In this document: piece by piece, positions 1 through 64,000 of the stretch
How the letters are laid out: every line of letters begins with the position of its first letter
Position numbering within the stretch: the stretch's first letter is position 1
Virus record (IMG/VR): IMGVR_UViG_3300033072_000232
Location: 17,777-81,776 of that record
DNA length: 64,000 bases
Reading direction: 5' to 3' (one strand)
Source: a virus
Lineage: Duplodnaviria > Caudoviricetes
The notes under the pieces: model-generated
What the model was told of the DNA's origin: nothing
Database searches by the model: none
The model's input: the letters and a program-made list of their open reading frames with translations, nothing else
Translations under genes and position numbers: made by a program

Positions 1-26
1 GGGTTATTTTCTTAATCTACTTCGTT

Positions 27-425
27 TTAATCTACGATTGCAATATTCATATCTCGGAAGAAAGCACTAAGCCTTGTTCGTTCTTTTTGATTATAAGCCA
101 TTTCATGAAGAACCTTTGCTTTACCTTTGCTTGTACTCTGTCCTGTTAATACCTTCAGGTTTTCTTTTAGTAGTTCATCATTACTGACTAAGATTGTGAT
201 CTGTTTACAGAATGTTAGTTGCACAGTACCTAATAGGTTAAGCATTAAATCAGATGAACTAATAGTAGCTAGGCTTTCACTTCCTTTGTTCTTAGGTTTC
301 CAATCGTCATCATCTGACCATTGAAGGTTCATGTTGTAGTACTTCAGTTCAAGATAACTATCTACATAATCAATATCAATAAACAAGGTCAGGTGTTCAT
401 TGTTAGGGATATGTTTACTTTGCAT
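27..425 (-). CDS. hypothetical protein (132 aa), antisense to head module
   Basis: ORF with AAGGAG SD before the ATG and a consensus promoter upstream. Confidence 0.7.
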   Translation of the reverse strand: MQSKHIPNNEHLTLFIDIDYVDSYLELKYYNMNLQWSDDDDWKPKNKGSESLATISSSDLMLNLLGTVQLTFCKQITILVSNDELLKENLKVLTGQSTSKGKAKVLHEMAYNQKERTRLSAFFRDMNIAIVD

Positions 426-575
426 AAGACTCCTTTGTTTAGATACTAAGACACTACTATAACACAGTATTACTACTTCAGTTATATCTTAGTATAACTT
501 AATATACTGAAGTTAGATTCTGAAGTTGAGTTCCTTGTTGCTTAACCCTTGTTCCCTACCCTGTTCCTGCCACAA

Positions 576-603
576 ATTATACAGTACTACTGGATTCTGT
601 CAA
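576..603 (-). promoter_or_regulatory. consensus sigma70 promoter
   Basis: Minus strand TTGACA-16 nt-TATAAT. Confidence 0.8.
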
Positions 604-832
604 GTACCGTTCGTCAAGAAAGTTATAAACTTTATACAAGACTGATTTAAACGGCCTACAAGGTGTTTTAAGCAAGCTAGGCTACGTTTGTATTCCCTAG
701 AGCAAACAAACGCTTCTACGATGGTTTAAACGCTTCCTAGACGTACTGTGTAAGCACTGGTTTGAAGTATACACCAGAAATCATAGGAAACATCAGGAAT
801 TTCTACCTTAGTTTTATACTATCGTTAGAATT

Positions 833-864
833 TACTTGATTATAAATTTATATCATGATAAAAT
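833..864 (+). promoter_or_regulatory. putative late promoter, motif TACTTGAWW..CATGATAAAAT
   Basis: TTGATT-17-TAAAAT with extended TG; same motif at 9290-9321 and 53457-53488. Confidence 0.75.
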
Positions 865-909
865 TATATTTAATTGTGGCTTGTCCACAACACAAACAAA
901 GGAGTATCA

Positions 910-1656
910 ATGACAGCTATTACTGTAACTGAAGCTATTAAAAATAATCAGATGCGCGGCATTGCCCTTGGTACTAAGTTCGGTTACGAAGTAAAAGTAA
1001 TTAAGGATTTTGATTCAGAGTTATCTATTGATGATATTAGGATTCTTTATCAGAAACTATCTTCATTAGAAAAAAGCTATAAGCCTTTACAACGGTTAGA
1101 TGAGAATAACAAACTAACAAAATCTACCGTTGAATTTTTAGCTAATGGTGGCTCTGCTGCTTTAGCTTTTTCTAGGCTTGAATTGCGTAAAGCAGGTATT
1201 CTAAAAAGTTACTCTAAAGATATTCCTGATTCTGAACTTAATAAAGAAGAAGAATTACCAAAGATTGAAATGCAAGTAGCTAAAGCATTAAATGAAGAAT
1301 TGATGCAAGTAACCTATGTTGCAATGAAAGCAGACAGTACAGATTTACACGGTGACTATACAACTGCTGATGAAGTACGCAAGGCTAAAGAATCATTTAA
1401 TAAAGCACTGATTCAGAAGCAAACAATGTCTAATCTGTTTCATATGTTTGAGACAACATCCTTCGATGTTATAGAGAGCTATCTAGCACCTGCTGATATG
1501 TCTTTAAATGGTAATCTTGTACAGAAATCAGACTGGCTTATGACATTGCAAATAAATGACGAGTCTCTTTGGAATATGGTTAAAAAAGGTGAAGTAGTAG
1601 GATTATCAATCGGTGCTGTTGCTTCTGTTGAAACAATTGAAGAAAGTAAAGAATGA
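910..1656 (+). CDS. XkdF-like putative prohead serine protease
   Basis: C-terminal DSTDLHGD..FHMF..GLSIG pattern of XkdF-type proteases; position before scaffold and capsid; start moved to ATG 910 after GGAG. Confidence 0.75.
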   Translation: MTAITVTEAIKNNQMRGIALGTKFGYEVKVIKDFDSELSIDDIRILYQKLSSLEKSYKPLQRLDENNKLTKSTVEFLANGGSAALAFSRLELRKAGILKSYSKDIPDSELNKEEELPKIEMQVAKALNEELMQVTYVAMKADSTDLHGDYTTADEVRKAKESFNKALIQKQTMSNLFHMFETTSFDVIESYLAPADMSLNGNLVQKSDWLMTLQINDESLWNMVKKGEVVGLSIGAVASVETIEESKE

Positions 1657-2723
1657 AACCTAAACGCAAACTAAGTAATATTGATTTCAGCAAAGATGGT
1701 GCACATATTGCACTATGCCATAAAGATCAAGGTGTGGCAAACGGTGCTGATTATGCGCTTGTACTGAAAGCCCAAACATTCTCTGATGAATTTATTGAGA
1801 AGATTCAGCAAGTAAAAGTAACGATGGAACTTCCAGATTTCCTATCAAAATTCTTCGGCATTTATGAGTCTGATGCTGAAATCTTAGCTTATATGATGGG
1901 TTATGTAGAGCCTGTAGAAACCCAAGCTGATGAGAAGATGGAAGCTGAAGAAGATTTTCAAGATTGGGTTAAGTCTAGGATGGAATCTTTTGAGATTATT
2001 AAGTCATTAGCAGAGACAGATAACTTTACTTCTGTTCTATCTGGACTTACTGAAGATGAGTATCTGTCTATTGTGAACGATCAAGCAATGCTAGAAAAAG
2101 CATTTACTAAAGCTGAAAAACAAAAACAAGAACTTGAAGCTAAGACTAAACTAGAAAAACAAAAACCTAAAGTCAAAGCTGTTAAGTCAATCAAAGAATC
2201 TCCTGCGGTTACTACTGTAACACAGGCTGATGTTAATGCCTCTACCGTGCAGCACGAGGTTAAAGAAGGTAAGGGCAACAGCCCTGTTGTTAAATCAAAA
2301 TCTAAGGAAAAACTAATGCCTGATGTAAAAGTAGTCGAGCAAGTAGTGGAAACTGAAATGATTGAGAAAAGTCAATTTGATGCTATTCAAAAGCAAGCAA
2401 ATGAAACTCAAGAGCTTCTGAAGTCTGCTATGCAAGAACTAGAACTATTTAAAGCAGAAAAACAAGCACTTATTGTGAAAGCTCGTAAACAAGCTGTAGC
2501 AGATGTACTTAAAGATGCAGCTAAGTCTGATGCTTTATTTAATGCAATCCAAACTCTAAATGACGAGCAATTTGATTCAGTAGTTTCTGTAATCAAGTCT
2601 CTATCCGAACAAGTAGAGAAATCTGAAATGTTCACTGAAAAAGGTGTTACTGTAGAAGAAACAGTAGAAGCACCACAAGAATCTGCTGTAGCCCGAATCT
2701 TGAAATCACAATTCTCTAAGTAA
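1653..2723 (+). CDS. capsid scaffolding / head assembly protein
   Basis: Acidic coiled-coil protein between protease and decoration/capsid genes. Confidence 0.65.
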   Translation: MKPKRKLSNIDFSKDGAHIALCHKDQGVANGADYALVLKAQTFSDEFIEKIQQVKVTMELPDFLSKFFGIYESDAEILAYMMGYVEPVETQADEKMEAEEDFQDWVKSRMESFEIIKSLAETDNFTSVLSGLTEDEYLSIVNDQAMLEKAFTKAEKQKQELEAKTKLEKQKPKVKAVKSIKESPAVTTVTQADVNASTVQHEVKEGKGNSPVVKSKSKEKLMPDVKVVEQVVETEMIEKSQFDAIQKQANETQELLKSAMQELELFKAEKQALIVKARKQAVADVLKDAAKSDALFNAIQTLNDEQFDSVVSVIKSLSEQVEKSEMFTEKGVTVEETVEAPQESAVARILKSQFSK

Positions 2724-2738
2724 TAAGGAAATTATAAA

Positions 2739-3137
2739 ATGACAATTCTTGCAACTGACACAAAACGCCTAAGCAATCTGCTGAAGGCTGAACTCTGGGC
2801 AGAGCTAGGCTATTGCCGCGAAGTCGTTACCGTAAACGAAGCTGCTGCTAAAACATACGCTGTTGGTACAGTACTAGGTAAAGTAACCGCTGATGGTAAA
2901 TATAAGATTGCAGTACAAACTGCTGTGGACGGTAGTGATGCTGCTGCAGCTATCGTACTGGAAGATAAAGCAATTGCAGCTACTACTGATACTAAGCTAG
3001 TAGTTCTTGTAAAAGGCCCTGCTGCTATTTCCAAAGGTGCTCTAGTTCTAGACGCATCATACAACCTAGATGCAGAAAAGAATGTTGTATACGCTGCTCT
3101 AGAAGCCAAGAACATTCAAGTTCTTGAAACTGTTTAA
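2739..3137 (+). CDS. head decoration protein
   Basis: 132 aa, GTVLGKVTADGKY motif typical of lambda gpD-like decoration proteins; precedes capsid gene. Confidence 0.75.
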   Translation: MTILATDTKRLSNLLKAELWAELGYCREVVTVNEAAAKTYAVGTVLGKVTADGKYKIAVQTAVDGSDAAAAIVLEDKAIAATTDTKLVVLVKGPAAISKGALVLDASYNLDAEKNVVYAALEAKNIQVLETV

Positions 3138-3153
3138 TATAAGGAGCATATAA

Positions 3154-4182
3154 ATGCCTATTACACGTTCATATACTAATGCTTTCGACGTTGTTGATTA
3201 TACAGCCGAATTAGCCCTCGTGCCCACTAAGTGGTCGCTACTAAACGATGCCGGTGTTTTCAGTGAAGAATCCGTAGCTACCAATACTGTCACCTTTGAG
3301 GAAATTTCTCAGACAGCCACTCTGATTGGCGACCAATTCCGTGGTGCAAAACCTCAAGCAAATAGTGACGACTCTCGTAAGATTCATGCTTACAATATCG
3401 CTCACTTCCCTGTTGTTGATTATATCACCCCTGCCGACATTCAAGGCAAACGGGCATATGGCTCTACAGATGCTGCTGAGACGGAGGCGGCGGTGCTTGC
3501 CCGGAAGATGGCTCGTATTTCACGCGCAATGGATGATACTCTAGAACTTGCACGTTTCCGCACACTAGCTACTCTTACAGCCTATACCCCTAACGGTACT
3601 ATTACTGCTTCTAACTTTGCTACCGATTTTGGTGTAACCCAAAAGACTGTTGACTTTGTACTAAGTACAGCAGGTACTGACATTATCGGCAAGACGGAAG
3701 AGGTCGTGGCCCACATTCAAGATAACGCACAAGGTACTAACGTAACTGGTGTTATTGGTTATGCTTCTCCTGAATATTTTGCAAAGCTAATTGCTCATGC
3801 TAAAGTAACTCAGGCGTATCAGTACTACCAAGCAGTCGCTGGTCAGGAGATTCTACGAAATCGTGCTGGTAACGACATGAGCATGTATCGTACTTTCACT
3901 TACGGTGGTGTGAAGTTCATTGAAGTTCGTGGTTCCATTGGTGGTGTTCGTCTAGTCCCAGCTAACGATTGTATCTTTGTCCCTCAAGGTGCAGACGATA
4001 TGTTCGTAACGTACTTCGGCAATGGTAACAAGATGGATTTGGTTAACACATTAGGTGAGAAACGCTACCTGTGGGTTTATCGCAGTCCTAAAGGTGAATC
4101 AATTGACATTGAAGCTGAGTCTAACTTCATCAACATTGTTCGCCGTCCAGCACTGGTTGTGCGCGGTCTGACTTCTAACTAA
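3154..4182 (+). CDS. major capsid protein (lambda gpE-like family)
   Basis: 342 aa, size, motifs and position; followed by a strong terminator. Confidence 0.85.
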   Translation: MPITRSYTNAFDVVDYTAELALVPTKWSLLNDAGVFSEESVATNTVTFEEISQTATLIGDQFRGAKPQANSDDSRKIHAYNIAHFPVVDYITPADIQGKRAYGSTDAAETEAAVLARKMARISRAMDDTLELARFRTLATLTAYTPNGTITASNFATDFGVTQKTVDFVLSTAGTDIIGKTEEVVAHIQDNAQGTNVTGVIGYASPEYFAKLIAHAKVTQAYQYYQAVAGQEILRNRAGNDMSMYRTFTYGGVKFIEVRGSIGGVRLVPANDCIFVPQGADDMFVTYFGNGNKMDLVNTLGEKRYLWVYRSPKGESIDIEAESNFINIVRRPALVVRGLTSN

Positions 4183-4200
4183 TACTTAGATTGTAGCTCA

Positions 4201-4226
4201 AAGGGATTCTTCGGAGTCCCTTTTAT
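4201..4226 (+). terminator. rho-independent terminator after capsid gene
   Basis: AAGGGATTC-TTCG-GAGTCCCTT followed by T run. Confidence 0.85.
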
Positions 4227-4243
4227 GGTATAATTTGGTTTTA

Positions 4244-4320
4244 ACTCATGGCTAGGCTGATCCCCGAAAAGAGAACTATCCACTCTCCTGCCACTGAGTA
4301 ATTGGTGGATGTTTCGGGAG
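4244..4320 (+). promoter_or_regulatory. structured 5-prime leader of endonuclease gene with anti-SD pairing
   Basis: Stem ACTCATGG/CCACTGAGT; loop CCCGAAA complementary to TTTCGGG over the SD; TGgTATAAT extended -10 at 4226-4234. Confidence 0.5.
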
Positions 4321-4325
4321 AAGCT

Positions 4326-5375
4326 ATGGAAGAAAAGTTACACTATGTGTATGTTCATTTACTAGATGGTAACATTAGATATGTCGGCATTGGCAGGAAA
4401 TATCAAAATGATACTAAATATACTCGTGCAAATATCTTCAGTCCAAGTGTAAGAACTAAAGAGTGGCGAGCTATATTTAAAGATACAAAACCAGAGGTTA
4501 AGATTCTTGAAGAAAATTTAGAGTACATGGATGCAATATCCCTTGAGAATTACATATATCATTCATGTAAAGAAAATAATTTAGCGAATATTACAGAACC
4601 AAAACCTGTTGCTGAATTGGATTACAAGTATTTTAAACACTGGTTTTATGTTGATGAAACAAGTCCATCAGGATTACGCGTTAACACATCACATAAGAAC
4701 AACCAAATGTCCAATCGACATGATGTGGCGGGAAGTATCGCCACAACTGTACAAGGTAAATCGTATTGGCGGGTCAAAGCAAATGGTATAGGTTATCTCG
4801 CTCACAGAGTTGTATACCTACTTTCATATGGTAAGATTAGTTCTACAAAAGTTATCAACCATATTGATGGTAATGGTCTTAATAACTCACTATCTAATCT
4901 TGAAGAAATCTCACAAGAACTAAACTGCTACAAGAAGAAAAATACAGTTTTGAATAATGTAGGTATCAAAGGAGCCTCATTTGTTAAATACAAAGGTAAA
5001 ACTGTTAGTATTTCAGCTAAGTTTTGTAGAGTTACTAAATCCTTTTGCATTGATTTATTTGGAGATATTGACTCAACAATAAGTGCGGTGTTACGTTGGC
5101 AGATGTATCAACAATATAAAGCAGGTATGCTTCAGTATAAAGATATTGAACCAATCCTCCATCTTTTGCTAGAAGATAAGAGAAAAACTGATGGCGTACA
5201 AGGTAAGTATCAACCATTGGAATTGAAATCTGGGCTATGGAGTGTCAGAGTACCAAATGGCCCATCTGTAAAGTATTCAACACTTACTGGTTTCAGTTCA
5301 AAGATTGAAGCTGAGGTAGCTAGAGATTTATATATCAAAGAACTTAATGAGAAGTTAATTACTTCTTTAGACTAA
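4326..5375 (+). mobile_element. free-standing homing endonuclease, GIY-YIG-like + HNH + AP2-like domains
   Basis: YVYVH..RYVGIG N-terminus; HRVVY..INHIDGNGLNN..NL HNH motif. Confidence 0.8.
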
Positions 5376-5384
5376 AGGAAAACA

Positions 5385-5825
5385 ATGGCTACATCTACTG
5401 AAATTCTATACGTTCGTTATGAACTAGCAGATACTGACCCTGCTTTACCTTTAATGTCAGATGATGAGATAGATTATTTTCTGACCAAACACTCAGGTTC
5501 TATCCCAAGAGCAAGTATTGATGTAGCTCGTGCTGCTTTGTTTAAACTAAGCATGAATTCCAATGATGAGCAAGTTGATATATTCTCCATCAAAGGCTCA
5601 AAAAGTTCAAATGCGTATAAAGAAGCACTGATGTTATACATCAAGAACAATGCTCTGAATCCAATTAACCAAACATTAAGTGGCTATGTAGGTGGTGTAT
5701 ATAAAGATGATATGCTAGCTAATGACTTGGATACTAACAACAATTTAGTACCTAATCCTTCTAGCGATACATTAGTTATTAAAGTATCTTCACCGTTATC
5801 TGAATCTGATTACTTTTCTGCGTGA
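5385..5825 (+). CDS. head-tail adaptor/connector
   Basis: VRYELAD...MSDDEIDYFL N-terminus and position. Confidence 0.65.
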   Translation: MATSTEILYVRYELADTDPALPLMSDDEIDYFLTKHSGSIPRASIDVARAALFKLSMNSNDEQVDIFSIKGSKSSNAYKEALMLYIKNNALNPINQTLSGYVGGVYKDDMLANDLDTNNNLVPNPSSDTLVIKVSSPLSESDYFSA

Positions 5826-5832
5826 GGATTAG

Positions 5833-6192
5833 ATGAATAAATTCTTACTAGCAGCTAAGAACGCAATAAACAAGCACGGTACTACTTGTAGCTACATTAA
5901 AGTAACTCAAGGTACTTATGATGTAAGCCTAGGTAGTGTTACAAATACTGAGACTTCCGTAAGTATTAAAGCATATAAGAAACATCTGAAAGCTACTCAG
6001 TTTAGCTATCCTAACTTGATCGGAAAAGACATTGCTTTATTTTATATTACCGCTGATTCCCTTGTGGTTTATTCTCCCGATACCAATGACAAAATCACTT
6101 TCGGTTCAAACACCTATACAGTCGATCAAGTCCAAGAACATTCCGCACTCGGAGAAGTAGTCCTTTATCGTATTCTTGCTGTTAAGGGTTGA
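5833..6192 (+). CDS. head closure protein
   Basis: 119 aa, neck module position. Confidence 0.6.
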   Translation: MNKFLLAAKNAINKHGTTCSYIKVTQGTYDVSLGSVTNTETSVSIKAYKKHLKATQFSYPNLIGKDIALFYITADSLVVYSPDTNDKITFGSNTYTVDQVQEHSALGEVVLYRILAVKG

Positions 6193-6194
6193 TT

Positions 6195-6683
6195 ATGATT
6201 AAAGCTAGTACAACTAAAATAGAACAACAACTAGCTGAATATAAAGCAACAGTAGAACGCAAACTAAAACACATGGTTACTAAGTTTGCGTATGAGATAG
6301 CACAGACCGCAATAGGATTTACTCCTTTAGGTGATGCAAGTGAAGGTTCAAGGTATGAGTGGTTATATAAGCTACGTACTGACCTACCACAAGAAGAAGG
6401 TATTGCCAGAGGTAATTGGAGATTTAGCTTTGATAAGAATGTGGATGTTCAAGAAATATCAGGGAAAGACTCTGGAAGTGAAGCATTAAGATTATTCCAA
6501 TCTCAAGCAAGTGCTTATAAGCTAGGTCAGACTTTCTATATCTTAAACTCTGCACCTTATATCTCTGCTCTGGAGGTTGATTCTTCACTACAAACTAATG
6601 GACAAGGTATTGAGAAACCTACTAATGATTTAGTAATGGCTACTTACAAAGCTAACCTACAAGAATACTATAAACAAGGATAA
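6195..6683 (+). CDS. neck / tail completion protein (HK97 gp10-like)
   Basis: TP..G.ARGNW and N.APY motifs. Confidence 0.65.
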   Translation: MIKASTTKIEQQLAEYKATVERKLKHMVTKFAYEIAQTAIGFTPLGDASEGSRYEWLYKLRTDLPQEEGIARGNWRFSFDKNVDVQEISGKDSGSEALRLFQSQASAYKLGQTFYILNSAPYISALEVDSSLQTNGQGIEKPTNDLVMATYKANLQEYYKQG

Positions 6684-6684
6684 C

Positions 6685-7092
6685 ATGACTTCACCTATTC
6701 TATCTACAAAGAAAGCAGCGGAAGCAAGGTTAGCTACGTTGAGTATCCCTACTGCGTATGAAAACGCTGAATTTAAACCTACATCAGGTCAGAAGTATTT
6801 GCATGTTCAATTTGATATTCGTACTCCTGATGACCCTGTAATTGGGGATGTTTACTACAGAGAAAGAATATCATTTCAGGTATTTGTTTGTGATGTATTA
6901 AACAAAGGTACTGCTAGTGCTATTACTACAGCAGAACAAATCAGAGACTTATTCAAGAAGGGTACTTCTCTGACTCAGGATGGTTACAGTATTTATGTAT
7001 TGGAAACTCCTAGGATTTCAGGGTCTATTAAGACTAATGATCGACTTGTATTACCGGTGCTAATAGACTTAGTAGTGGACGTGTTCTTATGA
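6685..7092 (+). CDS. tail terminator protein
   Basis: AYENAEFKP..FQVFV..G pattern; position before tail tube gene. Confidence 0.65.
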   Translation: MTSPILSTKKAAEARLATLSIPTAYENAEFKPTSGQKYLHVQFDIRTPDDPVIGDVYYRERISFQVFVCDVLNKGTASAITTAEQIRDLFKKGTSLTQDGYSIYVLETPRISGSIKTNDRLVLPVLIDLVVDVFL

Positions 7093-7982
7093 AATATGTG
7101 GTTTACGTTCACAAGGATAACTGTGGAACTATATTCTATGTTGGGCATGGGACTATGAAAAGAGCCTACAGTCTTGAGCTATCCGAAACCTCTGGTAAAG
7201 GAACTGGTCGCGGTAAGAAATACTCAGAGTTTGTAAAGTCTATTTCTTTTGATTATACTTGTGAAGTAATTAAATCCAATATGACTAAGAAAGAGGCGGA
7301 AGAGTATGAGTGCAATTTATATGATGTTCTAATAGAAAAATACGCACTTGTAAACAGTAATAGACCTAGTATTCAGTTTGATTTTTCTAAAGCTGAATTA
7401 GATGAACGATTTGTTTACGATGAAACCTCACCATCTTGTCTAAGATGGAGATTCGACAGATTTAATAAGTGTAAAGTTAAGGTGGCATCATCTGGTGACT
7501 GCGCTGGGCATTTAGCAGCAAATGGGTATTATGTTGTAAAATTTAATAACAGAACAATAAAAATACACAGGATAATTGCAACAATTTTTAACTTAGATAT
7601 TGAAAATAAATTTATTGATCATATAAACGGTTGTAGATCGGACAATAGACTATTAAATTTACGAGCTGTTACCCCTCTTGAGAACTCACATAATAAGAGA
7701 ATTTCAAAGAACTCAAGTTCTGGTATACCGGGAGTAACTTACTCTGCTAGGTATGATAGGTGGCGTGCATCTATAAGTTATGACGATAAAGAACATTGTA
7801 CGTACTTCTCTTGTAAGAAGCATGGGTTCGATGCTGCAAGAGATTTAGCAATCTCATACAGATTAGCACAACTTAATCTACTCAAAGAAAATGGTGTCAA
7901 GTACACCGATAGACACCTAGGTGTAGAACAGGAACCTGAACCTGATAATCAGGTCATTTTGCAAAATGAAAATTTAAATTAA
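7089..7982 (+). mobile_element. free-standing homing endonuclease, GIY-YIG-like + HNH + AP2
   Basis: YVVYVH..FYVGHG; IHRII..IDHINGCRSDNRLLNLR; GVTY..WRASI. Confidence 0.85.
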
Positions 7983-7993
7983 GGAAATAAAAT

Positions 7994-9208
7994 ATGGCAA
8001 CATTAGCTCGTGGCGTTTCAAAACGCTTAGCATATAAAAAAGAAGGTAATGGTTGGGGTGTACTAGCTGGTGATACTGGTGGTAAAGTACTTCGTCGAGT
8101 AACATCTGACTTCAATCTTACGAAAGAAAATTACACGTCAAATGAGGTGCGTCCTGATATGCAAGTAGCCACCTTTGAGCACGGTGTACGCAGTGCAACT
8201 GGTAGTCTAAGTGGTGAACTATCCCCAGGTACTTATGTTGATTTCATGGGCAGTTTGGTGGCTAAGGATTTCGTTGCAGTTACAGCAATTACTGGGGTGA
8301 GCATTACTATTGCTACATCAGGTTCTTTGTTTACTCTAACCCGTGCAGCTGGTTCATTCGTATCTGGTGGTATTATGGTAGGTGATATTGTGCGCCTAAC
8401 CGCTGGTACATTCAATGCCGCTAACTCAAATAACAACTTACTGGTAGTTGCTGTTACAGCACTAGCACTTACCGTACGTGTACTGTCTAGTACTACTCTA
8501 GTAGCCGAAGGTCCGATTGCCTCTGCAACTCTTTCAGTAATCGGTAAGAAAACTGAAGTACCTCTAACAGGTCATACTGATCAGTCTTATTCTATCGAAG
8601 AATTCTATCAGGATATTGCTCAATCTGAAGTATACACTGGTAATAAAGTAGGTAGTATGGCTGTGTCTATGCCTGCTACTGGTTTTGCTACGGTAGACTT
8701 CTCATTCATGGGTAAAGACCTTGGTCTGACAGGTACTACTGGTTACTTCACTACTCCTACTGCTGCATCTACTACTGGTGTTGTTGCTGGCGTAAACGGT
8801 GCTGTAGTAGTTAACGGTACTCCTGTTGCTGTTATTACTGATGCTAACTTTACGGTTGACCGTCAGATGGAAGGTGCTACTGTACTAGGTAGTAACTCAC
8901 AAGCAGAAATCTTTACTGGTACTATCGGTGCTACTGGCTCTATGTCAGTATACTTCCAAGACGCTACGTTCCGCAGTTTCTTTGAAGCAGCTACTGAAGT
9001 ATCTGTTGTGTTTGCACTTACCACTGGCTCCGGTAAAGTAGCTGATGCTGTTAGCTTTACTTTCCCCCGTGTGAAGGTGAATTCTTTCACTAAGTCAGAT
9101 ACGGCAATGGGTTTGACCGCTTCTTGTGATTTTACAGCATTGCTAAACAGCACATCAGGCACAGGTCTACCTCTGACTACTATCCAGATTCAGGATACTT
9201 TAGCTTAA
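7994..9208 (+). CDS. major tail tube protein
   Basis: 404 aa, S/T/G/A-rich, follows tail terminator, own terminator downstream. Confidence 0.8.
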   Translation: MATLARGVSKRLAYKKEGNGWGVLAGDTGGKVLRRVTSDFNLTKENYTSNEVRPDMQVATFEHGVRSATGSLSGELSPGTYVDFMGSLVAKDFVAVTAITGVSITIATSGSLFTLTRAAGSFVSGGIMVGDIVRLTAGTFNAANSNNNLLVVAVTALALTVRVLSSTTLVAEGPIASATLSVIGKKTEVPLTGHTDQSYSIEEFYQDIAQSEVYTGNKVGSMAVSMPATGFATVDFSFMGKDLGLTGTTGYFTTPTAASTTGVVAGVNGAVVVNGTPVAVITDANFTVDRQMEGATVLGSNSQAEIFTGTIGATGSMSVYFQDATFRSFFEAATEVSVVFALTTGSGKVADAVSFTFPRVKVNSFTKSDTAMGLTASCDFTALLNSTSGTGLPLTTIQIQDTLA

Positions 9209-9225
9209 TTAAAAGCTAACTAACG

Positions 9226-9259
9226 AACCTCCTTGGTGAAAGCCTTGGGGGTTTTCTTA
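9226..9259 (+). terminator. rho-independent terminator
   Basis: AACCTCCTTGGT-GAAA-GCCTTGGGGGTT plus T run. Confidence 0.75.
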
Positions 9260-9289
9260 TTTGTACTTAGCATACATAACGTCGTTACT

Positions 9290-9321
9290 TACTTGATTAT
9301 TCCTTGACTGCATGATAAAAT
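9290..9321 (+). promoter_or_regulatory. putative late promoter (second copy)
   Basis: TACTTGATT-N-CATGATAAAAT, 17-nt spacer. Confidence 0.75.
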
Positions 9322-9412
9322 AGTTTCTTAGGTTAGCTAATTATAGAAGTGATTAGCTATTTTATTAACTGAAAAGAGAGCAAATCTTTTGATTTGTGAA
9401 AAGGAGAATTAT

Positions 9413-9838
9413 ATGGCAACAGCAAAAATGTTTGATTTAACAAAGAACGATCTATCTAAGGTAGCAGAAGCAGGTTATGAATTTGAGCTACTACTTCCCG
9501 GTAGTCTAGAACCTACTGGTGCTTTCATTACTGTACGTGGAGAACAGTCAGCTACTGTAAAAGCATACGGTCGTAAGAAATTCATGGAATACCAACAGAA
9601 GCAAAAGATTGCCAAGCGAAAGGGCAAGGATGATGACTTCGATCTAGACGAAGCAGAAGATGTTTCTATTGAGTCTGCATTTATTCGCATGATTGGTTGG
9701 AAAGGTATTGCTGAAGATGGTAAAGCAGTTGAATTCAACGAGGCCAACGTCAAGCGTATTCTGAAGCAGCACCCGTGGATTAAAGAACAGATTACTGAAG
9801 CTAGTTCTGAGTTGCTAAATTTTCAACCGAAGACCTAA
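9413..9838 (+). CDS. tail assembly chaperone (gpG-like)
   Basis: Between tail tube and tape measure; ends at a slippery site. Confidence 0.8.
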   Translation: MATAKMFDLTKNDLSKVAEAGYEFELLLPGSLEPTGAFITVRGEQSATVKAYGRKKFMEYQQKQKIAKRKGKDDDFDLDEAEDVSIESAFIRMIGWKGIAEDGKAVEFNEANVKRILKQHPWIKEQITEASSELLNFQPKT

Positions 9839-10227
9839 ATGAATTAGCTGAGTTTGCTGAACAAGAGTTTAGGTTAGGTTCAGCAAACGACCCAGAATCA
9901 CTTAGGTCTAAGCTATTAAGCGTAGAAAGACAGACAGGAAATACACCAGCAGAATTAGAAGATTTATTAGAATTACCTGAAATCAGTTATATGATTTGGA
10001 GTTATTTTATTGATCTAAATAATGCTAGACAATCTGGCATGAGTGTAAATCCTATTAGTTATTCAGAGATAGATGCTTACTTTAGATTAAATGATATTGT
10101 ACCGTTTGATTTTGAAGTAAAAGCTATCAAGACTTTGGATAACATAATGCTGAAAGTCTACTCTGAAAGGCAAAAAGAAGAGCAAGCGGATGCTGCAAAT
10201 AAGCAGAAAGCTAAAGGTAAGAAGTAA
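9817..10227 (+). CDS. -1 frameshift extension of tail chaperone (gpGT-like)
   Basis: Slippery A AAT TTT at 9817-9823; -1 frame stays open (FSTEDLNEL...) into the 9991-10227 ORF. Confidence 0.8.
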   Translation, partial: KFSTEDLNELAEFAEQEFRLGSANDPESLRSKLLSVERQTGNTPAELEDLLELPEISYMIWSYFIDLNNARQSGMSVNPISYSEIDAYFRLNDIVPFDFEVKAIKTLDNIMLKVYSERQKEEQADAANKQKAKGKK

Positions 10228-10235
10228 ATAACATT

Positions 10236-10269
10236 AACCTTCGTTTGTCTTAGATGAACGAGGGTTTTT
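10236..10269 (+). terminator. rho-independent terminator
   Basis: AACCTTCGTTTGTC-TTA-GATGAACGAGGGTT plus T run. Confidence 0.7.
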
Positions 10270-10409
10270 CTACGAATAGCTTTATAAAAGGCTACTGGTA
10301 GAAGATTACAAACCAAGATTATACAAGGAGTAATTAACCTTGTTAAAACAGTATTCCCTTGTACTGCATCTTGGTTTACCTATTTATCAAGGAGACATTA
10401 GGGAGTTAT

Positions 10410-11255
10410 ATGAAACAAGATTATTACGTTTATTTACATCGTAGGAATGATACTAACGAAGTGTTTTATGTAGGTAGTGGTAGAGACAACAGAGCTTATT
10501 CTAAACATAGTAGAAATAAGCAATGGAAAGCAATCACAGATTCTGTTGAATATACTGTAAGTATTGTGATGAGTAACCTATCTAAAGAAGATGCAAGAGA
10601 AGCTGAAACTTTATTAATTGAAATGTACGGTGATCAGGTTGTAAATGTGCATAAAGATAATACCGCACATGATCTAAATTCTTACTTTGATTTCTTGAAT
10701 GATTTGTTTTATGTAAATCCTGAAAGTCAAACTGGTCTTAGTTATAAGATAAATAGATATAAGAATAAAGGCGCTTTATCTAAGAAAGCAGGCGATGTTG
10801 CTGGTAAAGTTGCCGTACTTCCAAATGGCACATATAGAGGATATGATCTGAAGGTTACCTTTCCAGATGGTATTAAAAGAAACTTACAGGTACATAGAAT
10901 AGTTTGGTTGTTATCTACAGGTTCAGTTTCTGGTGAATTGGTTATTGATCACATTGATGGAAATCCTTTAAATAACGCAATTGCTAACTTGAGAGAAGTT
11001 TCGCATCAACAGAACTCCAGAAATAGAAAACCAAAGACAGACGGTATTCCGGGTGTGTATATTAAGCAAGGACTTCAATGGGTTGCTAGTTTACCTCATG
11101 AAGGTAAAACAAGAATCAGAGGATTTTCTATCAGCAAGTATGGTAATGATGCTGCAAGAGAAATGGCAATTGAAGCTAGAAAAGAATTCCTCAATGAAAT
11201 GAATAAAACAAGTGAGCCATTTTCGGATAGGCACACGTTATTAAAATTGGAATAA
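10410..11255 (+). mobile_element. free-standing homing endonuclease, GIY-YIG-like + HNH + AP2
   Basis: YYVYLH..FYVGSG; VHRIVW..IDHIDGNPLNNAIANLREV; start at ATG 10410 after GGGAG. Confidence 0.85.
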
Positions 11256-11258
11256 ATT

Positions 11259-14200
11259 ATGGCATTAGAGTTAGATAAGCTGATCTTCAGCGTTTCAACA
11301 GAAGCACTTGATGATGCAATCTCCAAAATTGAAAAGTTAGGTACTGCTGTATCTGAACTTAATAAACCACTTGGAAATCTTGAGAAAGAAACTAAGAAAG
11401 TAACTAAAGCTCAAGCTGATCAGAATAAGGTTCAAGAAGAATCTAATCAAGCGACTAAAGTAAGTACTACTGTACTTGAACGTCAGCAGAAGATTCTTGA
11501 ATTCATGACTCAAGGTTTCTCCAAAGGTCAGTCAAGTGTGTTAGCTTATGCAACCGCCGCTGGTGCTGCTACGAGTGAAATTAAAGAATTAGGAAGTGTT
11601 CTACAGACACAGCGTAAGTTGATTGGGGGCGACCCCTTCGATAAATCTACCTCTGGTTTGATTGCTTTAACAACAAAGTTAGGTGAAGCAAAAGAAGCAA
11701 ACAGGTTATATACCGCTGGTCTTGATTTAACTAAAGCTCAGACTAGAGAACTAGCTAGAGATAAAGAACGCCTTATTGAGAAAATGAAAGTAGAGGGAGC
11801 ATCCCTTACTGATATTAAGAATAAACTGCGTGAACATAATGCAGAGTATATTGCAATTGCAAATGCGATCAATCGTCTTGATCAAGCAGAAGAAAAGAAG
11901 ATTCAAACAGAGCGAACAGCTACTAAAGCAACTGATTTTCTTACTAGAGAAATGCAACGTGCAGAAAATGCTTTAGCAGGCTTGAACGAAGGTATGAACA
12001 TTAGTTCGAGTAATCGTTTACTTCGCTTCAAAGAAGGATTGGTAGCTGCTGGTGTTGCATCTGATGAAGCTGCTAGACGTTATGAAGCGTATGCAAGAGT
12101 AATTGCACAATCTGATTCTTCTAATAAAGCTAGGCAAAAGAACACACGCGAAGAAGAACTAAAGTATCTAGCAAGAGCTACTTCCGTTCAAATGGGTGAC
12201 ATTGGTGTTTCTCTTGCTGGTGGTCAGAATCCACTTACTGTATTCATCCAACAGGGCGACCAATTGAGGGCAGTATTAAACCAAGTAGGTGGTGATGCTA
12301 AAGAAATGGAAAAGGCTATGTCTCAAGCATTCCAACAAATCGTCGTTGGTTTTGTTGATGTAGCCAAAGCAATGGGTACTTTCGTTGTTGGTGCTTTCAA
12401 GTCTGCTGGTGCAAGCATTGTGGATTTTGCAATGAATGTTACCGGTATGAATGCTGTAATGGAGTATTCAAAAAGATTGATTGCGTCTCAAGGTGAAGAA
12501 TACTTTAAATATATTAACATACTAAATAAAACTGGTGCTGCATTTGCTGGGGTTATTGCTACAGGATTAGCTGCGAGTATTGCAGCATTTATTGCGCTTG
12601 GTATTGCACTAAAAGAAGTAATTCAAGAAGAATCCGCACTGACTAAATCTTTAGTAACTACAGGTGCTTCTCTTGGGTTATCTAAAGATGCAGCAGTGGC
12701 TTATGCTGAATCCTTAAACTCAATGGGTGTAAGTACAACTAAGGGTATTGCTGTTATTACTGAAATGGCAAAGCAAGGTGGTTTCACTAAAGATGCTATT
12801 GTAGATATTACTAAGGCTGCTATTGATCTTGAGAAATATGCTGGTGTTTCTATTGAGAAAACAGTTGACTCATTTGCTAAATTTCAAGATAAACCCACTG
12901 AAGCCCTAAGTAAGGTAGCTATTCAGACTGGCCTAGTGTCTGAGAAATCCTTAGAACTTGTTCGCAGTTTAGAAGAACAAGGTAAGAAAGCTGAAGCTAC
13001 AGCCGAAGCAGTTAGATTGTACGGTCAAGTAGTACAAGCTCAAGCTGATTTAGCTAAAATGAGTTTAGCTCCAATTGAGACTTTATGGCTTGATATTAAA
13101 TCAGCTATTTCAGGTGCATTTGAAGCTCTAAAAAATGTTGCAAGATCAGAGGGTATGGTTACTGCATTTAGAACAGCATTTGAAGCTGTGGCTGTTACAG
13201 TATCTGAAGTATGGTTTACTCTAAAATCCGTAGGTAGAGAAATTGGTGGAATTGGTGCTCAATTAGCTGCTGTAATTCGTGGTGATTTTGATGCTGTATC
13301 TGCTATTCGTGCTGAAATGATTTCTGATGGTCAAAAGGCTAGACAAGAACAAGAAGCATATGTTAAGGCACTGTTAAATGGTGGTCAAGCTGCTAAATCT
13401 AATGCTGAAGGTCTAAAGCTAACCGCACAGCAGATGGAAAAAAATATCATTCAAGCTAAAGCATCTGCTGAATGGGAAAAAGTAGCTGGTGACTTACTTG
13501 ACAAGAAAACAAAGCGTGAAGAAGGTGCTTTAAAGATTCGCAATGCTGGTATTGCTGCTGGTAAATCTGAACTTGAAATCCAGAAAGCTATTGCTGTTTG
13601 GAATGATAAGAATAAAGACCCTAAAGGTAAACAGCCGAAAGTAGATAAATCAGAAGCTAAGGCTATTGAGACATTATGGGAGAGTATTACCGACAGTGTA
13701 AATAAAGCTAACATTGCATATGATGAAGTAGTAAATGGCGCGGATAAATATTCAGCTTCTCAAAAGAAGATGATGGATATTGTCAACAACAAAGCATTCC
13801 TTGCTATGCCAGAAGAACTTCAGAAAGAAGCTCTTGCTAGACTAGCCGCCGCACATGCTACTGAAGTCCAGACTGAAGCTGTTAAGAAGCAACGAGAAGA
13901 AGTAAGGAAAGCATGGGAAGCTTCTGTAAAAGCTCAAGGTGATATTGACAAAGCTAACTTTGATTTACTCCAAGTTCTTGATGATAAGAATCAATTACTT
14001 GATGAAGAAATCTATTCATTGATGGCTCAGAAAGCTATCTATGGTGATCTTACAAGTGATCAGAAGAAGATGATTGAGTATAAGAAGATTGAACTTGCTT
14101 ATGCAAAAGAACTTCAGAAGATTGATAATTCAAAAGCAGATTCAGCTACTAAAGATGAAGCTAGAGCTTTAGCTGAAGCAAATAAACTGAAAGCAAAACG

Positions 14201-16958
14201 ACAAGTAGACCTTGCTGATGAATTGGAAAACTTCAAGTACTGGTCACAAAGCCTGTCTGATATTATCAGTACTTCATTATTTGAAGGTGGTAAAGCAGGT
14301 TCTAAGAAACTACGTGATCTAATCGTCAATGAACTAAAGAAACCTATTACCATGGTAATCAATGCTACGGTTAGTGGGTTTCTAAATAACATTGGAATTG
14401 GGGGTGGGGCAGGTGCTGGTGCTGGTGGCAACGCATTCAGCCAAATGGGTACGGGTAACTACCTGCCTGTATACAACCAGATCGCCACCAGCAGTGTGGG
14501 TCAGTCACTTGGCCTTAGCACCCCCGGCACCATTGACGTAATGGGTGACGGCGTGTATGGGTCGTCAGCCACCGTTACTGGCTTTGGCAAAAGTGTGGGC
14601 CAGTTTGCGCAGGCGGCTGGGGAGTTTTTGGGCTACGCCAACGCCCTCAACACCGCATTCAGCCGTAACGCCCAAGGCGGCAAGGACTATGGCAAAGCCA
14701 TGGGGCAAGCTGTTGGTTTTTACTTTGGTGGCCCCATTGGTAGCATGGTGCTGGGTGAAATCGGCTCTGCCTTGGGGCTGGTCGATTACGGTGGCACCTA
14801 CCACACAGGCGGCATTGGCAGCTACAGCAAGGCGGGCGGCACAAAAACAGGTGCTGCTGCACTGGCCGGTGGCATGTCGTTCGGGTTGGAGGCCAAAGAC
14901 TACAACGCCAACGGCGAAAAAGCCGCAGCAGGGTTTGCCAAAGGCATCGTCAGCGTGTTGGACAGCACCGCAACCACCTTTGGCAAAAAAGCGGGTTATG
15001 CGGTAAGCACTGCGTTCGCTGACGACATAAGTCCCGATGGGAGTTGGGGGGCATTGTTCATCAAGTTGGGCGAAAGCACGCTTGTGGATTGGAAAGACGG
15101 CCAAGACAAATGGCCGGGTCGCGAGTTTGCAGATGGTGACGAAGGTCTGAAAGAGTATCAAGCCGCTGTTGCAAAAGACGTTCGTGACTACTTAATTACT
15201 CAGACTCCCGATTGGGCTGATGCTGCATTAAACGCATTAGGTGATGCCCCAACACTTGAACAACTTGCTGGCACAGTATCTGAAATCAATGCTGCAGCGA
15301 CTGCTTTCGATACATTTGGAATGGTTGCTAAGAACTTTGCTTCAATTAGTGAAGAAGCAATGACAGCTTTAGTTAAAGCAATGGGTGGTGCTAAAGAAGC
15401 AGCAGCAGGTTTAGGTAGTTATTACAGCTTATATTACACAGAAGATGAACGTAAAGATATTACTAGGCAGCAGACTACTGCAAAGATTTCTGCGTTAGGT
15501 GTTAAAGATGTTCCAACTACTCGTGCTGAATATCGTAATTTTATTGACAATATAGATTTGACTACAGATAGTGGTCGTCAACTGTACGCATCAATGATTT
15601 CTTTAGCACCTGCTTTTGCTTCATATACAGATGAAGTAATGAGTGCTTCTGACATGTACAAAGCAGCAATGGAGGGAATAAAGAAAGCAAAGGAAGAAGC
15701 TGAAAAGCAACAGAATGACGCTCTCAAAAACCTCGAAGGTGTGATTGCTAGAGAAAAACAACTATACCAAGCTCAATTAGATGCAGCCAGTAAATCAGCA
15801 TCTGCTATGCAAAGCTTATTTGATTTACTTAGTAATAATATTAATGAGCTACGTGGTAATGTAGAAAGTTCTGCTACTATGTCGGCTAAAGCAGCTAATG
15901 CTTTTATTGATAAGGCAGTTTCTGATTATATTGCTACTGGTATTCTTCCCGATAGTACTAAACTGTCAGATGCAATTGATGCTTCTAGGAGTAATATTGA
16001 TTCTGGTAATTATTCAACATCATTAGAATATGAACGTGCTCAACTTATTTTAGCTAATAAGTTAGATGTTTTAGCTATCGGTGCTGAAGATCAAATGACA
16101 GTAGCGCAACGTACTCTTGAAGCAGCTAAGTATCAAATAGAACAACTTGATGCTACCTTGGAATATTGGAAGCAGCAAGTATCCTTAGCTCAAGGTGGTA
16201 TTGATGCTACGATGACAGTAACTGATGCTGTAAATGCACTAACAGCCTTATTTGATAAAAGTAAGAATCCTACATCTGGTAAAACTACAGGTGGCGGCGC
16301 TGGAGGTGTAGGGTTTACTACAGGTGCTGGCGGTATTCCAGCTAATGCTAAACCTTTCAGCAAGGAAGATGTTTACGCAAGTATCATAGCTGAATTGAAT
16401 ACTAAAGGTGTCTACGCTGCTAATTGGCACTGGGTTAATGGTATCGGTGGTGGTATGGCTGGTTATGACCGCATTACTGACCCCGGACTTATTGCTCAGT
16501 ATGATGCTATCCGTGATTACGGCCAGCAATTATATGAAGGTGCTGGTGGTGGTGAATTGGGTGCATGGGCCGTGTATAACGCAGCAGTAATGAATGGTGT
16601 ATCTAGCGATCAAGTAGCAACTTCATTCGGAATGACACCTGAACAATTAGGTGGCTATTTGGATATGTATGGTATTCCTAGCTTCGATGTAGGTACAAAT
16701 AGAATACCGCGAGATATGTTAGCAATGGTTCACAAAGATGAGGCTATTGTCCCAGCAGCTTATAACCCTGCATTGGCTGGTAATCAAGACAATGTGCAAT
16801 TGCGTGCTGAAAATGCAGCACTACGTAGTACTATGGAAATTACCAATAGATTATTGGAACGAGTAGCTAAATCTAGTGAGAAAACGGAGAGAGCAATGAC
16901 TAATGTAACAGAAGGAGGTACTGGTATGGTGTTATCAACCCCGGTACTAGCACTATGA
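11259..16958 (+). CDS. tail tape measure protein (1899 aa)
   Basis: Very long alanine-rich helical ORF after chaperones; LAGGQNPLTVFIQQG lambda-type motif. Confidence 0.9.
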   Translation: MALELDKLIFSVSTEALDDAISKIEKLGTAVSELNKPLGNLEKETKKVTKAQADQNKVQEESNQATKVSTTVLERQQKILEFMTQGFSKGQSSVLAYATAAGAATSEIKELGSVLQTQRKLIGGDPFDKSTSGLIALTTKLGEAKEANRLYTAGLDLTKAQTRELARDKERLIEKMKVEGASLTDIKNKLREHNAEYIAIANAINRLDQAEEKKIQTERTATKATDFLTREMQRAENALAGLNEGMNISSSNRLLRFKEGLVAAGVASDEAARRYEAYARVIAQSDSSNKARQKNTREEELKYLARATSVQMGDIGVSLAGGQNPLTVFIQQGDQLRAVLNQVGGDAKEMEKAMSQAFQQIVVGFVDVAKAMGTFVVGAFKSAGASIVDFAMNVTGMNAVMEYSKRLIASQGEEYFKYINILNKTGAAFAGVIATGLAASIAAFIALGIALKEVIQEESALTKSLVTTGASLGLSKDAAVAYAESLNSMGVSTTKGIAVITEMAKQGGFTKDAIVDITKAAIDLEKYAGVSIEKTVDSFAKFQDKPTEALSKVAIQTGLVSEKSLELVRSLEEQGKKAEATAEAVRLYGQVVQAQADLAKMSLAPIETLWLDIKSAISGAFEALKNVARSEGMVTAFRTAFEAVAVTVSEVWFTLKSVGREIGGIGAQLAAVIRGDFDAVSAIRAEMISDGQKARQEQEAYVKALLNGGQAAKSNAEGLKLTAQQMEKNIIQAKASAEWEKVAGDLLDKKTKREEGALKIRNAGIAAGKSELEIQKAIAVWNDKNKDPKGKQPKVDKSEAKAIETLWESITDSVNKANIAYDEVVNGADKYSASQKKMMDIVNNKAFLAMPEELQKEALARLAAAHATEVQTEAVKKQREEVRKAWEASVKAQGDIDKANFDLLQVLDDKNQLLDEEIYSLMAQKAIYGDLTSDQKKMIEYKKIELAYAKELQKIDNSKADSATKDEARALAEANKLKAKRQVDLADELENFKYWSQSLSDIISTSLFEGGKAGSKKLRDLIVNELKKPITMVINATVSGFLNNIGIGGGAGAGAGGNAFSQMGTGNYLPVYNQIATSSVGQSLGLSTPGTIDVMGDGVYGSSATVTGFGKSVGQFAQAAGEFLGYANALNTAFSRNAQGGKDYGKAMGQAVGFYFGGPIGSMVLGEIGSALGLVDYGGTYHTGGIGSYSKAGGTKTGAAALAGGMSFGLEAKDYNANGEKAAAGFAKGIVSVLDSTATTFGKKAGYAVSTAFADDISPDGSWGALFIKLGESTLVDWKDGQDKWPGREFADGDEGLKEYQAAVAKDVRDYLITQTPDWADAALNALGDAPTLEQLAGTVSEINAAATAFDTFGMVAKNFASISEEAMTALVKAMGGAKEAAAGLGSYYSLYYTEDERKDITRQQTTAKISALGVKDVPTTRAEYRNFIDNIDLTTDSGRQLYASMISLAPAFASYTDEVMSASDMYKAAMEGIKKAKEEAEKQQNDALKNLEGVIAREKQLYQAQLDAASKSASAMQSLFDLLSNNINELRGNVESSATMSAKAANAFIDKAVSDYIATGILPDSTKLSDAIDASRSNIDSGNYSTSLEYERAQLILANKLDVLAIGAEDQMTVAQRTLEAAKYQIEQLDATLEYWKQQVSLAQGGIDATMTVTDAVNALTALFDKSKNPTSGKTTGGGAGGVGFTTGAGGIPANAKPFSKEDVYASIIAELNTKGVYAANWHWVNGIGGGMAGYDRITDPGLIAQYDAIRDYGQQLYEGAGGGELGAWAVYNAAVMNGVSSDQVATSFGMTPEQLGGYLDMYGIPSFDVGTNRIPRDMLAMVHKDEAIVPAAYNPALAGNQDNVQLRAENAALRSTMEITNRLLERVAKSSEKTERAMTNVTEGGTGMVLSTPVLAL

Positions 16959-18169
16959 GTGCTATGACCATAGATCAACTTCCTACATATGGGGGTGTTC
17001 TTGATGCTGACGTGTATACGTTAGTACGTGCTGGTGGCGCTACCTATAAAGTACCATCTGATAGCTTTGGAGGTTCCAGCCCGTCAGGGGCTGGAGTTCC
17101 TACTGGTGGAACCACTGGACAAGTGTTAGTAAAAACTAGTGATGTAGATTATGAAACTGATTGGACAAGTCTTGATAAGAATAGTGTCGGATTAGGTAAT
17201 GTAGATAATACTAGCAATGCAACAGAACGTGCTGCAACAGCTACACTAACCAATAAGACACTGACAAGCCCTGCTATCAATGGGGCTGGAGTAAGTTTCA
17301 CTGGAACTGCCCAGCGCATCACTGGTGACTTTAGCAACGCGACGATTGCCAATCGGCTGATGTTTCAGAGCAGTACGACGAATGGGGTGACAGGTGTGTA
17401 TGCCATACCTAACGGCACAGCTCAGATTTCAGGGTTCTTGGTTTCAAGCAGTAGTGATGCTGGAAACGCCTCAATTGGGTCAATTACGCAGTTTCCAACG
17501 GACCTGAGAATCAGCAACACCAATACTGGGTCTGGTCCCGTTTTGCCGATGACGTTCTACACGGGCGGCTCTGAGCGCATGCGTATCGACACCAACGGCA
17601 ATGTGGGCATTGGGGTTGCGTCACCAAGCACATACGATGGTCGTTTGGCTGTTTTGGGCAACATGTCAATGGTCAACCCCGGCAGCAAGCTGCACCTGTA
17701 CTACGTCAGTTCTACAAACCGTGCGTGGATTGGGTCGGAAGCTGGCGGAGAGATTACGCTGGGCACTGGAACAGGTGCCCCAACTGAGCGCGTGCGTATC
17801 GACTCGGGCGGCACAACCACATTCGTCTCAGCCGCATTCGGCTACGGCGCAGGGGCGGGTGGGACGGTGACGCAGGTCACAAGCAAAAGCACAAGCGTGA
17901 CGCTGAACAAACCATCGGGGCAGATCACGATGCACAACGCATCGCTGGCTGCTGGTGCGAGTGTCACGTTTGGCCTGACCAATTCGTTCATTGCCCAAAA
18001 CGACATATTGTCGCTTCAGCTACGTGCCGACTTTTCAATTACGAACTACGAACTGAAAGCCAGTGTGGGCACTGGAGCGGCCAACATTGCTTTGAAAAAC
18101 ATCTCGGGCGGTAGTTTGTCGGAGGCCGTTGTATTCAGTTTCTCCGTCATCAAAGGGGCCACAGCATGA
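16955..18169 (+). CDS. tail fiber / receptor-binding protein
   Basis: GGTTGQVLVK, VGLGNVDNT and ERMRIDTNGNVGIG fiber motifs. Confidence 0.75.
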   Translation: MSAMTIDQLPTYGGVLDADVYTLVRAGGATYKVPSDSFGGSSPSGAGVPTGGTTGQVLVKTSDVDYETDWTSLDKNSVGLGNVDNTSNATERAATATLTNKTLTSPAINGAGVSFTGTAQRITGDFSNATIANRLMFQSSTTNGVTGVYAIPNGTAQISGFLVSSSSDAGNASIGSITQFPTDLRISNTNTGSGPVLPMTFYTGGSERMRIDTNGNVGIGVASPSTYDGRLAVLGNMSMVNPGSKLHLYYVSSTNRAWIGSEAGGEITLGTGTGAPTERVRIDSGGTTTFVSAAFGYGAGAGGTVTQVTSKSTSVTLNKPSGQITMHNASLAAGASVTFGLTNSFIAQNDILSLQLRADFSITNYELKASVGTGAANIALKNISGGSLSEAVVFSFSVIKGATA

Positions 18170-18729
18170 ACACTTACACTCTGACATTTGATCCAACAGG
18201 ATGGCTGGAAATCAATTATATTCAGATTACTCAGTTACCAGACATAATTGTACCTGAAGTTCAAGCAACAATGGATTCTGAAGGTAATGAACTAACAGGA
18301 TATGTTCCTGAACACACAATTGCTGGTGAATTACAACAAGTAGTATTACAATGCACAAGCTACCATCCAACTCAACTCAATCTAATCCAAGATGATTGTG
18401 AAAAGCATGGAGTTTTGATTGAAGGTTTAGATGCTGAAGTAATTGCAAACTGGATAGCTGATTATGTACCAGAACCAGAACCAGAACCTATTGTAATACC
18501 TCAAGAAGTTACAGCACTTCAAGGATTGCTAGCAATAGACTCTGCTGGGCTTTCTGATGTGTATGAGGAATGGGCTATTAGCCCAAATAGAACATTTGCT
18601 CAAAAAGCATTTATAAACAAAGCACAGGTGTGGAGACGTTCTGATAGTACATTATTAGAAGCAGCTAATGCAATAGGATTGTCAAGTAATGATCTTGATA
18701 GAATGTTTATTATTGCTTCTGAGTTATGA
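18166..18729 (+). CDS. tail fiber assembly/accessory protein
   Basis: Follows fiber gene; C-terminal W..A..W.R.D..L....IGLS..DLD..F..A pattern. Confidence 0.5.
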   Translation: MNTYTLTFDPTGWLEINYIQITQLPDIIVPEVQATMDSEGNELTGYVPEHTIAGELQQVVLQCTSYHPTQLNLIQDDCEKHGVLIEGLDAEVIANWIADYVPEPEPEPIVIPQEVTALQGLLAIDSAGLSDVYEEWAISPNRTFAQKAFINKAQVWRRSDSTLLEAANAIGLSSNDLDRMFIIASEL

Positions 18730-18825
18730 ACATCATGATTTATTATAAGGTTATTATATGAATTTAAATAACATACAAGTTAATTATATGTTGTCATGTA
18801 CTTCAACAAGAAGTCAGGTGATGAC

Positions 18826-20052
18826 ATGAAAGTAATCCCACCTATTGAAATCACACAGACTAACATTATCACTAGCACATTACTAGAACCTAGTTGGGCA
18901 ACAACCGACTACGCAGGTTCGGGCGAATTTGGCCTTGATTACCCGCCCGTTGTGACTGTTGGCAACACCTCAACAGCCACGCTGTGGGACAAGACAGCGG
19001 CATACACAATCAACACGGTCGTTTATGTTGACAGCCTGTGGCGCATGTATCAGTGCATGGTTGCTGTCTCCGCTGGCACTGACAACACAAGGCCTGACCG
19101 CGACACAACCGCATGGGCCGACGCTGGGCCGTATGAAGTCGTTTGGCAAAGCGCAACCGCCGTGCCTGTGCTCACGCGACGCATTCGCCGTGAAACGCAC
19201 CGCACCTACATTTCGCTGCGGGCAATCACAACCGGCGACACCACCCCGCCGGAGGATGCGCCAACAGTGTGGCAAGATATTGGGCCAACCAATGCATGGG
19301 CCATTTTTGACACATACCGCAACACGCAGTGTGTGGTGCCGCGAGGTGACCAGCCTGTCAGCGGGCTTTATGCGCCTACGGAGACGCACGCGCCAGGCTG
19401 GACTCCGAACGCAATCATTGATTTGAAGATTCAACCCGGCAAGCGGGTCGATTCGTTGGCGCTTACTGGACTTGAAGCAAGTCAAATTACAGTAAGTATA
19501 TTGGATAGTACACAAACATCTCTATTAACACCAGTAATTGTCACAAGGTTACATAGCAGACCAACAGCAACATGGAGTGATTATTTCTTTGGTGTGTTTA
19601 GATCACAAAAATCTTATATTTTTACAGACATTCCAATGTATTCCGATGCTGTAATTTCAATAAATCTTATCAATGAAGCTGGTCCAGTGCGATGCGGCTC
19701 ATTGGTTCTTGGACGTGGTATTTACATGGGCGATGTTCAGTATGGAGCTAGGTCTGGAGCTACTAACTTTTCTAAAGTAGAAAGAGATGAATATGGTAAT
19801 TCTGCTTTAATTCAACGTAGATCAGTACCTAAATTCTCAGGTAGGATGATTGCTGCAAGCGCAAGCGCAGATGTAATCTTAGACTTGAGAGATGAACTTA
19901 ACGCTGTACCAGCAGTATATGTTGGTCTTGAAAAATATCCAGAGCATTCTTATTATGAGTCTGCTGTCATCCTTGGGATTTATAAGCAACTTGAAGTTGA
20001 TATGCAATACCCTGAACACATTTACATAGATTTTGAAGTAGAGGAAATCTGA
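18826..20052 (+). CDS. distal tail / tail tip protein with inserted carbohydrate-binding-like repeats
   Basis: MKVIPPIEIT N-terminus, W...TAY..WQDIGPTN modules, tail position. Confidence 0.55.
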   Translation: MKVIPPIEITQTNIITSTLLEPSWATTDYAGSGEFGLDYPPVVTVGNTSTATLWDKTAAYTINTVVYVDSLWRMYQCMVAVSAGTDNTRPDRDTTAWADAGPYEVVWQSATAVPVLTRRIRRETHRTYISLRAITTGDTTPPEDAPTVWQDIGPTNAWAIFDTYRNTQCVVPRGDQPVSGLYAPTETHAPGWTPNAIIDLKIQPGKRVDSLALTGLEASQITVSILDSTQTSLLTPVIVTRLHSRPTATWSDYFFGVFRSQKSYIFTDIPMYSDAVISINLINEAGPVRCGSLVLGRGIYMGDVQYGARSGATNFSKVERDEYGNSALIQRRSVPKFSGRMIAASASADVILDLRDELNAVPAVYVGLEKYPEHSYYESAVILGIYKQLEVDMQYPEHIYIDFEVEEI

Positions 20053-20054
20053 TT

Positions 20055-20768
20055 ATGCCAATTACTACAGTCCCGGCAGCACCATCGCTGCCAACCCCTC
20101 CAAGTACAACAAGCCCTGCTGATTTTGATATTAGGGCAGATACGTTTTTAAGTGCTTTAGCTGGTTCATATACAACCGATATGACTGCTATTGCTAATGC
20201 TACGTATAACAACGCAGTTTCTGCTTATGATAGTGCAAGTAACGCAGGTGCTGCTGAAGCTGCTGCTGCTGGTCATTCATCAGATGCTGCAGCATATGCA
20301 GCATTAGCGCAGTCTTTTTCTGGTGCTACACAATGGAACGCAGCAACTAACTATGCTACTGGTGATGTTGTGTGGAGTCCTACAGACGGTCAATTATATC
20401 GTAGACAAGCACCCGGTGGTGTTGATGCAACTGATCCTGTTTCAGCACCTTCAAAATGGTATGCATTAAGCGCAAGATATACACCTCCGCTTACTTTAGT
20501 TAATACTAACACTACAATTGCAACTGGTATTAGAATAGCTAAATATGTATTAACTGCTGATGGTATTACACTTACATTACCAGCTACACCGGGAACAAGT
20601 GATGTAATTTATGTTGTTGATCAAGGACCGGGAGTTACTAAAACTAGTGTTGTTGGTAGGAACGGTTCTAACATTGAAGGTTTAGCTGAGAATCTAACTA
20701 TTGATGCAGCTAATGCTTCATTTTCACTTACTTACTCAGACGCTACTCGCGGTTGGGTTATTGGTTAA
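20055..20768 (+). CDS. minor tail / fiber adaptor protein
   Basis: LPTPPS..PADFDIRADTFL N-terminus typical of proteobacterial siphovirus tail proteins. Confidence 0.55.
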   Translation: MPITTVPAAPSLPTPPSTTSPADFDIRADTFLSALAGSYTTDMTAIANATYNNAVSAYDSASNAGAAEAAAAGHSSDAAAYAALAQSFSGATQWNAATNYATGDVVWSPTDGQLYRRQAPGGVDATDPVSAPSKWYALSARYTPPLTLVNTNTTIATGIRIAKYVLTADGITLTLPATPGTSDVIYVVDQGPGVTKTSVVGRNGSNIEGLAENLTIDAANASFSLTYSDATRGWVIG

Positions 20769-20786
20769 TATTTAAAGGAGAAATTT

Positions 20787-21605
20787 ATGAGCGTTTTAAG
20801 CCAGTTTTTACAAGGCGGCGGCGGCAAGCTGCGTTACCAAGAGTTCACGGCAAGCGGCACATTCACGCCCAGCGCGGCACTGCTCGCCAACGGTGGCCAG
20901 GTGCTGGTCACGCTGGTTGGCGGTGGTGGCGGTGGTGGCGGTGCGTTGAGTACGACCAACGCCCATGCTGCGGCCGGCGGTGGCGGGGGTGGGCAATACA
21001 TCGAAAAATTCGTGACCGTTTCCGGTGCCGTGACCGTGACCATCGCAGCCAGCGCGGCTGGTGGTGTGGGTAACGCAACCGGCACACAGGGCAACAACAG
21101 CACGTTCGGTGCGTTGCTGACCGCAATCGGCGGCGGCGGTGGTGGGCGCACTGACACATCTTCCGCAAACAACGCCGGCGCAAACGGTGCGTGCGGTGGC
21201 GGTGGTGGCACAACCCCTGCTGCATCGGGGATGGTAGGCGGTGGCGGCGGAGGCATGGACGCATCTTTCACCAGCTATGGCTCAAACGCCGTGAACGGTA
21301 GTGGTATCGGCAGCGTGGGCCGGTACGGCACAGCTAGCGGTTCAACCAATCAACTCGCACCAGGCGGTCCCGGCATCGGTGGCTTTTGTGGTGGCGGCGC
21401 TGGCGGCTCCTCAGCTGCGGCTACATCAACTGTGCAAATCGCGGTAGATGGTGGCGGTAAAGGTGGTGGGGGCACCAACAACGGCAGTGATGCAACAGCC
21501 AACACAGGCGGCGGTGGTGGCGGTGCAGCGGTTGCTGTTGCCAGCACATCGCGCAACGGTGGTGCAGGCGCATCCGGCTACTGCCGTGTTGTCTGGTTTG
21601 AATAA
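20787..21605 (+). CDS. glycine-rich tail fiber domain protein
   Basis: FTASGTFT..LVGGGGGGG..GASGYCRVVW glycine-rich domain. Confidence 0.65.
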   Translation: MSVLSQFLQGGGGKLRYQEFTASGTFTPSAALLANGGQVLVTLVGGGGGGGGALSTTNAHAAAGGGGGGQYIEKFVTVSGAVTVTIAASAAGGVGNATGTQGNNSTFGALLTAIGGGGGGRTDTSSANNAGANGACGGGGGTTPAASGMVGGGGGGMDASFTSYGSNAVNGSGIGSVGRYGTASGSTNQLAPGGPGIGGFCGGGAGGSSAAATSTVQIAVDGGGKGGGGTNNGSDATANTGGGGGGAAVAVASTSRNGGAGASGYCRVVWFE

Positions 21606-21616
21606 GGAGCATAGCA

Positions 21617-22060
21617 ATGGATTACGTATTAATTAAAAACGGAAAAGTAGAAAATGTAATCGTCGCAGACGAAGATTTTATTGCAAAGATTTCTGGTGAC
21701 TACGATCATATTGAACCTATGGATACTGTACTAGAAAAAAGTCTAGGAGTAGGTGTTGGTTGGACATATGCAGATGGTGTTTTTACAGCACCACCTCCAG
21801 TACAACAAGTAGTACAACAAGAACCTAAACATATTTCAGTAGGTGCTTTCTTTGATAGATTTGGACAACACAAGTGGTCCATCTTAGCAGATAATAGTCC
21901 TGCTGTTCAAGCATTAATTAAGGATTGTAGCGTTCGTAAATGGATTGATTTAGACGACCCTCAATTAGATGCTGGATTGCAAATGTTAGTAACCGCTGGG
22001 CATGATATTGTTCCTTCTGAAATCTTATCAGCAGAAGTACAAGAACAAGAAAAACCTTAA
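21617..22060 (+). CDS. tail-associated hypothetical protein
   Basis: YVLIKNGKVENVIVAD..GIGW.Y motif commonly following glycine-rich fibers. Confidence 0.5.
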   Translation: MDYVLIKNGKVENVIVADEDFIAKISGDYDHIEPMDTVLEKSLGVGVGWTYADGVFTAPPPVQQVVQQEPKHISVGAFFDRFGQHKWSILADNSPAVQALIKDCSVRKWIDLDDPQLDAGLQMLVTAGHDIVPSEILSAEVQEQEKP

Positions 22061-22123
22061 AGTAACAACATAAGAAGTCGGTATTAAGTTATCGACTTCA
22101 ACTATCTATTAAGGTACAATACA

Positions 22124-22783
22124 ATGTTAGAATTGTTTTATTTATCAGTAATGATTTCTTGTTTTATAGGATTTATTGCAATAGCACATGCTCCTATTAT
22201 ACCTATAATCAGGGTATTACAGCATGATTTACCAGAAAAGAAAAGCATTATTAAATGCTTTATTGTTGCTTATTTAAAAGTACTTGTTACTATTCCTTTT
22301 GATTTACTTGCTCCTATTGCGGTATTTATTGCGTTGTTGTTTACAAAAACATCAGATAATAATCTTCCAAGGTTTTTCTGGATGTGGGATAATGACGCTA
22401 GTATTAACGGTGATATACGCAAAGAAAACTCATGGGAATTACTTAGCATATCTAACGACTTAAACAACATAGAAGAACAAAATAAATGCTATTGGGCTAA
22501 AGGTAAGCATCCAAGAAGTTTTTATGCTAGGTGGATTTGGTTAGGTTTGCGTAACAGAGCATCTAAATTAAGTCAAGAACTAGGTACTTCTGAAACTGGA
22601 GATATTACTAGTATTAGCGGAAGCGGGTGGTATTTAAATAAACTAGGTGATACTTATAGGTATTTTGAATTACTTCCTGTTGGTAAGTTTTTTATCAGAA
22701 TGCACTGCGGATATAAAATTCCAATTATTCCCGGTGAACATAAAGCTGCTGTTGTTTCTATCGGATTTAGTCTAAGGAAATAG
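22124..22783 (+). CDS. predicted membrane protein
   Basis: Hydrophobic segments, lysis-proximal. Confidence 0.55.
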   Translation: MLELFYLSVMISCFIGFIAIAHAPIIPIIRVLQHDLPEKKSIIKCFIVAYLKVLVTIPFDLLAPIAVFIALLFTKTSDNNLPRFFWMWDNDASINGDIRKENSWELLSISNDLNNIEEQNKCYWAKGKHPRSFYARWIWLGLRNRASKLSQELGTSETGDITSISGSGWYLNKLGDTYRYFELLPVGKFFIRMHCGYKIPIIPGEHKAAVVSIGFSLRK

Positions 22784-22784
22784 C

Positions 22785-23039
22785 ATGCTTTCTGGTTTAT
22801 TTATTTATTTAGAAAACAACTTAATTGCTGTTGATCAGTTACTCAATACTTTACTACTAGGTAGCCCAGATGAGACTCTTAGTAGTAGATCATATAGAAC
22901 AGAGCAATCAGGTAAAATATTAGGAACACTATTAAGACCTACTATTGATCTCTTATTCTTCTTTCAGGATCAACATTGCAAGAAAGCATTCACATCAGAA
23001 CAAAACAAAACACAATTACCTAAACAATTCAGGGAATAG
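22785..23039 (+). CDS. conserved phage hypothetical protein
   Basis: AVDQLLNTLLLGSPDETLSSR motif seen near lysis modules. Confidence 0.55.
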   Translation: MLSGLFIYLENNLIAVDQLLNTLLLGSPDETLSSRSYRTEQSGKILGTLLRPTIDLLFFFQDQHCKKAFTSEQNKTQLPKQFRE

Positions 23040-23043
23040 AAGT

Positions 23044-23445
23044 ATGCAGGAATTTAATTCAGAATCTCAAAAAGAACGACAACCATTCAAACGTAGACAA
23101 GATGATATTACACTACAACTGATAGCAGATAATATGAATGCTGTTAATGAAAACGTAACTGAATTGCGAGGAAGTGTACAGGAATCATTAAAAGATATTT
23201 CTGCTGCTTTACAGTCACTTGTATTACTTGAACAAAAACAAACACACCAAAGCCTTACTCAACAAAGATTTGAGAAAGAATTAGATGAAATAAAGAAAGA
23301 TGTAAAGGAATTAGACAATAGAACTACAGCAGTAGAGATTGCTATGCCTGAACTAAAACGTACTTCTAGTTGGATATTCAGTGCTGTACTTACTGTACTG
23401 GGTGCTGCTAGTATGTTTGCTGGTAAGATGTTAGGGGTCTACTAA
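23044..23445 (+). CDS. holin/antiholin-like coiled-coil protein with C-terminal TM
   Basis: Coiled coil plus single TM directly before endolysin. Confidence 0.45.
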   Translation: MQEFNSESQKERQPFKRRQDDITLQLIADNMNAVNENVTELRGSVQESLKDISAALQSLVLLEQKQTHQSLTQQRFEKELDEIKKDVKELDNRTTAVEIAMPELKRTSSWIFSAVLTVLGAASMFAGKMLGVY

Positions 23446-23446
23446 G

Positions 23447-23944
23447 ATGTTGAATAATCCTTTGATTGAAAAGCTAAGAAAGCCAATAGCAGCTATCGTA
23501 ATCTCTGTTAGTGCATTAGGCGCAATCAAGGGTTATGAAGGATATAAATCTGAAGCGTATGTACCTGTACCGGGTGATGTTCTGACTATCGGTTACGGTA
23601 CTACGAAGAAACCTGATGGTGAAGCTGTACAGAAGTCTGATATTGTAGATAAACAATTAGCTGAAGTATATCTGAAGAATGACATAAGCATCTTTGCTAA
23701 GGAAATATCTAAGTGCATCAAAGTACCTATCTCACAAGGAGAATACGATGCATTTATTAGTCTTACATACAATATAGGTTCTGGTGCTTTCTGTAAGAGT
23801 ACTCTGGTAAAAAAGCTGAATACTTATGACTACGCTGGTGCCTGCAATGAAATTCTTAAATGGGATAAGTTCAAAGGTGTTCCTTTAAAAGGATTAACCA
23901 TCCGAAGAACTAAAGAATATAACCAATGCATTGGAAAGGAATAA
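23447..23944 (+). CDS. endolysin, GH24 lysozyme with probable SAR domain
   Basis: EG......Y......TIGYG catalytic motif; A/G/S-rich N-terminal hydrophobic segment. Confidence 0.9.
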   Translation: MLNNPLIEKLRKPIAAIVISVSALGAIKGYEGYKSEAYVPVPGDVLTIGYGTTKKPDGEAVQKSDIVDKQLAEVYLKNDISIFAKEISKCIKVPISQGEYDAFISLTYNIGSGAFCKSTLVKKLNTYDYAGACNEILKWDKFKGVPLKGLTIRRTKEYNQCIGKE

Positions 23945-24498
23945 TATTGAATATAACTCTTATCAAAATGATTATCGGAGTAGCTTTAGTTTCTATTGTA
24001 CTTACGTTTGCTTATACATGGCATACTAATAAAGTAAATACAGCAGTAAAACAAGCTACTGATTCTATCAAACTAGAACTTACACAGAAATCTCTTAAAG
24101 CATTAGAGCATAGAGATTCAGTAGTTCTAGAACTAAATCAAAAGGTGAAATTACTTGACTTACAAACAGAAAAGCAGATGCGTGCAGCTACTGCTAAATA
24201 TAACAGCTTGCTTGCTGATTATGACAGTTTTAGTAGGTTGTCAAAGCGTCCCGAAGGAAAGCCTGATAGTTCAAGTACATACGGTAGAACTACCGAAACT
24301 ACAGAAGCTACCACAGGAAGTAACTTCGGTAGATTATATAGAGAAGATGCAATCTTTCTTGCAGATTACGCTAGGACAACCGAAACCTTAAAGGTAGGAC
24401 TGGTAGCCTGCTACCAACAGTACGATCTGGCTAATGAACAACTACAGAGATTAGCTACAGAGGCTTTAAACAAGCCTACAATCGATTTAAATCACTGA
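23926..24498 (+). CDS. inner-membrane spanin (Rz-like)
   Basis: N-terminal TM plus coiled coil after endolysin. Confidence 0.75.
   Translation: MHWKGIILNITLIKMIIGVALVSIVLTFAYTWHTNKVNTAVKQATDSIKLELTQKSLKALEHRDSVVLELNQKVKLLDLQTEKQMRAATAKYNSLLADYDSFSRLSKRPEGKPDSSSTYGRTTETTEATTGSNFGRLYREDAIFLADYARTTETLKVGLVACYQQYDLANEQLQRLATEALNKPTIDLNH
24155..24391 (+). CDS. outer-membrane lipoprotein spanin (Rz1-like), embedded in Rz
   Basis: Alternate frame within Rz, lipobox LVGC, Pro-containing mature part; exact start uncertain. Confidence 0.75.
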   Translation: MTYKQKSRCVQLLLNITACLLIMTVLVGCQSVPKESLIVQVHTVELPKLQKLPQEVTSVDYIEKMQSFLQITLGQPKP

Positions 24499-24527
24499 GG
24501 TGATACCTACATAGCCTACAAACAAAT

Positions 24528-24571
24528 AAACCCCTAGGAAGCCGTTAAAAGCCTCTTAGGGGTTTTCTTTT
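24528..24571. terminator. bidirectional terminator at arm convergence
   Basis: AAACCCCTAGGA...TCTTAGGGGTTT with A and T runs on each side. Confidence 0.8.
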
Positions 24572-24573
24572 AT

Positions 24574-24678
24574 CTACTTACTAATGCAGGCATTATTGTT
24601 TGTAGCTAAAGCAGGTTGTGGTGAGCAAGAAACAAATGCTAGTGCAAATAAAGCAGGAAGTAGTTTCAGGTATTTCAT
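24574..24678 (-). CDS. small putative lipoprotein (34 aa), not in ORF track
   Basis: MKYLKLLPALFALAFVSCSPQ...: signal peptide with lipobox-like VSC. Confidence 0.4.
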   Translation of the reverse strand: MKYLKLLPALFALAFVSCSPQPALATNNNACISK

Positions 24679-24688
24679 AATGTGTTTC

Positions 24689-25306
24689 TCACGGAGCTGT
24701 AATCAAGTATTGATCATTAAACCTTACCGGAAGTTTTGTGCTTTCGTAAGTAACAGACAATGATTTAACACAATAGTTAGTAGTTAGTTCAATATTAACC
24801 TCCTTTAGATAAGCATCTTTACGTCCAAACAGGTTATTGAATGTCTTATGTTCTAATGTAAGTTCTGGTACATAGTCTTTCTTCTTACGAAGGTCTTGAT
24901 TACCATCTTGACTAATCCATAGTTCATCACCGTTATCTGAACGATATACTGTAAATTTTTCCATATAATTCCTTTCTTAACTGACTACTTTATAAGCTAC
25001 TACACAATCCCAATGAAGTTCTTTTACCAAAAGGGTATTGTAGTTAGTCATCGTTTTTAAATCTCGTTCTTGTTGAACCATCCATACAACTTCATCATCT
25101 GGAAATAGCTCATCAGGTGGCTCTCCATTACCATCATATTCCCTCCACTCACCAGAGTCATCAGGATACCAAGGAGTATTGCCTAATGATTGCACAGCAT
25201 GTGGATAATCAGTAATCTTTACTTCAAGATCATCTGGTGTATTCAAGAACTGATCACGGATGATGCTAACAAGTTCTTGATATGTAAGTTCTACGATGTG
25301 TTTCAT
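24689..25306 (-). CDS. two hypothetical proteins (24689-24964, 24977-25306)
   Basis: ORFs with GGA-type SD. Confidence 0.55.
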
Positions 25307-25407
25307 GTTACTCCTTTAAGTTTTGACGATGTACGTACTATAACACATAAAACAAAACCCTCTGAGTACCTTAGTAAATTCTAGGGTTATTCAGAGGGTT
25401 TCTTTAT

Positions 25408-25653
25408 TTATACAGCTTCTGCTGCTTTCTTAATCTCTAGGAAATTACTACCAGAGATTCGACGTACTTCATTACCTGAGTCATCAAACAAGATGGTCAT
25501 TGGTACTGTACGAATATTCAGTTCTTTGGCTAGGCTAGGGTTATCGTCTAGTAAGATGAACTCTAGGTTAGTTACTAGGTTAGCTTCTTCTAGTTGTTTC
25601 TTTAGTGCTTTGCATGGGTTGCAATTTGATTGTGAATATACTTTGATTTTCAT
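25408..25653 (-). CDS. thioredoxin/glutaredoxin
   Basis: CNPC redox motif, IRTVP cis-Pro motif; next to RNR. Confidence 0.85.
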   Translation of the reverse strand: MKIKVYSQSNCNPCKALKKQLEEANLVTNLEFILLDDNPSLAKELNIRTVPMTILFDDSGNEVRRISGSNFLEIKKAAEAV

Positions 25654-25845
25654 ATTACTCCTTTACTTATTTACCATACTTTCTCCCAGAACTTATCAAC
25701 CATTACCCAATTCAACCAATCTTGTTGTTCTTGGTCTGTAGTCAATATAGGAGAGTCTTGATTGTACCATTCACCGGGGAGTACTTCTCGGATAATTCTT
25801 TGAAATACTCCCCTACCTTCATACTTGTAGTCTCCGATTATCATA

Positions 25846-27080
25846 TCAGAATACTACTTCACAAGCACCACCAGCACAACCAGCAGAACCAATGGTATCT
25901 ACTTCAGTGTACTTTTGTTGAGACAGTTCTTTACTGAAATCAATCAAAGTAATACTTGATTGAATGTTCTTCCATTTGTGTAGATTATAGCAATCCTTCA
26001 AACAGAAAGTCATCAGTTTCATATCACCTGAGAAATAGCTATCAGTAAACTTCTTTGCTCTACGAACCCAATCACGTTTAAGCAAGTCAGAGCTATCTTC
26101 TGTAAGTACAAGACCCTTACCTTGTGCTGTATCACAAGCAAGCCATAGGTTCTCGTTAAATGCATGTAAAGCATCTACAATAAGTCCACTGGCAAACAAG
26201 CTACCATCACCGTACTTCTTCATAATCTGCTCTGCTGTGAATACTTCAGTAAAAGGTGCTTGAGCATAATCCTTATCACCCGAAGAACTCAACAAAGAAA
26301 CACCAGCAAACCATTGACGATTGTTGTATAGGTATTCCTCTACTTCATCCCAATTATCAACAGAAATAGTATTGCTGATATTGTGACGTAGTTTAGGGTG
26401 TACACATAGTTCTTCATTAGTTCCTGCTTCTACCCATACCTGTTGTGCTTTCTTAACGTACTCAAGAAGTTTAACCCCTAGTAGTTGATCTTTATAGATA
26501 CTACCTTCTTTAGACACAACTGGAAAGCTAACTACATAATCAGTGCCATTAGGTGACCATACTGAATCTTCAATCATTTCAGGATTTACTTCTTGAATCA
26601 GCTTAGTTACTTCATCTTCTTTATTCATCTGAACATTACGGAAGTACATAGGAGCATGTTCACCATGAATACCACTTGCTGTGCCTAGCAACACAGAAGC
26701 GTTACCAGATGGTTTAGCACAAGTAGTTCTGGCTGCTGGATTGATACCAATTAGTTTAGCTACTTCACGGTTTACTTGCTTTACTACTTCAGCACCTTCA
26801 CGAAGAATATCTTCATCAAACAGAATCTCAGGATTATTCATCCATCCTGTGATACTGACGCCGATTAGGGCTTCATGATCGGTAATTTCCTTAGTAGCTT
26901 TTGATACATATTTAAAATCAGTATAACCTGCTTGAAGTGTACCTAGGATAGCTGCTGCTTTGCATGATCGTAAGAATACTTCTTTGCTTGTGATCTTTCC
27001 TCCATTTTGTTCGGTTAAGTTGCAAAATTGAAATCCTGAGATTCCCTGTTGTGTTTTTGGTAACATACCAATTTCTACAC
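25846..27080 (-). CDS. nrdJ: ribonucleotide reductase exon 2 (probably monomeric class II)
   Basis: After splicing reads C-VEIGM; TCAKPSG motif; C-terminal CAGGAC; no beta subunit gene in window. Confidence 0.8.
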
Positions 27081-27917
27081 CTTCATTGTTACTCCGGTAA
27101 TACCGGGGTCAAGCTATTTCTACTTGACTCTGCATATCCCTATGCAGAACAGACTATATCACCACCCGATTTAACGGGGTTAATCATTCGGATTTTATAC
27201 TTAAAACTATCTTTCACATATGGTTCAACACCTTTACAAAACTTTTCTACATCTTTGCAACGAAGCCTTAGATAGTAGTATTGATTTTGTCGGTTAATAT
27301 TGAACTCTACATCTAGGACTTCTTTTATTGTTTTCTTCAGCATAAGTTGATCACCATAAGATAGTCGCTTCAAATTAAGCGTAAGGTTCCAAGAACTATT
27401 AACAAGTCCTTTCTTTGGGTTTGGTTTATCTTCAACCAAAGAACCATCACACATAAAAAGAATTGCAATTGCTTCCCAGTCTAGTAATTTTAGACTGTGA
27501 GGGTCAATACCTTTATAGTTATCAATATAGATTCGTTCACGTAGTGTTGTCAGAAAAGGATGTGTCTTACTTTCAAGACGAATCTGTTCTTTCCTGTTAC
27601 AACCGTCAGTGTTGTAATCTTCTCTTTCGTATTGTTTAGTTCCAACGAAAGAGTTTAATACTGAGTCTACCCAATCAATGTAGTCCTTGTGTTCTTTCTT
27701 CATGTTCATAATGAATTTTGCATTACTTGTATCTGATGTTTTATACACACCACCATCACCAAGTACAAAATAAGACACAAGTTTAGTTAGTTGTTTTTTA
27801 TCCATAGTCGTTACACCTTCCATATCGGATTGGCACGGTATTGGCTGTTCTAGCTATCCACCGTTTTTAGATTAATTATTCAGAAACAATTACTTGTTTA
27901 GGCCGCTAGTAAATTTA
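27081..27917 (-). mobile_element. group I intron (837 nt) in RNR
   Basis: 5-prime exon ends in U, intron ends in G; splicing restores YNP-C-VEI in frame; core elements GTGTAACGACTA (R) and GATATAGTCTG (S). Confidence 0.9.
27140..27805 (-). CDS. intron-encoded LAGLIDADG homing endonuclease
   Basis: Two motifs YFVLGDG and ILFMCDG; ORF sits between R and S elements; start 27805 or 27823. Confidence 0.85.
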   Translation of the reverse strand: MDKKQLTKLVSYFVLGDGGVYKTSDTSNAKFIMNMKKEHKDYIDWVDSVLNSFVGTKQYEREDYNTDGCNRKEQIRLESKTHPFLTTLRERIYIDNYKGIDPHSLKLLDWEAIAILFMCDGSLVEDKPNPKKGLVNSSWNLTLNLKRLSYGDQLMLKKTIKEVLDVEFNINRQNQYYYLRLRCKDVEKFCKGVEPYVKDSFKYKIRMINPVKSGGDIVCSA

Positions 27918-28902
27918 ACGGATTGTATGCAAACTCAAGGTCATCTGTGAAAATAAATGCAGGCTCTCCGAATTCTTTTACAGACTTCATAATATTCTTC
28001 CATTCTTCTAACGTAAGTTCATCACGTTTAAGCATTGCAGAATTATTACTACGTCCACGTTGTGGATTATCAATAAACCAATCGCCAGTTTTAGCTTTCA
28101 GCATTTCATTATCATGCTTATCAAATAAGCAGATAGTAGCTGATCGACGTACACCACCTGATAATACTGCGTCACTAATGTGCATCGTAATATCGTAAGC
28201 AACAATAGGTCTAATCTTAGTTTCTTGCTTATCTAATAGCTGCTTATCTAGCAAGGATTCAATCTTTACTAAAGCACTACGTAGACCATCAGGGCCGGGA
28301 GCTTTGAAGCCACCAGAAATCATTGCACCTTTAGGTCGAATCTGGCTAAAATCAAAGTGAACCTGACAGCCCTTATACTCAGGGAATACAGCACCTTCAG
28401 TCAGATAGCTACTAAGAAGTACAGCTACTGAATCAGCCCAGCCTTCAATGTTGTCTGGTACTTGGAAGATTTTAACTTTCTTCTTACTACGTTGATGAAT
28501 ACTAGGGATTTGGTTTACGTGATGCTGCTGTACTGAAAAGCCTACGCCGCAACCACATAGCAACAGATAGAATGCTTCATTAAAGAACTCAGGACGATCA
28601 CAATGAGACACTGAACAATTATACATCCTAGCTTCATGCTTGAATAGCTGGTCACCACCAAATTGTAATGCTCGTTGTGCCCCTAGTACTAACTGTTCTT
28701 TGTATGCTTGTCCGGCATATTGAATATATTCTTCTAGTTGTGGTGTTAGCTTATGCTTGTACTTCTGACGATGCATCTGCATTACACGCTCAACTGACTC
28801 ATCCCAAGATTCATATGCTTGTTTATCTTCTAGCCAACGAGAGTAACCCATGTAGAATTTACTCTCGGATAACATCTGTTTACCGATATTTTCTGAATTC
28901 AT
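27918..28902 (-). CDS. nrdJ: ribonucleotide reductase exon 1
   Basis: MYNC, GCGVGFS, GGVRRSA motifs; likely start ATG 28902 after AAGGA (alternative 28929). Confidence 0.8.
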
Positions 28903-28931
28903 ATTTTCCTTTATTCCTTGTTCATTCACTC

Positions 28932-29276
28932 TTACTCTTTAACATACCCACGGATACGATACATATCCTCCAAGATTCTATTGTTCAGCCCACGATCTAG
29001 TGCTTCTTCACTGGCATAACCAGACTTAATCCAATCTTGATCTGACCTCTCTTCTCCACACCAACGTAGCGTCTGTACTACCTCATCAAACCTATTTCGA
29101 TGAATACAATCTTGTAGGTCTACTTTATAACTAGTATCCATTCCTAGATTAAATAGAATTTCATTTACTTCTTCTGGATAACGCAAAGCATGTTCTTTAG
29201 TAAACCAAGGAATTACTTTCTGAATCTCTGATAGTGATACTACCTTCATTGCTGGAATTCGAAAACGTACACTCAT
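28932..29276 (-). CDS. conserved phage hypothetical protein
   Basis: ORF with AAGGAG SD. Confidence 0.55.
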   Translation of the reverse strand: MSVRFRIPAMKVVSLSEIQKVIPWFTKEHALRYPEEVNEILFNLGMDTSYKVDLQDCIHRNRFDEVVQTLRWCGEERSDQDWIKSGYASEEALDRGLNNRILEDMYRIRGYVKE

Positions 29277-29387
29277 ATTACTCCTTATTCTTTTGTTAAT
29301 TAGAATCAGCGTATTCCGGAGTTTGGGAATGAACGCTGATTGCTAGATTGTATCACATATTACTTATAAACTAAAGTAAATGTTAGG

Positions 29388-30149
29388 TTAGTTTGTATAA
29401 GGATTCTCACCATAATTCAGGGATTGCATGCTATAAGGAAAATGTTCATAAAGAATCGCTCCTAGTTTCTTAGCAAAGTCTTGAGCAATCAATTGAGCAT
29501 GACTATCTTTACGTTGTTGATACACACGATTAAATGCTACCAAACTACCCGTCCACACCCAATTGGTCATGCTGTTTAACGGTAAAACCATTCTGGCTTC
29601 TTCTGGGGCTACTCCTGCATCCAGCAAGTCGTAGTACGTGTAAACAGAGTCTATAGAGGCTGTCTTGACACGTTCGATAGCTAACGATGCAACGCCTGTA
29701 TCTCCAACCCAAATGTACCCATTGTGAATCTCCTTACTAGCACCTTGCTTTGCATTCTCAGGTGATTTATGGAATTTATCTGGAATATACAACTCAATAT
29801 CACTTTTGATATATCGCCTGGATTCTTCATTCCATACAAGACCTACTTGATGTTTAACAAGTTGTCGTGCAAGGAAGATAGGTGCTTTTACCAGAATAGT
29901 AAGTTGGCAATGAGCTAGAGTGGTCCAATGTGTATGAGCCTTAGCTAGTTTCTCCCAATCCTCACGATTTTCTTTAGCTACACCCGTAGCAAGGTAATCC
30001 AGCAATCCTTGTTCCTTGAAAGTATCTTCAGGCATCCATCGACCAAATGAAGCATAAGCACAGTTGCGTACACGCGCATCACTGCCCATCTTATCAATGA
30101 ATTTTACCTCAACATCTGAGTATTTAATTGTTCGTTCAGTTTTGTTCAT
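29388..30149 (-). CDS. thyX: flavin-dependent thymidylate synthase
   Basis: H.T..H, ARQLVKHQ..WNEESRRY, EEARMVLP motifs. Confidence 0.9.
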   Translation of the reverse strand: MNKTERTIKYSDVEVKFIDKMGSDARVRNCAYASFGRWMPEDTFKEQGLLDYLATGVAKENREDWEKLAKAHTHWTTLAHCQLTILVKAPIFLARQLVKHQVGLVWNEESRRYIKSDIELYIPDKFHKSPENAKQGASKEIHNGYIWVGDTGVASLAIERVKTASIDSVYTYYDLLDAGVAPEEARMVLPLNSMTNWVWTGSLVAFNRVYQQRKDSHAQLIAQDFAKKLGAILYEHFPYSMQSLNYGENPYTN

Positions 30150-30159
30150 TTAATTCCTT

Positions 30160-31018
30160 TCAATAAATATACGGAGTAATATAAAACTTAGCTTTCTTCT
30201 CAGTAACTAACTCGAATAATTCCTTGTTCTTTGCAATCACTAGATTCTCACTGATTTCTTTGTAAGAATATGTACCAGAAGATACTAAAGTAAATCCAAT
30301 CAGACAATCATCTAGTGCAGCATCGTAGTGCGGAGAAATAATCTCTAATTCTGTTGATTGCAAATACTCAGGATTACCATTAAGAGCTTCGTACTCATCA
30401 ATGTTCTTGCAGACTTCTTTAAACGGTAGTCCTACTACCAATTTTGCAGATGTATTTATTGACATACTTACTCCTTCTTAAATTGACTCCATGCTACACA
30501 TACTTTTCGCTCTACGTTTACAGTCCTATGCAACGAATGAATATACTCAGGTCGTACTTTAGTTTCATACAACATACAATATCTAGCTGGTATAACACTA
30601 TACATTATCCATGTCAGTAAGAATATCCAAGTAATTGGAATGATGAATACTAAAGCAGCAGCATGAATGTCTTTCATTCTCTGTTACTCCAATCAGCTAC
30701 TACAAACTTCAGATCAAGCACAATATAGCCATCATCACAACGATAACCTTGTACGTGAAATCCTCCCGTAGCTGTGTAGTAGTCTTTATGCTCAGAACAT
30801 AGCAGTTTATTCTTTGCATCTTCAAGCAAGTACTGTGCTTTCAGTACTAACTCGCCAAATGAAGGAACCTTGGTTTCTGTAGTAGAGCTATACCAAGTCC
30901 ATTCTAGGAATTGCATTACCTTAGCTACTTTCTCAAAATCAAAGCAAGAAATGATTGTGTTAATCTGTGCATTCAAATCTTGGTTTGTGATGCAATAATG
31001 AATTTGTTCTTTGTTCAT
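30160..31018 (-). CDS. three hypothetical proteins (30160-30465, 30468-30677, 30674-31018)
   Basis: Tightly packed ORFs with SDs. Confidence 0.55.
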
Positions 31019-31023
31019 ATAAG

Positions 31024-31566
31024 TTACTCCTTAATTTCAGTTACATCTGGGTTCAGATCGAATTCTAGCATAAACATCAGATTTACAGCTGCTGCTGCTA
31101 GATGTGAATACCCATTCTCAGGGTCTACCTTCTCACCTTTACGATAAGCCTCCACGTGCCTAAAGCAAGCATCTAGATAGCGATCCCTAGCGTTAGGTAC
31201 TTTCTTCCAATTGAATTCAGAATATTTTCTTGCACCGTATGTAAGGTTTTTAGCTACTTCTTCTAGTGCATAAGGAGGAATCAGTCGGTATTGAGGTTTG
31301 TCTGAATCATATTTACGTCCTACGTTTGCATCTACTGGTTCAGTTACTGTTGTTTGCGAATTTCCAACGTAACGAAACATACAGTGTTCTTCATCTTCAA
31401 ATTCATGGTCATACCAAGGAACATCTCCATACTCATCATACCTCATGATAACGCAATCATCTTCCTTGACTTCAACCACAGTGCAAGTTTCATCATCGTG
31501 ATCTACATATACATTACCAACAACCAAAGGATTACCATCAGTATCTACAAATAGTTTGTTTTGCAT
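31024..31566 (-). CDS. dATP/dGTP diphosphohydrolase-domain (DUF5664-like) protein with N-terminal extra domain
   Basis: GRKYDSDKPQY.LIP..LTYGARKY..NW..RY..A..RH..HLA.A motif. Confidence 0.75.
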   Translation of the reverse strand: MQNKLFVDTDGNPLVVGNVYVDHDDETCTVVEVKEDDCVIMRYDEYGDVPWYDHEFEDEEHCMFRYVGNSQTTVTEPVDANVGRKYDSDKPQYRLIPPYALEEVAKNLTYGARKYSEFNWKKVPNARDRYLDACFRHVEAYRKGEKVDPENGYSHLAAAAVNLMFMLEFDLNPDVTEIKE

Positions 31567-31576
31567 TATGTTCTCC

Positions 31577-32065
31577 TTAAATATTGGTTTGTTTGTCTGT
31601 ACTACCAAATCCATTACTTCCGCGAAGTGTAGCATGAATTTCATTTACGAACTCAAACTTTACTTGTGGAGCATCAATTAACATGCACTGAGCAATCTTT
31701 GTGGTATTAGTTACTTTGTAGTAATCGTCTGTCAAGTCAACATCTTTGTTCTTCCTTAGCTTAACCATTAGTTCACCAGTATAATCACTGTCAATAATAC
31801 CAGTACCGTTACTAAGTACTACTTCTGAATTAAACCCTTGACCACTGCGTGAATATACCATCAAACATTTACCTTTTGGAATTTCAAAGAAAAGACCTGT
31901 TCCAAAAATACAAGAATCACTCTCACATATGATACATGAAAAATCACGTTCATTATTATAAGAGTAAGCGTATACATCAAAGCAAGCTGCTCCTTCTGTT
32001 GAGTACACTGGTGCTTTAACATCATCCGCTTTTAGTTTAACTTTCAATACATTCTGCATCTTCAT
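31577..32065 (-). CDS. dut: trimeric dUTPase
   Basis: AACFD, SRSG, GIIDSDYTGE, RGSNGFGST motifs. Confidence 0.9.
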   Translation of the reverse strand: MKMQNVLKVKLKADDVKAPVYSTEGAACFDVYAYSYNNERDFSCIICESDSCIFGTGLFFEIPKGKCLMVYSRSGQGFNSEVVLSNGTGIIDSDYTGELMVKLRKNKDVDLTDDYYKVTNTTKIAQCMLIDAPQVKFEFVNEIHATLRGSNGFGSTDKQTNI

Positions 32066-32307
32066 TCCTTTCGTTAATAATCTCTACATCTTTCTTCTTG
32101 ATAATATTCAGGCAATTAAACCAGCTATTACTTTCCCTTGCCCAATAAGCATCTTTTGTTTCTCTTTCGATGCTTATCGTCTGACCAACAAGTGAATTAT
32201 ACCAAAGCATTGAGTCACTACATTGTATGATTTTAGCTAGCATCTTACTCCTATAAACAATAAAATCCTACCGTGACATAAGCCAGCAGTAGGATTGTAT
32301 CACAGAT

Positions 32308-33339
32308 TTACCTTACCCACTCCTGCCAGCTTCCGTAACGTCCTATCCACCGCCCGTTGTGGTCAAGTACCATTGGTTCAAGTACAGGCAGTGAATTGAT
32401 AATCAATCCTGTACCGACTACTGGACGTTTTAGGTTGCAGTTATTATAACTGAAAGCAAGTGACTTATTATCAATCAAGCAACCTATTTGTAGTCCCCAA
32501 TAGAGATTCGTAGGGTTACCCCAATACTGACTCTTCATGGTTTCATGATAGTGTCCTTGTACAGCATTCATTCCCATTGTCTGTGATAGCTTAACTACAT
32601 CTTGGGATTTACCATGGTGTAAATAACAATCTTGACCATTGGGTAGCTTGATAGTCAAATCAAAGTGCCACTCCCATTTATCACTAACGCCCAGAACTTC
32701 ATTATATGTCTTGATGTAATGCTTAGGAATACCACTGCTCTTTGCCTTGCGCCAGATCAAACTACCATGATTGCTTTCAAGAATATCTAATTCTGGAAAT
32801 AGTTCTTCTAGTTGCTTGATGTATTTCAAGGACTCACTCAGTTCATGTCCTGCTGAATGTAAATCAGGGTCAGAATCATGAAAGCTAAGTGAATGCTTAT
32901 CCAATTCATCACCTAAACAAATTACACGTGTAGGTTTGTATTTATCTTTTAGATACTCAAGGAATTCAAAGGTATCTAGATGATGATACGGAATATGCAT
33001 ATCACTGATAAGCAGGATACACTCATTGTTAAATTCTTTAGGTTTAACCAAAGCCTTAGCTAAGTGTTCTTTGCCGAATTCATCTACAGCTTTATCGAAA
33101 GATTCATCTAGAATTTTAACAACGTCCTCCGGTACATATTTAAAAGCTACATCATAAGGGTCATACTCAGTTCCGTATTTCTCTAGATTGAATTTCTTAG
33201 TTTGTTGTTCAATTAAATATTCATTATACATCTTATTCACATAAGACTTGCTGCGGTTAATCTGCTGCGCAATCCATCGGCTACCATATCCTTGTTCTTT
33301 GTATTCAATGATATAAGCAATTTCTGTTAATTTATTCAT
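32308..33339 (-). CDS. calcineurin-like metallophosphoesterase with N-terminal HTH
   Basis: SDMH, GDELD, SNHG, HG, GHYH motifs. Confidence 0.8.
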   Translation of the reverse strand: MNKLTEIAYIIEYKEQGYGSRWIAQQINRSKSYVNKMYNEYLIEQQTKKFNLEKYGTEYDPYDVAFKYVPEDVVKILDESFDKAVDEFGKEHLAKALVKPKEFNNECILLISDMHIPYHHLDTFEFLEYLKDKYKPTRVICLGDELDKHSLSFHDSDPDLHSAGHELSESLKYIKQLEELFPELDILESNHGSLIWRKAKSSGIPKHYIKTYNEVLGVSDKWEWHFDLTIKLPNGQDCYLHHGKSQDVVKLSQTMGMNAVQGHYHETMKSQYWGNPTNLYWGLQIGCLIDNKSLAFSYNNCNLKRPVVGTGLIINSLPVLEPMVLDHNGRWIGRYGSWQEWVR

Positions 33340-33711
33340 GCGTAAATCCTTTGTGATTTTCTTTCATATATTCCTTTCGTTAATATCAAATCAATTAGTA
33401 ATGATACAATTAGCTTCTACCGTTTCACCATTCCAACCCGATTCTTCTACTTGTTCATAGAACATCTTAATTAGCATATTCTGACTACCTGACAGTGCAC
33501 CTTCAAAACTAGGTTCAATAATAGCAATGCGTTTATCAATCATGTATCCTTGAGCAAGTAGGAACTTACGGAAACATTCTAACTGATACATCCAAGTATT
33601 ATCTTCAGATTGGTTTAAGGTATGAGTAATAGTACCTTCTTCAGTTTCTGATGTAAATGTGATTTTATTCTTAGCGTAAATCATTTCATGATTTTCTTTC
33701 ATAACTTCCTT

Positions 33712-34221
33712 TCAATGTTTTTTCAGCACAGTAGAAATTGCATTATAGCCTAAATCCCTATTGAGCACAGCCTCTGCAAAGATTTCTTTTCGTTGCTTAG
33801 GGTTGATACCTTTGGAATAGCCTAAAGCTTCTAGTACAGCGTTCTGTTGCCCTGCTGTTAGCTTGTTGAACAATACCTTCAGCTTCTTGATCCAACCGGG
33901 ATGCCTCCACCTAGTATCTACAGGCTTGTCCAGATAATCAGCAGCTTGACGTAGGAACGTCTGTAAGTCATGTGGATACCAATGTGCAAGGTAACGATTC
34001 CATAGACCTTCCACCTTACCTAACGTCAAGTTAGCATGTCTGTGTAAAGCACCACGTACAAGTTGTAGGTCATCGTGAGCATGATCACAGTGAGTATCAG
34101 ATAGGTTAACCTTGAGCTTACTCAGTGCACACAATCCTTGCTGTTCTTTCAGAAGCAAAGCACGTACCTTAGCCACATCTGCTGCTGTGAATAAGTCCTG
34201 TGTATCTTTGCTTACTTGCAT
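33712..34221 (-). CDS. endonuclease VII-like resolvase
   Basis: CDHAH...VRGALH..AN..LG motif. Confidence 0.7.
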   Translation of the reverse strand: MQVSKDTQDLFTAADVAKVRALLLKEQQGLCALSKLKVNLSDTHCDHAHDDLQLVRGALHRHANLTLGKVEGLWNRYLAHWYPHDLQTFLRQAADYLDKPVDTRWRHPGWIKKLKVLFNKLTAGQQNAVLEALGYSKGINPKQRKEIFAEAVLNRDLGYNAISTVLKKH

Positions 34222-34555
34222 AACAAAGAATCCAAATCCCGGTAATCTTCTAGCTTTCTACTTACTTCTGCAAGTTGTTTCCGTAGAGTAGCTACTTCTT
34301 CAGCTAGTGAATTATTCTTCTTAGCTAATTTCTTATAACCTCCTACTGGTGCAAGACGCTCAACTCTTTGAGCTTCGCTTTCTTGCCACACGCCGAAACA
34401 TTCAGCTTTCCATCGTAGGGTTTCATTTTGTTGATGCATCAGTTCATCGGCTGCTTCTGATAGCAAATAACGAATTTCATCTAAGTCAGTAGCAAATACT
34501 GAGTTACGTTCTTGAGATTTACTGATTAGTCTTTGTACTAAGTTATCTTTTTGAA

Positions 34556-35530
34556 TCATAGGTCTACTCCATATTTATTACAAAACTTAACGAAATCTAG
34601 ATCATCAAACTCATCTGTTTTCATTCTGCATGCCTTAAAGTACATATCTGCAATCTGAATATAATCAGCAGTATGCTCTACACCGTTCCAAGCAGTATAA
34701 GTAACAGGCTTTGGATACCATTGCTTGTACTGCTGAATTACTTTACTCAGTGCTTCTTGCTCTGACTTGCATTCATGCAGTAATTTATAAGCTGATTTCT
34801 CACCATACTTGATGCCAGCTAATTCAGCAGGATTAAACGAGTCAGTTTTATCACCGAGAATATGCTGTAAAGCATACCACAAGAATCCATTACCGCGTAC
34901 TTTGTTTTTATCATCAATCCATAAAGAGCCTAGCTGTGGAATCTCTACTATTCCTTGTTCCGGTTTATCTTGATTATAGATTTGTAGTCCAGAATAAGCT
35001 AAGGAATCCTTGTCAATCGTCATGATGATAGGTTCATAACCTCTGTTCTTCAGATCATAAGCAGTATAGATAATAGCATCATCTGGCTCTTCTCCATTAC
35101 AAACTACTGCTTTATATTTGGCCGCAGCGAACTTCTTTACGTCAGATAATAATAAAGGACGTAATGTAGTAGCTCTACTAGATTTATACTTAGTAGGGAA
35201 TGGCAGATTATCCCTGAAGTTATCTTTACCAGAAATAAAGTAAATTACTTCTTCTACTTCTAAAGTTTCAATATATCTAGCTAGCATTGATTTCAAAGTA
35301 TGACAAGCATTTTCAATAGGTTCTGGTTCCTGAACATCTTTGAAAGAATATTCTGTTATCTTATCTTCTTTTTGTTTAGCTTTCAGTACTTCTTTGAATT
35401 CAGTTCTAGTCTTGAATGATTTCTGGATGCCTGTGAGTTCGTGTGTAACTAATACAGAACGATCCTCTGATACAGCAGCAGCAGCAAAGCATGGTGTATC
35501 TAAATCAATGATTAGTATTTTCTTTGTCAT
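34556..35530 (-). CDS. 5-3 exonuclease (T7 gp6 / FEN-like)
   Basis: IDLD, EPDD, TIDKDS, GDKTD acidic motifs. Confidence 0.85.
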   Translation of the reverse strand: MTKKILIIDLDTPCFAAAAVSEDRSVLVTHELTGIQKSFKTRTEFKEVLKAKQKEDKITEYSFKDVQEPEPIENACHTLKSMLARYIETLEVEEVIYFISGKDNFRDNLPFPTKYKSSRATTLRPLLLSDVKKFAAAKYKAVVCNGEEPDDAIIYTAYDLKNRGYEPIIMTIDKDSLAYSGLQIYNQDKPEQGIVEIPQLGSLWIDDKNKVRGNGFLWYALQHILGDKTDSFNPAELAGIKYGEKSAYKLLHECKSEQEALSKVIQQYKQWYPKPVTYTAWNGVEHTADYIQIADMYFKACRMKTDEFDDLDFVKFCNKYGVDL

Positions 35531-36082
35531 AGTACCTTTCTTTATCAGTAATTATACAATTACTTTCCTATTCATTTCTTCTACATATTCCAACAACACC
35601 TTAGACTGATAGTAATTCAAATCTACACCAGCAGCAATAGCACGTTGTTTTAATGCAAGAACTTTATCATTTTGTTTGCATGTTTCATATGATTTTAAGA
35701 CTTGATAATTGTAATGAGCATCTGTTTCTTTACTAAGGCGCATCACAGTAGCAGCATATCCGTCACGCTCACCATCATAATCAGTCTCTGCTTCTATTCT
35801 AATCCAATCAGTATCCTTACATCCTTCTAATAGCATTTCTATAGTTACTTTATTAAAGTGCTCTGGTTTATAGTATCTGAACTGCATATAATCCTGATTG
35901 TTATCACTCAATAGAGGCTCGGATATAGTTTGTCGTCTAGGTGCTGAATAACCTTGCTTGCGAATTTCACGAAGCATCTTAGATATGTTATTCCGTATAT
36001 CGCTGTCAGTCATAAGTACTCCTTTCTCTACATACAAGAAAACCCACCAGAATTAACCAGTGGGTTACTGCTTAGATATTAC

Positions 36083-36298
36083 TTACGTCACTTCTTTAAT
36101 GAAGTCCAAAAGCTCGGAAGTTTTATCTTCCAAATCCTTCAATGCATCTTTAGCTTTCGCCTTAGCAACCTTAGCTAGTAAGCTATGATCCAGTCCAGCA
36201 TCTTTAGCTTCAGTTAGAATCTGTTTAGCATCTAGAAGCAGAGTCTCGATCTCTGAATAGATTGGGATTAGTTTTTGTAGAACGTCTTGGTTTTGCAT
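36083..36298 (-). CDS. small DsbA/GapR-like DNA-binding protein (tentative)
   Basis: 71 aa helical, EAKDAGLD pattern. Confidence 0.4.
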   Translation of the reverse strand: MQNQDVLQKLIPIYSEIETLLLDAKQILTEAKDAGLDHSLLAKVAKAKAKDALKDLEDKTSELLDFIKEVT

Positions 36299-36952
36299 AT
36301 TATTCCTTTAGTAATTTTGTGAAGAGGCAACGCGCTGGTACGCAGCAGATAGTGCATCAATTAGTGACACATCATTAACTTGAATAGCAGCAATTAGTGC
36401 TGTTGTTAATGTATTTAGCAGTTGTTCTTTCATAATGCTCTTTAGTTTAGTTTCTTTGAAATACCTGCTAGCTTAGCAATGATGCCACCGAAGCTAACCA
36501 TCTGAATCCAGATCATTGCAAGCCATGTCCAGAATGTATAAGCAATCTGTAGATTGAATAGAAGGTTCAATGAAGCGATTGTAATGAGTGGCCCTACACC
36601 GATTAGAATAATAAATAGTAGGAGTAAGCCTAGAATACCTGTAATACCCATAATGTCGCGTGTTGATTTATTCATATGTTCCTTTATGTAAATGTTAATT
36701 TTAATTGTTGATATGCTTTTGCTAAAGCATCTATTTCTTTGTAGTCATGACAAGAAATACAAACTGATATTTTATCAAGAAGTTCAGTTAATAGTTTATC
36801 TTGATATTCTTTAATCATAGTACTCACAATAGTTCCTTTACTGATTATTGGCCGATAGAGCGATTATTCTTGTTTTCTATACAAAGGTATTTGCTCTAAG
36901 AATAAATCGCTGTATGGCTTGTTTTAGATGCCTTTGTGAGGCTTATATTACA

Positions 36953-37564
36953 TCAGAATGGATCAGATGAGTCCGAGCCATCTACAGGAGGTTTAACCTT
37001 AGCTTTAGCTTTCTCTACTGCTTTAGCTGGTACTTTCACAGGAGTACTTGAGCCGTCATCTGCGTCAAACTCGGAACCTGATTCGTAGTTACTACCTTTA
37101 CCGCCTTCGTATTCAATCAAGTCAGTAACTAGTACATTCTTTAGTCGAGCTACGTTGCCCATCTTACCTTCATAGTGATCAATACTGATTTCACCTTTAC
37201 TACCATTTGAAGGTAGGATTGTAGTCGTAATATCTACCAGTACACCTCCTTTACGTTGGAATACTCGTGGGCGGTATTTGTCTGGAAGGTCGGCACCATT
37301 GGCTAGCTTTGTATTTTTACGTAAAGTAATCACCCATACATTCTTACCAGCGCCTTCAGGAACTGGGCATTTGTAAGTTTCTTCAAAGTCTGCTGCTTTT
37401 ACTTTCTTAGCAGATTGCTTTGGGTATAGGTCATTGAATTCATCAACAATATCTTCGTCTGTGATAACAATCCCAGATTTATATTCTTGACCTTTTGATT
37501 CCTCGTAGCAATTGCGAGGCTTATCAAGCATTACATATACAAGAGTACCGATTAGTGATTTCAT
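36953..37564 (-). CDS. single-stranded DNA-binding protein (T7 gp2.5-like)
   Basis: Acidic C-terminus ending in DPF; replication module context. Confidence 0.65.
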   Translation of the reverse strand: MKSLIGTLVYVMLDKPRNCYEESKGQEYKSGIVITDEDIVDEFNDLYPKQSAKKVKAADFEETYKCPVPEGAGKNVWVITLRKNTKLANGADLPDKYRPRVFQRKGGVLVDITTTILPSNGSKGEISIDHYEGKMGNVARLKNVLVTDLIEYEGGKGSNYESGSEFDADDGSSTPVKVPAKAVEKAKAKVKPPVDGSDSSDPF

Positions 37565-37771
37565 TTAAATTTCCTTTCATGTAGCGATTTACTATCGCTT
37601 GGTTAATAAATGATGATTTTAGAAGGTTCATCAACCTTAGATTATTAAATACTATCATTGATATGACCTATTCCTTGCAAGGAGAATGCTTATTTATTCG
37701 TGATGGCTGCAAACCTATCCGTTTATAACTAAGACTAACATCAACAAGTCATATCAATGATGGCCCGCCGA

Positions 37772-37860
37772 TGGACAGTCCCGGAGGTATCGAACCCCTC
37801 GTCATCCATCTTCTTGTTTTACGACAACGCCTTAGAACGACGTTAGAAGAACGGGACTGT
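37772..37860 (-). ncRNA. atypical tRNA-like RNA ending in CCA
   Basis: ACAGTCCC/GGGACTGT acceptor stem, GTTCGAT T-loop, encoded CCA, no canonical D arm. Confidence 0.55.
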
Positions 37861-37865
37861 AATCT

Positions 37866-37940
37866 TGGTGCAAATGAGTGGACTCGAACCACTACTGTCT
37901 GAATTATGAGTTCAGGGCTTCTCCTTTAAGCTACATTTGC
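37866..37940 (-). tRNA. tRNA with CAT anticodon (Met or Ile2)
   Basis: Full cloverleaf GCAAATG..CTGAA-CTCATAA-TTCAG..AGTGG-TTCGAGT-CCACT-CATTTGC-A-CCA. Confidence 0.9.
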
Positions 37941-38634
37941 AATATCTGAATTATATCACAGATTACAAACTCCTGAAATATTTCTTTTGCTTTTCATCAG
38001 AGTAATCATTCCAGCTACCTTCAGTCCAAGAACCAAAGGTAGCTTTAGAAATCCTGATTACGTGCTTACATCCTTCACCAGAAGGTGGAAGTCTGTTCTG
38101 GTAGAACCTTCATTGTACCAGAATAATACTCTTGGTTAAAACAACAAAGACTATTAGCTAGAAAACGCTCATATTCAGCTTCATAGAACCACCAAGGAAG
38201 TACGTTATTGATTGACATTTTAAATTATTCGTAAATGGTCACTAGTTTTTCTTTGGGCTCTACAAAGAACCACTTGCTGAATTCACTTCCACTATAACTT
38301 TGATACCAACCATCAAATTTAACGTAGCATTTCTCGTTGGTTTGATTGCCAGTAAATTCGTAGACTGACCAATAATCTTCACCTTCATCTTCAGCATCAT
38401 GAGAATCTACGTTCTTAAATGAAATCTGTTCTTGCATAAAGCAGATTTTAGCTTGGGTAGTTTCTTCGTCATCATATTTACTGAATTCATCTTCCATTTC
38501 AGACTGAAAGAATCCACCAGAAATTACTTCTGATTCTACTTCACCTAGTAAGCGTTTTACTTTAGCTTGGAAATCTGATTTAGTATTTTGACCTTGCTTT
38601 GACATATTTACTCCTTAATTAACTATTCAACTAC

Positions 38635-39435
38635 TTAACATTCTAGAATAGATTTTACTCTAGAAAACTTATCTGGATTATACAAAGAAAGAACTTCAGG
38701 GTAATTATCTATAGCAAAACTACGGAACCATCCTGAGCACAATGTAGTACATACTTTCTTCAGTGCTTTCATATAAGCCAGCTTTGAATTATACTCCCAG
38801 TTCTTTGGTACTAAGAACCTTTCAGTAGCAATCACCATAGTTTCTTCAGCTACGCATTGTAGTTTCTGAGTATAGCTTAGTTCATTCCATAAGTACTCAT
38901 GGCACCATGCTTTTGTAGGATCAGTCTGTAGCTTAGTATACAAAGGTTTAACTTCGTAAGCAAATAACTCATGTAAGTAATCGTGATTATATTTCTTAGT
39001 CACAGCATCGTCAAAGAAATCTTCATTTAATTGATTCAAATTAGGTTTTACTTGAGGATATTGTTCAAGGGTTAGATTGATACGTTCTTCAAGAAACTCC
39101 TTTTCTTCTTTCATCAAGAATTCAGGTTTTGGTAAATACTTATGAAACATTGTAATGTGCTTATCCCAACCTAGTTCACGATGTAGATGCGAACGCTTGA
39201 TAATATACAGAACAGCAGGTGTAGCTACATGCAGCAAATATCCGTTGAATTCAATTGGTTTATACCAGAAGTGAACCAATGATTCTACTTTTGCGTTATT
39301 GAGTACAGCAGGTGAATGCCACTCAGTTCCTTCAATGGGTTGTTCACTGATTACATCCCAATCTGTATCATCGTTGATTGGAACGTGAGGATACCAATAG
39401 TTTAATGCCCTACTACCGATTAGGATGTTCCTCAT
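38635..39435 (-). CDS. conserved phage protein, possible nucleotidyltransferase fold
   Basis: IGS..DTDWD motif resembling GS..DxD; HDYLHE motif. Confidence 0.45.
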   Translation of the reverse strand: MRNILIGSRALNYWYPHVPINDDTDWDVISEQPIEGTEWHSPAVLNNAKVESLVHFWYKPIEFNGYLLHVATPAVLYIIKRSHLHRELGWDKHITMFHKYLPKPEFLMKEEKEFLEERINLTLEQYPQVKPNLNQLNEDFFDDAVTKKYNHDYLHELFAYEVKPLYTKLQTDPTKAWCHEYLWNELSYTQKLQCVAEETMVIATERFLVPKNWEYNSKLAYMKALKKVCTTLCSGWFRSFAIDNYPEVLSLYNPDKFSRVKSILEC

Positions 39436-39926
39436 ATTACTCTCCAAACTGTTCTTTCAACTTAAGGTACAACTGATAATCAGGGTTGTTTTGCTTTGCT
39501 AGACGTTTCTTAATGCTTTCTACTTCGTATTCTGCAATGTAGAACCCAAAATCTTCACAGGCACTCAGTACATCCTCTACAGTATACTTCGGTTCTTCGT
39601 TAGTTTCTTCGTTAGTTTCTTGCATCATAACTCCTTCGGTTTCTGTAGGTTCTGTAGGTTCTTTCTTGATCCAGATTACACGATCGATTGTGCGACAACC
39701 TTTATCAGAATTTACGATTGAGCTGCACAATTGTGAATCATACCTCGCAACACATCCAACACAAGCGTCGATTTCTTGTTTAGATTCATAAGTAATACCG
39801 TTGATATTAACTTCCATGATTTACTCCTTGTAACTAGACACTTCAACGAAGTTGTCGTTTGATTTGTTGATGTACGGATTGTACCACAGGTGTGAAGCTG
39901 TGGTAGTAGTTTAGTGAAACGTAGGG

Positions 39927-40412
39927 TTATTGTACTGCGTCAATCAACTTCTTAGCTTCATTAATGTAATAGCTGTAGTCCAGCTTACTCCAACTGAAAT
40001 CAGAAATGTCATTACAGGTACTGACTTCATAGTCAGTGTCTATACCTAACCGTCGTACTTCTCCGCCTGCTTCTAATGCTGGCATCAACTTCACAAGTTT
40101 ACCTCCTTGCTTACTCGGATAGTATCTGCAAATATTCTGTTGTGGAATATCTTCACCATCTACCACAAGAACAAGACTAGATGACCTTGGTACTTTAGTA
40201 CGTAGCATAAAGTCATATTTATCACGATGCAAGCGAATGAATTCTTCATGGTCTACTCCTAAGACTAATTCCATTGAAACTGCCATTGAAATCACCATTG
40301 CACTGTGATTTTTATGAAAACCGAGTTTATCAAAAGGTAGTACTTCATATGCACCTTTAGTTTTTACTTTACCAGATTTGATTAAGTCACGCAGTACTTG
40401 TAAATCAATCAT
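39927..40412 (-). CDS. DNA polymerase family B, C-terminal fragment
   Basis: KVKTKGAYE..FHKN..LDYSYYINEA thumb-like region; own GGGAG SD and ATGA overlap. Confidence 0.8.
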   Translation of the reverse strand: MIDLQVLRDLIKSGKVKTKGAYEVLPFDKLGFHKNHSAMVISMAVSMELVLGVDHEEFIRLHRDKYDFMLRTKVPRSSSLVLVVDGEDIPQQNICRYYPSKQGGKLVKLMPALEAGGEVRRLGIDTDYEVSTCNDISDFSWSKLDYSYYINEAKKLIDAVQ

Positions 40413-40918
40413 CGCACACTCCCGTGATTTACATGAAATTCATAAGTTATACTCATTTCTTTACGAGCTTCAATAGCTTCTTCTATTGTATCAAAATACC
40501 CAGCAAATAATCTTTCCCCATTTCGTTGAGCATGCGCGTAGTACTTACCGCATTTCATTGCTACTCCAATATAGCCAGTTGGGTTATCAACTCTCAGTTT
40601 AAGATTACGCATGTTACCCAATCTATCAGTAGCCCTTAGATTTTCAAATTTATTATTTTGACAATTACCGTCGATGTGGTCAATTACATTAGGCCATTCT
40701 CCTGTTTCAATAAAGTAAACTAACTTATGAAGTACATACCTTTTCCCAGAAATACTTACGCGAATATAACCATACTTCCCTGTCCTTGTGATTCCTTCTA
40801 TTAAATAGTTACAAGGAACTAAATTTCCGTAACGGTCTCTGTATCCTATTCTATAACATTCACCTGTTGATGGGTTATAACTTAAATGTTTATTTAGTTC
40901 TTCAATATCAATCATCAT
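40409..40918 (-). mobile_element. free-standing HNH/AP2 homing endonuclease splitting the polymerase
   Basis: IDHIDGNCQNNKFENLR; ATGA overlaps at both ends. Confidence 0.85.
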
Positions 40919-42657
40919 AATCCTTTAATTGCAATATAGTTATTGACGTTAGCTATGAACATTACTTCATATTCATCACCTTCCATAGTCAGTTTAGTAA
41001 GTTCTTCCCATTCTTTAACGCACTGCTTGACAATCTCAAGTTTATCACGATCAACCATAAATTCAAAACCATCAGTATTAGCCATTAGAATTTCTGCATT
41101 ACACTTCTGGATAACAGACTCAATCAACATCGAAAGTAACATCTGACCGCTACATGTGATGGACATTGTATACTGAGGATCATATAAAGGACTGTATTCA
41201 TTACCACTGTCACCATATGAACTGTTGAGTGCCAGCTTTAAAGCAGCATTCATTGCGGTTCCCTTAGGTGCCGCCTTGCGCTTGTCGTACAGATCAGAGT
41301 ATACCTTACAGAATGTTTGACCTAGATGTGCTGGTGCAATATTATTCTTGATGGATAAGTTTGGATAAAAACTCGCAACATCATAAGTTGCTATTACTTT
41401 TGTATCATTACTCTTATGAGTACCAGCTACAGCAGCATGTAAGCCACCTACACCATAATCAAACTGTACTCCATTGACTACTATATTAAGACCTTCAGCT
41501 TCATTCCAGCAACCCCAATAAGAAACCTTCTGCTTACGTTGCTTCTTAGGTTTACCTTTAGGTTCTCCGAATTCATCCAATGGTTGATACATGATATGCT
41601 CACCGTTTTCATCAAATACCCATTCAGTTGCTTTAAGTTCTTCTTCTTTAATCCATCCTTTTGGATGTTCTGACATAAATTCTGATAGTTCTTGTTCAGT
41701 AGGTTTCTGTTTGAATCGCTTCTGCTTAGTAATCATGTTGCAATATTTAGCAAGATCACCTAATTCAGCTTCGTCAATATCAGAAAACACACCTTTAGTT
41801 TCAGTAATTACTCTATTCTGAAACCACTGGTGTAATGCCTGAAACTCAGGACGTTCAAACTTTACGTAAGGAACTAAGCAATCTTTAATCTTAATACTAC
41901 TACGTTTAGTTTGATTGATCTTACGTCCTCGTTCTGTTTGTGTGTAACATGCACCCGGACGTTCTTTCTCCAATGATGTAATGAATAGCTGCTTACCAAT
42001 CTTACCATCATTGAAGTTAGTACAATCAAAACCAAACTCAACAGATAGGTCATCACGTAGTTGCAATGCTTCTTGACAGTAATTATAGAACTTCAGAGTC
42101 TCTGTAACATCATGCATATTATATTTCAGAACAACATCCATTTGTTCATAAGTAAGTACTGTTCCAACTGCTACAGGTAGTTCCTGAATATTATCAGAAC
42201 GCATGTTGAATTCAAGCATTTTCAGACTTGTACTTCTAGCTCTATTATCAAAGTGATTGATGAGGTATAGGTCTACTTGAGGAATTACTATATCTTCTGT
42301 TTTAATTCTAGAACCAAATCTATCATCTGGTTTCTTCTCAAACATCTTTAGCATTTCATTGTAGATTTGCTTTGCAGTTACCTTAGCTTGCTTTTCTACT
42401 TTAGCTGCCGAACGTGCTTTCTCAATAATGAAATGCAATAAAGGATAGTCAAATCCTAGATTATTAAATCCTACTAACCTACATTCTGTACGAATGCAGT
42501 TACGTAGAAACTCAAGAAGTTCAGGGAGTTGATCTTTACGGTCTGAAATTTCAAACTGAACTTTCTTTGATCCTGTTTTATATATTGCACTCATGCTAAA
42601 GAAGTTTGGATACACTTCAAGATCATAGATGAAATCTTTGTGTTTAAGTTTAGTCAA
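40915..42657 (-). CDS. DNA polymerase family B, N-terminal fragment (exonuclease plus palm)
   Basis: DLE/GFN..FD/YN..D exo motifs; YDVASFYP, KLALNSSYG, NTDG polymerase motifs. Confidence 0.85.
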   Translation of the reverse strand: MTKLKHKDFIYDLEVYPNFFSMSAIYKTGSKKVQFEISDRKDQLPELLEFLRNCIRTECRLVGFNNLGFDYPLLHFIIEKARSAAKVEKQAKVTAKQIYNEMLKMFEKKPDDRFGSRIKTEDIVIPQVDLYLINHFDNRARSTSLKMLEFNMRSDNIQELPVAVGTVLTYEQMDVVLKYNMHDVTETLKFYNYCQEALQLRDDLSVEFGFDCTNFNDGKIGKQLFITSLEKERPGACYTQTERGRKINQTKRSSIKIKDCLVPYVKFERPEFQALHQWFQNRVITETKGVFSDIDEAELGDLAKYCNMITKQKRFKQKPTEQELSEFMSEHPKGWIKEEELKATEWVFDENGEHIMYQPLDEFGEPKGKPKKQRKQKVSYWGCWNEAEGLNIVVNGVQFDYGVGGLHAAVAGTHKSNDTKVIATYDVASFYPNLSIKNNIAPAHLGQTFCKVYSDLYDKRKAAPKGTAMNAALKLALNSSYGDSGNEYSPLYDPQYTMSITCSGQMLLSMLIESVIQKCNAEILMANTDGFEFMVDRDKLEIVKQCVKEWEELTKLTMEGDEYEVMFIANVNNYIAIKGL

Positions 42658-42693
42658 AATTACTCCTTTAAGTTTTTCTTGATTCTACCATAA

Positions 42694-42719
42694 AGAAAAC
42701 CCGCACGAAGCGGGTTTAG
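42694..42719 (-). terminator. terminator after primase-helicase
   Basis: AAACCCGC-TTCG-TGCGGGTTTTCTTT on minus strand. Confidence 0.75.
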
Positions 42720-42720
42720 C

Positions 42721-44472
42721 TTAAAAATCAATCACAACATCACGCTGTACTTTTGATTGTTCTACTTCTGCAACACTACCAACAGTCTGTTCCAAGTAAG
42801 GATTAGCCATAGGTAGAAGCATCGTAGTACTGTGGTCATACCTCAACCAACCAGCTTCGCCAGTGTTACCAGTTCGTCTGCATTTTACAAGCTGTAGCTT
42901 TGTTGCTGACTTTTTGATTGGACATTCATTCATTTTATCTCTACTGATTAAGATTGTATTAAATGCAACTTGATTTATACTAGATGATCCCATCAATTGA
43001 TATTCCGATACCGAATGAGGGTTTTCTTCGGAAGGTTTCTTCATATGACTTACAGCAACAACACACGTATTAGTTTCCTTAGCAAATTTTAGCAACGTAT
43101 CCATAAAAGAAATGATAGCTGCGTTATCACTTGAGTTTACACCACATTGAATAGGGTCTATGATAATCACATCACAACCTTCAGCTTTGGCTAAGTAATT
43201 AAACTTATCAAAGATTTCATCTGTGCTGATACTACCATTATGATCTACGAATACAAACTTATCTTTCTTTGCAATTCCATCAATAAACCTTCGCTTCAAG
43301 TCATTCATATCTAGTAGTGATCTATCAGCAGTACGTAGATTCATTCCCATATCCAATGAAAGTAAATCACGAACTACTTCACGCTTAGTTCCTTCAAGAT
43401 ACATTGCACCTACTTTAAACGGTGTGTTTTCAATTAAGTGATAGACTAAGTTGGAAACAATTGTACTCTTGCCTATACTTGTCAATGCACCAATCACTGA
43501 GATTTCACCACGCTCCATTCCTCCATTCATCATATCATTTAGATGATTCCAAGCAGGTGGAAATGGAATCTTTACATTTGAATCTTCTTGTTCAAAATCA
43601 TCCCACATTTGTTCAAGGTGAAGTACATCTACTCTACTGAATGCTTCTGCTTTCCAGAAGATTTGCTTCAATTCTGAACCTCTACCTTGCTTCAATAGGT
43701 CACAGGCATCTTTAATATCTCTTGGGAATTTAGCAATATACGCTTTACCATGAGTAAGTAATCGTGCTGCTTCTTCAAGGTATCGTTGTCCGGGTTCATC
43801 ATTATCAAATGCAAGAATTACTTTCTCAAATGAATTGATATATTCGTAGTTTGCTTTGAATTGCTTGATAATACTACCGTCACCAGCAGTAACAGAAACA
43901 CAAGGTGTCCAGTACTCAGTACTGTCTTTACCACTGCGAAGTACTTCAGCAAAAGCCATAGCATCTTCTTCTCCTGTAGTAACTACAAGATACTTCTGAC
44001 CTGATTGAAATACAGCTTGACCAAACAACTCGTTAGTAGCTTTTGTATTACCAATACCAATGAAGGTTTTAGGACAAGTACGTTTCTTGTAACCTACTAC
44101 TTTACCATCTGAAGTAATCGGATAGTGTCGTGAAACTACATCATATTTATCTTGTACTTCGGTGTGTACTCCGTATTTAGCCGAAGTAATACTTGTGATT
44201 CCACGTTCTTTCCAACCACGACAAGGAATCTCTTGAATATCTGAGAAATCTACTTCTTCTTTTTGCTTTGAACTTACTTCTGGAATTTCCATATTTACCC
44301 CATGTTCTTCTAATTGAGATTGATTGAAATATTTATGACAACTAAAACAGAATGCGTCTAGTTTAGTTTCGTCATCGTCTTGTTTTACATATACCGCCAT
44401 TGCATCACTACTGCTACAGCTAATACAAGCTGTATGATATAACAGTTCACCTTCTGTTTGATTCTTATTCAA
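42721..44472 (-). CDS. DNA primase-helicase (T7 gp4-like)
   Basis: CISC..CFSC zinc finger, TOPRIM (GEEDA, FDND), Walker A GKST, IIIDP, HMKK. Confidence 0.9.
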   Translation of the reverse strand: MNKNQTEGELLYHTACISCSSSDAMAVYVKQDDDETKLDAFCFSCHKYFNQSQLEEHGVNMEIPEVSSKQKEEVDFSDIQEIPCRGWKERGITSITSAKYGVHTEVQDKYDVVSRHYPITSDGKVVGYKKRTCPKTFIGIGNTKATNELFGQAVFQSGQKYLVVTTGEEDAMAFAEVLRSGKDSTEYWTPCVSVTAGDGSIIKQFKANYEYINSFEKVILAFDNDEPGQRYLEEAARLLTHGKAYIAKFPRDIKDACDLLKQGRGSELKQIFWKAEAFSRVDVLHLEQMWDDFEQEDSNVKIPFPPAWNHLNDMMNGGMERGEISVIGALTSIGKSTIVSNLVYHLIENTPFKVGAMYLEGTKREVVRDLLSLDMGMNLRTADRSLLDMNDLKRRFIDGIAKKDKFVFVDHNGSISTDEIFDKFNYLAKAEGCDVIIIDPIQCGVNSSDNAAIISFMDTLLKFAKETNTCVVAVSHMKKPSEENPHSVSEYQLMGSSSINQVAFNTILISRDKMNECPIKKSATKLQLVKCRRTGNTGEAGWLRYDHSTTMLLPMANPYLEQTVGSVAEVEQSKVQRDVVIDF

Positions 44473-44584
44473 TATCTCTCTTTATTTAAATATCACAATA
44501 GCCTTAAATGTATCCAATAATACACCTTATCTTACTTAACGATTGTTATTAGATACATTAGTTTCTTATTGAAAATACCATTAA

Positions 44585-46316
44585 CTAAACATCCTTGTTT
44601 GCAAGCCAAGATTTATAACAAGATTCCTTAAAACTATTTATCATAGCTAATCTAGACTTAACTACAGTATCATAATCTAATTCATGAATAGTAATACCAT
44701 TAAAGCCACTTCGACTGAAGTCGGTGCTATCGGGGTAGAATAAACTACCATAAGGTACTACAATAAAATCGTCAGACATATGTTGCATTTCATGTAGTTC
44801 ATATCTGTAACATTGAGTATTGTCAGGCCATAGGATAATATCCTCTAGGCACTTGTATACTTTATTCATTGTGTTCTTTCAGTAAATTTCTCACCTCATC
44901 TTTAAGTCTAGATTGCTTTCTGTGACTTTCAATGTATTCTCTAAAATAATCAATACAATTACTCACAACTCGGTGCTCTCGTTTTTGTATCAAGCTTTGA
45001 AATAGTCCAGATAGATTGTTTTCTTCAAGATAATTCTCGAAGTACTTAGTACTTTCTTCAAAATCCTTACGCGCTGCTTCCAGAATTCTTTGTTGGTGTA
45101 GTTCAGAATCTTCCCGTGCTTTTACAGCTTTTGGATCATCTGAGTTAAACCAATTATACCATTTCCGCATGTCTTCTGCATCAAAATCAGTCTTAAATTG
45201 TGATTCCATGATTATTCCTTATGTGAAATCAGAGCATCATCTAAACGAGAAGTAATACACCATTTGATAAAATCATTCTTAGTTTTTCCTGCTGAATCTA
45301 AAGCAATCCAACCATAACCATTGCATTCAGAATATTTACTATATAGTTTTGCAATTACGCTAAAATCAACTCCAAGAAATATAGAGTTACCTTTGACAAT
45401 CTGCTTGATTGTGTGTAGTTGGAAACTTTCTAGATTGTTCATATTGTTCTTTCAATAGATTTTACTTCATCTTAAAGTATAGATTCTTATAATCTACAAC
45501 TTCACCATTCACCTTTAGGACATAAGGAGGAAGCCTCAGCCTTGATACGCAATGCCTTATTACTTCGTCAGGAAGTTCTGTGTAGATTTCAATAGTACCC
45601 CATTGATGAGGTAGATAAGACATCCTAAATGTATTTTGATCTCGATATGTACAAAATACAATTCTATTATCAGCGATAATTAAAGACCTATCCCTATAAG
45701 ACACTTTGACTAACTCTGAACCAGATTTATTTATCAGCATCTTAAACGGAATGTCACGATCTCTTTCCGTCTGATAAACCTTTAATGTAGTCGTGATTCC
45801 ATCAGTATTGTAGTTCATGGTATTACTTAATCAAAGGACAACTATCATTAGGCTTCAGGAATTGAAACCCTTCGGTGTACTGAAGAATCTCATACTGATC
45901 CCATCCACAGATAGCTACAGTACCCCATTTAGCTGTTTTAAGCAGCTTGCAAGTACCTTCATTTGATCTACAGGTAGGTTTACCTTCAGGGTCACGGAAG
46001 GTTTGTATTGTGATTGTTTTGTATGTTTGTGTCATTGAAAATCCTTTTCAAATCTATCATTGATTATACGCTTAATACTTCCGAAGTATTTGAGACTATC
46101 TTCAGTTTCAAGATATTCTTGAATAATATCCAGAACTAAATCCTTGGTATTACTGATAAGTAAATCAAGCTGATCGTGAGTAACTAAGTTGTGAGGAAGT
46201 TTTAGCTTCGGATCATTGTAAGTATTTCCAGTACATGAGCTGATGTACTTTAATCGTTCTTTTGTTGTTCCAAGCTCGTTAAACAATTCAGGAGATAGTT
46301 CTGATATTTTAGTCAT
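44585..46316 (-). CDS. cluster of six small hypothetical proteins
   Basis: Contiguous ORFs 44585-44869, 44862-45209, 45212-45442, 45462-45818, 45823-46035, 46032-46316. Confidence 0.55.
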
Positions 46317-46372
46317 ATGTTAACTCCAAAATAAAAGGGATTCAGTTAAGAATCCCGATTGTATCGCAGATT

Positions 46373-47863
46373 TTACATCACACCAAGTCGTGAACGAATA
46401 TCAGCGAAAGTTTCTTGATTCAGCAGAGTACCGTTCAAGAATACAGTACGAAGCAAACCTTCTTGCTCTCCGTCCTTGCTTACATCATTGTGCAGAACAA
46501 ACGTATCACCTTCTTTGGTTACCTTCAGCAAACCCTTGGCTGATTTCTTTAGACCTGAATCAGTCTTAGGGTCTTTGAAGATAGCTTGACCTTCTCCGTT
46601 GATTTCAACGTAAGTAGCTTTCATAGCAAAACCAAATGTATCGCGTGTGTTGTACTGAAAAGTATAGCTACCGATACCAAATACTACGTTATCAGAAGCA
46701 TAGCCTTTAGCTGCTAGACGTTTCAGAATCTCATCTGCACGTTGCATTGTGATGCTATCACCGTAGATCAAGCCCACACGTGGATTCAACGTCTTAAAGC
46801 CTTTGTCATTAGTTGTAGTACCAAAGATTTCAGCCAAGCACTCTACTGAGCCTTTATACTGGGAGCTACCTACTTCAGCTTCTGGATCACCACAAATAAT
46901 CTTTACAGGATCACCACTATCAGGACGGAATACTACCTTAGCAAGACCAAGAGAATCAGGAGTACGGGCAAGGATTTCTTCTTTCAGTTCTTTTGCTGTG
47001 TTAGTAATTACGTTGAAGTAGTCCCATGTATCGCTAACTATTGAAACTACACCAGAAGGATATGTTTTAATCAATTGTCGGAAAGTATCAATTTCAGAGT
47101 CCTTACCACCAGCGCACATTACTGAGTGTTCTGTAGCTGGTACTGAACCCGCAACAAAGGTTTCTTTACCATAATAGCAATCATTCACTAGCTTCAAAGC
47201 AGGGATGTTATCACTACCAGCAAAGCTCAACAAATGCCCTGCACCTGATTTAGCTGCATCATTGATACCTGACATACCACGAACAGAAAAATCGTGTCCT
47301 TGCCACATCACGAATTCCTTAGAACCACCTGTAAGTTCAGCATATTTATCAATAATTTTACGATAAGTATAACTGATAGTAGCACTTGTGCTTGCTTTCC
47401 AGAGTTCAGTACTAAGATGTGTCTCAAAGAAGTTAGGCAACCAGAATTCTTCTGATCGAGTATTAGTAATCGTGAGCACAGGTACGTTCATCTGTACTTT
47501 AGAACCTTCAGGAAGTGCCTTGATTTGCAGTGGAAGATAGCCAAGATCGTGCAATACTTCCAAGCGTTTAATATCAAAACCGTTAGGGCCACAGAAAGGA
47601 GTTACCAGTCCTGCAAATTCCTTAGTTACCTGTTCTTTGGGTTGCTTGAAGAATGTTTCATCCCATAGTTCTTTCAATTCTTGAATAAATGCTTGCAATC
47701 CAAACCATACAATAGTATTTTCTTTGTATTCAGTAGGTGCATTGAAATAAGAATTATTACGTGGAGTAAAGTTACTATAGACCTTCGTAGTTCCTTCTGG
47801 ATACTGATCAGCGTGCCCAAGTTTGTAAGAATCAATAGAAGTAAGTGCTGTTTGTTTAAACAT
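46373..47863 (-). CDS. Nampt-like protein (likely Namat of NARP1 NAD reconstitution pathway)
   Basis: DSYK, HDF..RG, PATEHSVM, RPDSGDP, IYGDSI motifs; adjacent to Prs-like gene. Confidence 0.85.
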   Translation of the reverse strand: MFKQTALTSIDSYKLGHADQYPEGTTKVYSNFTPRNNSYFNAPTEYKENTIVWFGLQAFIQELKELWDETFFKQPKEQVTKEFAGLVTPFCGPNGFDIKRLEVLHDLGYLPLQIKALPEGSKVQMNVPVLTITNTRSEEFWLPNFFETHLSTELWKASTSATISYTYRKIIDKYAELTGGSKEFVMWQGHDFSVRGMSGINDAAKSGAGHLLSFAGSDNIPALKLVNDCYYGKETFVAGSVPATEHSVMCAGGKDSEIDTFRQLIKTYPSGVVSIVSDTWDYFNVITNTAKELKEEILARTPDSLGLAKVVFRPDSGDPVKIICGDPEAEVGSSQYKGSVECLAEIFGTTTNDKGFKTLNPRVGLIYGDSITMQRADEILKRLAAKGYASDNVVFGIGSYTFQYNTRDTFGFAMKATYVEINGEGQAIFKDPKTDSGLKKSAKGLLKVTKEGDTFVLHNDVSKDGEQEGLLRTVFLNGTLLNQETFADIRSRLGVM

Positions 47864-47883
47864 TTGGTTTCCTTTCTTAATTG

Positions 47884-48633
47884 TCATTTGTTAAGAGTCA
47901 TGTCATTGTAGCAGAAAACTTTGTCAAACTTATCGAGAATAACTTGTTTTCCTTTACTAAAAATACCATGAGTAATGTAAAGGTCTACTGTTGCTGTAGT
48001 AGGGAGTATATCACGAAGTTCAGTAAATGTACGTCCACCATCGCAAATATCGTCTACGATCAATAGCTTCTTACCAAGCATCATATCATAATCCTCTGCT
48101 GATACATAAGTCTTAGTGATATTACCAGTAGCTACATCACGTTGCTTACTTGCACAGATAACAGGCTTCTGAATAGCTTTAGACAGCTTGTAGATTTTCT
48201 TCAAAGCACCAGCATCAGGTGCAATAATAAAATCATATGAATCCAAAGTATCCGAAGGTACGGTATCCATCACAGCTTCATGTTGTGGAATGATCGTCAG
48301 GTTGTTGACCAATGCCTCTACAACGTCACTGTGTGGATCTACTGTTTGTACATGATCAAATTTTTGTGAGTTAATCAGATCACAGATTACTTTCAATGAA
48401 TGACTTTCCCCTTTATTCATTACACGGTCTTGACGTGCATATGGGAAGTAGTCAATCTGCAAATTCAGTAATGCTCTAGGTGAAATCCTGCGAATTGCAT
48501 CTACTTCTAGTAGCATATCAATGAGGCTATCTGAACCTTTAAAGTCACAATGTACGGTGTACCACTGGTTATTATTTACCGTTTCTGATATTTGAACACC
48601 ACGTTCGCCTGCTGGAAATGTCCATTTTTTCAT
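47884..48633 (-). CDS. PRPP-synthetase-like protein (likely Adps of NARP1)
   Basis: FPAGE, PYARQDR, DPHS, APDAGA, VDDICDGGRTF motifs. Confidence 0.85.
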   Translation of the reverse strand: MKKWTFPAGERGVQISETVNNNQWYTVHCDFKGSDSLIDMLLEVDAIRRISPRALLNLQIDYFPYARQDRVMNKGESHSLKVICDLINSQKFDHVQTVDPHSDVVEALVNNLTIIPQHEAVMDTVPSDTLDSYDFIIAPDAGALKKIYKLSKAIQKPVICASKQRDVATGNITKTYVSAEDYDMMLGKKLLIVDDICDGGRTFTELRDILPTTATVDLYITHGIFSKGKQVILDKFDKVFCYNDMTLNK

Positions 48634-48664
48634 AGCGTAAATCCTTTATGATTTTCTTTCATAA

Positions 48665-49027
48665 TTAACTCCGTTCTTTAATACGTTGTTTGTTAATAGC
48701 AATAGCTTCTGCTGTCGGTACGTAATCCCATTGCATGTGCTTTCCGATACCAGCTAGCAGTTCTTGCTCTGGAATCTGATTGCAATTATAACCGCGTTTT
48801 TTCATTTCAGTACAAAGAGAATCATAGCGTTTAGCTATGAATTTTAGCTTATCGTAAAAATAAAGCACATGACCTGTACCCAGAGTATAAGCAGCAGGTT
48901 GTTTCTTTTTGTGCATTTCATACTGAGCTTTACGGGCAAGTCCGAATACACGTGTTATTTCGTGCTTCTCTGCTGTAAGGTGCAAGTCAGAAAGTTCTGA
49001 TGGTGGGATAACATTAATGCGAGTAAT
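48665..49027 (-). CDS. denV: pyrimidine dimer DNA glycosylase (endonuclease V), ATT start
   Basis: TRIN...EL.D.HL.AE..EI.R and YTLGTGHVLYFYDKL match T4 DenV; AGGAG SD 6 nt before ATT. Confidence 0.85.
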   Translation of the reverse strand: MTRINVIPPSELSDLHLTAEKHEITRVFGLARKAQYEMHKKKQPAAYTLGTGHVLYFYDKLKFIAKRYDSLCTEMKKRGYNCNQIPEQELLAGIGKHMQWDYVPTAEAIAINKQRIKERS

Positions 49028-49253
49028 GATTGGCTCCTAGCTGTTTAAGTTAACTGCAGTATACAGCAGAAAACCGTCAAGCAAGGATACCTGACGGTTT
49101 TCTAGGGTTATTTCTCGTTTAATAGCCAAGAATTTGATATAATTTTGAAGCTTACACGTTCCTTACTGATCATCTTAAATACCAGACCTTCTCTGGCTAC
49201 ACCAGAAGTTACATCGCTCATACCATCTGACCTTTTTCATATTCTATTTTCAT

Positions 49254-50183
49254 TTAACCTCCGCAATCTAAAAATTCACGTATACCAAGAAAAACGGGGT
49301 GCCTCGGGATTCCATCCTTCATGCCGCACTCGAAATACTTCACTTTAGCTAACTTTCCAATCAAGCTATCACGCTGATCCCACAGCTCTTTCCGTAGGTT
49401 ATCATCAAAGCCTGTACCACAACCAAACGTAGAACCGCTTGAAGCCTGAACTTCAACCCCCTTGGAAGGGCTGTTAGCCTCTAATATCAACGACCCAAGT
49501 GTATCCAGTGCAACCATACCCTCCTTGGCTGTAGACCGTGCTGTATACCCTAATTCATTGATCGTGGCTTCGTTTGTGTTGTGATATTTTGGTTCAAATC
49601 CTACAATCTTAAACTCGTTATCACTGAATAGTTTTAGTTTGAGCAGTAACCCTTCTTTAACAGAAGAACGCCCGTACTTGTACATACCTAATGGACGTTT
49701 AACCATAGCACCTTCATAACCTTCAGCTACAATACTCCTACGGAATTCTTCTAGTTCTTCTTTTGATTGCACAAGTGTCTGAGGAACAATACTTACATTA
49801 CCCGGAAGTGAATCTTGCTTTGCTTTCAATAAAGCCAACCGTTTGATAGCTTCTTGATTAACAAGAATATCAAAAGCATAAAAATCAAACTCACCTTGCT
49901 TATCAATAGACATCACAAAAGAAGTAGTCTTACGGAACACATCTTCTGATATGGGTGACCCTACAATAAACTCACCGTCCAATCCTTCAAGTACATCAGT
50001 GTTATCTTTCACCCATTTCTGAACATACAGATTAGGGATAGGTTTTAGTGACCTACTAAGAGCTACACCGTTGATAATCAGGCAGCGAATCCCATCATAC
50101 TTCGGGCTAGCATAAACAGGATATTGAATCAATGAAAGATCATCTAGTTGGGATGCGAGCATGGGCTTAAGTTGTTTAGTCAT
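49254..50183 (-). CDS. ATP-dependent DNA ligase
   Basis: KYDGIR, LDGE, EGAMVK, KLK motifs. Confidence 0.9.
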   Translation of the reverse strand: MTKQLKPMLASQLDDLSLIQYPVYASPKYDGIRCLIINGVALSRSLKPIPNLYVQKWVKDNTDVLEGLDGEFIVGSPISEDVFRKTTSFVMSIDKQGEFDFYAFDILVNQEAIKRLALLKAKQDSLPGNVSIVPQTLVQSKEELEEFRRSIVAEGYEGAMVKRPLGMYKYGRSSVKEGLLLKLKLFSDNEFKIVGFEPKYHNTNEATINELGYTARSTAKEGMVALDTLGSLILEANSPSKGVEVQASSGSTFGCGTGFDDNLRKELWDQRDSLIGKLAKVKYFECGMKDGIPRHPVFLGIREFLDCGG

Positions 50184-50204
50184 CTTGTTCTTCTTTCATT
50201 TCTT

Positions 50205-52508
50205 TCATAGATCAACTCTCGAATAATCACCAGTTAAGCACTTTACAGTAATTACTCCAATAGCATGAGAATTTACCAGAGCTACTGTACTTTTCTTTGA
50301 CTCACAGAACAGATTTGCTCGAATCAATACATTAGAATCAATTGACTGATAAAAGCAACCTTGCAGTGAAATACAAGTAATGATTGTAATAATATATTTC
50401 ATTTACTCACATTTCCTAGCTGATGTTACATTCACAATAAATCTCACACAATCAGTAAACTGAATTTGTTGTAATGGATTAAGATCAGCCCAAGCTAAAT
50501 CTCCTCCAGTCTTAGCCTGAATCTGAAGGAATAGTTTGATTACTTCTGAGTTATTGTTCATAGCTTACCTTCCAAATCTTTAAAATCAGTCTGTGACATA
50601 AGCTCATTGCAAAAATCCGCTAAATCGTCAGGTGTAGTATCGAAAAAACAATTAGGATTAATCACTTCCACTGCTTTCCAAGACTTATGATCACGAGCGT
50701 AATAAAACAAAGTAAGCATCATCTTAAGCTCTTCTTTTGTCTGACAAGTAAACTCAACTTTTACTGGTTCAAATTCTTCATTTTCTATTGTTATTTTAGT
50801 TTTCATTATGTTTCCTTTATTTAATTAGATAAACTTCTGCTTGAATACATTTACTAGAATAGCTGTACTCATGTAGAGGTAGATTCTTCTGCACGTGTTG
50901 ACACTGATTCAGTTTATCAAAGTAACTTACTACAGTAACATTGCCTGAATTAGAGTTAGCATTACTTACAGAAATAAGCATCCAGACTAGAATTGTTTGC
51001 ATATCAAAATCCTTTCATGATTTCTTTCATATTAACTTTCTTTCAATTGTTTATCTACATACTGCTTCAGTAACTTCCAGTCTTTTACCGTCAGATACAA
51101 AGTAGCACCAGCATCACTGATTTGCACTACAGTCAAATCTTCCTGTTTCTTTACAGAAACAATAGTAGAACTTAATTCGATGTAGTTATCTTTGTATTTC
51201 ATCAAAATTCTCCTACCTTAAAGATTCTGTAGCGCTTATTTCCTAACTTCAAATACAACCCTGCATACTTGAATAGCTTAGGACTTTGCCAGATTAGTTT
51301 TGGTAATTTCAAGGCTTACTTCCTTAATGATTAGTACGAATATCATTCCCACAATTAGGACACTTAATTACCATAATCTTTGCTCCTTCATCTGTACGAC
51401 CATTCCAGTGAACTTCATTTGGTGCGTACTCTACGATAGCATAACAGTGATAACAAGTGATTTTCTTGTATAGCTTTTCAGCGAATCCGACAACTTTAGC
51501 CATGATTTATTTCTCCAATATAACTCCAGTACTCTGGCTTAGGGATTTCCGTATCACTCTCGTTTACATACCATTTATACGTTAGTTTAGATGTATCAGG
51601 ATCATCAAAGCAAGTAAACCTTGCAATCAGAAAACGACCTGAGATTGTACACAGCAACACAGGAACTGAAGAATAGGAATCGTTACTATAGTTACTCTGC
51701 ATTAGTGCAGGTAGAAATTCATCTACATGAAACCATTGAAAATCTTTAATAATTGGCATATTATTCCTTTATCTCAATACCATTGGCTTTCCTGTACTCT
51801 TGTTCCTTCAAGAACAGTTCTTCTACAGGAGTACCTTGAATGTGTCGTTGTGTACGTATGACAGCATCAATATGTTCATCCGTCATGTCTTTCAAGAAAA
51901 TATTTTTACCTTCAGGATACTCTAAGTTCTTACCGTAGCTTTTCCATGAAAAATTACTACGTTGTTCTTCCCAAGGAGACTCTGATGTTACACAAAGATT
52001 ACGAGCTGGAGTTTCATTAATTGTAGTACGGATGTAGTACCACAGACCATCAGTCATGTAGTATTCACCTGTAATAGCATCAGTATGTCCTTGGTAGTCA
52101 TGTACGTGCTTAGACTCTAGAATAGTACCGTCTGGAGTCATCCAACGGTTACGGATGTAATAGCTGCGTTTAGGTTGTTCGTTAGTCATATAATTCCTTT
52201 TCTAGTTCATTGATACAGTGTTGAAGTAATTCTTTACGAAGTTTACCATAAGCACCTTCCCACACATTATCGTAACCATTGTATGCATCCAGTGGTGATT
52301 CTCTACCATGAGGGCTTGGAACAGGATACTCAATCCAACCACTGAATTTACTCCATGATTTAAACAACAAAGCAAGATCATCATCCATACCATCGTAATC
52401 ACAATCTATATTATTACAAATACCTATTTCATCATTATTTGGACCATCTTCTTGTAGTTTAATCAAAGCATTTAAAAGTCTTGATTTATTTGCAAAGTTT
52501 GATTCCAT
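50205..52508 (-). CDS. cluster of small hypothetical proteins, including a DUF551-like ORF (51496-51759) and an unlisted zinc-ribbon ORF (51324-51503)
   Basis: Packed ORFs with SDs; CYHC..CPNC in 51324-51503. Confidence 0.5.
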
Positions 52509-52590
52509 AATTTACTCCTGTGAAGTTTCTGCAACGCCTAGACTATACTACAAAATCTTGCTATGTAGTATACCTTAGTAAAATTTAAGG

Positions 52591-53202
52591 TTATTCTACA
52601 GGTGTCCACAGCTTAATATGCATTTCAAACATCATAATAGCAACAGCGTATTCTTGAGCATGGTTGTTATTATTGTGAGTTTCTTTTACAGATTCTTTGA
52701 AAACTTCAATACTATCAAAGAAACAACCTGTGCGAACAAAAGCACCGCTGTCAGTAAGGAACAATTCAAGAGTATCCGAACGAGAGCCAATGTTTTGAAT
52801 ACTGAAATAAGGGCGGACACCAACGAGTTTCCCTTTTTCGAAATTAGCACCGCACAGATCAGCGCCGTGAAGATTAACACCGTACAGATTAGCGCCGTAC
52901 AGATTAGCGCTGCGAAGATCAGCGCTGCGAAGATTAGCGCCGTACAGATTAGCGCTGCGAAGATCAGCGCTGCGAAGATTAGCGCCGTACAGATTAGCAC
53001 CGCACAGATCAGCGCTGCGAAGATTAGCGCCGTACAGATTAGCACCGCACAGATCAGCGCCGCGAAGATCAGCGCTGCGAAGATTAGCGCCGTACAGATT
53101 AGCGCCGGAGATTGCAGCTTTTTCAAGGATTTCTCGTTGAGTAATACCTGAAGTTTGATCTTCAAAAATAACATTAGAAGAAAAGCGGTTTTTGATTTGC
53201 AT
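52591..53202 (-). CDS. pentapeptide repeat protein
   Basis: Tandem A(N/D)LxG/S repeats encoded by 15-nt DNA repeats. Confidence 0.9.
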   Translation of the reverse strand: MQIKNRFSSNVIFEDQTSGITQREILEKAAISGANLYGANLRSADLRGADLCGANLYGANLRSADLCGANLYGANLRSADLRSANLYGANLRSADLRSANLYGANLYGVNLHGADLCGANFEKGKLVGVRPYFSIQNIGSRSDTLELFLTDSGAFVRTGCFFDSIEVFKESVKETHNNNNHAQEYAVAIMMFEMHIKLWTPVE

Positions 53203-53456
53203 GAAAGCTCCTTTAAGTAAGTTGATGAACGAAATGTAACACAGAATGTTTGAAATCTTAGATACCTTACTAAAGTTTAAGGTTATTCCTCTGATTTGTG
53301 AGGTGATAGCTTAGGTAGAATCAGCAGGATAGTCCTAGAAGCCACTAGGAAGCCCTAGGATGTGTTTAAAGCTAGTAGTTGATACGAAGGTAGCCTGAAG
53401 GTACGATAATCTGTTGTAGGCTGTTCTACGGCTTCTTGTAAGAATTATACACTTCT

Positions 53457-53488
53457 TACTTGAAATCATCACTGTAACATGATAAAAT
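53457..53488 (+). promoter_or_regulatory. putative late-type promoter (third copy)
   Basis: TACTTGAAA-N-CATGATAAAAT, TTGAAA-17-TAAAAT. Confidence 0.75.
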
Positions 53489-53494
53489 TCAAAT

Positions 53495-54000
53495 ACTGGT
53501 GCGCATCATCGTACCGATAGCCATGAGTATATCAGGAAGTCAGAACTTGAGATATGCTTAGGCTTGTTCCTAGTTGAGCTAAACAACTAGGGCTGAAACA
53601 GTCGCTTCTTCCTGTCGTCTTGGTGTCAGTGGTGAAACTCCACAGAAGCACCTTACCACTAGACCTTGACACTGTTTAGGCCACCCTCCGGTAACTCGCA
53701 AGCTAGGAGCGTTTGGAGAAACGCTTACAACACTACAGGCTCAATCTGTAGTTGCTAACCAGAAATGGAACGACCACTGACACCTTGTGGAACTAAACCC
53801 GGCAGTAACCTTACAGCTTTAGGCAAGTGCTGTAGTAGATTGGACTGAAGGCGACCTTGAATGGTTGAGCAATCTACAACGTAATTCGACCGAGGAAATA
53901 ACCTAGGTTGACGTTAGAGTACCTCTTGGTTAACCTAATCTTAGAATACTCCTAGGGGTATTTCTTGGGTTGGGTTAACTAAGGTGTACCTAACGTTTTC
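53495..54000 (+). ncRNA. candidate large structured non-coding RNA
   Basis: No ORF of 60 aa or more; many stems visible; promoter upstream and terminator downstream. Confidence 0.55.
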
Positions 54001-54108
54001 TCTCTCAGAAATATACTACAGTATAACTAAAGGTAATACTTTAAGTATAAAGTATAGTAGTAATGTAATAAGATAAATACTAAGGTATAACTTTAGTATA
54101 CAAAACGT

Positions 54109-54162
54109 AAGCCCCTGTGGAGCTAGGATAATAACCTAGTAATCTACAGGGGCTTTTCTTTT
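54109..54162 (+). terminator. rho-independent terminator
   Basis: AAGCCCCTGTGG...CTACAGGGGCTT followed by TTCTTTT. Confidence 0.8.
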
Positions 54163-54217
54163 GTCTGTACAGTTCGTGCTATACTCTACCCATCGTAGCA
54201 ACCAACAGGAGTAACTT

Positions 54218-55691
54218 ATGACTACAGCTAAACAACTGATTGCTTTCCTTAAAACACTTCCAGAAGATACTAGGATATTTGTTCTTGATTCTTTTGTAGA
54301 TAAGGACTTCAATACTGTTCCAGGTTTTAAGGACTTGTGTCTTGATGGGTCAATTACGCTAAGATCACCGAGTGAGTTATATCTGGTTGGTAAGAAAGAT
54401 TAAGGAGTAACTATGATCAGGTATTCAGTAAAAGACAAGCTACCAGAAGCAGGTGAAGAATGTGTATGGGATGGTTCATTGAAATCAAAACCTGTTCTTG
54501 CTTGGTCAAGTAAAGGAAAACCTAGTGTTTGTGTTATGTATAAAATACAAGATGACATCCGTTGGTTTGAAGGTTGTTATGAGGTTACTAAACATATCAC
54601 TCACTGGGCTTATATCCCTGAATTTAAGGAATAACATGCGTAAAGATCAATTAATCAAACTACTACAAGAAATCGAAGGTAATCCTGAAGTTGTGATATG
54701 GAACGGTCACGTAGGTGACTACATGCACATTGATAAACCAGTTCAATCTGATCTTGTTAAGATGACTAAGGACTATTGGATTGAGTCAGTAAGATTAGAA
54801 GAATGCGTTGATCGTGGAGACTTTACTTATCAACTACCTGAACATGAAGTAAAAGAACTTGAACGTAGACACCGTAATGAAATTCCGTGGGAATGTGGGG
54901 AGTACGTTACTGAAGAGGATGTCGACCGTAATCGCTACAAACGTAAACGAGTAGTTTTTATTCAGGTGAAGAAACGTGGTGTTAAGACATTTGATAGAGT
55001 TGGTGTTATCGAATACTAAGGAAGAATCATGAAACAACCTAAAGAATGCTCTAACTGCATGCACTGGTCTAAACATACGTGTCTTGATTCAGAAGGTAAA
55101 CCTATTCTGAAATATGATGCAAAGTACAATAAGTATGTTACACTAGCTGAACCGTACTGGATGTTCGAAGATTGTAAGAAAAACTGGGGATTACCTCAAG
55201 TAGCTTACACGAGTGCTGATAACTGCAAGTACTACCGAGCTAAATAACCTTTTGTTTTACTCAAGTAATCAACAAGTCTGGAAACTACGCTATACTCGCT
55301 TCACCGTAAACAACCGAAAGGAAACCAAATGTCCAAGATTAAAATGATTCCATCTACCGTATCTATCCTTGAAGGAGGTAGCGGTACTGCACCAGAACTA
55401 TTCACCGTTATTCGCTGGCCTGCTGTTGATAAGCATTCTCTGAGTCAATCAGAAATTGACTTCTTGCGTAAACTGTTGGTACTCTCTGAAGAAGCTATTG
55501 ATGACTATAAAGCAGAAGCAACAGAGTACCGTGAATTTTTGTGGAAGGGATGCGATGAAAACAATCCAGAGACACTAGATGCTTTTGTTGAACTTAATCG
55601 AGTAAAATCTAGTCTCAAAAAACTCCGCAAAGATAAAAAGACTATTGTAAGTATTTTCACTAAGTTGAAGCAACAAGCAAAGGTGCAATAA
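54218..55691 (+). CDS. cluster of five small early-type hypothetical proteins
   Basis: 54218-54403, 54413-54634 (DUF551-like), 54636-55019, 55029-55247, 55329-55691. Confidence 0.55.
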
Positions 55692-55831
55692 GAAATAGTA
55701 AGAGGCGATTAAAGCCTCTACAACAGCATAGAAGCCCTTCAGGCTACCTTCGTATTACCAATGGTGTTCTGAAGGCTTCTAGGGTGGTTTAAAGCCTTTC
55801 CAGCCCTATTCCTGAGATATAAATAAACAAC

Positions 55832-56188
55832 ATGCGTAAACGCTTTGAAATCTTTAGTCAAGCATTTGACCGCAAAGGGATGTTGCTTAGTAGTAGCCTA
55901 AACAGCTACTCAAAATCGCATCCTATGCAACTCTATTTTAGTAAACAAGCAGGAATGTCAGAGCAACGTGTATACTTGCATTCTGAACTTGCTTGCTTGA
56001 TTAAAGCAACAGGTAGGCTTGGTAAAGATTCTCGGAGTGTTCATACATTGCTTGTACAGAGGTTCAATAGCAAAGGTTGTCCTGTGCTTTGCAAGCCTTG
56101 TGATAGCTGTATGTTGGCTATACAAGCATACGGTGTGAAGATTTTGAAGTATACTGATAACGGTAAATTGGTTACTGTTGAACTTTAA
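55832..56188 (+). CDS. cytidine deaminase-fold protein
   Basis: HSE...PCDSC zinc motif. Confidence 0.7.
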   Translation: MRKRFEIFSQAFDRKGMLLSSSLNSYSKSHPMQLYFSKQAGMSEQRVYLHSELACLIKATGRLGKDSRSVHTLLVQRFNSKGCPVLCKPCDSCMLAIQAYGVKILKYTDNGKLVTVEL

Positions 56189-56198
56189 GGAGTAAATT

Positions 56199-57513
56199 AT
56201 GGGTGATGATGACGGTAAAGGTATTGGTGTGATTGCAGTTATATTTCTTGTACTTCTTATACTTATAGTCGCAGTCTCCATTGGCGCAAGTATTGAAAAC
56301 TTCCGATTGTACAAAAGTTGTATGGTAGAAATGCAGGATAAACCTCACAAAGAAGCTATTAGTATCTGCAAAGAAAGAACCAAGGGGTAACGCATGAAAG
56401 TATATATTGTAATTCGTAATGAGTTTTGTATACATGAATATGATAATTACTTTAATGAAGCAGTTTACCTCGATGAAAATAAAGCACAAGAATTTTGTGA
56501 CTTTAGTAATAAGAACATGGGCAATGGTAGTAAATACTCAGGTATTAGTTTTTATGTTGAAGTATATGAAACAAAGGAGTAAGTATATGCATATAGAATA
56601 CGCTGAAGATAAAGAACTGATTGAACTTGCTGCTAAGGCTGCTGGACTCCCTGAGCGTGGATGGATGGGGCCAGCGTTTATGTATGTGAAAGATAATCAG
56701 TTTACTGATTGGAACCCATTGAAAGACGATGGTGATGCATTTCGACTTGCTGTGAAGTTGAGTCTTACAATTATTCAAGACAAAAATGATAAGCTGTGTG
56801 CTGTTCATTGGACTGATGTGCAAGGTTGTAGGTCAGCTTACAAAGAAGATCCCTGCGCAGCTACACGCAAAGCAATTACTCGTGCAGCAGCGGAAATCGG
56901 AAGGAATATGAAATGAACATGGAAGATTTGTACCTAAGCACAAATTCAGCAATCAAACCAAAGTCAATCTTTGTATTATTCCGCAGAGAAGATTGGCTGA
57001 CTGACGAATGGATTGATTACCCTGTTCTTGCTTGTTTTGATTTCGATGAAGTAAAACGTCAGCAAGCAATTAAACTTGCTTATTCCGAAGCAAATAAAAC
57101 TAACTACTACATTGAAGAAGTAGAATACAAGTAATGAAAGCAAACGATACAATCGAGCGTCTAACCAGAGGTATTATCGGTATGATAAATACCAGAGCTA
57201 ATGTAATTGCTTTCACAGAAACTATTAAACGTCATAAACTTAAATACAATAAGCAGTCTGCTTTATACAACCAAGCTGTCTATGTAGTTACTTTGGATAG
57301 GCTAATGGATACATACGAAAAGGAATCTTCTAAATGAAAATCTCAGAATTAATTAAAGAACTTCAAGATCAATTAGATGAATTTGGAGATTCCGATACGT
57401 ATTGTACGGATACATATGGTTTTATTTCTCCTATTACATTAGTTTACTATAGTGTTATCAGAGAAGATGAACAAGGAAATCCTTTGCAATTAGGTGTTGT
57501 GGTTGAAGGTTAA
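56199..57513 (+). CDS. cluster of six small hypothetical proteins
   Basis: 56199-56390, 56394-56582, 56587-56916, 56913-57134, 57134-57337, unlisted 57334-57513. Confidence 0.5.
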
Positions 57514-57514
57514 T

Positions 57515-57931
57515 ATGAAACAAAAGCATATCAAAGCATACATGGAGTGCGCTGAAGCATTTGCAAAGTGCAGCAATGCTACTAGACTAAAAGTAGGCTC
57601 TGTTATTGTCAAAGATAACAGGATTATTTCTTGCGGTTATAATGCACATGCAGAACACATCAATGCGCCCTGCGAGCTTCCAGACGGTACAACTGACCCT
57701 AGACTAAGGCACAGTGAAAAAAACGCTCTTATGGGCCTTGTACGTAGCAATCAAAATGCTGTAGGCGCTGTGTTGTTTTGTAATTATTCGTGTTGTCTTG
57801 CCTGTGCTATTGACATAGTTGATGCTGGAATTAAAGAATTTATTTATAAAAACGATTACAGGGATTCATCTGGAATTCAATATTTAATTAAAAACAACAT
57901 AGAGGTTAGAAAATGGCAAGACCAAGACTAA
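57515..57931 (+). CDS. dCMP deaminase
   Basis: KVGSVIV..GYN, HSEKNA, SCCLAC motifs; start ATG 57515. Confidence 0.85.
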   Translation: MKQKHIKAYMECAEAFAKCSNATRLKVGSVIVKDNRIISCGYNAHAEHINAPCELPDGTTDPRLRHSEKNALMGLVRSNQNAVGAVLFCNYSCCLACAIDIVDAGIKEFIYKNDYRDSSGIQYLIKNNIEVRKWQDQD

Positions 57932-58626
57932 ACGATATTATCGGAAATAAGTACAATTATTTACTAGTAACAGGCAGGAGTACCTCCAACAATAGAAAGT
58001 TCGTTTGTGTTTGTGACTGTGGTAAAATTACAGAAACAACAAAACAACGACTTATTTCTGGAAGAACAAAGTCTTGTGGTTGTAAAAAATCTTTACTTTG
58101 CTCAGAAGCTAACAAGTTACATGGTGCATATATTGACGGTAAAAATAGCCCAACATATCAAAGTTACATAGCGATGTTACATAGATGCCATAACCCAGAG
58201 AGGGCGCATTATGATTCATATGGTGGTGCGGGTATTGCAGTAGAAGAGAGCAGTTGGTTACAGCCATCCCCTTATGGATACCTATCTTTTCTGGAAGATA
58301 TGGGAGAACGACCTCAAGGTACTTCAATTGATAGAATAAATGGAAAGTCGGGGTATTCTAAAGAAAATTGTCGTTGGGCATCTCGTAGATTGCAATCGGT
58401 AAACACAGACCATAAGAAAACTAGTAAAAACACATCAAAATATAGAGGCGTATCCGTTAGACCTAGTAATGGAAAGTATATGGCAAGAATCGGTAATGGT
58501 ATAGGTGGTTATGAGTATCTGGGGAATTATTTTACAGAATTTGAAGCAGCGTTTGCTTATAATACTAGAGCATTTGAGTTACACGGGGATGATGCAAAAT
58601 TAAATTTAATATTTTGTGCGCTATAG
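57913..58626 (+). mobile_element. HNH/AP2 homing endonuclease
   Basis: CVCDCG, KSCGC, DMGERP..SIDRING..YSKENCRWA, YRGV..AP2. Confidence 0.85.
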
Positions 58627-58733
58627 ATATTGTTGATGCAGGTATTTCTGCTGTATACTACAGACATCAATACAGATGTGATTCAGGTGTTAAATACCTG
58701 ATGGAACGTGGTATACTTGTTAAACAAATTTAA
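58617..58733 (+). pseudogene. orphaned original C-terminus of dCMP deaminase
   Basis: CAIDIVDAGISAVYYRHQYRCDSGVKYLMERGILVKQI* duplicates the end of 57515-57931. Confidence 0.85.
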
Positions 58734-58741
58734 GGAATAAT

Positions 58742-59146
58742 ATGAAACCTACTTTATATCTTATCCGTGGTGTTCCCGGTAGTGGTAAGTCTACATTTGC
58801 ACAAGAACTTGAAGATGCTTGTGTTGTAAGCTATGTCCTTGAAGCTGACAATTACTTTATTAATCAGAGCACAGGTGAGTATAATTTTGATGCATCTAAG
58901 CTTAAACAAGCTCATGAATGGTGCCAGCTTTCTGCTATCCGATCACTTAACAATCAAAACTCAGTAGCTGTATCTAACACCAGTACAACAGAAAAAGAAG
59001 TAGAGACATATCGTAAAATCGCTGAAGAATGTAACGCTAATTTTGTTAGTTTGATTGTAGAGAACAGACATAGTGGTGTTAATATCCATAACGTACCTGA
59101 AGATAAGATTCAGCAGATGAAGCAACGGTTTAGCATCAAACTTTAA
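58742..59146 (+). CDS. P-loop kinase (polynucleotide kinase-like AAA_33)
   Basis: RGVPGSGKST, EAD.YF, AH.WC, VSNT motifs. Confidence 0.8.
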   Translation: MKPTLYLIRGVPGSGKSTFAQELEDACVVSYVLEADNYFINQSTGEYNFDASKLKQAHEWCQLSAIRSLNNQNSVAVSNTSTTEKEVETYRKIAEECNANFVSLIVENRHSGVNIHNVPEDKIQQMKQRFSIKL

Positions 59147-59294
59147 GGAATAATATGACAACGATTCTATTTTCCATAGCAATGACACAATTATGGATTG
59201 CCACTAATCCTGATACCACAAATTCTTTTAGAACCGTGGCAGCATTAACGTGGTTGATCACTTCTATAGTACTTTCAATAATCTTACTTCTAAA

Positions 59295-59375
59295 ATGACT
59301 ACATACCTAACCAGCGATCTTCACCACGCTCACAATAAATTAACTATGAATATAATCAATGGTAAAGATAACTAG
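59295..59375 (+). pseudogene. orphaned original N-terminus of metallophosphoesterase
   Basis: MTTYLTSDLHHAHNK then diverges and stops; coupled by ATGA overlap to upstream 47-aa ORF (59155-59298). Confidence 0.8.
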
Positions 59376-60066
59376 AAAATTTGAATACGAATGTCAAAAC
59401 TGCGGAAAGCCTTTTCTTGCTTTCCCTTCTCAACGTAGAGGTAAGACTTTTGCATGTTCAAAAGAATGCGCAGCGGAAATAAGAAAAATCTCTAATCTTG
59501 GAGAAAAGAATCCTAATTATAAAGAAGGAATCCATTGCACTGAATCTTTCTGTGATTGTGGAAATATTAAGGATTACAGGGCTGTTAAGTGTTCAGATTG
59601 TACAAACTTACATAAGCCGAAAGAAGGTTACTCACGCGATCTTGCTGGTGTTATAAAAGCAATATCAGACTCCGATTCATATTTAAGTGCTTCTAAATTA
59701 TGTGGAGTAAGTAGGGTCAAAGTTAGGGATATTGCAAAAGATAACGGAATTGATATTTCTCATTTTGTAGTTTGCAAAAATAGACCTTCAACAGATTTAG
59801 ATATATTTAAAATCCATGATACAAGAGTGAATGCAAAAGTTAGGAAATATTTACTCAATAATGATATTATGGAGTATCAGTGTACAGAATGTGGCCTTGG
59901 TGATGAGTGGAATGGAAAACTCCTCACTCTAGAACTTGATCACATCAATGGAATTAAAGAAGACAATAGATTAGAGAATCTTAGATTCTTGTGTCCAAAT
60001 TGTCATACTCAAACATCAACTCATAGAGGAGCTAATATAAATGCAAGAAATAGAGAAAGGAGTTAG
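59359..60066 (+). mobile_element. zinc-finger HNH homing endonuclease
   Basis: CQNC..CSKEC; LELDHINGIKEDNRLENLRFLCPNCH. Confidence 0.85.
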
Positions 60067-60070
60067 TCGG

Positions 60071-60649
60071 ATGTTTTTTACATCCGACCTTTAGCTCCAC
60101 CATTCACACAATAAAATCTGTGAATATACAGAACGTAATCGCTATACAACACCAGAACAACATACTGAATGGTTGGTTGATCTTTGGAATAAGCAAGTAA
60201 AGAAAGGTGATGTTGCTTACATACTTGGAGACCTTAGCTTCTCGCATAAATATGAAGAAGTAGCAGCGTTTCTACGAAGGCTTAACGGTCAGAAATTTGT
60301 ATTGAAGGGGAATCATGATCGTAGGGAGATTCTTGATAGCTTAAAACTATCTGGTATTATTCAGAACTGGTGGGATTACAAAGAAATCAAGCTAGGTACT
60401 GATAAGACTACTACGTGCTTATTTCACTTCCCAATTGCATCTCACCATAGAAAAAGTTATGGGAGTTTCATGTTACATGGGCATGTTCATGGTACAATTC
60501 AATATCCAGGAAAATTACTCGATGTTGGACTAGACAACTCCTATAAAATCTTTGGTGAACACAAGCTATTCTCTGAACAAGATGTGCTAGAATACATGAA
60601 AACGAGGCAGGTGGCTGTGTTGGATCATCATAGTAAACGAGAGGAATAA
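60071..60649 (+). CDS. calcineurin-like metallophosphoesterase with in-frame TAG at codon 8
   Basis: AAGGAG SD, MFFTSDL*LHHSHNKI, then GDLSF, GNHD, HFP, HGHVH motifs in the same frame. Confidence 0.75.
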
Positions 60650-60650
60650 T

Positions 60651-60875
60651 ATGAAAATCTTTGTTGTAGTTGTAAACGAATGGGTAATCCACGAATACGA
60701 TGATTATGAAAACGTATGGGTAATCCACGAATACGATGAGTATGAAAACGTATCATTTTACCTTGATGAGCAAAAGGCTAATGCTGAACGAGACAGACTG
60801 AATAATTAATATGGAAGGAGTGATAGGTACTCAGGTACTTGTTATTATGTTATTGGTTATGATGTAGTTGTTTAA
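60651..60875 (+). pseudogene. disrupted paralog of 56394-56582 with 36-bp tandem duplication and premature TAA
   Basis: Duplication 60681-60716/60717-60752; TAA at 60807; similarity continues to YSG..Y. Confidence 0.7.
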
Positions 60876-61069
60876 GGATTAAAGCATGACTGAACAAATG
60901 AAAACAAACAAAGAATTGATTCAAGAAATCAAATCACTAATCACTGAGATTGAAAATATCTTAACTGAATTTCATCCTAGTTCTACAAAACGTCTAGGAT
61001 TAGTAAACCTGTTACATAGACTAGATGATGAACTAAAGTTTCTTGAATATATTGAAAGTAAAAGAACCG

Positions 61070-61501
61070 ATGGTTAAATACTTACCTAAACAAAAACAAA
61101 TAAACTTTCCAAAGGTTACCCCTGATGAACTAGCAGCTAAGATGCATAGTAAACTCAACGGGGATTATGCTTTGTATGAGTTGAGAGATATGCTCGATGT
61201 ACTTGGGGAATCAATCAAAGAGCTACTGCTAGATGGTAAGACAGTACCTATCAAGAAACTAGGTACGTTTACTTTACATTATAATAAAGCTAGGGAATAC
61301 GCTGATGTAACTAAACAAGCTTGGTATCAGTCGTATGGCACGATCAGCCCTAAATTCCGTTATACTGTTGATACTAGGAAGGAAATCTCTAAGGTAATCA
61401 AGAAGCTACTGATTGAAACAATGCAACAACCTGCTGATGTGTATCTGCGCGATTTTACTAAAGATGATTTGCTATATAAGGAGAAAGAAACGTATGATTG
61501 A
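61070..61501 (+). CDS. HU/IHF-like DNA-binding protein
   Basis: LLDGKTVPIKKLGTFTL..PKF pattern. Confidence 0.65.
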   Translation: MVKYLPKQKQINFPKVTPDELAAKMHSKLNGDYALYELRDMLDVLGESIKELLLDGKTVPIKKLGTFTLHYNKAREYADVTKQAWYQSYGTISPKFRYTVDTRKEISKVIKKLLIETMQQPADVYLRDFTKDDLLYKEKETYD

Positions 61502-62875
61502 ACAAACACCAGATCGTGAACCTTGGCGTACAGATATTGATTTCAAATTCAAGCTACTGAACCTCAACGAGATCATAGATGATCCAACAATTCACATTTC
61601 AGTAAGGCAGCTAGCTGCACAGCTTGTATCAGATTACAATGAAGGTATCTTCTATCGTAGTACAGGAAGTTTCTTCTACGGGTTGTCCAATTACCTGCTT
61701 GCTGATTTGTTTACGCTACAATCCGGGTTCGATGAAGAGTATCTTGAGTGGATTTCAAATCCTACTGATAAAACCTCGTATAATCTACGAAATCTAACAA
61801 CATTAGCATTACTTCTTGCTCGCGCTGAAGGTCAAACTGAGATTACTGCCGAAGTACTACAACTTACATTGCCTTGGTTGTGTAGTCTGATTCGTTATGT
61901 AAGCAAGAAACGTAAAGAAGGTAAAGAAATGAATTATAAAGAGATTGGTATTATGCATTATCTAGACGAAGTTTATTCTGTAAAGAAAGGTTAACATGAC
62001 TGAACAAGAATTCTTTGAAGCATTCACTAAAATTGTAGGTTTTAATGTAGAACATTCTTTTGATGAATGCTTGCGAGTATTTGAAGCAAGAGAAAAGATT
62101 CGTAAAAAAATCTGTGCTCAACAGCAAAACAATTGGAAAGAAACTCATGATCATGCTTATAAATTAGCTATTCTAAATTTTGAAAGGCATAAGCAAGGTA
62201 CATACCTTACTTACGATCAGGTGAGAACAATGACAATTGCTGAACTAGCTGAATTTGCTAAAGGAGATGATTAATATGAAAGTATATACAGAAGATTTGA
62301 TGGCAACAGCAGAGAAACTTATTGAGGATTACTGCAACAAACATGGAAAGAAACCTTCTCATATTGAACTCACACAATCTGAATTTGAGATAATGAAGCA
62401 ACAACTAAAAACAAAGTATCCTTACATGTATTCTGCTTACAATGTGAGTGAAATGAGTCATGGTGATATGACTTTAGCTGGTTGTATTATTGTAGTTAAG
62501 TAAGGAATCTGATTATGCAAGACTTAGTAGCATTACGAGCTTCTGTTGAAGCAAGTAAGAAACGTGGTATAGTTCATGGTATGTACATGATTGATTGCAA
62601 TCAAATGATCTGGTTGATTGATCGTTTGGAAGCAGCGGAGAAAGAAGTAGGACAGCTTGAAGAAGAGGTGCAACAACATCTATTAAATTATGAATAAACC
62701 AAAGAAAACACTTAAACAAAATAAATCTGTAGTAAAACGCTCTGATATTCAACAGCAAGACTACCTGTGGTACACTACACCTGCTGATGAACGAGAAGTA
62801 AGTGAGAGCTTACAAGCAATCGTAGAAAATCAAAGATATTCTAAAGAAGATTCTTGGGATATTACATCATTCTGA
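61494..62875 (+). CDS. cluster of five hypothetical proteins
   Basis: 61494-61994, 61996-62274, 62255-62503, 62515-62697, 62690-62875. Confidence 0.5.
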
Positions 62876-63083
62876 AGATGAGCGTATAATCTAAAAATCT
62901 TAATCACATTTCATTCTAAATTCAAGAATCACGAACTTACTCATGCAAAACTCATTGATTAAAATCCATCGTACTAATAGCAAGCAATACAATCCTTCTG
63001 CTGAACAAGATAAGAAGAAAGATAAACTAAGGGATAAACAGCGCAAAGAACGCAGGGAACAGAAACGAAACGTAGAGTGAAGC

Positions 63084-63617
63084 GTGAAATATCTTAAAGT
63101 GATTTCAATCCGAATCTTGGTTTTTATTATATTAATTATCCTTATTCCTACGTTAAGTAATAAATCACAACATACATCACTCGAAGATCACCAGCATCTG
63201 GCTCAAGAACTTCATTGTATGCAAGTGCTGATTAAACACGAGGCCTACAACCAAAGCAAGGAAGGTATGCAAGCAGTAGCTCAGGTAGTTATCAATCGGA
63301 AAAACCATAAGAACTATCCAAGTACTGTTTGTGATGTAGCTAAGCAACCTAAGCAATTTAGTGATATACTAAGTACGTTTCGTAAGGAAGCTAAAGGTCT
63401 TAAAACAGCCTACAGCAAGCTAGAACAACATCAATCTATGTTGGTATCAACTGTAGCATATAAAGCTGTTGTAGGTGATTCTGATGTGTTTCAGACGTAT
63501 CCTGATGATCTACTTTGGTATCATACGAAAGAAATCAATCCTAGTTGGTCTAAGAAGGTAAAATATATGAAGAAGTATGGTACTATTGGTAGTCATGTTT
63601 TCTATGTAAAGGTATAA
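63084..63617 (+). CDS. SleB-like cell wall hydrolase
   Basis: HEA....G..AVAQVVINR..YP.TVC.V..Q..QFS; WYH..W..IG.HVFY. Confidence 0.85.
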   Translation: MKYLKVISIRILVFIILIILIPTLSNKSQHTSLEDHQHLAQELHCMQVLIKHEAYNQSKEGMQAVAQVVINRKNHKNYPSTVCDVAKQPKQFSDILSTFRKEAKGLKTAYSKLEQHQSMLVSTVAYKAVVGDSDVFQTYPDDLLWYHTKEINPSWSKKVKYMKKYGTIGSHVFYVKV

Positions 63618-63618
63618 C

Positions 63619-63837
63619 ATGATCAAAGAAACAACAGGTACACCTAGTACTGTAGTAGAATTCAGCTTTGTAGCAAATGGTAAAGACTACTACGTTCCTT
63701 CGCTACAAGCATTGAGAGCTATCTGTAGCATCTTATGTGGTGGTTACTATGAACCTAAATCTGATCGTGATGCTCTACTGGGAGCTAAACTTTATGATCT
63801 TCTGATAGAATATGGTGAAGATGGAATTTCTGGATAA
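63619..63837 (+). CDS. hypothetical protein
   Basis: ORF following SleB gene. Confidence 0.5.
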   Translation: MIKETTGTPSTVVEFSFVANGKDYYVPSLQALRAICSILCGGYYEPKSDRDALLGAKLYDLLIEYGEDGISG

Positions 63838-63929
63838 TTTTATTCGATTCCCATCAGAATCCTGAAATTTGTGTTAGAATCCGTACGTTGCAACAAACAA
63901 CATGGCTTTGTCTTTACTAGGAGTAAATC

Positions 63930-64000
63930 ATGACATTGAACGAACTTATCCTTGCTTTGCAAAATATCCAGAAAGAAGTAGGTGATGTAATTGTACTGGA
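63930..64000 (+). CDS. partial hypothetical protein running off the window
   Basis: AGGAG SD then MTLNELILALQNIQ... Confidence 0.5.
   Translation, partial: MTLNELILALQNIQKEVGDVIVL

What the first reader, a model, noticed from the sequence alone, without database searches (positions are those of the whole stretch)
53457..54162. Candidate undescribed large structured ncRNA under a virion-gene-type promoter
Seen: ~1 kb with no ORF of 60 aa or more. The promoter TTGAAA-17-TAAAAT shares the TACTTGA..CATGATAAAAT motif otherwise found only before head (833-864) and tail (9290-9321) genes. A terminator lies at 54109-54162. Between them is a dense set of stems: CCTAGTTG/CAACTAGG (53569-53591), a 12-bp long-range stem GGTGTCAGTGGT/ACCACTGACACC (53622-33 with 53773-84), AGCGTTT/AAACGCT (53708-25), ACTACAG/CTGTAGT (53732-52), CCA-GAAA-TGG, TACAGC/GCTGTA (53812-34), GTAGATTG/CAATCTAC (53835-77) and an ~85-nt hairpin (53911-96). 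TCCACAG (53639-45) can pair with TTGTGGA (53785-91), forming a pseudoknot across the long stem. The 53622-33 arm also has an alternative local partner (53653-73), suggesting two conformations. Established: phages carry large structured RNAs of unknown function (ROOL, GOLLD) and packaging RNA (phi29 pRNA). Inference: a late ~500-nt RNA, possibly involved in assembly, packaging or anti-defence.
Basis: partly seen in the sequence, partly recalled or inferred. Interest (0 to 1): 0.85.

Follow-up and report, generated by a model that had tools for sequence, protein, structure and literature searches.

The report
Conserved large phage RNA gene
An uncultured freshwater/wastewater phage carries a stand-alone gene, with its own promoter and terminator, for a folded non-coding RNA of about 665 bases that matches no catalogued RNA family; its 430-base core is kept almost unchanged in related phages, and its job is unknown.

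Summary
Window 53203-54217 is a 1015-nt ORF-free gap between divergent operons of an 82-kb Pakpunavirus-like phage. It contains one transcription unit: a sigma-70-type promoter (53457-53488), a start near 53495 and an intrinsic terminator (54109-54162), giving about 665 nt rather than about 500.

A metagenome contig (L033) carries the whole unit. The promoter hexamers are kept while the spacer has diverged. The 5' hairpin and the terminator stem show compensatory changes. The 436-nt core is 95% identical, against 39-73% for the unit's other parts and 69-86% for neighbouring genes. Contigs from four laid sequencing runs add variants whose few changes are mostly compensatory, wobble or in loops, and they fit the + strand.

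There is no Rfam hit and no copy in the phage, plasmid, E. coli or GTDB collections searched, nor in 20 related phage genomes or fragments. The proposed pseudoknot and the inner part of the 12-bp stem are contradicted by covariation, which favours two local hairpins.

A sibling phage (L048) keeps the same promoter, 5' hairpins, tail and terminator. It carries an unrelated ~380-nt core plus a GIY-YIG homing endonuclease.

Function is unknown; the best guess is a trans-acting accessory scaffold or decoy RNA. This scan has noted large phage RNAs in other genomes, but none resembles this sequence.

The parts
53457..53488 (+). Promoter: -35 region TTACTTGA (hexamer 53460-53465), 17-nt spacer, extended -10 TG-n-TAAAAT (53480-53488)
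   Evidence: There are three perfect copies of the 18-base motif in the genome. The -35 core and the TG-TA-AAT positions are invariant in the L033 and L048 units while the spacer has diverged. The consensus scan gives 10 of 12 matches with TG.
53495..54162 (+). Inferred transcript, about 665 nt. The start is inferred from the -10 position and the end from the terminator U tract.
   Evidence: Homology with L033 runs from 53480 to 54156 and stops there. MFE z is -7.3. No ORF is present, a 1-nt indel lies inside the core, and the variable sites show no codon periodicity on my count.
53497..53516 (+). P1: 5'-terminal hairpin (7 bp, 6-nt loop)
   Evidence: It folds in all three units. G-C changes to A-U in L033, and three stem pairs change on both sides in L048.
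53519..53564 (+). P2: hairpin with a conserved base (AGCC/GGCU) and a hypervariable upper part
   Evidence: It is 39% identical between window and L033 yet forms a hairpin in each, and it is shorter in L048. The flanking CCGAUAGCC and GGCUUGUUC are invariant in all three.
53561..53996 (+). Core A: 436-nt highly conserved multi-helix domain. Helices:
- 53569-76/53584-91
- 53629-32/53640-43
- 53707-14/53719-26
- 53732-39/53745-52
- 53759-61/53766-68
- 53774-77/53787-90
- 53835-42/53870-77, with inner 53852-56/53863-67
- 53886-90/53907-11
- long hairpin 53911-53996
- possible pseudoknot 53622-28 with 53778-84 (invariant, untested)
   Evidence: The core is 95% identical to L033, and 100% over 53561-53631. 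It is 95-97% identical in contigs of runs X4, X13 and X19. Compensatory pairs are 53632/53640, 53732/53752 and 53776/53788. Wobble-type changes are 53679, 53750 and 53967. The other changes lie in loops or bulges.
53997..54108 (+). AT-rich tail with two 22-nt imperfect direct repeats (54007-28, 54071-92) and a small conserved hairpin (about 54077-54100)
   Evidence: It is 73% identical to L033. It is the only part after P2 with detectable similarity to the L048 unit. Repeats. The hairpin is kept, with G.U changing to G-C.
54109..54162 (+). Intrinsic terminator: two-tier hairpin followed by a U tract
   Evidence: It folds in window and L033 with several compensatory stem changes despite 57% identity. 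L048 has the L033-type terminator at 94%.
54157..54192 (+). Putative separate promoter of the rightward operon (TTGTCT ... TG-n-TATACT), overlapping the terminator tail. It is not part of the RNA.
   Evidence: Read directly from the sequence. The TATACTCT block is conserved in L033. Inference only.

Best explanation
This is an independent gene for a stable, highly structured non-coding RNA of about 665 nt. It is carried as an accessory, moron-like module at the junction of the two divergent non-structural operons.

Shown:
- A conserved sigma-70-type promoter of the same type as the two virion-gene promoters.
- A 5'-terminal hairpin maintained by compensatory change.
- A hypervariable peripheral hairpin.
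- A 436-nt core under very strong conservation, whose few changes mostly preserve pairing on the + strand.
- An AT-rich tail and a conserved intrinsic terminator.

Inferred: the promoter, P1/P2 and terminator form an expression and stabilisation frame. The core is the functional cargo. It acts in trans through its three-dimensional fold, as a scaffold or decoy that binds a phage or host macromolecule while virion genes are expressed, rather than by antisense pairing.

The module is dispensable or replaceable. Related phages lack it, and one sibling phage has exchanged the core for an unrelated one together with a GIY-YIG homing endonuclease.
For: Unit-level conservation with L033:
- Homology starts at the -10 box and ends at the terminator, while the flanking genes differ.
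- Promoter hexamers are invariant and the spacer has diverged.
- P1 and the terminator are compensated.

Conservation profile:
- Identity is core 95%, P2 39%, tail 73%, terminator 57%. Neighbouring genes are 69-86%.
- The same left edge of conservation (about 53561-53563) is seen in an independent contig of run X4.

Structure:
- Variants from four laid runs and L033 give three compensatory pairs. They also give G.U/A-U changes that would be A.C on the other strand, and the remaining changes are mostly in loops.
- With the window-only MFE structure, L033 has 9 doubly changed pairs that stay paired, against 2.1 expected (P<0.001).
- Folding z is -7.3.

Not coding, not antisense:
- There is no ORF and there is an indel in the core.
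- No antisense match to the phage genome exceeds chance.

Accessory status:
- The module is absent from 18 IMG/VR relatives (3 of them complete genomes) and from two cultured relatives, by BLAST and by a covariance model that recovers the window's own copy.
- The syntenic gap in relatives is only 120-280 nt.
Against: - No direct evidence of transcription, transcript ends, strand or timing. The one metatranscriptome contig (X19) cannot show these.
- Only about five variants are known, and all are 95% or more alike in the core, so long-range helices and any pseudoknot are untested.
- Many window-MFE pairs are broken in L033 in the variable parts.
- The step-like identity profile could partly reflect recombination in a genome rich in homing endonucleases.
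- The sibling's unrelated core shows core A is not indispensable.
- The proposed mode of action (scaffold or decoy) rests on exclusion and analogy only.
Confidence: 0.62

Rival explanations
1. The core is cargo of a homing-endonuclease-driven selfish cassette. Its near-identity among phages would reflect recent horizontal spread by gene conversion rather than function, and the RNA fold would be incidental or would serve only the element.
For: - L048 has a GIY-YIG+HTH gene inside the same unit, with the core replaced, while the promoter, P1/P2 and terminator stay L033-like.
- Identity along the unit changes in steps.
- The genome carries many HNH, LAGLIDADG and GIY-YIG type genes.
Against: - Window and L033 have no endonuclease gene in or beside the unit.
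- The core variants differ by 3-5%, and the changes are biased to structure-neutral positions.
- The edge of conservation coincides with a structural boundary in three lineages with three different P2 hairpins.
- No target-site duplication or terminal repeats lie at the core edges.
Confidence: 0.15
2. The unit is a replication-origin element. A promoter-driven structured primer or R-loop RNA (ColE1 RNA II or T4 ori type) would run into an AT-rich unwinding region with iteron-like repeats.
For: - It lies at the divergent-operon junction and at the cumulative GC-skew minimum.
- The order is promoter, then structured RNA, then an AT-rich tract with two 22-nt direct repeats.
Against: - Related complete genomes have only 120-280 nt at this junction and no homologue anywhere.
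- A strong conserved terminator directly follows the tail.
- The tail hairpin shows an RNA-type G.U to G-C change.
- In L048 a 600-nt gene is inserted between tail and terminator.
- The GC-skew turn coincides with the change of gene orientation, so it is not independent evidence.
Confidence: 0.08
3. The region is a long cis-acting leader (riboswitch or attenuator) controlling the downstream rightward genes.
For: It lies upstream of the rightward operon and ends in a terminator that could be conditional.
Against: - The genes downstream of the unit are unrelated in window and L033, and homology resumes only 1.1 kb later.
- A separate promoter-like site follows the terminator.
- No alternative anti-terminator is evident.
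Confidence: 0.04
4. The region is a divergent member of a known ribozyme or RNA class, such as a group I intron, RNase P-like RNA, ROOL or GOLLD, that Rfam models miss.
For: - Rfam's group I model is weak on this phage's own intron (22.5 bits against a gathering score of 50), so some known classes can be missed.
- A homing endonuclease sits in the sibling unit.
Against: - No hit to any of these families even at E up to 10, whereas the control intron scores E 0.004.
- The unit interrupts no gene.
- No tRNA is nearby.
Confidence: 0.04

Closest known systems
ROOL (Rfam RF03087) and GOLLD (RF01998), large ornate RNAs of phages and prophages
   Same: Both are 0.5-0.8 kb, many-helix, ORF-free RNAs of unknown function carried by phages as stand-alone genes. 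The conserved core with variable peripheral stems is also alike.
   Different: There is no covariance-model match even at E 10. This RNA is not next to tRNA genes; the nearest is 15.5 kb away. The host range differs: this phage is related to freshwater betaproteobacterial phages. Multimer formation is untested.
Late-expressed ncRNA1/ncRNA2 of Pseudomonas phage PAK_P3 (bioRxiv 10.1101/2023.10.13.562163)
   Same: They are non-coding RNAs of a related myovirus lineage that accumulate late in infection.
   Different: They are about 120-210 nt and are processed from a 3' UTR without their own start site. They show no sequence similarity: the phage collection search found nothing.
phi29 packaging RNA (pRNA)
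   Same: It is a phage-encoded structured RNA that acts as a structural part of a machine.
   Different: pRNA is 174 nt, and Rfam finds no match. This RNA is not adjacent to packaging genes. Close relatives with the same virion genes lack it, which argues against an essential assembly role.
T4 SegB and other free-standing GIY-YIG homing endonucleases lying among RNA genes (from my own knowledge of the T4 literature)
   Same: In L048 a GIY-YIG+HTH gene sits inside the RNA gene unit, and the flanking RNA sequence is exchanged, as expected from co-conversion.
   Different: This applies to the sibling allele only. The window's unit has no endonuclease gene, and cleavage specificity is unknown.
ColE1 RNA II / T4 R-loop origins
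   Same: The layout is alike: a promoter, a long folded RNA, then an AT-rich tract.
   Different: A strong terminator follows the tail. The element is missing from related complete genomes.

Membership tests
ROOL / GOLLD (Rfam RF03087, RF01998) | Match to the family covariance model | tested here: not met
   cmscan at gathering threshold on the whole window and at E up to 10 on 53150-54260 found no hit to either family.
ROOL / GOLLD (Rfam RF03087, RF01998) | Frequent location beside tRNA genes in phages or prophages | tested here: not met
   The only tRNA in the window is at 37866-37940.
ROOL / GOLLD (Rfam RF03087, RF01998) | RNA-only symmetric multimer (nanocage) | not testable with these tools
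   This needs cryo-EM or native gels. Palindromic loop candidates (53903-08, 53952-55) are not conserved in L033 or X4.
Group I intron | Match to RF00028 / conserved catalytic core | tested here: not met
   There is no RF00028 hit at E up to 10 for the window region or at E up to 1 for L048. The phage's own intron at 27130-27247 scores 22.5 bits, E 0.004.
Group I intron | Interrupts a host gene whose exons are restored by splicing | tested here: not met
   The unit lies between operons and has its own promoter and terminator. No split ORF or RNA gene flanks it.
Stand-alone bacterial-type RNA gene | Own promoter and intrinsic terminator, conserved across homologues | tested here: met
Stand-alone bacterial-type RNA gene | Secondary structure supported by compensatory substitutions | tested here: met
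   11 kept double changes among 174 predicted pairs (window and L033). 9 against 2.1 expected on the window-only MFE. Three compensated pairs lie inside the core among five variants. Power is low for long-range helices.
Stand-alone bacterial-type RNA gene | Discrete transcript detected | tested here: inconclusive
   A 256-nt contig of a metatranscriptome run (X19) covers 53646-53890 at 95%. Contigs cannot show ends, strand or level, and DNA carry-over is possible.
phi29-type pRNA | Match to Rfam pRNA model; essential partner of the packaging motor | tested here: not met
   There is no Rfam hit. The RNA is absent from relatives with homologous virion genes.

The most novel reading that the evidence does not exclude
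The unit is a fixed expression frame (promoter, 5' hairpins, tail, terminator) for interchangeable large RNA 'cargo' cores. Phages would swap unrelated ~400-nt structured cores (A in the window, B in L048) by homing-endonuclease-driven conversion, much as they swap anti-defence protein genes. Each core would be a folded decoy or inhibitor aimed at a different host factor or defence system. This would be an RNA counterpart of accessory-gene cassettes.
Probability: 0.15. Interest if true: 0.8.

Novelty: new variant of a known kind. Interest (0 to 1): 0.6.

Why it matters
Few RNA classes longer than 400 nt are known in bacteria and phages, and none has a settled function. This one has a clean gene anatomy and an exceptionally conserved core that turns up in wastewater, freshwater and sediment samples. 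It also has a natural 'swap' allele with a homing endonuclease, which offers a genetic handle. Cultured relatives on Limnohabitans and Curvibacter lack the RNA, but they could serve as a chassis. If such a system can be set up, deletion, core exchange and structure work could test whether large phage RNAs act as scaffolds or as anti-defence decoys.

Tried and rejected
Homologue searches that found nothing:
- Phage records, blastn, plasmids and E. coli genomes.
- IMG/VR exact patterns from core A and core B.
- GTDB species genomes with two core patterns.
- Earlier windows of this scan.
- A spurious-ORF look-up in the protein collection.

Other search results:
- The JGI metagenome scan gave one contig, L033.
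- The leader pattern CCGATAGCC..GGCTTGTTC in IMG/VR gave 48 hits. All were unrelated GC-rich coding DNA, close to my rough estimate of about 60 chance matches.
- Relatives reached through the neighbouring 142-aa gene, the ligase and the 118-aa gene either lack the unit or are too short.
- GIY-YIG relatives in IMG/VR have no cassette.

Core A against core B: there is no similarity by blastn, nhmmer, Smith-Waterman (tail only), model R1, or a crude structure-profile alignment (SCI 0.14 against 0.13-0.19 for shuffles).

Other ideas rejected:
- RNase P-like motifs recalled from memory: no Rfam or E. coli match, so dropped.
- Antisense targets in the phage genome: only chance 12-mers.
- Complementarity to E. 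coli rRNA: one 12-mer in variable region V1, E 0.16, taken as chance.
- CsrA-type GGA sponge: the GGA count is at expectation.
- Terminal repeat: none, and the region is single-copy.

The parts of the stretch without cover in the laid runs are likewise not evidence.

Full report
**Setting.** The window is bases 17777-81776 of an 81,776-bp IMG/VR virus record estimated 99% complete. Its major capsid protein is closest to those of Limnohabitans phage DC31 (50%, filed under Pakpunavirus) and Curvibacter phage P26059A (47%), followed by PAK_P1/KIL-type Pseudomonas phages. The finding lies in the only gap of about 1 kb without an ORF of 60 aa or more (53203-54217). On its left, a long leftward block of replication and nucleotide-metabolism genes begins at 53202 with a pentapeptide-repeat protein. 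On its right, a rightward block begins at 54218.

**Check of the observation.** The 18-base promoter motif occurs three times in the entire genome without a single mismatch. All three copies are on the + strand, at 833, 9290 and 53457, against 0.14 expected at up to three mismatches. The other two copies precede the head protease/decoration/capsid genes and the tail-chaperone gene, so 'virion-gene-type promoter' is a fair description. By sequence it is also a near-consensus sigma-70 promoter with an extended -10. The + strand from 53495 to 54162 folds at -229 kcal/mol (z -7.3), and the opposite strand less well (z -5.1). Rfam 15 gives nothing at gathering thresholds and only junk at E up to 10.

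**Homologues.** The 28 ligase-anchored IMG/VR loci lack the element. In those that keep the gene order, the same divergent junction is only 120-280 nt. Neither nhmmer, BLAST over 17 of the whole records (three of them complete genomes) nor a covariance model of 53684-53832 (R1) finds a copy. R1 recovers the window's own copy at E 2.5e-53. The two cultured relatives are also negative.

A look-up of sequencing runs was the turning point. I laid four runs:
- Run X2 (wastewater) holds near-identical pieces.
- A 668-nt contig of run X4 (freshwater) matches 53563-53989 at 97%, but its preceding 242 nt are unlike the window.
- A contig of run X13 (wastewater) covers 53561-53798 with 6 differences.
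- A contig of a sediment metatranscriptome (X19) covers 53646-53890 with 13 differences.

An exact-word scan of JGI metagenomes then gave one 12.4-kb contig, L033, from a related phage.

**Anatomy from the comparison with L033.** Similarity begins at the -10 box (53480) and ends at the terminator (54156). The genes on both sides of the unit are different in the two phages, and homology resumes only at 55312. Going through the unit in order:
- Promoter: the -35 core and the TG-n-TA-n-AAT positions are invariant while the spacer has diverged. The same holds for the L048 unit and the two virion promoters.
- P1 (53497-53516) is a 5'-terminal hairpin with a G-C to A-U exchange.
- P2 (53519-53564) keeps its closing AGCC/GGCU pairs, but its upper part is only 39% identical and still folds as a hairpin.
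- The core (53561-53996) is 95% identical, and 100% over 53561-53631.
- The AT-rich tail is 73% identical.
- The terminator is 57% identical yet folds in both, with several compensated positions.

Neighbouring protein genes are 69-86% identical at the DNA level, so the core is by far the best-kept segment of the shared region.

**Structure.** Only about 27 core positions vary among the five variants (window, L033, X4, X13, X19).
- Three pairs change on both sides and stay paired: 53632/53640 (G-C to A-U), 53732/53752 (A-U to G-C) and 53776/53788 (A-U to G-C, in all four other variants).
- Positions 53679, 53750 and 53967 are G.U/A-U alternations. On the complementary strand they would be A.C mismatches, which favours the + strand.
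- Positions 53859/60, 53904, 53942, 53953, 53964 and 53970 fall in loops or bulges of the predicted hairpins.
- Positions 53661, 53664, 53675/76, 53680 and 53757 are not explained by any helix I could support.

Using a structure predicted from the window alone, L033 keeps 9 doubly changed pairs against 2.1 expected (P<0.001). However, 35 of 55 touched pairs are broken, nearly all in the fast-evolving P2, tail and terminator, where the alignment is poor.

The TCCACAG/TTGTGGA pairing becomes A.C in the variants, and the inner four pairs of the 12-bp stem are not maintained in L033. The same nucleotides instead form two compensated local hairpins (53629-32/53640-43 and 53774-77/53787-90). The outer seven pairs (53622-28 with 53778-84) are invariant. 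They could form a pseudoknot with the loop of the second hairpin, but that is untested.

**The unexpected allele.** The 118-aa gene at 55832 led to Logan and ENA contigs of a sibling phage: L048, which is identical over the 1,374-nt unit region to L100-L102. L048 has the same promoter type. Its P1 keeps the hairpin with three stem pairs changed on both sides. It also has the invariant CCGAUAGCC, a short P2 with the same closing pairs and the invariant GGCUUGUUC. After that comes about 380 nt with no detectable similarity to core A. This segment is itself well folded (z -5.0) and has no Rfam match. It is followed by a tail homologous to the window's tail, a 198-aa GIY-YIG plus helix-turn-helix homing-endonuclease gene, and finally the L033-type terminator at 94%. 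R1, nhmmer and a crude structure-profile alignment (SCI 0.14 against 0.13-0.19 for shuffled controls) find no relation between the two cores. The frame is therefore conserved and the cargo is exchangeable. The endonuclease is the obvious agent of exchange, though this is an inference.

**What it is.** The simplest reading is a stand-alone gene for a stable structured RNA. The supporting points are:
- a conserved strong promoter;
- a 5' hairpin of the kind that stabilises transcripts;
- a peripheral hypervariable stem beside an almost frozen core, as in other functional RNAs;
- a conserved terminator;
- a separate promoter-like site for the next operon just downstream.

It is not coding: there are no ORFs, a 1-nt indel lies in the core, and the variable sites show no codon periodicity on my count. 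It is not a leader for particular genes, because the downstream genes differ. It shows no antisense target in its own genome above chance. It is accessory, because relatives do without it. I therefore favour a trans-acting RNA that works through its fold, as a scaffold or decoy for a phage or host factor, made together with the virion proteins. That last step is inference.

The neighbouring pentapeptide-repeat gene belongs to a protein type for which an anti-defence role has been reported in a Vibrio phage (bioRxiv 10.1101/2024.07.02.601686; lead). This makes an accessory or counter-defence neighbourhood plausible. The adjacency is not conserved in L033 or L048, however.

**Rivals.**
- Homing-driven spread could explain part of the step-like identity profile. 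Against it, window and L033 have no endonuclease in the unit. The variants differ by 3-5% at mostly structure-neutral sites. The edge of conservation coincides with the P2/core boundary in three lineages with three different P2 hairpins.
- An origin-primer role fits the position and the AT-rich repeats. It does not fit the terminator, the absence from complete relatives, or the tolerated 600-nt insertion in L048.
- A group I intron or another known class is unlikely. This phage's own intron is seen by RF00028 at E 0.004, while the RNA region gives nothing at E 10, and no gene is interrupted.

**Novelty and limits.** No catalogued family, paper or public phage record that I could search matches it. 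Earlier notes of this scan describe other large phage RNAs in other genomes, but none shares sequence with this one. In kind it joins the large ornate phage RNAs such as ROOL and GOLLD, without being a member of either.

The weak points are:
- the narrow known distribution (two assembled contigs plus fragments);
- the low diversity of the core, which leaves the tertiary and long-range structure open;
- the lack of any direct transcript evidence.

Noticed in passing
L048:4729-5819 (identical in L100, L101, L102): The sibling phage carries an unrelated, well-folded ~380-nt core plus a GIY-YIG+HTH homing-endonuclease gene. Both sit inside the same promoter/P1/P2/tail/terminator frame.
   Followed up: partly
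window 52591-53202 (- strand): The first gene of the leftward operon is a very regular pentapeptide-repeat protein (Pfam PF00805, E 1e-39). A phage protein of this type was reported to counter the Sucellos defence system (bioRxiv 10.1101/2024.07.02.601686).
   Followed up: partly
window 27130-27247 (- strand): Rfam's group I intron model hits inside the ribonucleotide-reductase gene region at 22.5 bits (E 0.004), below the gathering score of 50.
   Followed up: partly
window 54157-54192: A promoter-like site (TTGTCT, 17-18 nt, TG-n-TATACT) overlaps the terminator's U tract. Its -10 block is conserved in L033. It is probably the start of the rightward operon.
   Followed up: no
window 54007-54028 and 54071-54092: Two 22-nt imperfect direct repeats (82%) lie 64 nt apart in the AT-rich tail. 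The motif AATACTAA-K-GTAT is kept in L033 and L048.
   Followed up: partly
window 53262-53288 vs 52570-52596; 53382-53419 vs 55718-55755 (inverted): Short repeated elements (27 nt at 93%, 38 nt at 82%) link the region upstream of the RNA promoter with two other intergenic spots. They may be regulatory sites.
   Followed up: no
genome position 8749 (9027 bases before the window start): This is a fourth promoter of the same type with two mismatches (TACTTGA-N14-TATGTTAAAAT), outside the window.
   Followed up: no
window 4302-5375 and 10359-11255: HNH endonuclease genes sit directly after the capsid gene and after the tail-chaperone gene. The genome is unusually rich in homing-type nucleases.
   Followed up: no

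Follow-up and report, generated by a model that had tools for sequence, protein, structure and literature searches.

An AP2-type homing-endonuclease-like gene linked to a foreign dCMP deaminase gene end in a bacteriophage genome

Introduction

Homing endonuclease genes that reside in coding sequence are usually made harmless by an intron or an intein, or by reassembly of the split protein. The intron-less homing genes of phage T4 (SegB, SegF, SegG and MobE) lie beside or inside conserved genes with neither intron nor intein, show presence/absence polymorphism and cause co-conversion of flanking markers, all of which resembles the locus described below; unlike it, they occupy intergenic positions, are flanked by homology to the left and the right, and do not leave behind a second copy of any gene end (PMC2988022). 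Insertion into a functionally critical coding region of a phage enzyme is known for mobE in nrdA of Aeh1 and for mobA with T4 genes 39/60, but there the result is two polypeptides that reassemble, or translational bypass rescues the gene, whereas here a spare end keeps the gene whole (PMC2988022). One-sided homing with illegitimate repair at microhomology was described by Parker, Belisle and Belfort in 1999, as summarized in PMC2988022. According to that summary, homology was likewise available on one side only and the other junction formed at a few shared bases, but the T4 td intron system was engineered, whereas the junctions here are natural.

The closest known parallel is the mORF gene hybrids of fungal mitochondria, present in atp6 of Allomyces macrogynus and in atp6, atp9, cox2 and nad3 of Glomus sp. 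(PMC3630166); the Allomyces work, as cited there, dates to 1994. In those hybrids, as here, the incoming endonuclease ORF is accompanied by a foreign C-terminal part of the host gene, which continues the reading frame of the resident 5' part; the native C-terminus persists downstream as a duplicate and is closer to relatives than the inserted copy is; and the insert may have no stop codon of its own (PMC3630166).

In this work we analyse a locus within a 64,000-nucleotide stretch (the window) of an 81.8-kb viral contig, the arrangement of which is the phage counterpart of the mORF hybrids. It differs from them in being located in a bacteriophage genome and targeting a dCMP deaminase gene (cd). 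Further, the protein is AP2-type and HNH-like, neither a LAGLIDADG nor a GIY-YIG enzyme; its start codon falls inside the replacement tail; a whole gene can also be part of the unit; and two apparently independent recent insertions of one cassette are visible. The protein itself is reminiscent of the IPA-HNH genes of ICP1-like phages, which encode an N-terminal HNH-like domain too divergent for Pfam HNH_3 and a C-terminal AP2 domain (PMC10448857); judged by this description, its architecture fits the class. Replacement-tail architecture was absent from that paper by text search, and a literature search of incomplete coverage returned no report of a phage case of an endonuclease-borne replacement gene end.

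Results

All features of the locus lie on the plus strand (Table 1). The first is a hybrid cd gene composed of a 5' part and a cassette-borne 3' end. Its product is intact, with both the HSE (H-x-E) and CxxC zinc motifs, scores 55.7 bits against the deaminase model (cut-off 25) and shares 74-86% of its amino acids with the products of 134-aa phage cd genes. The C-terminus of the product ('tail A') consists of 28 residues that follow a CAIDIVDAGI motif and of a four-residue extension: a Lys-Trp end, with Trp at the family's final residue, takes the place of the usual stop, and four more codons read into the next ORF. The latter encodes the endonuclease-like protein, and its ATG is placed within the Lys-Trp codons (AAATGG), so that the two ORFs overlap by 19 nt. 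Its candidate Shine-Dalgarno-like site is encoded within tail A codons, 7 nt 5' of the ATG, and its TAG stop codon sits inside sequence derived from a second deaminase gene end, the orphan ('tail B'). The orphan begins 2 nt before the second zinc-ligand Cys codon, contains a second CAIDIVDAGI followed by a different 28-residue deaminase C-terminus, and keeps an intact frame up to a native TAA stop (58731-58733), its length and stop position being those of the 134-aa family. An AAA_33 kinase-like gene begins 8 nt after its end. The same structure is found in an ENA scaffold and in two Logan contigs from other runs, which rules out an assembly artefact.

Table 1. Features of the cd locus in the window
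Feature	Coordinates	Strand	Basis
Hybrid dCMP deaminase gene (cd), 138 aa	57515..57931	+	ORF list; Pfam PF00383, E 4.9e-15
Recently transferred block: co-converted left flank, upstream motif, tail A, endonuclease gene	57737..58620	+	Comparison with L097
Upstream, cassette-type CAIDIVDAGI copy	57803..57832	+	Identical in window and L097; 29/30 in endonuclease-free L095
Replacement tail (tail A)	57833..57931	+	No blastn match to L095 tail; 23/28 aa shared with P0125/L190
GAGG, candidate Shine-Dalgarno-like site for endonuclease gene	57902..57905	+	Sequence reading
Homing-endonuclease-like gene, 237 aa	57913..58626	+	PHROG 374; AP2 profile and fold; AlphaFold2
Right junction hexamer TGTGCG	58615..58620	+	Follows cassette in both window and L097
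Orphan resident cd 3' end (tail B)	58615..58733	+	97.5% nt over 119 nt to L188 tail; 27/28 aa to P0173
Downstream CAIDIVDAGI copy	58617..58646	+	Sequence reading

A reading of the letters without database searches (the sequence-only reading) had pointed out that CAIDIVDAGI occurs twice with six silent changes and that a displaced tail without a start follows the endonuclease gene. Both observations stand. The two motif copies share 24 of 30 nt, and all six differences are silent and at third codon positions; the orphan (58617-58733) ends in its native stop, and the sole start codon on offer is a TTG at 58614 that is without a Shine-Dalgarno sequence. Translation from this TTG was considered and dropped, given that a ribosome-binding site is lacking and the product would be limited to the last 39 residues. 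The proposal that the silent changes represent a designed 'recoding' was dropped as well. The 24/30 identity (about 80%) is ordinary for cd alleles of these phages, which diverge to 77-85% nucleotide identity, so that the six differences need no special explanation; nor does the arrangement call for the third claim of the sequence-only reading, namely that they might destroy the cleavage site of the element. The upstream motif copy is the donor's natural allele, not a recoded one, and the insertion has in any case severed the downstream copy from its left flank. Another short gene that resembles a deaminase gene (118 aa; PF00383 match limited to E 0.005) is located at 55832-56188 of the window; it adjoins cd directly in the relatives L006, L007 and L009, whereas the window has about 1.3 kb of small ORFs separating the two.

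To establish which of the two tails is resident, we considered alleles without the endonuclease gene. The majority of the large family of phage cd proteins are 134 residues long, and their ends coincide exactly with that of the orphan tail. When such alleles are aligned, as the sequence-only reading had suggested, those of L095 and L096 match the window over 57333-57832 (85%) and resume at 58617 up to 58733 (77%), with nothing in them matching 57833-58616 by blastn. Likewise, endonuclease-free L188 (protein P0173) has nearly the same tail as the orphan (Table 1). Tail A, by contrast, finds its counterpart in the native tail of P0125/L190 (83% nucleotide identity), which ends in a normal stop. 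From these comparisons it follows that the orphan is the resident end and that the in-frame tail is foreign. The site is polymorphic: the endonuclease gene is missing from L095, L096, L188 and L189, and occupies one and the same codon in the window and L097-L099. The set of features that marks mORF-type gene hybrids is found here, namely, a foreign C-terminus in frame, an endonuclease ORF, and a native C-terminus closer to relatives. Gene-free relatives with the KEFIY tail, which the sequence-only reading had counted against its own account, exist in one lineage, L190/P0125. Of the gene-free alleles, those with the tails nearest to the two orphans, L188, L189 and L095, all have tails of the orphan type. 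L190/P0125 differs by 17% of its nucleotides and is best read as the lineage that supplied the cassette tail. The 5' part of the window cd is only 78% identical to that of L188, even though the L188 tail matches the orphan, and thus either the resident gene was already mosaic, or the conversion tract is long and not delimitable.

The tandem arrangement of two homologous tails (51% identity over 37 aa, E 1e-8, in a tblastn search with the orphan against the in-frame tail), the 30-nt imperfect direct repeat and the tail-A-like end of endonuclease-free L190 could also be taken to mean that the cd 3' end was duplicated in place, in tandem, on either side of an inserted endonuclease gene, and that its downstream copy then diverged and decayed. 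We consider this very improbable. The tails differ in 19 of 28 residues and yet both match the family consensus, two different endonuclease-free genomes contain near-identical native counterparts, one for each tail, the orphan retains the family frame, length and stop, and L097 carries the same cassette beside a different orphan.

The arrangement of the window was found in L097-L099 (a 79.6-kb ENA scaffold and the two Logan contigs), and comparison with L097 delimits a block that has moved recently. Over the cd 5' part (57515-57736), 46 of 222 nt are mismatched (79% identity). The following 884 nt (57737-58620) contain only four differences (99.5% identity), with zero mismatches in 57737-58083 and all four in 58084-58620. 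From 58621 onwards, mismatches in the orphan are again dense (77% identity), and the flanks differ overall by 21-23%. The block includes tail A. Since the block is nearly identical and the flanks and orphans differ, a single 884-nt block has entered two backbones recently, and each backbone has kept its own displaced tail. The orphan of L097 matches endonuclease-free L189 (protein P0144), and this homology extends beyond the stop to the genes that follow. Of the four differences, two are one-base deletions, by which the endonuclease ORF of L097 is broken into pieces of 85 and 142 aa. Some 3 kb upstream of its cd cassette, L097 also has a GIY-YIG gene (positions 1-541); several kinds of endonuclease genes occur in these genomes.

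The same comparison bears on what was brought in. Given that the endonuclease ORF extends into tail B and takes its stop codon from there, one could suppose that the incoming unit was the endonuclease gene with tail B, a passenger from a former host, and that tail A is native. This, too, has very little to recommend it: the block shared with L097 spans tail A and the endonuclease gene and ends 4 nt into tail B, and each orphan matches the local lineage, that of L097 being continuous with downstream DNA homologous to L189.

At the right junction, the hexamer TGTGCG occupies different positions in the two resident alleles. In the L097/L189-type allele it is in register and corresponds to the Cys-Ala codon pair; in the window/L188-type allele it is found 2 nt upstream and spans the last two bases of the Met codon, the Cys codon and one more base. 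Because of this 2-nt shift, the orphans are fused to the endonuclease ORF in different registers: the ORF of the window ends at the TAG in the orphan, and that of L097, if unbroken, reads in frame through the whole orphan. The hexamer is probably microhomology used in repair, and the two right junctions, which are such as annealing at a few shared bases would yield, suggest independent repair events. A probable footprint of loss is seen in L095. To the left of the motif this allele is cassette-like, with 3 mismatches in 57737-57828, compared to 71-76% identity of naive alleles over 57727-57832. Despite this left flank, L095 has an orphan-type tail, and the switch falls within an 11-nt run, GTTGATGCTGG, common to both motif copies of L097. 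Such a pattern would be expected from deletion of the cassette via the 30-nt repeats, or from conversion without gain of the gene.

Phage endonuclease genes are often found within group I introns, and another interrupted gene lies 1.5 kb downstream, which might suggest that a group I intron, or some other element eliminated from the RNA or skipped in translation, makes up the insert and that tail B is the expressed end. This explanation is the least credible of those considered. A search with Rfam gave no intron of any kind over 57000-60500 at E-values up to 1, the insert opens with a complete, in-frame, family-typical tail and a stop codon, and the overlap of the cd and endonuclease ORFs leaves no space for a ribozyme core. 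The interrupted downstream gene codes for a calcineurin-like phosphoesterase and contains a second, canonical HNH gene (59359-60066; PF01844, E 1.2e-6): an N-terminal piece with the metal-binding Asp-x-His is encoded 5' of the HNH gene (ORF 59250-59375), and the main ORF (60173-60649, PF00149) is without that N-terminus.

We then examined metagenome homologues of the endonuclease at 55-68% amino acid identity, nine loci of which were available with DNA (L097, L100, L101, L103, L104, L183, L184, L191 and L192). A deaminase gene immediately precedes the endonuclease gene in 9/9 loci, and in eight of them the endonuclease start (ATG or GTG) lies within the Lys-Trp end of the deaminase gene; in L104 it follows a divergent deaminase. 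The linked deaminase is of the window type in L097, L100 and L101, and of a distant type (~35% aa identity) in L103, L183, L184, L191 and L192. Seven of the nine loci have a deaminase tail or its remnant 3' of the endonuclease gene: orphan tails are present in L097, L101, L104, L183 and L184, L100 has a frameshifted one, and what remains in L192 is short and fused; no orphan was seen in L103 and L191. In five of the seven, the start of the orphan is no more than one codon away from the second zinc-ligand Cys codon. The orphans represent at least three different deaminase types, are unlike the linked tail in type, and usually supply the stop codon of the endonuclease ORF. The arrangement thus recurs across the endonuclease clade. 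In L101, a 5' fragment of a distant deaminase (PF00383 positions 3-76) is followed by a complete cd and endonuclease module and then by the tail of the same deaminase, an order from which it appears that a whole cd gene was brought in. Pairwise DNA homology among the clade loci is limited to the cd and endonuclease block, although faster divergence of the flanking small ORFs could partly explain this. Lys-Trp tails are associated with Asn-Tyr left of the motif (8/10 versus 15/109; Fisher p 2e-5, for sequences that are not phylogenetically independent), the difference from Thr-His being located 8-9 codons upstream of the motif. Either this difference or the six silent ones might protect the cassette allele.

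Several further observations concern the same sites. The orphan tail of L183 (3204-3326) itself ends with Lys-Trp and an extension, the signature of a former overlap with an endonuclease start, which suggests serial invasions at one site. In L007, a relative without the cassette, a different endonuclease gene (3406-4218, 270 aa; PF13392 HNH_3, E 2e-12) starts at the cd stop codon, and thus members of more than one endonuclease family seem to land at the cd 3' end. L101 also contains a 607-aa PhoH-family gene (1-1272) with a weak LAGLIDADG_3 match, which may hold an intein or an endonuclease insertion. Megablast of the region against 50,697 phage records gave no match, sensitive blastn retrieved only distant Acinetobacter phage cd genes, none of them followed by an endonuclease gene, and back-translated patterns of both tails had no match in IMG/VR. 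Homologues of the endonuclease in cultured phages do not exceed 40% identity, so that no isolate with the cassette is at hand.

The 237-aa protein comprises an N-terminal Cys-rich small barrel, an atypical HNH-like core and a C-terminal AP2 DNA-binding domain. The assignment of the last 60 residues to AP2 is based on a profile match to PDB 7wq5 (E 1.2e-20), on fold similarity (Z 7.8, rmsd 2.0 over 62 residues) and on PF00847 matches in 28 of 40 homologues; it was the sole match in a Foldseek search against PDB. In the AlphaFold2 model (mean pLDDT 86.8), residues 138-163 form a strand-strand-helix. The core conserves Asp140-Arg141, Asn152 and Asn164, of which Asn152 and Asn164 are at the other two HNH motif positions, and the position of the canonical catalytic His (D-H / H-N-H motif) is taken by the invariant Arg141 in 40/40 homologues. 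A strong match is that to PHROG 374 'HNH endonuclease' (E 3.3e-54). Pfam HNH models did not match the protein, hhalign against the canonical HNH_3 endonuclease of L007 found nothing, and a wide VIA-align search gave no convincing nuclease match, the sole nuclease fold match being the HNH enzyme PacI at only Z 3.9. Judging by the profile matches and the predicted model, nuclease activity is probable. Over residues 138-164, the whole clade has Asp-Arg where HNH_3 has Asp-His, as well as an invariant Tyr148; many phage proteins annotated as 'HNH endonuclease' apparently share both.

The change of the canonical His to Arg in all homologues and the lack of a Pfam HNH match, together with the highly mosaic nature of the genomes of these phages and the fact that an AP2 domain alone could serve regulation, may be seen as signs of ordinary phage mosaicism, in which general or illegitimate recombination would move the block, and the endonuclease-like gene would be no driver but an inactive passenger, or else would encode a regulator that binds DNA. 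We regard such a scenario as unlikely, albeit less so than the other alternatives. It does not account for an insertion point that recurs at the second zinc-ligand Cys codon in at least three deaminase types, nor for one sharp boundary combined with a short co-conversion tract. In addition, the frameshifted L097 copies fit the usual decay of homing genes after fixation, and the PHROG families matched (E 3e-54) are annotated as HNH endonucleases.

Discussion

Taken together, these results are best explained by a mobile cassette, to which we assign a probability of about 0.85. It would consist of a foreign dCMP deaminase 3' end fused to an AP2-type homing-endonuclease-like gene, the start codon of which lies within the deaminase end, and it would home by repair. 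The structure of the locus, the origins of the two tails (foreign for A, resident for B), the recent move of one block between backbones and the recurrence in the clade are themselves observed, and two claims of the sequence-only reading are strongly supported. One is that an intron-less endonuclease element resides in a conserved motif, which proves to be in the zinc-ligand part of cd, the most conserved one; the other is that the host gene is repaired by the element's own divergent end. The support for both comes from the gene-free alleles, from recurrence in the clade and from the presence in L097-L099 of the same cassette next to their own orphan.

The activity of the endonuclease, the position of cleavage, the repair pathway and the immunity of the cassette allele are what we infer from sequence. 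In the proposed mechanism, the endonuclease would break a cassette-free cd within, or a little 5' of, the codons for the second zinc-ligand Cys (the CxxC / CAIDIV region). A co-infecting genome that bears the cassette would serve as the repair template, engaged on the left side through homology of the cd 5' part, which would produce the short co-conversion tract. Repair would copy the donor tail and then the endonuclease gene, whereupon the new strand would be joined on the right side to the broken resident gene at a few identical bases (TGTGCG). The outcome would be a complete hybrid cd, an endonuclease gene, and the resident 3' end as an untranslated orphan. Where divergence of the resident deaminase prevents homologous pairing, the cd and endonuclease module would be inserted as a whole and the resident gene split.

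It is tempting to extend this scenario to the entire clade, and we consider the extension slightly more probable than its opposite. The clade would represent an obligate 'self-repairing' element, which always travels joined to its target gene, be it the end or the entire gene, and invades the zinc-site codons of phage dCMP deaminases without intron or intein. Between close relatives it would replace the end of the gene and between distant ones all of it, and the orphan would be the right homology arm in the next round.

The phage clade shows a third way of occupying coding sequence, so far described for fungal mitochondria, in which the element carries a spare copy of the displaced gene part; if the obligate self-repairing reading is true, this would be a third general way in phages to make an insertion harmless. 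The cassette is compact (0.9 kb) and recurrent, and it accounts for two features of phage genomes, mosaic ends of genes and short orphan fragments, the latter being missed by gene callers or annotated as small hypothetical ORFs. Orphans are dated, directional records of single homing events, including natural microhomology junctions. A selfish gene can in this manner drive the replacement of a metabolic gene, in part or as a whole, between distantly related phages.

What the first reader, a model, noticed from the sequence alone, without database searches (positions are those of the whole stretch)
60057..60121. CTT-TAG-CTC: a 6-nt ribosomal stop-hop would exactly restore the phosphoesterase DLH motif
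Seen: a good SD (AAGGAG) and ATG 60071 read M-F-F-T-S-D-L(CTT)-stop(TAG)-L(CTC)-H-H-S-H-N-K-I, in frame with the rest of the enzyme. The orphan N-terminus upstream (59295) reads TSDLHHAHNK, so exactly two extra codons are present. A tRNA-Leu(GAG) can pair with both CUU and CUC, so take-off at CUU and landing at CUC gives TSDLHHSH with the metal-binding DxH intact. Simple readthrough would give D-L-x-L-H and break it. The start codon lies in a perfect 9-bp hairpin GTCGGATGT/ACATCCGAC (60066-60088) that begins at the upstream HNH stop. Established: stop-hops such as CUU-UAG-CUA occur in E. coli reporter constructs, and T4 gene 60 bypassing is linked to a homing-endonuclease insertion. Inference: natural programmed mini-bypass or an expression throttle.
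Basis: partly seen in the sequence, partly recalled or inferred. Interest (0 to 1): 0.75.

Follow-up and report, generated by a model that had tools for sequence, protein, structure and literature searches.

The report
Ribosome stop-hop cassette in phage phosphoesterase
A phage enzyme gene carries six extra bases, including a stop codon, inside its metal-binding motif; the same interruption behind a co-varying RNA hairpin travels with a selfish nuclease gene in at least eleven diverged phages, so ribosomes most likely hop over it, a decoding trick so far shown only in synthetic constructs.

Summary
Window 60089-60097 reads CTT-TAG-CTC in frame with a calcineurin-like phosphoesterase (PE), and every ordinary homologue lacks these two codons. 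It is not an assembly error or a private lesion. Eleven diverged metagenomic lineages carry the same arrangement directly 3' of a homologous HNH homing-endonuclease gene. The take-off codon is always CTT. The stop is kept as a stop (TAG, once TAA). The landing codon is any of the four CTN. The F-T-S-D codons vary only synonymously, with compensating changes in a 9-bp hairpin. One relative (L130) has a 5-nt gap (ACC-TAGCT-CAC), and two more are inferred from called proteins. That gap puts the enzyme in another frame, so readthrough cannot serve there, but a hop can.

Best reading (about 0.7): a homing-endonuclease cassette that carries a minimal programmed stop-hop, a short counterpart of T4 gene 60 with MobA. 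Main rival (about 0.2): a dead gene whose lesion hitchhikes with the nuclease.

No protein evidence exists, and I found no published natural stop-hop. This scan has already noted analogous cassettes on other phage DNA.

The parts
59295..59375 (+). Orphan 5' end of the invaded phosphoesterase allele: MTTYLTSDLHHAHNK followed by 11 unrelated codons and a stop. Its ATG overlaps the stop of the upstream ORF.
   Evidence: Equivalent orphans occur in L011 (MTRWLTSDLHIGHKRI), L013 (remnant), L035 (MTTWFTSD), and L040 and L128 (SD-ATG-AAA...).
59359..60066 (+). HNH homing-endonuclease gene (235 aa).
   Evidence: Pfam PF01844, E 1.2e-6. Homologues of 47-69% identity sit directly 5' of PE genes in other contigs. 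HNH tree.
60028..60043 (+). GGAG (60028-31), a 9-nt spacer, then ATG 60041-43. This is the conserved start of the leader ORF, inside the 3' end of the HNH gene in another frame.
   Evidence: An in-frame ATG 10-12 codons before F-T-S-D, with a purine-rich SD 5-9 nt upstream, is present in 9 of the 10 six-base lineages first compared. L131 and L130 also have an upstream in-frame ATG. L040 instead starts inside the hairpin.
60056..60062 (+). Internal Shine-Dalgarno-like AAAGGAG, 3 nt 5' of the hairpin.
   Evidence: AAGGAG or AAGGA is kept in all lineages (alignment A2). It is predicted to pair with the stop and landing codons.
60059..60098 (+). Extended RNA hairpin. Lower stem 60059-65 with 60092-98; upper stem 60066-74 with 60080-88; loop 60075-79; CUU 60089-91 bulged.
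   Evidence: MFE -23.3 kcal/mol, z -6.7. Upper stem: 94% of cells paired, one pair shows four Watson-Crick types and another changes GC to AU. Lower stem: 77% paired against 33-44% for slid controls.
60071..60073 (+). Not conserved.
   Evidence: The window and L030 have ATG here; other lineages have AAG, ACG or ACA. L040 has an analogous ATG in its hairpin.
60077..60088 (+). F-T-S-D codons, cassette-borne replacement for the first part of PE motif I. T-S-D (60080-88) is also the 3' arm of the hairpin.
   Evidence: Only synonymous variation across lineages (TTT/TTC, ACN in all four forms, TCC/TCT, GAC/GAT), compensated in the 5' arm.
60089..60091 (+). Take-off codon CTT (Leu).
   Evidence: Invariant in all 11 six-base lineages.
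60092..60094 (+). In-frame stop TAG, followed by C.
   Evidence: TAG in ten lineages, TAA in L038/L039.
60095..60097 (+). Landing codon CTC (Leu), the L of the D-L-H motif.
   Evidence: CTC, CTA, CTT and CTG all occur across lineages.
60095..60649 (+). Body of the calcineurin-like metallophosphoesterase (184 codons plus TAA).
   Evidence: All family-invariant residues are kept. Fifteen of 20 family members hit PF12850. The family profile hits PDB 1xm7.

Best explanation
The region is a mobile homing-endonuclease cassette that has invaded the 5' end of a phage metallophosphoesterase gene. The cassette has four parts. First, the HNH gene. Second, a replacement translation start (SD plus ATG at 60041; in this phage also ATG 60071). 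Third, a replacement N-terminus ending in F-T-S-D-L. Fourth, a 6-nt untranslated gap that begins with a stop codon.

Inferred mechanism: the ribosome reaches CUU in the P site with UAG-C, a weak termination context, in the A site. Peptidyl-tRNA-Leu then unpairs from CUU and the mRNA moves 6 nt. The tRNA re-pairs with the CUN codon and decoding resumes at CAC. This gives ...FTSD-L-HH... with an intact D-x-H metal site.

The co-varying hairpin just 5' of the take-off codon probably drives or biases the forward movement as it refolds behind the ribosome. The SD-like element next to it may contribute as well. This follows what has been proposed for the 5' stem-loops of T4 gene 60.

The gap probably exists because it splits the endonuclease's target in the most conserved part of the gene. 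That would make cassette-bearing DNA immune to cutting, while the hop keeps the enzyme expressed, perhaps at a low level.

Shown here: the anatomy, its conservation, covariation, coding constraint, mobility, and the 5-nt variant. Inferred: the hop itself, its efficiency, the roles of the hairpin and SD-like element, and the immunity function.
For: (1) Recurrence. The same CTT-stop-CTN, in frame with PE and 3' of a homologous HNH gene (47-69% aa identity), occurs in the window, L030, L031, L033, L038/39, L040, L014/42/43, L131, L010/11/13, L034/36/37 and L035. By contrast, 0 of about 75 PE genes sampled from IMG/VR and 0 of 19 close homologues have any insert.

(2) The stop is conserved as a stop: TAG, but TAA in L038. 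Take-off CTT is invariant while the landing codon uses all four CTN.

(3) Coding constraint inside the cassette. F-T-S-D varies only at synonymous positions, and the stem changes are compensated in the 5' arm, which itself changes amino acids. All three variable positions of the 3' arm are wobble positions (my estimate: 1 in 84 by chance). An SD, an ATG and an open leader frame are kept in every lineage, including L130, where the 5' arm sits in a different codon phase.

(4) The first 35 codons after the stop keep the family's invariant residues (H2, H5, T12, R14, H23, W26, N32, V35). There is no start codon between the stop and them.

(5) Frame-changing variant. L130 reads FTSD-ACC-TAGCT-CAC, with an intact 231-aa PE in another frame. 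The hop product is collinear with stop-less relatives. Two further diverged called proteins, P0293 and P0344, begin with the out-of-frame reading of FTSDT or FTADT. Both have a Thr codon just before CAC, which would be a landing codon matching a Thr take-off.

(6) Homing-endonuclease life cycle with the gap retained. The HNH gene is deleted in L010 and truncated in L013, while the leader, stop and intact PE remain (dN/dS 0.10 between them). A LAGLIDADG gene replaces HNH in L035.

(7) The HNH tree puts the stop-linked genes in one deep group.

(8) Precedents. Synthetic stop-hops use matched codons flanking a stop. T4 gene 60 with MobA is a mobile cassette whose bypass sequence protects against the nuclease (PMC5009743; 10.1101/2022.08.31.505936; 10.1101/2024.12.09.627546).
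Against: There is no protein, ribosome-profiling or RNA evidence.

Synthetic stop-hops are inefficient: about 1% is my recollection of Weiss 1987, which I did not check here.

Stop-bearing PEs are scattered among stop-less ones in the PE tree. The PE bodies may therefore be recently invaded alleles, so their intactness and low dN/dS are weak evidence that they function with the stop.

In two lineages the PE has decayed (L034 group, L035).

The landing codon is not always a wobble match for a tRNA-Leu(GAG). L130's landing triplet GCU needs two G-U pairs.

The 5-nt DNA was seen in only one contig. The other two cases are inferred from proteins.

The hairpin lies 5' of the take-off codon and must be unwound while the ribosome sits on CUU, so its role is conjecture. 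Similar hairpins followed by T-runs are ordinary terminators elsewhere (L126, L127).
Confidence: 0.7

Rival explanations
1. The gene is dead. The cassette's 3' end (hairpin plus CTTTAG) serves the endonuclease, for example as a weak terminator, an mRNA stabiliser or a cleavage-immunity insert. Each invaded phosphoesterase allele is simply inactivated and later decays. The stop spreads only because it hitchhikes with the homing drive.
For: Stop-bearing PEs are scattered in the PE tree next to stop-less alleles, which suggests recent invasions. Orphan N-termini in the window, L011, L035, L040 and L128 are footprints of invasion. The PE is internally deleted in L034/36/37 and broken in L035. Hairpins of this type followed by T-runs act as terminators elsewhere.
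Against: It does not explain why F-T-S-D is kept at the amino-acid level with only synonymous, compensated changes. It does not explain why an SD, ATG and open leader frame are kept through deep HNH divergence, nor why the stop stays a stop. It does not explain why take-off and landing codons are cognate in both the 6-nt (Leu/Leu) and the 5-nt (Thr/Thr) versions. The hairpin is not scored as a terminator. The PE stays intact where the HNH gene has already been deleted (L010, L013).
Confidence: 0.2
2. Stop-codon readthrough. A near-cognate or suppressor tRNA inserts a residue at UAG, giving D-L-X-L-H, and the enzyme tolerates two extra residues.
For: The 6-nt gap keeps the frame. One gene caller read L010 with TAG=Q.
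Against: TAA replaces TAG in L038. The phage encodes no suppressor tRNA, only tRNA-Met and tRNA-Tyr. There is no sign of TAG reassignment, and TAG ends HNH and other ORFs. No natural family member has D-x-x-x-H. Readthrough gives no reason for an invariant CTT or for Leu on both sides. In L130 the 5-nt gap makes readthrough useless.
Confidence: 0.05
3. RNA splicing. The HNH gene lies in a self-splicing intron, and the orphan N-terminus (ending ...AGC GAT) is exon 1, joined to CTC CAC...
For: In the window and L035, joining the orphan after its D codon to the codon after the stop would give a perfect N-terminus. The insert ends in G.
Against: No Rfam intron match at E up to 1. Only about 40 nt 5' and 30 nt 3' of the HNH ORF are available for a ribozyme core. 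L030, L031, L033, L038, L042 and L131 have no full upstream exon. The duplicated segment is similar at the protein level, with AGC versus TCC for Ser, so it descends from coding sequence.
Confidence: 0.02
4. Assembly or sequencing artefact, or a private lesion of this contig.
For: The window is a metagenome-assembled contig, and raw reads could not be inspected.
Against: The same element occurs in independent assemblies from JGI, ENA, NCBI and Logan samples.
Confidence: 0.01

Closest known systems
Phage T4 gene 60 50-nt translational bypass within the MobA (HNH) homing-endonuclease element (Huang 1988 and Bonocora 2011, as cited in 10.1101/2022.08.31.505936)
   Same: An HNH homing endonuclease and an untranslated gap form one mobile cassette inserted in a conserved metal-binding region. 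A stop codon directly follows the take-off codon, and take-off and landing codons match. The element carries a homologous replacement for displaced gene sequence. The endonuclease is often degraded, lost or swapped for another family while the gap persists (here). mRNA pairing 5' of the take-off site is proposed as a forward driver.
   Different: The gap is 6 nt (5 nt in L130), not 50. The codons are Leu CUU to CUN, not Gly GGA to GGA. The leader is only 8-24 codons long, so there is no room for the 46-residue nascent-peptide signal. The hairpin lies 5' of the take-off codon rather than starting at it. The target gene, element sequence and element family are unrelated. The host gene is not split into two subunits; instead its N-terminus is replaced.
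Synthetic 'stop-hops' in E. coli reporters (Weiss, Dunn, Atkins and Gesteland 1987, as cited in PMC5009743)
   Same: Matched codons flank a stop, so 9 nt specify one amino acid. The case I recall, CUU-UAG-CUA, is almost this sequence.
   Different: Those were artificial, low-efficiency and had no stimulators. The 2016 review states that no natural in-frame stop-hop is known. Here the site is natural, conserved and accompanied by a co-varying hairpin and an SD-like element.
prfB (RF2) programmed +1 frameshift site, SD-like - 3 nt - CUU UGA C (own knowledge)
   Same: CUU in the P site, a stop followed by C in the A site, and an SD-like element upstream. If the hairpin is looped out, the SD-like element is 3 nt from CUU.
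   Different: The +1 frame here does not encode the enzyme and stops after 10-36 codons in the three lineages I read in that frame. The productive event is +6 (or +5). The stop is UAG or UAA, not UGA.
Bypassing elements ('byps') in Magnusiomyces capitatus mitochondria (Lang 2014, as cited in PMC5009743)
   Same: Short mobile inserts in protein-coding genes are skipped by the ribosome between matching codons.
   Different: That system is mitochondrial. The inserts are tens of nucleotides long, number in the dozens per genome, are not tied to a homing-endonuclease gene, and depend on an unused A-site codon rather than a stop.

Membership tests
Programmed translational bypassing / hopping | Take-off and landing codons read by the same tRNA flank an untranslated gap | tested here: met
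   CTT ... CTN in 11 lineages. The 5-nt form has a Thr take-off with a Thr codon before CAC in P0293 and P0344, and GCU in L130.
Programmed translational bypassing / hopping | A slow-to-decode A-site codon (stop) immediately 3' of the take-off codon | tested here: met
   TAG or TAA, always followed by C.
Programmed translational bypassing / hopping | Removing the gap restores collinearity with uninterrupted homologues, including where the gap changes frame | tested here: met
   6 nt; 5 nt.
Programmed translational bypassing / hopping | Conserved stimulatory signals in the mRNA | tested here: inconclusive
   The hairpin and SD-like element are conserved and the hairpin co-varies. Whether they stimulate hopping cannot be tested here.
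Programmed translational bypassing / hopping | A single polypeptide spanning the gap is made | not testable with these tools
T4 gene 60 / MobA element (homology) | Insertion in topoisomerase II large subunit; 50-nt gap; GGA-UAG take-off hairpin; conserved nascent peptide | tested here: not met
   Different target gene, gap length, codons and leader. This is an analogue, not a member.
Free-standing HNH homing endonuclease | HNH catalytic motif; patchy, mobile distribution next to a conserved target gene, with flanking duplicated target sequence | tested here: met
   PF01844. HNH and PE trees are discordant. Orphans and decayed copies occur. Cleavage activity was not tested.
Calcineurin-like metallophosphoesterase (Metallophos_2) | Motifs D-x-H, G-D, G-N-H-[DEC], H, G-H-x-H in order | tested here: met
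   Alignment A1 invariants; PF12850 in 15 of 20 members; PDB 1xm7. The window's own 184-aa body alone gives no Pfam hit at E up to 0.01, and its D-x-H is complete only after the hop.
Stop-codon readthrough | Downstream ORF in the same frame in all members; a residue is inserted at the stop | tested here: not met
   In L130 the PE is in another frame. The stop switches between TAG and TAA. No suppressor tRNA is present.
Group I intron with a homing-endonuclease ORF | Ribozyme core and an upstream exon | tested here: not met
   No Rfam hit. Most lineages have no full upstream exon.

The most novel reading that the evidence does not exclude
This is a natural, conserved, programmed short-range ribosome hop: 9 nt read as one amino acid, with a 5-nt frame-changing sibling. 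It is carried by a family of homing-endonuclease cassettes that use the untranslated gap to split their own target site while keeping the invaded enzyme alive. An RNA hairpin refolding behind the ribosome would drive it. That would be an independent invention of the T4 gene 60 / MobA strategy, without the long nascent-peptide signal.
Probability: 0.65. Interest if true: 0.9.

Novelty: new variant of a known kind. Interest (0 to 1): 0.85.

Why it matters
Translational bypassing has rested on essentially one well-studied natural case, T4 gene 60, plus yeast mitochondrial inserts. Short 'stop-hops' were seen in 1987 only in reporters. The 2016 recoding review says no natural occurrence is known, although some apparent readthrough might be hopping.

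A conserved family with natural variants would give a minimal system for finding what makes a ribosome take off and land. The variants already at hand include TAG versus TAA, four landing codons, 5-nt versus 6-nt gaps, and different stems and loops.

It would also show that selfish nucleases repeatedly solve the problem of inserting into an essential motif by recoding translation. A practical consequence follows: gene callers truncate or mis-frame these genes. Here they called 141-175-aa or out-of-frame N-termini.

Tried and rejected
Group I or II intron: Rfam scan of 56500-61500 at E up to 1 found none.

TAG reassignment or suppressor tRNA: rejected. ARAGORN finds only tRNA-Met and tRNA-Tyr in the whole 81.8-kb genome. 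Reading TAG as sense adds less open frame than reading TGA or TAA as sense.

Productive +1 frameshift at CUU-U: rejected. The +1 frame is not PE and closes soon.

Internal initiation after the stop: rejected. There is no ATG, GTG or TTG before the conserved H-x-x-H, and the metal-binding D would be lost.

Intrinsic terminator at the hairpin: not called.

Close relatives among isolated phages: none by megablast or blastn. The nearest isolates are Curvibacter phage P26059A and Limnohabitans phage DC31, with normal N-termini. Pseudomonas phages Bitten and 16Q have a related HNH gene directly 5' of an uninterrupted PE.

Pattern scans returned some chance or unrelated hits: L012; L126 and L127, which are terminator hairpins; and L132.

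dN/dS of PE bodies was computed, but I do not lean on it, because the PE tree shows the cassette moves between alleles.

Their 5-nt gaps are inferred from protein N-termini only.

Full report
**What is in the window**

The window is the last 64 kb of an 81.8-kb, nearly complete uncultured phage contig. Around 57-61 kb it encodes nucleotide-metabolism genes: a dCMP deaminase, an AAA_33 kinase-like protein and a calcineurin-like phosphoesterase (PE).

The finding is accurate to the base.
- The PE frame reads ATG 60071, TTT TTT ACA TCC GAC, CTT (60089-91), TAG (60092-94), CTC (60095-97). It then runs open for 183 more codons to TAA 60647-49.
- The HNH ORF (59359-60066, PF01844) ends in TAG 60064-66.
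- A 9-bp stem joins 60066-74 to 60080-88.
- An orphan start, MTTYLTSDLHHAHNK, lies at 59295.

All 19 close homologues and about 75 PE genes drawn from IMG/VR read F-T-S-D-x-H without the two extra codons.

**It is neither an error nor a private lesion**

One homologue, P0013, could be matched to its contig only "with TAG=Q". Its DNA (L010) carries almost the same 45 nt, including CTT-TAG-CTG, although its PE is only 58% identical.

A scan for the hairpin, a scan for the stop region, and look-ups of HNH homologues then gave eleven lineages with a 6-nt gap:
- Window (CTC landing codon)
- L030 (CTC)
- L033 (CTT)
- L031 (CTA)
- L010/L011/L013 (CTG)
- L014/L042/L043 (CTC)
- L038/L039 (TAA stop, CTT)
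- L040 (CTA, Asp codon GAT)
- L131 (CTC)
- L034/36/37 (CTC; PE internally deleted)
- L035 (CTT; PE broken)

Their HNH proteins are 47-69% identical to the window's. Their PE bodies are 40-66% identical to each other, with synonymous sites saturated.

**What is conserved, and how**

The take-off codon is CTT in every lineage, whereas the landing codon uses all four CTN codons. The stop is always a stop, but not always the same one: TAG, and TAA in L038. It is always followed by C.

The F-T-S-D codons change only synonymously (TTT/TTC; ACA, ACT, ACG, ACC; TCC/TCT; GAC/GAT). Each change in the T-S-D stem arm is matched in the 5' arm. One pair shows four Watson-Crick types and another goes from GC to AU. 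94% of cells are paired, against 29-40% for slid controls, and 0 of 500 shuffles reach the observed covariation score.

The 5' arm pays for this with amino-acid changes (S-R-M, C-R-K, C-R-T, S-Q-R). The 3' arm is therefore constrained as protein and the 5' arm as its RNA partner.

RNAfold extends the helix. The SD-like GGAGUUA pairs with UAGCUCC, leaving CUU as a 3-nt bulge. Across lineages this lower stem is 77% paired, with weaker covariation.

ATG 60071 is not conserved (AAG, ACG or ACA elsewhere). Nine of the ten six-base lineages first compared have an in-frame ATG 10-12 codons upstream, with a GGAG-like SD. In the window this is ATG 60041, with GGAG at 60028-31. L040 instead starts inside the hairpin.

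The 35 codons after the stop keep the family's invariant residues, and no start codon precedes them. Translation must therefore enter from the leader.

**A mobile cassette**

In the HNH tree, the stop-linked genes form one deep group rooted by Pseudomonas-phage HNH genes that sit next to uninterrupted PEs. Stop-less L032 lies inside the group, and L041 has moved to another context. L128, with an HNH 56% identical, is also stop-less but was not in the tree.

In the PE tree, the stop-bearing genes are scattered, each next to stop-less alleles. The HNH gene, leader, hairpin and gap therefore move as a unit between PE alleles.

Footprints of this movement are visible:
- Orphan PE 5' ends upstream of the HNH gene in the window, L011, L013, L035, L040 and L128.
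- HNH deleted (L010) or truncated (L013, L034) while the leader and gap remain.
- A LAGLIDADG gene in place of HNH in L035.

The MobA/gene 60 element shows the same pattern.

Because of this mobility, intact PE bodies and low dN/dS do not by themselves show function in the interrupted state. I say so plainly. The argument rests on constraints inside the cassette.

**A frame-changing sibling**

L130 has an HNH 47% identical, the same arms (GTCGGAAG / CTTCCGAC) and a larger loop. It reads F-T-S-D, ACC, TAGCT, CAC. The intact 231-aa PE is in another frame. Skipping 5 nt gives FTSDTHFGHANII..., collinear with phage Bitten and with MT837177.1.

Two further diverged called proteins begin with the out-of-frame reading of that leader and have Thr just before the H: P0293 begins LVYFRHLT and P0344 begins MVYCGYLT. 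This implies ACC-TAA-CT-CAC, that is, a hop from one Thr codon to another that overlaps the stop. Their DNA could not be fetched, and L130 is a single contig, so this evidence is strong but not final. Readthrough cannot serve these genes.

**Mechanism**

Shown: the anatomy described above.

Inferred:
- With CUU in the P site and a weakly terminating UAG-C in the A site, peptidyl-tRNA-Leu unpairs. The mRNA slips 6 nt, the tRNA re-pairs at CUN, and decoding resumes at CAC.
- While the ribosome sits on CUU, the 3' arm of the hairpin is inside it and the 5' arm is outside. Each base of forward movement lets another pair form. This is the 'exiting-mRNA driver' proposed for gene 60.
- If the hairpin is looped out, the SD-like element is 3 nt from CUU before the hop and about 9 nt from the landing codon after it. 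This recalls prfB and the landing-site SD of gene 60 (own knowledge). That is speculation.
- The gap probably protects cassette DNA from the nuclease, as in T4. This was not tested.

**Rivals**

- Dead gene hitchhiking with the homing drive, about 0.2. It fits the mobility and the two decayed PEs. It does not fit the coding constraint on F-T-S-D, the kept start, the stop staying a stop, or the cognate codon pairs in both gap types.
- Readthrough, about 0.05.
- Intron, about 0.02. No ribozyme was found, and most lineages have no upstream exon.
- Artefact, about 0.01.

**Novelty**

The recoding review of 2016 states that in-frame stop-hopping was shown with synthetic constructs and that "no occurences are known" in nature. 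My searches found no later report.

This scan's own earlier notes describe analogous 5- to 11-nt gaps in phage phosphoesterase and other genes on other genomes. I treated these as leads. They prompted the search for a non-3n gap, which L130 answered. The kind (programmed bypassing tied to a homing endonuclease) is known. This short, hairpin-preceded, nascent-peptide-free form is a new variant.

Noticed in passing
window 57494-58733: The dCMP deaminase (57494-57931) is followed by a 237-aa ORF with no Pfam hit (57913-58626). After that comes an orphan copy of the deaminase C-terminus (58614-58733, CAIDIVDAGI...). This mirrors the PE case: a probable second homing cassette that brought a replacement C-terminus.
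   Followed up: partly
L131:1025-2069: The stop-bearing PE of L131 also has a long insert straight after the G-H of its last metal motif. The insert starts with Cys and contains a LAGLIDADG-like LVADGS, so it is probably an intein. That would mean two different mobile-element solutions in one small gene.
   Followed up: no
L035 (reverse strand), about 860 to 60 nt 5' of the stop: A two-motif LAGLIDADG endonuclease ORF occupies the place of the HNH gene. It lies between an orphan MTTWFTSD and the same leader, hairpin and stop. This looks like an endonuclease swap at a conserved landing pad.
   Followed up: partly
L040:1420-1500 and L128:1120-1200: One or two successive orphan PE 5' ends (SD-ATG-AAA...) lie upstream of the HNH gene. 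They look like footprints of repeated invasions at slightly different points of the PE 5' end.
   Followed up: partly
L010:100-210: The 3' end of the AAA_33 gene (NRFSVKL-stop) is followed by a diverged duplicate (NRFEVNVL). The same duplicate is seen in L011 and L013. This is another duplicated gene end next to the cassette.
   Followed up: no
proteins P0309, P0313, P0318, P0335, P0355, P0359, P0360, P0369: Eight of the 120 best homologues of the L130 PE are called from an internal Met about 35 residues in. They lack the D-x-H region and may hide further gaps or insertions in the 5' end.
   Followed up: no
window 60092-60200, +1 frame: After CUU-U the +1 frame stays open for 36 codons in the window and for a similar length in L031. 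A prfB-like +1 slip would compete with the hop and give a short alternative product.
   Followed up: no
window 60651-60809: The small ORF just 3' of the PE contains a direct repeat (NEWVIHEYDDYENV / WVIHEYDEYENV).
   Followed up: no
whole window: TAG is a rare stop in this phage: 4 of 65 ORFs of 120 aa or more, against 40 TAA and 21 TGA.
   Followed up: partly
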